A stretch of 15,751 nucleotides of DNA from Archangiaceae bacterium (GCA_043750125.1 JAYVCD010000126.1:1-15751), one strand, 5' to 3'. Numbered from the stretch's first letter, positions 1-15,751 are shown. The notes: generated from the sequence alone by a model not told the origin. Made by a program: numbers and translations.

Positions 1-381
1 GACGTTTTCGGTCAGCACCGATCGGTTCGTCAGGGCCCGCGTCACCGCGTGGGCCAGCACTTCGGGGGTGATCGGCTTGACCAGGTAGTCAGAGGCTCCG
101 TACTTGATCGCCCGAACTGCCGGGTCGACCTTGTCGAGCGCCGTGATCACCACGACCTCGACCCCGGGGTGCTCCATCTTCACGTACTGCAGCAGCGCCA
201 TTCCGTCGCTCTGGGGAAGAATCAGGTCGGTGACCACCAGGGCGAATTTCTGGCGAAGCAGCGCCTCTCGCGCTTCCGCCGAATTTCCAACTGCTGTCAC
301 CAGGTGACCTGCGCCCGTCAAGAAATCGCCGTAGAGCGCCCGGGCCACCTTCTCATCGTCGACGAGCAGGATGTGCGCCAT
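1..381 (-). CDS. Response regulator, N-terminal receiver domain (runs off the left edge; output domain not visible)
   Basis: Not in the ORF track because there is no stop in the window. Manual translation from ATG at 381: MAHILLVDDEKVARALYGDFLTGAGHLVTAVGNSAEAREALLRQKFALVVTDLILPQSDGMALLQYVKMEHPGVEVVVITALDKVDPAVRAIKYGASDYLVKPITPEVLAHAVTRALTNRSVLTENV. It has the acidic DD pair, the phospho-Asp (VTDLILP), the conserved Thr (VITA) and the KP motif. Confidence 0.92.
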   Translation of the reverse strand, partial: MAHILLVDDEKVARALYGDFLTGAGHLVTAVGNSAEAREALLRQKFALVVTDLILPQSDGMALLQYVKMEHPGVEVVVITALDKVDPAVRAIKYGASDYLVKPITPEVLAHAVTRALTNRSVLTENV

Positions 382-410
382 GCGAGAGCCTCGCTTAGCA
401 TTCCTGAACA

Positions 411-431
411 ACATGAGCGAGACATGAGCGA
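411..431. repeat. 10-bp direct repeat ACATGAGCGA x2 (11-bp period) overlapping the CheW-like start codon
   Basis: ACATGAGCGA at 411-420 and 422-431; the second copy contains the ATG at 424. Confidence 0.6.
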
Positions 432-1182
432 GCGTGCCCGGCGACTTTGTCTGTTGATCGAGGCAGGGCGTTCGCGTTTTGCCGTCCCAGCCACGCGCGT
501 GCTGGAAGTTGCAGTTCCCGACGCGGGCGGGGCGACCTTGCGCGGGCATCACCCCCTCGTCGATCTGTCCGTACTTCTGAGCGGCGGCCCCGAAATGCGC
601 CCGGGGACCGCGGTCTTGCTCGACACCAGCCCGACACTCGCTCTGCGGGTGAGCAGGGTTCGAGGCGTCCACGATGTCTCCGACTGCCCCTGGTTGCGGG
701 TGCCGAAGCGACTGGTTCCCACGCTCGAGCCGGCGGTGCGAGGGCTCATCGAGATCGAAGGAGAGCTGTTCTTCGAGCTCGACGCCGAGGCGCTGGCCAC
801 CGGCGTCCGGGCACCCCCGCAGCTGAAAGTCGTTGATCCTTTTGGGCCGGCGCTTGGCAGGGCGCTGGTCTTCGAGACGGGGGGGCGCCGGCTGGGCCTC
901 CCTCTTGCCTCGGTCGCGCAGGTGGTGAGCCTGGGCCCGAAGTTCTGTTCGCTGGTGGCCCAGACGGCCGCGGTCGGAGTCATCCTCCATCAGCAGCTGG
1001 CCTGGCCGGTGTTCTCAGTGCCCGGTCTGCTCGGCGAGCCGATCGTGCCCGAGCCGCTGGTCGTGCTGACCGACGTAAGAGGGGAAGGGGTGGGCTTCAC
1101 GGCCGCGCGCGCTCTGGGAGTCGTCGAAGGCCCCGGCCTGTTGGGCGTCGTGAGCCTCGAGCTCAAGCGCATGTTTTCTTGA
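424..1182 (+). CDS. Tandem CheW-like domain protein (252 aa)
   Basis: C-terminal part of ORF 49..1182. The true start is likely ATG 424 (MSERARR) because the upstream part is antisense to the response regulator. Two CheW-like repeats: LLIEAGRSRFAVPATRVLEV...LVDLSVLL...LALRVSRVRGV...VRGLIEIEGELFFELD and LVFETGGRRLGLPLASVAQVV...AVGVILHQQLAWPVFSVPGLLG...VGFTAARALGVVE. Confidence 0.8.
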   Translation: MSERARRLCLLIEAGRSRFAVPATRVLEVAVPDAGGATLRGHHPLVDLSVLLSGGPEMRPGTAVLLDTSPTLALRVSRVRGVHDVSDCPWLRVPKRLVPTLEPAVRGLIEIEGELFFELDAEALATGVRAPPQLKVVDPFGPALGRALVFETGGRRLGLPLASVAQVVSLGPKFCSLVAQTAAVGVILHQQLAWPVFSVPGLLGEPIVPEPLVVLTDVRGEGVGFTAARALGVVEGPGLLGVVSLELKRMFS

Positions 1183-1208
1183 GCGAGCCCGATCGCGCCG
1201 CTTAAGCT
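1179..1208 (+). promoter_or_regulatory. Possible sigma70-type promoter for romR
   Basis: TTGAGC (1179-1184), 18-nt spacer, TAAGCT (1203-1208); SD-like AGGAG at 1238-1242 before ATG 1248. Confidence 0.35.
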
Positions 1209-1247
1209 TGTCCGTCTTTTTGCCGCCGCTGTCGCACAGGAGAATCA

Positions 1248-2408
1248 ATGCCCAAGTCAGTACTCGTCGCCGACGATTCGGTCACCATTCGCAAGGTGAT
1301 TGGCCTGATCTTCGCCCACGAAGACTTCACGCTCACCATCGTCGACAACGGGCTCGACGCGATTCGCCGCGCGCGCGAGCTGCGCCCCGATGTGGTGCTC
1401 GCCGACTGCATGATGCCGGGCAAGAACGGGTACGAAGTCGCCGAGGCGCTGAAGAATGATCCGACGACCCAGCACATTCCGGTGCTGTTGCTCGCGGGCA
1501 CCTTCGAGCCCTTCGATGAGAATCGCGCCCGCTCTGTTCGCGCCGATGGACACGTGGTCAAGCCCTTCGAGAGTCAGGCTTTTCTCGACAAGGTCAAAGC
1601 GCTCGTCGGAATGCCCGCCGGGATTCCGGTGATGACCGGCTACACCCCGGTGTCGACCGGTTCGCTGCTCAACGTTGCCAAGCCTTCGACCGCGGCTCCC
1701 TCGGCCCCGATGGGAAACAACCCACGCCCGATGCCGGGCCCCGCGGGGATGCCCGGGCAGCAGCCGGGGTTGCCGTCCCGTCCGCCGGCCGGAATTCCGC
1801 TGGGCACTGTTCCCAACCTGCGCGGGCCGGGGATGGCCGGGCTGCCTCCCGCGCCCCAGATGCCGATGGGCCGACCGCCGCCTCCGCAGGGCATGCCGAT
1901 GAACCGCCCGCCGGTCGGGAACCCGATGCAGCAGCAACAGCGGCCCCCGGGTCAAATGATGGCCCCTCAGCCCGGAATGCACCCCCAGGGAATGCCGATG
2001 GCGCGCCCGCCTGGCCCCGGAATGCAGGGACAGCCTCAACAGGGTTTCCCGCGGCCTCCGGGAGGCGCTCCGATGCCGGGCGTCGCTCCGCCGCGGCGAG
2101 ATCCCTTCGGGTTGGGTGGGCCGGGCATGGCCCCGCAGCCGATGCACCCGCAGCCGGGCCAACCGCAGTTCCGTCCGCCTCCGCCGCAACAGCAACAGCC
2201 GCAGTACCGGCAGCCGCCGCCTCCAGCCCAGCCCCAGCACAATCCACTGTCGCTCGATGGTGGGGAAGCGGCGCTGCGCAACGCGCTGAGCCAGGCTTCG
2301 CGGGAAGTGATCGAGAGAATCGCGTGGGAAGTGGTGCCCCAGCTTGCTGAGACCATCATCCGGCAGGAGCTCGAGCGCTTGATAAAAGATCGCGAAGCCA
2401 AAAACTGA
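1248..2408 (+). CDS. romR: RomR-like polarity response regulator (receiver, Pro-rich linker, C-terminal helical RomR domain)
   Basis: Receiver with D9/D10, D53 and K105; ~215-aa Pro/Gly/Gln/Met linker; C-terminal GGEAALRNALSQASREVIERIAWEVVPQLAETIIRQELERL characteristic of myxobacterial RomR; located upstream of valS as in Myxococcus. Confidence 0.9.
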   Translation: MPKSVLVADDSVTIRKVIGLIFAHEDFTLTIVDNGLDAIRRARELRPDVVLADCMMPGKNGYEVAEALKNDPTTQHIPVLLLAGTFEPFDENRARSVRADGHVVKPFESQAFLDKVKALVGMPAGIPVMTGYTPVSTGSLLNVAKPSTAAPSAPMGNNPRPMPGPAGMPGQQPGLPSRPPAGIPLGTVPNLRGPGMAGLPPAPQMPMGRPPPPQGMPMNRPPVGNPMQQQQRPPGQMMAPQPGMHPQGMPMARPPGPGMQGQPQQGFPRPPGGAPMPGVAPPRRDPFGLGGPGMAPQPMHPQPGQPQFRPPPPQQQQPQYRQPPPPAQPQHNPLSLDGGEAALRNALSQASREVIERIAWEVVPQLAETIIRQELERLIKDREAKN

Positions 2409-2422
2409 GCCAAGAAGGGGTG

Positions 2423-5400
2423 ATGGCTGAGAACGAACCCCAGAAAACGCCGTACGTTCCCTACAACCCGACCGCGGTTGAGCAGCGGTGGTACCCGTTT
2501 TGGCTGGAACGCGGATACTTCAAGGGCGATCCGCACTCGACCAAACCGGCGTTTTCGATCGTCCTTCCTCCTCCGAACGTCACCGGCAGCCTTCATCTGG
2601 GCCACGCGCTCACCGCGACGATTCAGGACATCTTGTGCCGCTGGAAGCGGATGAGCGGCTTCAACGTCCTCTGGCTGCCCGGCACGGATCACGCGGGCAT
2701 CGCGACTCAGATGGTGGTCGAAAAAGCGATCAAGGCGACCGAGAAGAAGACCCGCCACGAGCTGGGACGGGAAGAGTTTCTCAAGCGCGTCTGGGACTGG
2801 AAAGAAAAGTACGGGAAGCGCATCGGGGAACAACACCAGGTGCTCGGCGCCTCTCTCGACTGGAGCCGCGAGCGCTTCACGATGGACGAAGGTCTTTCGG
2901 TGGCGGTGCGCGAAGTCTTCGTGCGCCTGTACGAAGAGGGGTTGATCTACCGCGCGGCGAAGCTCATCAACTGGTGTCCTTCGTGTTTGACCGCGTTGTC
3001 GGACCTCGAAGTGGAGCACGAAGAACGAGAGGGCACGCTCTGGTCGATCGCGTACCCGGTGAAGGGCAGCGACGAGAAGCTGGTCGTGGCCACCACCCGG
3101 CCTGAGACCCTTCTCGGAGACACCGCGGTCGCGATTCACCCCGCTGACCCGCGCTTCATGCAACTGCATGGCAAGACCGCCCTGCTGCCTCTGACCGGGC
3201 GCGAGATTCCGATCATCCTCGACGCCGAGCTGGTCGACATGAAGCTCGGAACGGGGGCGGTGAAGGTGACGCCCGCGCACGATCCGAACGACTACCAGAC
3301 GGGCCTTCGCCACAAGCTGCCGATGATCTCGATCTTCGATGAGCGCGGCGTGGTGAATGAGAACGGCGGTTCGTACCAGGGGCTCGATCGCTTCGCTGCG
3401 CGCAAGCAGGTGCTGCTGGACCTCACCGAGCAGGGACTGTTGATCGAAGAGAAGAAGCACGCCCTGTCGATCGGCACCTGCCAGCGCTGCGCGACCGTGG
3501 TCGAGCCGCGACTGTCGCCGCAGTGGTTCGTGAAGGTCGAGCCGCTTGCGAAGGAAGCGATCGCTGCGGTCGAAGACGGTCGCACCCGGTTCGTCCCCGA
3601 GAATTGGACGAACACCTACATGTCCTGGATGAAGAACATCCACGACTGGTGCATCAGCCGCCAGCTGTGGTGGGGCCATCAGATTCCCGCCTGGTACCCG
3701 GCGTCGGGTCCCCGGCTGCCCAACGGCGAGCTCGATTTCGGAAGGGGCCAACCGGTCGTCGCCCGAAGCAACCCCGGCGTCACGGCGGACAATCCCAAAG
3801 GCGAATGGATTCAGGATCCCGACGTCCTCGACACCTGGTTCAGCTCGGGGCTGTGGCCGTTCTCGACGCTCGGCTGGCCAGAGAACACTCCGGCTCTGAA
3901 GACCTGGTACCCGACCTCGGTGATGGAAACGGGCCACGACATCATCTTCTTCTGGGTCGCCCGGATGATGATGATGGGTCTGCACTTCATGAAAGACGTG
4001 CCTTTCAAGGTCGTCTACCTGCACGCGATGGTGCGGGACGAGAAGGGCGAGAAGATGTCGAAGACGAAGGGGAACGTGATTGATCCTCTTGACGTGATCC
4101 GCGGGTGTCCCCCGGAATCGCTGCAGCCGGCCCTGCGAAACAAGTATCCGAAAGGGTTGGAGCCCAGCGGAGCCGACGCGCTTCGCTTCACGCTGGCCTC
4201 GCTCACCGCGCAGGGGCGGGACATCAAGCTCTCGCTCGAGCGGGTCGAGGGCTACAAGGCGTTCTCGAACAAGATCTGGAACGCCTCGCGCTTCGCGATG
4301 ATGCGGGTCGGCGACGACTTCAAGGCCGACGATCTGTTCATCAAAGATCGAAAGTTGTCTCTGGCCGACCGGTGGATCCTCTCGCGACTGAACAAGGCGG
4401 TGTCTGGAACCCAGGCCGCGTTGCTGGCCTACCAGTTCGGCGAAGCGGCCTCGACGCTGTACCAATTCCTGTGGCGCGAGTTCTGCGATTGGTACATCGA
4501 GCTGTCGAAGGGCGCGCTCGAAGGCGAGAACGCCGAAGTGAAGGACTCGACGCGCGCAGTGCTGGTCTTCTGCCTCGATCAGATTCTTCGCCTGCTGCAC
4601 CCGTTCATGCCGTTCATCACCGAAGAGCTCTGGCAGACCCTGCCGATCACCCGTCCGACCGAGTCGATTTCGATTTCTCCCTACCCCGAGGTGAACGTTC
4701 GCCTCGACGACCCGGTGGCTGAAGCCGAGATGAGTCCAGTCATTACGGCGATCGAAGGGTTGCGCACCATTCGCGGGGAAAGCGGGCTCAACCGAAATGT
4801 GAAAATCGACGCCCACATTCAGAGCTCCAGCGCGCAGACCCGCGAGCTGCTCGTGAAGTGGAAGGCGTATCTGACGCCCCTGGCCGGCCTGGCGTCGTTG
4901 AGCGTGACTGGGCCCGGCCCCAAACCCCCGCAGTCTGCCGCGGAGATCAACGCGCAGATGGAGATCTACGTGCCCCTGGCTGGAATCATCGACCTCGCCG
5001 AGGAACGCGGGCGGTTGCAAAAGGAAATTGGACGCGTCGAGAACGAGCTCATTGGCTTGAAGCGGAAGCTCGACAATGCCGGGTTCGTCGCGCGTGCTCC
5101 GCCTGAGGTGGTCGAGAAGGATCGCGCCCGCGTTGCCGAGCTCAGCGAGCGCATCGTCAAGATCAACGAGAACCTCAAACGGATCGCGCCGATCGAGTTG
5201 AAGATTGCCGAGCCGTCCGAGGGTCTCGTCGATCTCGCCGAAGAGCTGAAGGATGAGCTCGCCAGCATCTCGTTGCCCCTTCCGGATCGCCAGGTGACCG
5301 AGGCGCTCGATCGTCTGCGAGAGGGCACGGCCCAGGGGCTCACGTCGCGCGACCGCACCGATCTGGGCGTAGCCTACATGAACATGGGACTCGTCGACGA

Positions 5401-5623
5401 CGCGGTGCGCGAGTTCAGCAAGGCCAAAGAGTCGGAAAAGGAAGAAGCATCCGCATCTGGGAAGTCCGGAACCGCTCGGAAAACGAAGAGCGTCATGAGG
5501 CTCAAGCCCGTGTCGAAGAACGTGGCCTCGAAGAAGGCGGCTCCGAAGAAGGCGGCTCCGAAAAAGGCGGCTCCGAAAAAGGGCTTCACGAAGTCGCGGA
5601 AGGAGAAGTCGCGTGCCCGCTGA
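2423..5623 (+). CDS. valS: Valine--tRNA ligase with C-terminal extension
   Basis: PPPNVTGSLHLGHA (HIGH motif), GTDHAGIATQ, ATTRPET editing motif, DWCISRQLWWGH, DVLDTWFSS, KMSKT, GADALRF, and the C-terminal coiled coil (KLDNAGFVARAPPEVVEKDR). Start is either GTG 2420 or ATG 2423. Confidence 0.98.
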   Translation: MAENEPQKTPYVPYNPTAVEQRWYPFWLERGYFKGDPHSTKPAFSIVLPPPNVTGSLHLGHALTATIQDILCRWKRMSGFNVLWLPGTDHAGIATQMVVEKAIKATEKKTRHELGREEFLKRVWDWKEKYGKRIGEQHQVLGASLDWSRERFTMDEGLSVAVREVFVRLYEEGLIYRAAKLINWCPSCLTALSDLEVEHEEREGTLWSIAYPVKGSDEKLVVATTRPETLLGDTAVAIHPADPRFMQLHGKTALLPLTGREIPIILDAELVDMKLGTGAVKVTPAHDPNDYQTGLRHKLPMISIFDERGVVNENGGSYQGLDRFAARKQVLLDLTEQGLLIEEKKHALSIGTCQRCATVVEPRLSPQWFVKVEPLAKEAIAAVEDGRTRFVPENWTNTYMSWMKNIHDWCISRQLWWGHQIPAWYPASGPRLPNGELDFGRGQPVVARSNPGVTADNPKGEWIQDPDVLDTWFSSGLWPFSTLGWPENTPALKTWYPTSVMETGHDIIFFWVARMMMMGLHFMKDVPFKVVYLHAMVRDEKGEKMSKTKGNVIDPLDVIRGCPPESLQPALRNKYPKGLEPSGADALRFTLASLTAQGRDIKLSLERVEGYKAFSNKIWNASRFAMMRVGDDFKADDLFIKDRKLSLADRWILSRLNKAVSGTQAALLAYQFGEAASTLYQFLWREFCDWYIELSKGALEGENAEVKDSTRAVLVFCLDQILRLLHPFMPFITEELWQTLPITRPTESISISPYPEVNVRLDDPVAEAEMSPVITAIEGLRTIRGESGLNRNVKIDAHIQSSSAQTRELLVKWKAYLTPLAGLASLSVTGPGPKPPQSAAEINAQMEIYVPLAGIIDLAEERGRLQKEIGRVENELIGLKRKLDNAGFVARAPPEVVEKDRARVAELSERIVKINENLKRIAPIELKIAEPSEGLVDLAEELKDELASISLPLPDRQVTEALDRLREGTAQGLTSRDRTDLGVAYMNMGLVDDAVREFSKAKESEKEEASASGKSGTARKTKSVMRLKPVSKNVASKKAAPKKAAPKKAAPKKGFTKSRKEKSRAR
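5531..5582 (+). repeat. 15-bp coding tandem repeat (AAGAAGGCGGCTCCG, ~3.4 copies) encoding KKAAP
   Basis: aagaaggcggctccg aagaaggcggctccg aaaaaggcggctccg aaaaagg in the valS tail. Confidence 0.9.
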
Positions 5624-6479
5624 TTCGTATCTAGACCGCCTGATCGACCTGGCTCTCGACGAGGATCTGAGCGCCGCGGGGGACGTAACCACCGTGGCCC
5701 TCGTCACCCCCGAGGTGCAAGGGCGCGGGGAGCTGTGGGCCAAAGAAGAAATGGTCCTCTCGGGGCTCGCCGCCTTCGCGCGGGTCTTCGAGCGGTTTGA
5801 CCCCACGGTACGCCTCGAGCTCGAGGCCGCCGACGGAGAGTCGACGGGCAAGCTGCAGCGGGTTGGAAGACTGGAAGGCCCCCTTCGATCGCTTCTCATC
5901 TGCGAACGGACCGCGCTGAACATCGTTCAACGCACCAGCGGAATCGCAACGATGGCCGCGCGCGCCGCAGCAGTGGTCGAAGGCACCGATTTGAAAATCC
6001 TCGACACCCGCAAGACTTCGCCCGGGATGCGGGCACTCTCCAAGATGGCAGTGCGCGACGGGGGCTGTACCAACCACCGTTTTGGACTGTTCGATGGGGT
6101 GCTGATCAAGGACAACCACATCGCGGCGGTCGGCGGCTCGGTCAAAGAAGCAATGCGCCGAGCGCGCGCGAATGCTCCCCGGCTGTTGAAGATCGAAATC
6201 GAAGTCAGCTCGCTGTCTCAGCTGGAAGACGCGATCGTCGAAGGCGCCGACATCGTGATGCTGGACAACTTCACCGACGCGCAGATCGTCGAAGCGGTCA
6301 AAAAGACGAAGGGCAGGGTGGAGCTCGAAGTCTCGGGTGGCATCACGCTCGAACGGCTTCCCACCCTCGCAAAGATGGGCGTCGACTTCGTCTCGATGGG
6401 AGCACTCACCCACTCGGCGCGCGCAATGGATCTTTCCCTCGAGCTCATGACCCAGAAGAGCAATCGCAAAGCGCGCTGA
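5613..6479 (+). CDS. nadC: Nicotinate-nucleotide diphosphorylase (carboxylating), quinolinate phosphoribosyltransferase
   Basis: ALDED..GDVTT, ERTALN, SGIAT, DTRKT, HRFGLFDGVLIKDNH, IEIEV, IVMLDN, EVSGG, GALTHS; AAGGAG SD before GTG; 11-nt overlap with the valS end. Confidence 0.97.
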   Translation: MPADSYLDRLIDLALDEDLSAAGDVTTVALVTPEVQGRGELWAKEEMVLSGLAAFARVFERFDPTVRLELEAADGESTGKLQRVGRLEGPLRSLLICERTALNIVQRTSGIATMAARAAAVVEGTDLKILDTRKTSPGMRALSKMAVRDGGCTNHRFGLFDGVLIKDNHIAAVGGSVKEAMRRARANAPRLLKIEIEVSSLSQLEDAIVEGADIVMLDNFTDAQIVEAVKKTKGRVELEVSGGITLERLPTLAKMGVDFVSMGALTHSARAMDLSLELMTQKSNRKAR

Positions 6480-6484
6480 GGCCG

Positions 6485-7447
6485 TCAGCCGTTGAAGGCG
6501 TCCAACTCCTTCGCTGCGCCGAAGTTCTCCACGTACCGGCGCGCGAATTCGCCGCGCGTGTAGCGGTGCTCCTGGCAACCCTTGGTCTCCACCGACCAGG
6601 CCGCCGCAAGCGACGCAACCCGCCCCGCGATTCCCAACGGCCACCCGCGCGAAAGGCCCAACGCCATGGCTCCGATGAACGCGTCTCCGGCTCCTGTGGG
6701 GTCCACCACCGCGGAGATCTTCGCCACCGGAATCTCGTGGGTCTTCACGCCCTTTTCGTAAATCTGCGACCCCTCTCCGCCGCGGGTCATCACGGTGATC
6801 GGCACCTTTGCAATCAACGCCGCCTCGGTCAGGTCGGTCGCCTTGGCCATCATTCCGAACTCGTAATCATTGCCAACCAGCACCGACGCGCCGTCGAGCC
6901 CACTGAGGATCTGCGCCTTGTCGAGCCGAGGTACCTGCTTGCCCGGATCAAAGATGTACTTGGCGCCCAGCTGCTTGCACTCGTTGGTGTGCTTGGCCAT
7001 CGACTCGGGGTCGGTGGGCGAGATGATGACCCAGTCGTCCTTCTTCAGGCCCATCGACTGCAATGAGACCTCTTTCGCGTGTCCCACTGCGCCCGGGTAG
7101 AAGGCGACAATCTGGTTGTTCACCATGTCGGTATTGATGAAGCACGACGCGGTGAATTCGTTGGGCACTTCCTTGATGCCCGAGGCGTCGATGCCCGACG
7201 ATTCCATGAACTTGCGGTACTCGCCGAAGTCCTGGCCCGCAGCCGAGATCACCAACGGACGCTCGCCCAGCAAGGCCAGGGTGTACGCGATGTTTCCTGC
7301 AACGCCCCCGCGCATCTTCTTCATCGAGTCGACGAGGAAACTGACGGTGAGGGTGTGGACCTTGTCCGGAAGGATGTGGTCCGAGAACTTCCCGGGGAAG
7401 TTCATGATGTAGTCGTAAGCGAGCGAGCCGGTCACAATGATGCGCAT
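6485..7447 (-). CDS. PfkB-family carbohydrate/nucleoside kinase (adenosine kinase-like)
   Basis: N-terminal TGSLAYD...GGVAGNIAY, NDYE, and C-terminal DPTGAGDAF ribokinase-family signature. The FPGKFSDHILPD/VSFLVD segment resembles the bacterial adenosine/nucleoside kinase subgroup. Confidence 0.85.
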   Translation of the reverse strand: MRIIVTGSLAYDYIMNFPGKFSDHILPDKVHTLTVSFLVDSMKKMRGGVAGNIAYTLALLGERPLVISAAGQDFGEYRKFMESSGIDASGIKEVPNEFTASCFINTDMVNNQIVAFYPGAVGHAKEVSLQSMGLKKDDWVIISPTDPESMAKHTNECKQLGAKYIFDPGKQVPRLDKAQILSGLDGASVLVGNDYEFGMMAKATDLTEAALIAKVPITVMTRGGEGSQIYEKGVKTHEIPVAKISAVVDPTGAGDAFIGAMALGLSRGWPLGIAGRVASLAAAWSVETKGCQEHRYTRGEFARRYVENFGAAKELDAFNG

Positions 7448-7453
7448 GGGGCG

Positions 7454-7924
7454 TCAATAACTCACGGGCGCGCGGAAGACGAGTCGGTCTTGCACAAGCT
7501 GAATCATCCGATGGACCCCCTTCACTTTCGAGAAGTGGCGGTCTGGGGTGAAGGCGGCGCGGATCTTCAGCTCTTCGAGCAGCGCGAACGACGTGCAGTC
7601 GGTGAACGACAACCGGGGGGTGTCGGGCGCGAGGCGGCGAAAGCAACGCAGCGCCTGAGCCCGCCGCCCAGAATCAATCGACAGCAGCACCAGCTGACCG
7701 GCCGCCACTTCGGCTTCGAGATCGTCGAGAAACGCCATTGCGGGCCGGGCTCCGGCGGCCGCGTGAAGTCCGGTCAGTGCTTCATCGAGGACGTAATCCG
7801 AGGTGACCGCGATCCACCCGTTCTCCTCGATCCACTCGCTTGCCGCGACGGCCGCAGGGTGCCCCGCATCTTGTGGGTTCGCGAGCGCCACATACGCCCA
7901 GGTATCGAAGAAAACGGTGCTCAC
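7454..7924 (-). CDS. vapC: PIN-domain ribonuclease toxin (VapC family)
   Basis: VFFDTWA, VTSDYVLDE, LSFTDCTSF and FTPDRHF supply the four PIN acidic residues; the GTG start overlaps the upstream stop (GTGA). Confidence 0.88.
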   Translation of the reverse strand: MSTVFFDTWAYVALANPQDAGHPAAVAASEWIEENGWIAVTSDYVLDEALTGLHAAAGARPAMAFLDDLEAEVAAGQLVLLSIDSGRRAQALRCFRRLAPDTPRLSFTDCTSFALLEELKIRAAFTPDRHFSKVKGVHRMIQLVQDRLVFRAPVSY

Positions 7925-8238
7925 TTTCGCCGCCGCTTCGGCTTTGCCTTCGACGTTCCGTAATCAGGCGGTCGTTCAGCAACCCCGTACACCAGCGAAT
8001 CGATGCGGGCGCTCAAGTTCACCGGCCCATTGAAATACCCGGCTCGCATTCGGGCTCGGGCCGCGCCGGCACGAAGCTGCAGCTCTTCCCGATCGCCCAG
8101 GTTCTGATACCGCTCGAGCACCACCCGGGCCCCTTCGGTCAGCAAATCGCGCACCGACTTTCCGGCACGGGCGGCAGTGGTTTTCAGCGCTCTCAACAAC
8201 GCCGCATCGAGCTCGAAAGTGGTCTTGGTCTTCATCAC
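7921..8238 (-). CDS. Ribbon-helix-helix (CopG-like) antitoxin, VapB-type
   Basis: KTKTTFELDAALLRALKTTAARAGKSVRDLLTEGAR fits the RHH strand-helix-helix pattern; directly upstream of and overlapping the PIN gene. Start is GTG 8238 or ATG 8235. Confidence 0.8.
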   Translation of the reverse strand: MMKTKTTFELDAALLRALKTTAARAGKSVRDLLTEGARVVLERYQNLGDREELQLRAGAARARMRAGYFNGPVNLSARIDSLVYGVAERPPDYGTSKAKPKRRRK

Positions 8239-8240
8239 AT

Positions 8241-8279
8241 CTGTAACGGTACGCCAAGAACCATAAAGCTGTAAAGCTG
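8241..8279 (-). promoter_or_regulatory. Putative TA promoter/operator
   Basis: Minus strand: TTTACA (8275-8270), 18 nt, TACCGT (8251-8246), 7 nt, GTG. Tandem CAGCTTTA x2 (8264-8279) overlaps the -35, and TTACAG recurs at 8246-8241. Confidence 0.5.
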
Positions 8280-8281
8280 GC

Positions 8282-9039
8282 CTAGCGACCGAAAACGCCC
8301 TTGATCAGGTCCCAGTTGAGCTCGGCAATTACCTTCACCGGGATCTCCTTCGGGCAGACCGCTTCGCACTGGCGCAGCATCGTGCAGGTGCCGAACCCCT
8401 CGGCGTCCATCTGCATCGTCATCTGCTGCGCCCGCTCGGCCCGCTCGATCTGACCCTGGGGCAGGTGACGCAGGTGAGACGCCTTCGCCGCCACGAACAA
8501 CATCGCCGAGCCGTTCTTGCAGGCCGCCACGCACGCCCCACACGCGATGCAGGCCGCGGCATCCATCGCCTGCTCGGCATGAACTTTCGAAATCGGCAGG
8601 GTGTTCGCGTCCGGAGCCCCCCCGGTATTCACCGAGACGTAACCGCCGGCCTCGATGATTCGGTCGAACGACGATCGATCGACCACCAGGTCCTTCACCA
8701 CCGGAAACGCCTTGGCCCGCCACGGCTCGATCGAAATCTCATCGCCGTCGTGGAAGTTCCTCATGTGCAGCTGACAGACGGTGACGCCCTGCTGGCCGCC
8801 GTGAGGGTGGCCGTTGATCACCATGCTGCACGAGCCGCAGATTCCCTCGCGGCAGTCGTGGTCGAACGCAATCGGCTCTTCGCCCTTCGTCATCAGCTCT
8901 TCGTTCACCACGTCGAGCATCTCGAGAAAGGACATGTGCGGGCTCACGTTCGTGGCCTCGTAGTCCTTCATCGCGCCCGGCTTGCCCGGACCCGCTTGCC
9001 TCCACACATGCAGCTTCAAGCGCATCGTCGTGGGGTCGT

Positions 9040-9043
<4 letters not shown>
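8282..9043 (-). CDS. sdhB: Succinate dehydrogenase/fumarate reductase iron-sulfur subunit
   Basis: [12 protein letters not shown]...C ([2Fe-2S]), [11 protein letters not shown] and [12 protein letters not shown] cluster motifs; GTGA overlap with the sdhA stop. Confidence 0.96.
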
Positions 9044-10949
<1,906 letters not shown>

Positions 10950-10953
<4 letters not shown>

Positions 10954-11678
10954 GGCGCCCTCATCAAGCCGAACAACACGCCGAACGGCACGCTGATGAA
11001 GGCCAGGCAGATGACGTACGCGACGACTCGGCTTGTTCTCCGAATGAAGGGAGACCACGACGCGCCCCACGCCCCCAGATGCAGGAACAGGCTCGAGAGG
11101 CCGTGCGCCAGGTGCTCTGCCAGCAGCAGCTGCGCGAGCACGTAGATCGCGACAATCCCCGGAACCGAGAACGATCGGTAGACCATCGCGTAGACATCGA
11201 ACGAGCCGTTGGCCAGCCGGCTCACGTGGTTCGGGTTCGTCAAGTGCAGGGTGAAGTGGGCCAGGTGGTAGAGGACGAACGCCCCCACCATCAATCCCGA
11301 GATCGCCATCGTGCGACTGCCCAGGCTCGCCGGGGTCTTGATCTGGTGCGCGTACGCCACCGGTCGCGCCTTCAGGTTCATCCGGGTCGACCGCAGCGCC
11401 GCCCAGATGTGAATCGGAAAGCCGAGCAGCAGCGCACTGCGCACCGCCCACACCAGCGGAGGGTTCGAGGCCAGCGCCGCCGCATACCCATTCATCGCAT
11501 CCGGCCCGCCCCACATCGCCAGGTTCCCAATCAAGTGGGCGACGACGAAGCCCCACAGCCCCAGCCCGGTCAGAGCCATCACCACCTTCGACCCCACGGA
11601 CCCCATCGCGAACCGAATGACCCCTGCGAGCAGGGGCTGAGGATGCGACTTGAGGTGTGTGTCCAGCGCGTCGGCCAT
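10950..11678 (-). CDS. sdhC: Succinate dehydrogenase cytochrome b subunit (single membrane anchor, b558 family)
   Basis: About five hydrophobic segments; [25 protein letters not shown] and EHLAHG haem-ligand histidines; GAGGGAG SD upstream; first gene before sdhAB. Confidence 0.92.
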
Positions 11679-11857
11679 GTTGACTCCCTCTTCAGTGCGT
11701 ATCGCGACCCCGCTGCCGGAACCACGACTTGTTCGCCGCCCCGCCCCGAGACTGAAAGGAAAACACCTTCGACCCAGCAGCAGGAGTTTTACGCTGGACC
11801 CGCTGGATCAAATCATGGCGCGACAACGCGGGGTCCTTTGGTAAAAGCCGCTCGCAC
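11679..11857. promoter_or_regulatory. Divergent intergenic/promoter region between sdhCAB and sucC-X-sucD-ndk
   Basis: 179-bp non-coding gap between divergent starts. An extended -10-like TGGTAAAAG lies 10 nt before the sucC ATG, which has no clear SD. Exact promoters are not resolved. Confidence 0.5.
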
Positions 11858-13018
11858 ATGAAAATCCACGAGTACCAGGGCAAGCAGCTCTTCAAGAAAT
11901 ACGGCGTTCCAGTTCCCCGCGGCATCGTGGTGAAGACGATCGAGGAAGCCGAGAAGGCAGCCGTCGAGCTCGGGACGAAGATTGTCGTCGTCAAGGCCCA
12001 GGTTCACGCAGGCGGTCGCGGCAAGGCGGGCGGGGTGAAGGTCGTCAAAAGCCCCGCGGAAGCCAAAGAGGCCGCCTCGAAGATCCTCGGAATGATGCTC
12101 AAGTCTCCCCAGACCGGGCCCGAGGGCCAGAAGGTTCGCACCCTTTACATCGAGGAAGGCCTCGACATCGGCCGCGAGCTCTACCTCGGCCTCACCCTCG
12201 ACCGCGCCACCTCGCGCCTGACTTTCATGGCCTCGACCGAAGGCGGAATCGAAATCGAAGAAGTCGCCGAGAAGCATCCGGAAAAAATCCTTCGCGAGAC
12301 GATCGACCCCGCGGTCGGGTTCCTCGATTTCCAGGGCCGCAAGATGGCCTTCGGGCTGGGCCTCGCTGGCGACAGCGTTGGAAAGTTCACCAAGTTCTGC
12401 CGCGCCCTGTACCAGGTGTACATCGACACCGACGCCTCGATGGTCGAGATCAACCCGCTGGTGGTCTTGAAGGACGGCGGCGTCGTCGCGCTCGATTCGA
12501 AGATGAGCTTCGACGAAAACGCCCTCTACAAGCACCCCGAGATCGTCGCGATGCGCGACATCGACGAGGAAGATCCGCGCGAGGCCAAAGCCAAGGAATA
12601 CGACCTCGCGTACATCGCGCTCGAGGGAAACATCGGCTGCATGGTGAACGGCGCCGGCCTCGCGATGGCGACGATGGACACCATCAAGCTGGTCGGTGGA
12701 AAGCCGGCCAACTTCCTCGACGTGGGCGGCGGGGCGACCAAGGAAAAAGTCACCCACGCCTTCAAGCTGATCCTCGCCGACCCTGCGGTGAAGGCGGTGC
12801 TGGTGAACATCTTTGGCGGAATCATGAAGTGCGACGTGATCGCCGAAGGAATCATCGCCGCAGCCAAGGAAGTTCACCTCACCATTCCCCTGGTGGTGCG
12901 GCTCGAAGGGACCAACGTCGAGAAAGGCAAAGAGCTGTTGCGCACTTCCGGGCTCGCCATCACCTCGGCCGACAACCTGCGCGAAGCGGCGGAAAAAGCC
13001 GTCGCGGCGATCAAGTGA
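11858..13018 (+). CDS. sucC: Succinyl-CoA ligase beta subunit
   Basis: [77 protein letters not shown]. Confidence 0.98.
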
Positions 13019-13019
13019 A

Positions 13020-13574
13020 ATGCAGCTCACCCGGGTGCCGCATCGGCTGCTGGCCATGGCTTTGATCTCGGCCTGCGGCAGCCCTCCGCCCCAGGCGAAG
13101 AGCCAGGTCGCGGTGACCTTTCGCGCCTCGTTTCAGGCCGAGCCGGGCGTCACTGCGGCCGTCCTCGTGCCGTGGCCGATCGATGGAACCGAGTCTGAGA
13201 TCTTGAAGAACCTCGAGCTCAGCGACGGGGGCTCGGTGCGCCTGGCGACGATCTTTGAAGGCACGGGGCTGTCGGTCGAAGGTCACGGCAGCGCCTCGGC
13301 CCGCTACAGCGCTCAGAGTCTGGAAGCCCTGGGTACCGGCGATGGAATCCCGGCCGCAGCGATGACGCTACAGGTGACCGACGCCGGCCTGGGCGACCGC
13401 TACTTCAAGGTGAACAAGGGCGGCTCGAGCACGATGAAGGTCGATTTCGAATACACGGTCTCGCGCGACTGCGGCCGGGGTTGCGGTGGCAAGCGGTCGT
13501 GGACGTACTCAGGGCCGATTGGACTTTCGGTGCAAGAAGTAGCGACGACTTTCACGGAGCAGAAGACACCATGA
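13020..13574 (+). CDS. Hypothetical lipoprotein (184 aa)
   Basis: Fills the sucC-sucD gap exactly (TGA-A-ATG at the 5' end, ATGA overlap at the 3' end). Signal peptide [19 protein letters not shown] with lipobox ISAC (Cys19), followed by a Pro-rich tether and a beta-rich-looking mature part with a CGRGC motif. Confidence 0.8.
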
Positions 13575-14467
13575 GCATTCTTGTCGGGCAGGACACCAAG
13601 CTCCTCGTTCAGGGCATCACCGGTTCATTCGGTTCGTTCCACGCCAAGCAGATGATGGAATACGGCACCCGCGTCGTCGCCGGCGTCGTCCCGGGCAAGG
13701 GGGGACAGAAGTTCGAGGGGACGGTTCCGCTCTTCGACACCGTCGACCAGGCGGTGCGCGCCACCGGCGCCAACGCGAGCGTGATCTTCGTTCCTCCTCC
13801 GTTTGCGGCCGACGCGATCATGGAAGCGGCCGACTGCAAGATTCCGCTGGTGATCGCGATCACCGAAGGCATTCCGGTCAACGACATGGTCCGCGCCAAG
13901 CGCTTCATTCTGGGCAGCGGCACCCGGTTGGTCGGCCCCAACTGTCCGGGGATCATCACTCCGGGCGGAAAGTGCCGAATCGGGATCATGCCCAGCCACA
14001 TTCACAAGCCCGGTCGCATCGGGGTCGTCTCGCGCTCGGGGACCTTGACCTATGAGGCCGTCTTTCAAATTACCCGCGCCGGCCTCGGGCAATCGACCGC
14101 CGTCGGCATCGGCGGCGACCCCGTCAACGGCACCAACTTCGTCGACGTGCTCAAGCTCTTCAATGCCGACCCCGACACCGACGCGGTGATCATGGTCGGC
14201 GAAATCGGGGGCAGCGCCGAGGAAGAAGCAGCCGCGTACATTGCCAAAGAGTTCACCAAGCCCGTCGCCGGCTTCATCGCCGGTCAGTCGGCGCCCCCCG
14301 GCAAACGCATGGGTCACGCCGGAGCGATCATCTCGGGCGGCAAGGGCACGGCCACCGAAAAGATCAAGGCGATGGAAGCCGCCGGAGTCGTCATGGCCGC
14401 CTCGCCCGCAGAGCTTGGCAGCACGTTGCAGGAAGCCGTTCGCCGCGGCGCACCGAAGCGCAAATAA
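13571..14467 (+). CDS. sucD: Succinyl-CoA ligase alpha subunit
   Basis: True start MSILVG at 13571; [56 protein letters not shown] (phospho-His). Confidence 0.97.
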
Positions 14468-14495
14468 CCCTTCACCCCTCAAGGACACACACCCC

Positions 14496-14933
14496 ATGGC
14501 CACCGAGAAAACGCTTTCCATCATCAAGCCCGACGGACTGCAGAGCGGAGTCATCGGCAAGATCATCAGCCGGTTCGAAGACAAGGGCCTCAAGCCGGTC
14601 GCGATCCGGATGCAGCAGCTGTCGAAGGCCGACGCCGAGGGCTTCTACGCCGTCCACAAAGAGCGCCCCTTCTTCAAGGACCTCGTCGCGTTCATGATCT
14701 CCGGACCCGTGGTGTTGATGGTCCTCGAAGGTGACAACGCGATGCAGAAGAACCGTGACGCGATGGGCGCCACCGACCCGAAGAAGGCCGACAAGGGCAC
14801 CATTCGCGCCGACTTCGCCAAGAGCATCGACGCCAACACCGTTCACGGCTCGGACAGCGTCGAGAACGCGAAGAACGAAATCGCCTACTTCTTCCGCGGC
14901 ACCGAGCAGTCCGGTTACGAGTGGAAGCGCTGA
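14496..14933 (+). CDS. ndk: Nucleoside-diphosphate kinase (145 aa)
   Basis: True start [14 protein letters not shown] at 14496 (AAGGA SD upstream); [32 protein letters not shown] (catalytic His). Confidence 0.97.
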
Positions 14934-14947
14934 ACCCCGCATAACCG

Positions 14948-14985
14948 CCGAGGCGGACGATCCTTGACGAAAGGGTCCGTCTCGG
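14948..14985 (+). other. Intergenic stem-loop between ndk and rlmN
   Basis: CCGAGGCGGAC (14948-14958) pairs with GTCCGTCTCGG (14975-14985) with one G-U; 3-nt bulge GAT; CCTT/AAGG inner stem; loop GACGA; no U-tract. Confidence 0.65.
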
Positions 14986-15004
14986 GAGAGGGGTGTTCTC
15001 AGCC

Positions 15005-15751
15005 GTGACCACCCCCGTCGACATCGCCAGCCTCACGCTGGAAAAGCTTTCCGCCTTCGTCGAACAGACCCTGGGCGAGAAGTCCTACCGCGCGAAGCAG
15101 ATCTACAAATGGATTCACCAGCGGGGGGCCACCGACTTCGCGCAGATGACCGATCTGTCGAAGGCGCTGCGCGAGCGGCTGAGCGCCACCACCGAGCTTC
15201 GCCACGTGGTCAAAGACCTCGAGCAGCGCAGCGCCGACGGCACGATCAAGTACCGGTTCAAGACCCAGGACGGGAAGTTGATCGAGTCGGTCTACATGCC
15301 CTCGCCCGATCGCAAGACGCTGTGCGTCTCGACCCAGGTGGGCTGCGCAATGGGCTGCACCTTCTGCGCGACCGGGACGCTCGGGTTGTTGCGCAACCTC
15401 ACCGCTTCCGAAATCGTCGCCCAGGTTCACGCCGTCAACGCCGAAGTGCGCACCAACGAGGGCATCGCCTCGACCCTTCGCCCGCTGACCAACCTGGTCT
15501 TCATGGGCATGGGCGAGCCGCTGCACAACTTCGAGAACGTGAAGACCAGCCTTCAAATCCTGCAGAGCGAAGAAGGCCCCAACTTCTCTCAGCGCCACCT
15601 CACCGTCAGCACGGTCGGCCTGGTGCCGATGATCGAGCGCTTCGCACTGGAAACGCAGGCCAAGCTCGCCATCTCGCTCAACGCCAGCAACGACGAGACC
15701 CGCAGTCGGATCATGCCGATCAACAAGAAGTGGAACATCGCGGCGCTGATG
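15005..15751 (+). CDS. rlmN: Dual-specificity 23S rRNA (A2503)/tRNA (A37) C2-methyltransferase, radical SAM (partial, runs off the right edge)
   Basis: Not in the ORF track. Manual translation from GTG 15005 (alternative GTG 14993): MTTPVDIASLT...YRAKQIYKWIHQ...MTDLSKALRERL...DGTIKYRF...IESVYMP...TLCVSTQVGCAMGCTFCATG (CxxxCxxC)...NLVFMGMGEPLHN...TVSTVG...LAISLNA; follows ndk, a common gene order. Confidence 0.95.
   Translation, partial: MTTPVDIASLTLEKLSAFVEQTLGEKSYRAKQIYKWIHQRGATDFAQMTDLSKALRERLSATTELRHVVKDLEQRSADGTIKYRFKTQDGKLIESVYMPSPDRKTLCVSTQVGCAMGCTFCATGTLGLLRNLTASEIVAQVHAVNAEVRTNEGIASTLRPLTNLVFMGMGEPLHNFENVKTSLQILQSEEGPNFSQRHLTVSTVGLVPMIERFALETQAKLAISLNASNDETRSRIMPINKKWNIAALM

Follow-up and report, generated by a model that had tools for sequence, protein, structure and literature searches.

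Eukaryotic aminoacyl-tRNA synthetases are well known to carry appended domains that determine where the enzyme resides or add a second function; in bacteria such domains are rare. The CAAD domain of cyanobacterial valyl-tRNA synthetase (ValRS) sits inserted within the enzyme, and histone H1-like Lys/Ala/Pro tails bind DNA, on nucleoid or transcription proteins. CAAD-anchored ValRS, to which the original prediction appealed as a precedent, does exist: in this bacterial enzyme an additional domain determines location or partners (PMC4893482). Several eukaryotic synthetases, namely GlnRS and ValRS of yeast and LysRS of mammals, have lysine-rich appended domains that are reported to bind tRNA non-specifically in cis (PMC3306390, PMC6213541; yeast GlnRS and ValRS in PMC3306390). 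SgmX of Myxococcus xanthus is a protein of about 1060 amino acids with 14 TPRs in three blocks: eight pilus-activating TPRs, three that bind FrzS (TPR9-11; PMC9811614) and a C-terminal triad, TPR12-14 or M-domain, which according to the available parts of the sources binds MglA-GTP and not MglA-GDP (PMC7668184), with a KD of 0.6 µM (PMC13408092). Binding of MglA-GTP by the C-terminal part of SgmX, on which the original prediction built, is well documented (PMC7668184, PMC9811614, PMC13408092). The mimB frameshift at Gly802 removes TPR12-14 and abolishes MglA dependence (PMC7668184). The MglA partners named in the accessible text of PMC13408092 are SgmX, GltJ, AglZ and MreB, and RomX is argued there to be a further effector.

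We analysed a window of 15,751 nucleotides from an Archangiaceae bacterium (GCA_043750125.1, JAYVCD010000126.1:1-15751). On its + strand, valS (2420..5623; ORF list and translation) encodes a valine–tRNA ligase of 1067 amino acids including a C-terminal extension. The product scored 1209 bits with NCBIfam NF004349 (cut-off 704) and 1120 bits with TIGR00422 (cut-off 612), which places it among the class I valine–tRNA ligases, and the signature motifs HLGH and KMSKT were seen in the translation. Pfam recovered all four expected domains, for catalysis, editing and anticodon binding as well as the coiled coil at the C-terminus (tRNA-synt_1, residues 24-605; Anticodon_1, 650-798; Val_tRNA-synt_C, 858-922). 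The coiled-coil tRNA-binding arm (residues 858-922; 4991..5185, + strand; E 1.2e-17) is the end of canonical ValRS and was modelled by AlphaFold2 as long helices with pLDDT 93-98. Since the Pfam core ends at residue 922, the frame runs on for 145 amino acids, in line with the roughly 145 originally predicted; the segment singled out then (5186-5428) corresponds to residues 923-1003, and the peptide quoted from it is present as written.

The extension consists of two parts, joined to the enzyme by a short acidic linker (residues 923-934; 5186..5221, + strand; net charge -2, pLDDT 62-64) with a median identity of 50% in 49 homologues. A conserved module of about 70 amino acids (residues 935-1005; 5222..5434, + strand; net charge -6) is modelled by AlphaFold2 with pLDDT 82-94 as four helices (939-949, 957-971, 976-988 and 992-1012), the last of which runs seven residues past the module boundary into the following segment. 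That segment is a disordered Lys/Ala/Pro-rich basic tail (residues 1006-1067; 5435..5620, + strand; delimited by composition and pLDDT below 57). As read from the sequence, the appendage has no hydrophobic stretch and is soluble, acidic and then basic, unlike the CAAD membrane anchor. Long ValRS of this kind are already represented in annotation resources, as NF011492 (PRK14900, long ValRS, 1044 positions) matches end to end: residues 14-1063 align to model positions 12-1018, and the extension alone matches positions 926-1026 with E 3.2e-5. The score of 1558 bits lies below the NF011492 cut-off of 1783, so that the protein falls outside this family, and the model names the enzyme only and says nothing on the parts or function of the extension.

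An HMM built from 58 ValRS modules was run against the complete six-frame ORF set of the organism's genome (65,263 ORFs). ValRS ranked first (E 2.6e-34), followed by an SgmX-like protein that matched positions 7-69 of the 70-position model with E 6.9e-9 and was the only strong non-self match; ordinary TPR proteins of this genome reached at most 10.8 bits per hairpin. The NCBIfam model for SgmX, NF052243 (type IV pili formation protein), was matched by 19 of 19 ValRS modules (best E 1.2e-9), with the hairpin of the module aligning to model positions ~898-922 of 1065. Profile-profile alignment (hhalign) of the 58 modules with 30 SgmX segments gave a probability of 98.9 and E 1.3e-17 over 67 collinear columns, and a reverse search from the SgmX C-terminus matched a ValRS extension with E 3e-9. 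Both sequences contain an acidic DLA-x-EL helix and a second helix ending in a conserved Gly, followed by a TPR hairpin with the core D-L-G-x-A-Y-x-x-M-G-L-x-D-D-A. The matching segment of SgmX lies downstream of Gly802, inside the part lost in the mimB truncation (PMC7668184). Among the best 150 matches from a library of 1.84 billion proteins, the non-ValRS proteins matched over the whole module included seven all-TPR proteins, and ten such proteins scanned against Pfam, the seven among them, showed TPR families only (10/10).

The likeness to SgmX is more than chance by these sequence comparisons, and the resemblance claimed in the original prediction stands: the module is, by profile homology, a counterpart of the pre-TPR segment plus one TPR of the C-terminal SgmX block. 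The hairpin supplies most of the significance, since an HMM of the pre-TPR helices alone found only ValRS in the own genome and not the SgmX-like protein. Homology upstream of the hairpin therefore rests on the profile-profile and collinear alignments (hhalign with the pre-TPR part alone: probability 66, P 5.6e-5) and on one intermediate form, the ValRS fragment P0143, whose second helix is SgmX-like. The enzyme itself is not an SgmX, as NF052243 scores only 20 bits on it (cut-off 1800) and matches only 25-70 residues. It has one TPR hairpin, formed by the final two helices of the module and followed directly by the basic tail, and not three; in the SgmX-like protein of this organism, the hairpin that matches is followed by two further TPR-like hairpins. 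The pilus-activating and FrzS-binding TPRs are absent from ValRS as well, and the module is attached to an enzyme. A second likeness that had been put forward, to the C-terminus of FimV, was not recovered: none of 19 modules matched any FimV model at E≤1, no FimV family was found for the extension among curated models at E≤1, and no FimV family was among the 25 listed of the 26 families matching the own SgmX-like protein at E≤0.01.

Pfam TPR models matched the extension only below their gathering scores (TPR_2, 13.1 bits, cut-off 27, E 0.11; TPR_1, 11.8 bits), so that the module is not a TPR family member by this measure. Positions 46-72 of its profile did align with consensus-TPR structures (8bu0; E 3.7e-13 as the sum for 8 repeats), and the modelled hairpin superposes on MamA and CTPR with 0.4 Å over 29 columns, at non-significant Foldseek E-values. 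Fold searches of the PDB with a 267-residue model or with the module alone gave no match at E≤0.001; the top rows were ValRS (1gax) and TPR proteins such as MamA and NlpI, none of them significant. We read the end of the module as a probable single divergent TPR hairpin.

The module is strongly conserved. Residues 957-1003, which cover the last three helices, show 77% median identity in 49 homologues, a value above those of the catalytic and editing core (71%), the coiled coil (62%) and the tail (27%), and 25 columns are invariant across 19 genomes. All 60 extension-bearing proteins found at E≤1e-3 are ValRS, and the net charge of 58 modules ranges from -10 to -4 with a median of -6. An assembly error, named in the original prediction as a possible flaw, or a chance extension of the reading frame is ruled out by this conservation among relatives. 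Among 115 genomes sampled from the same family, 88 have the module at the C-terminus of ValRS (a tally that includes one unpublished genome, G220); it is likewise present in the single genome of a second family (f2) and in one of eight of another (f4), and Myxococcus ValRS also carries it (P0061). Entire genera within the family lack it, as do most other families. In 41 related genomes, MglA was found in 39, RomR in 39 and an SgmX-like C-terminus in 40; as these polarity proteins are near-universal and the module is patchy, the module is dispensable for the polarity system.

The tail, a part of the extension that the original prediction left unmentioned, contains 17 Lys and 5 Arg in 62 residues (net charge +18, pI 11.3). 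Tails of 59 related proteins are 32-182 amino acids long, with a median net charge of +27 and a median K+A+P fraction of 0.79. Seven of the 10 ValRS from other families, and those of two same-family genomes, have the tail but lack the module, and no module without a tail was seen among the ValRS examined. The tail is thus older and more widespread than the module, and a role with tRNA or nucleic acid comes first. Like the eukaryotic lysine-rich domains, it is a terminal, lysine-rich and predicted disordered segment on a synthetase; unlike them, it is bacterial, C-terminal and of Lys/Ala/Pro repeat composition, the likeness being one of composition. By this analogy, binding of tRNA or nucleic acid by the tail is probable. 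Histone H1-like tails of bacterial DNA-binding proteins have the same composition, and the tail of one relative (P0048) has a precomputed match to Pfam HC2 (PF07382); the host protein here is, in contrast, a synthetase. Literature searches for histone H1-like or lysine-rich proteins and Myxococcus found nothing relevant. A scan of the own genome for Lys/Ala/Pro-rich stretches returned one other ORF, at thresholds that the valS tail itself does not reach.

Docking of ValRS on MglA, as originally predicted, was examined by complex prediction with the ValRS module, GTP, Mg and the MglA of a same-genus genome, which was used because the contig bearing the organism's own mglA stops after the first 30 codons of that gene. 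The ipSAE values were 0.72, 0.68 and 0.68 (median 0.68), compared with 0.01 for the best of three controls, none of which was another TPR or another GTPase. In calibration, 58 of 80 solved complexes attained the ipSAE mark, as did 2 of 110 mismatched pairs, close cousins of the true partner pass too (10 of 12 colicin pairs), and the custom alignments and riding ligand used here differ from that calibration. Prediction runs agreed in at least 96% of contacts, with partner pLDDT of at least 81. Sequence searches of solved structures recovered no complex of SgmX or of MglA with a TPR, which makes it unlikely that the prediction reproduces a memorised structure. The predicted contacts fall on switch 1 and switch 2 of MglA-GTP, its nucleotide-sensitive face, and involve 20 module positions within residues 956-990 (5285..5389, + strand), as numbered on alignment A1, in which position 1 is ValRS residue 931. 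Sixteen of these 20 are at least 90% conserved, compared with 22 of 50 other positions; positions conserved in both ValRS and SgmX show no clear excess at the interface (8 of 20 vs 14 of 50 elsewhere). Charge differs between ValRS and SgmX at several predicted contacts (alignment positions 35, K/E; 47, R/E; and 58, N/E). Against binding stands the use by SgmX of a three-TPR block, where ValRS has one hairpin and two preceding helices. This one in silico prediction supports, and does not show, MglA binding, and we put binding of MglA-GTP by the module at slightly below an even chance. Searches of the literature, outside the supplements of MglA/SgmX interaction papers, found no experimental link between ValRS and MglA, and none found work on a Myxococcus ValRS C-terminal extension, on RomR and valyl-tRNA or on MglA proximity labelling with a tRNA ligase or synthetase; ValS, tRNA and miniTurbo are absent from the text of PMC11580455.

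The C-terminal appendage of this ValRS thus has two parts and is attached through a flexible linker. In the explanation that we favour, the polycationic tail is ancestral and widespread in the order and most likely adds non-specific affinity for tRNA or nucleic acid in cis, like the lysine-rich domains of eukaryotic synthetases. The acidic module, probably derived from the SgmX segment that starts the MglA-GTP-binding TPR block, was inserted between coiled-coil arm and tail, for the most part within the organism's own family. This module is most likely a protein-binding unit that may dock on the switch 1/switch 2 face of MglA-GTP, and ValRS would then serve the polarity GTPase as client, effector or sink. 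In an extended form of this proposal, which we consider quite unlikely, ValRS would be a genuine MglA-GTP partner whose availability is set by tRNA: in the free enzyme the tail might fold back on the SgmX-like module, and tRNA on the tail would free the module for MglA-GTP, or the reverse. The charging state of the translation apparatus would in this way influence front-rear polarity, the activation of pili or development induced by starvation. Alternatively, MglA-GTP could concentrate ValRS at the leading pole.

The whole extension might instead handle tRNA or nucleic acid with no link to MglA, the acidic module serving as a structured spacer or as an intramolecular mask of the tail until tRNA arrives, and the SgmX likeness reflecting only common descent of a small helical unit. 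The greater age and spread of the tail, the opposite charges of module and tail, the position of the module directly behind the arm that Pfam names as tRNA-binding and the precedent of lysine-rich cis tRNA-binding domains (PMC3306390) all agree with this. However, a spacer or mask needs neither 25 invariant columns nor an identity above that of the catalytic core, the tail to be masked is poorly conserved, other families fill the same position with a non-conserved acidic linker, and the conserved residues lie on the face through which the module is predicted to contact MglA; we regard this explanation as rather unlikely. The module could also bind a partner other than MglA, such as another ValRS, an MglA paralogue or other small GTPase, or a translation factor. 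Protein binding is a general property of TPR hairpins, the module's profile aligns with consensus TPR structures, and purified SgmX is reported in the available text as likely dimeric (PMC11580455); in addition, an MglA paralogue is encoded in the own genome (C391, 162 bits to MglA; besides the cut mglA, the only MglA-type gene assembled) and in relatives (~55% identity). The strong MglA prediction with zero-level controls, and the MglA-binding end of SgmX as closest relative of the module, make such a partner unlikely. The original prediction drew its docking argument from the neighbouring gene, and valS does lie directly behind romR: the romR-like response regulator gene (1248..2408, + strand; receiver domain 5-116, Pro-rich stretch and conserved C-terminus, as in RomR) stops 11 nt upstream, and this adjacency occurs in 19 of 25 same-family genomes, in the one f2 genome and in 9 of 10 of other families. 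It is kept, however, where ValRS has only the tail or no extension (G017, G023, G026, G027 and G032), including two same-family genomes without extension, and is hence independent of the module and uninformative on it. Nothing found ties the matching SgmX segment to receiver domains, and FrzS binds the different block TPR9-11 (PMC9811614), so that docking of the extension on RomR is very improbable. The position of RomR in the MglA GEF, taken for granted originally, is now disputed, as PMC13408092 argues in its available text that RomRX is an effector.

By its sequence relationships, a housekeeping synthetase appears to have gained a piece of an MglA-reading protein and to conserve it no less tightly than its catalytic core. 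Should the module bind MglA-GTP, it would be an unexpected addition to the short list of MglA partners and would connect translation physically with motility or development. Development in these bacteria starts on amino-acid starvation. The module would also represent a minimal MglA-binding unit of ~70 amino acids, useful for dissecting SgmX-MglA binding. If it does not bind MglA, the finding would be a lineage-specific decoration of a putative tRNA-binding tail. We found no paper describing a link of the ValRS extension to SgmX or MglA in our literature searches. Assays for MglA-GTP binding exist (PMC13408092) and Myxococcus ValRS has the module, which makes the prediction directly testable.

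Upstream of romR, the window encodes a CheW-domain protein (49..1182, + strand; Pfam CheW, E 3e-11). In M. xanthus, romR (MXAN4461) is flanked by the ValRS-like MXAN4460, and MXAN4462 has two CheW domains (PMC2034494, available text); the order CheW-romR-valS in the window matches this arrangement. Downstream, nadC (quinolinate phosphoribosyltransferase; 5613..6479, + strand; Pfam QRPTase_C and QRPTase_N) overlaps valS by 11 nt if it starts at the GTG at 5613.

The valS gene (2420-5623, + strand) codes for a product of 1067 aa. It follows a CheW-domain gene (49-1182, +) and a romR-like gene (1248-2408, +) and precedes nadC (5613-6479, +). The romR-valS gap is 11 nt and nadC possibly overlaps the end of valS by 11 nt, so that romR, valS and nadC look like one operon. 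By Pfam, canonical ValRS spans residues 24-922, with the Val_tRNA-synt_C coiled-coil arm (858-922) as last domain; the match to the standard NCBIfam ValRS model ends at residue 918. The frame stays open for a further 145 residues, in agreement with the original prediction, and the peptide quoted there was found unchanged in the valS translation; the segment it singled out (5186-5428) corresponds to residues 923-1003. The extension starts with an acidic linker of 12 residues (923-934) with low pLDDT, continues with a module roughly 70 residues long (935-1005, net charge −6) and ends in a disordered tail (1006-1067; net charge +18, pI 11.3) that has 17 Lys and 5 Arg. The SgmX-like part had been recognised correctly; the basic tail had been overlooked.

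An AlphaFold2 model calculated with 46 homologues showed four predicted helices in the module (939-949, 957-971, 976-988 and 992-1012; pLDDT 82-94), the last of which overruns the module boundary by a few residues. Helices three and four pair up in this model as one TPR hairpin. The TPR profiles of Pfam remained sub-threshold on the extension (E 0.11). Consensus-TPR structures were matched by the module profile at positions 46-72, and the modelled hairpin superimposed on MamA and designed TPRs with 0.4 Å over 29 columns; no Foldseek match was significant.

The best curated non-ValRS match of the extension was the NCBIfam SgmX model NF052243 (E 5.6e-4), which was matched by 19 out of 19 modules with a best E of 1.2e-9. 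The proposed resemblance to the FimV C-terminus was not reproduced, as none of the 19 modules matched FimV models at E ≤ 1. When an HMM of 58 ValRS modules was searched against all 65,263 six-frame ORFs of the own genome with all filters off, ValRS was found first and the SgmX-like protein next (E 6.9e-9, a single stretch of 34 bits covering positions 7-69 of the 70 in the model), while generic TPR proteins reached at most 10.8 bits per hairpin. The SgmX-like protein, P0064 (929 aa, C140:10418-13225, − strand), has NF052243 (1065 positions) as top match with 1165 bits, below the curated cut-off of 1800, and is probably an SgmX orthologue shorter than the Myxococcus xanthus protein. It contains a long acidic disordered stretch in its middle.

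Profile-profile comparison of the 58 ValRS modules with 30 SgmX segments from related genomes gave a collinear alignment over 67 columns (probability 98.9, E 1.3e-17). The hairpin alone was aligned with a probability of 99 and the two preceding helices alone with 66 (P 5.6e-5). An HMM of these preceding helices alone did not find SgmX in the own genome, indicating that most of the signal sits in the hairpin. Homology over the whole length of the module is supported by three findings: with the SgmX C-terminus as query a ValRS extension was retrieved over 92 residues (E 3e-9), the ValRS profile aligned to SgmX of family f7 across positions 3-73, and P0143, a 161-aa ValRS C-terminal fragment from a library of representatives, combines a second helix bearing the SgmX-type F-K-K-G-V signature with a hairpin and a Lys-rich tail of the ValRS type. 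P0143 might be an evolutionary intermediate between the two module types. Within the library (1.84 billion representatives), 2352 proteins matched the module at E ≤ 1e-3, mostly through the hairpin and nothing else, as is to be expected of any TPR protein. Non-ValRS proteins that match the whole module within the best 150 of these include seven all-TPR proteins; a Pfam scan of ten such matches, these seven included, showed nothing but TPR families in any of them. Judged by these comparisons, the likeness of the module to SgmX is real and specific, as originally proposed.

The extension is conserved in relatives, which argues against an assembly error. Judged by Pfam domains, the 60 proteins found to carry it at E ≤ 1e-3 are all ValRS, and they come from sources named Myxococcaceae, Archangium, Hyalangium and Myxococcus. 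The module is part of the M. xanthus ValRS (MXAN4460 family). In a census of 301 genomes of the phylum, including the unpublished genome G220, the window's family had the ValRS-type module (E ≤ 1e-21) in 88 of its 115 genomes; the single genome of family f2 and one of eight of f4 also had it, and the search did not find it in the remaining genomes. Weaker matches near 1e-15 in f7 and f21 are of the SgmX type, and the weak match in genome G036 coincides with that of the SgmX C-terminus search. An alignment of 19 modules from different genomes contained 25 invariant columns. Compared with 49 full-length homologues, the protein of the window has a median identity of 77% in residues 957-1003. Its catalytic/editing core reaches 71%, the anticodon-binding domain 65%, the coiled coil 62%, the linker 50% and the tail 27%. 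Constraint on the module is therefore at least as strong as that on the enzyme core. MglA and RomR were each found in 39 and an SgmX-like C-terminus in 40 of 41 related genomes. The module, by contrast, is absent from entire genera, and its role, whatever it may be, is accessory.

The order CheW-romR-valS is the same as that described for M. xanthus (PMC2034494). Within the window's family, romR adjoins valS in 19 of 25 genomes; in the remaining six, the genes lie on separate small contigs or romR gave no match. It does so as well in the single f2 genome and in nine of ten genomes from other families of the order. Its position directly upstream of valS is an old and stable gene order. The adjacency is also kept in five genomes (G017, G023, G026, G027 and G032) whose ValRS lacks any extension. 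It does not track the extension and cannot be taken as a sign of contact between the module and RomR or MglA; the argument from the position of valS behind romR fails. The assignment of RomR/RomX as exchange factor is itself disputed (PMC13408092).

SgmX is described as containing 14 TPRs, of which TPR12-14 bind MglA-GTP but not MglA-GDP (PMC7668184, PMC9811614), with a KD of 0.6 µM (PMC13408092, in which SgmX-Ct was also assayed by anisotropy of a fluorescent nucleotide). The mimB allele carries a frameshift after Gly802 of the 1060-residue SgmX, by which TPR12-14 are lost (PMC7668184). On the SgmX model of 1065 positions, the hairpin of ValRS aligns to 898-922, inside the part removed by mimB. 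Two further TPR-like hairpins come after the matching one in the SgmX-like protein of the own genome. ValRS therefore has the entry helices of this block and just one of its repeats, whereas in SgmX the block works as three.

For complex prediction, MglA of a same-genus genome was used, because the own mglA ends at a contig edge after 30 codons (C37:4137-4779, a contig of 4779 bases with mglB at its end). The rest of the gene was not found in the assembly, which is 89% complete; the sole assembled MglA relative is a paralogue (C391:3650-4492, 162 bits). The substitute is identical to the own protein over its first 30 residues and was aligned with 21 relatives. Prediction of MglA with GTP, Mg and the module (module alignment A1, starting at residue 931) gave ipSAE values of 0.72, 0.68 and 0.68, whereas the best of three controls, which included neither another TPR hairpin nor another GTPase, reached 0.01. 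In the calibration of the method, this ipSAE mark was attained for 58 solved complexes out of 80 and for 2 mismatched pairs out of 110. The present runs differ from that calibration by their own alignments and riding ligand, and the method is stated to let near relatives of a genuine partner pass as well. Contact agreement between runs was at least 96% and partner pLDDT at least 81. The predicted contacts on MglA (residues 3, 12, 14, 42-47, 55-61, 73-77 and 80-95) form the surface expected for a partner specific for the GTP form. On the module side they involve ValRS residues 956-990, among them the conserved Leu, Gly and Thr of helix 2 and the Asp-Leu-Gly of helix 3; conservation reaches 90% or more at 16 of the 20 contact positions, compared with 22 of 50 other module positions. 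At several of these contacts the charge differs between ValRS and SgmX. No complex of SgmX, or of MglA with a TPR protein, was found among solved structures, making it unlikely that the prediction reflects recall of a known complex. Docking on MglA-GTP, as originally suggested, gains one positive complex prediction together with strong conservation and loses its neighbourhood argument.

The tail is conserved in composition only: in 59 relatives it measures 32-182 aa, with a median net charge of +27 and a median Lys+Ala+Pro fraction of 0.79. ValRS C-termini were inspected in genomes that gave a faint module match or none. Within the window's family, G010 and G018 have an acidic linker and a Lys/Ala/Pro tail without the module, G011 has a degenerate module plus tail, and in G017 and G023 ValRS stops at the coiled coil. 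Outside it, ten genomes from seven families of the order were covered, and three of these lack an extension. In the other seven (loci L064, L065, L066, L068, L069, L070 and L072), a long Lys/Ala/Pro tail follows a non-conserved linker that is often acidic or Pro/Ala-rich, and the module is absent. A module without a tail was not seen among the C-termini inspected. The polycationic tail seems to be an order-wide trait. On the simplest reading, it would be the original ValRS appendage in the order, and the module would have been inserted later between arm and tail, mainly in one family.

The best reading of these data is a two-part appendage in which an old tail would bind tRNA or nucleic acid and a younger, SgmX-derived module would bind MglA-GTP. 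For the tail, the best analogy is provided by yeast GlnRS and ValRS, whose terminal extensions are rich in lysine and are described as non-specific tRNA-binding domains in cis (PMC3306390). The likeness is one of composition; by this analogy we consider tRNA or nucleic acid binding probable. Binding of the module to MglA-GTP, to which the predicted complex points, is more tentative, at slightly less than an even chance. As the main rival, the module may serve the tail or the tRNA, for instance as an acidic mask, and have no partner in the polarity system. The negative charge of the module and its constant company with a basic tail are consistent with such a role, and the predicted interface and its conservation speak for MglA; we regard the rival as rather unlikely. 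With the two-part appendage as preferred reading, this ValRS would be a synthetase with an appended interaction module in which a GTPase-effector element has been reused. An existing NCBIfam model (NF011492) covers long ValRS of this kind, and a drawing of the valS-romR neighbourhood dates from 2007. A literature search covering main texts found neither the parts of the extension, nor the relation to SgmX, nor a ValRS-MglA link.

Some further observations were made. Only one own-genome ORF passed a strict filter for Lys/Ala/Pro-rich sequences (C149:18636-19025, − strand, 130 aa, with P-K-K-P-A-S-type repeats). In the window, the ORF at 9040-11556 (−) codes for 838 aa with succinate dehydrogenase/fumarate reductase flavoprotein domains, and its Pfam match begins only at residue 236-237. 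The true start may lie downstream of the listed one; otherwise an N-terminal part of about 235 aa is without explanation. Finally, a PIN-domain ORF (E 1.5e-8) and an abutting small upstream ORF on the same strand (7454-7924 and 7921-8238, both −) have the layout of a putative VapBC-type toxin-antitoxin pair.
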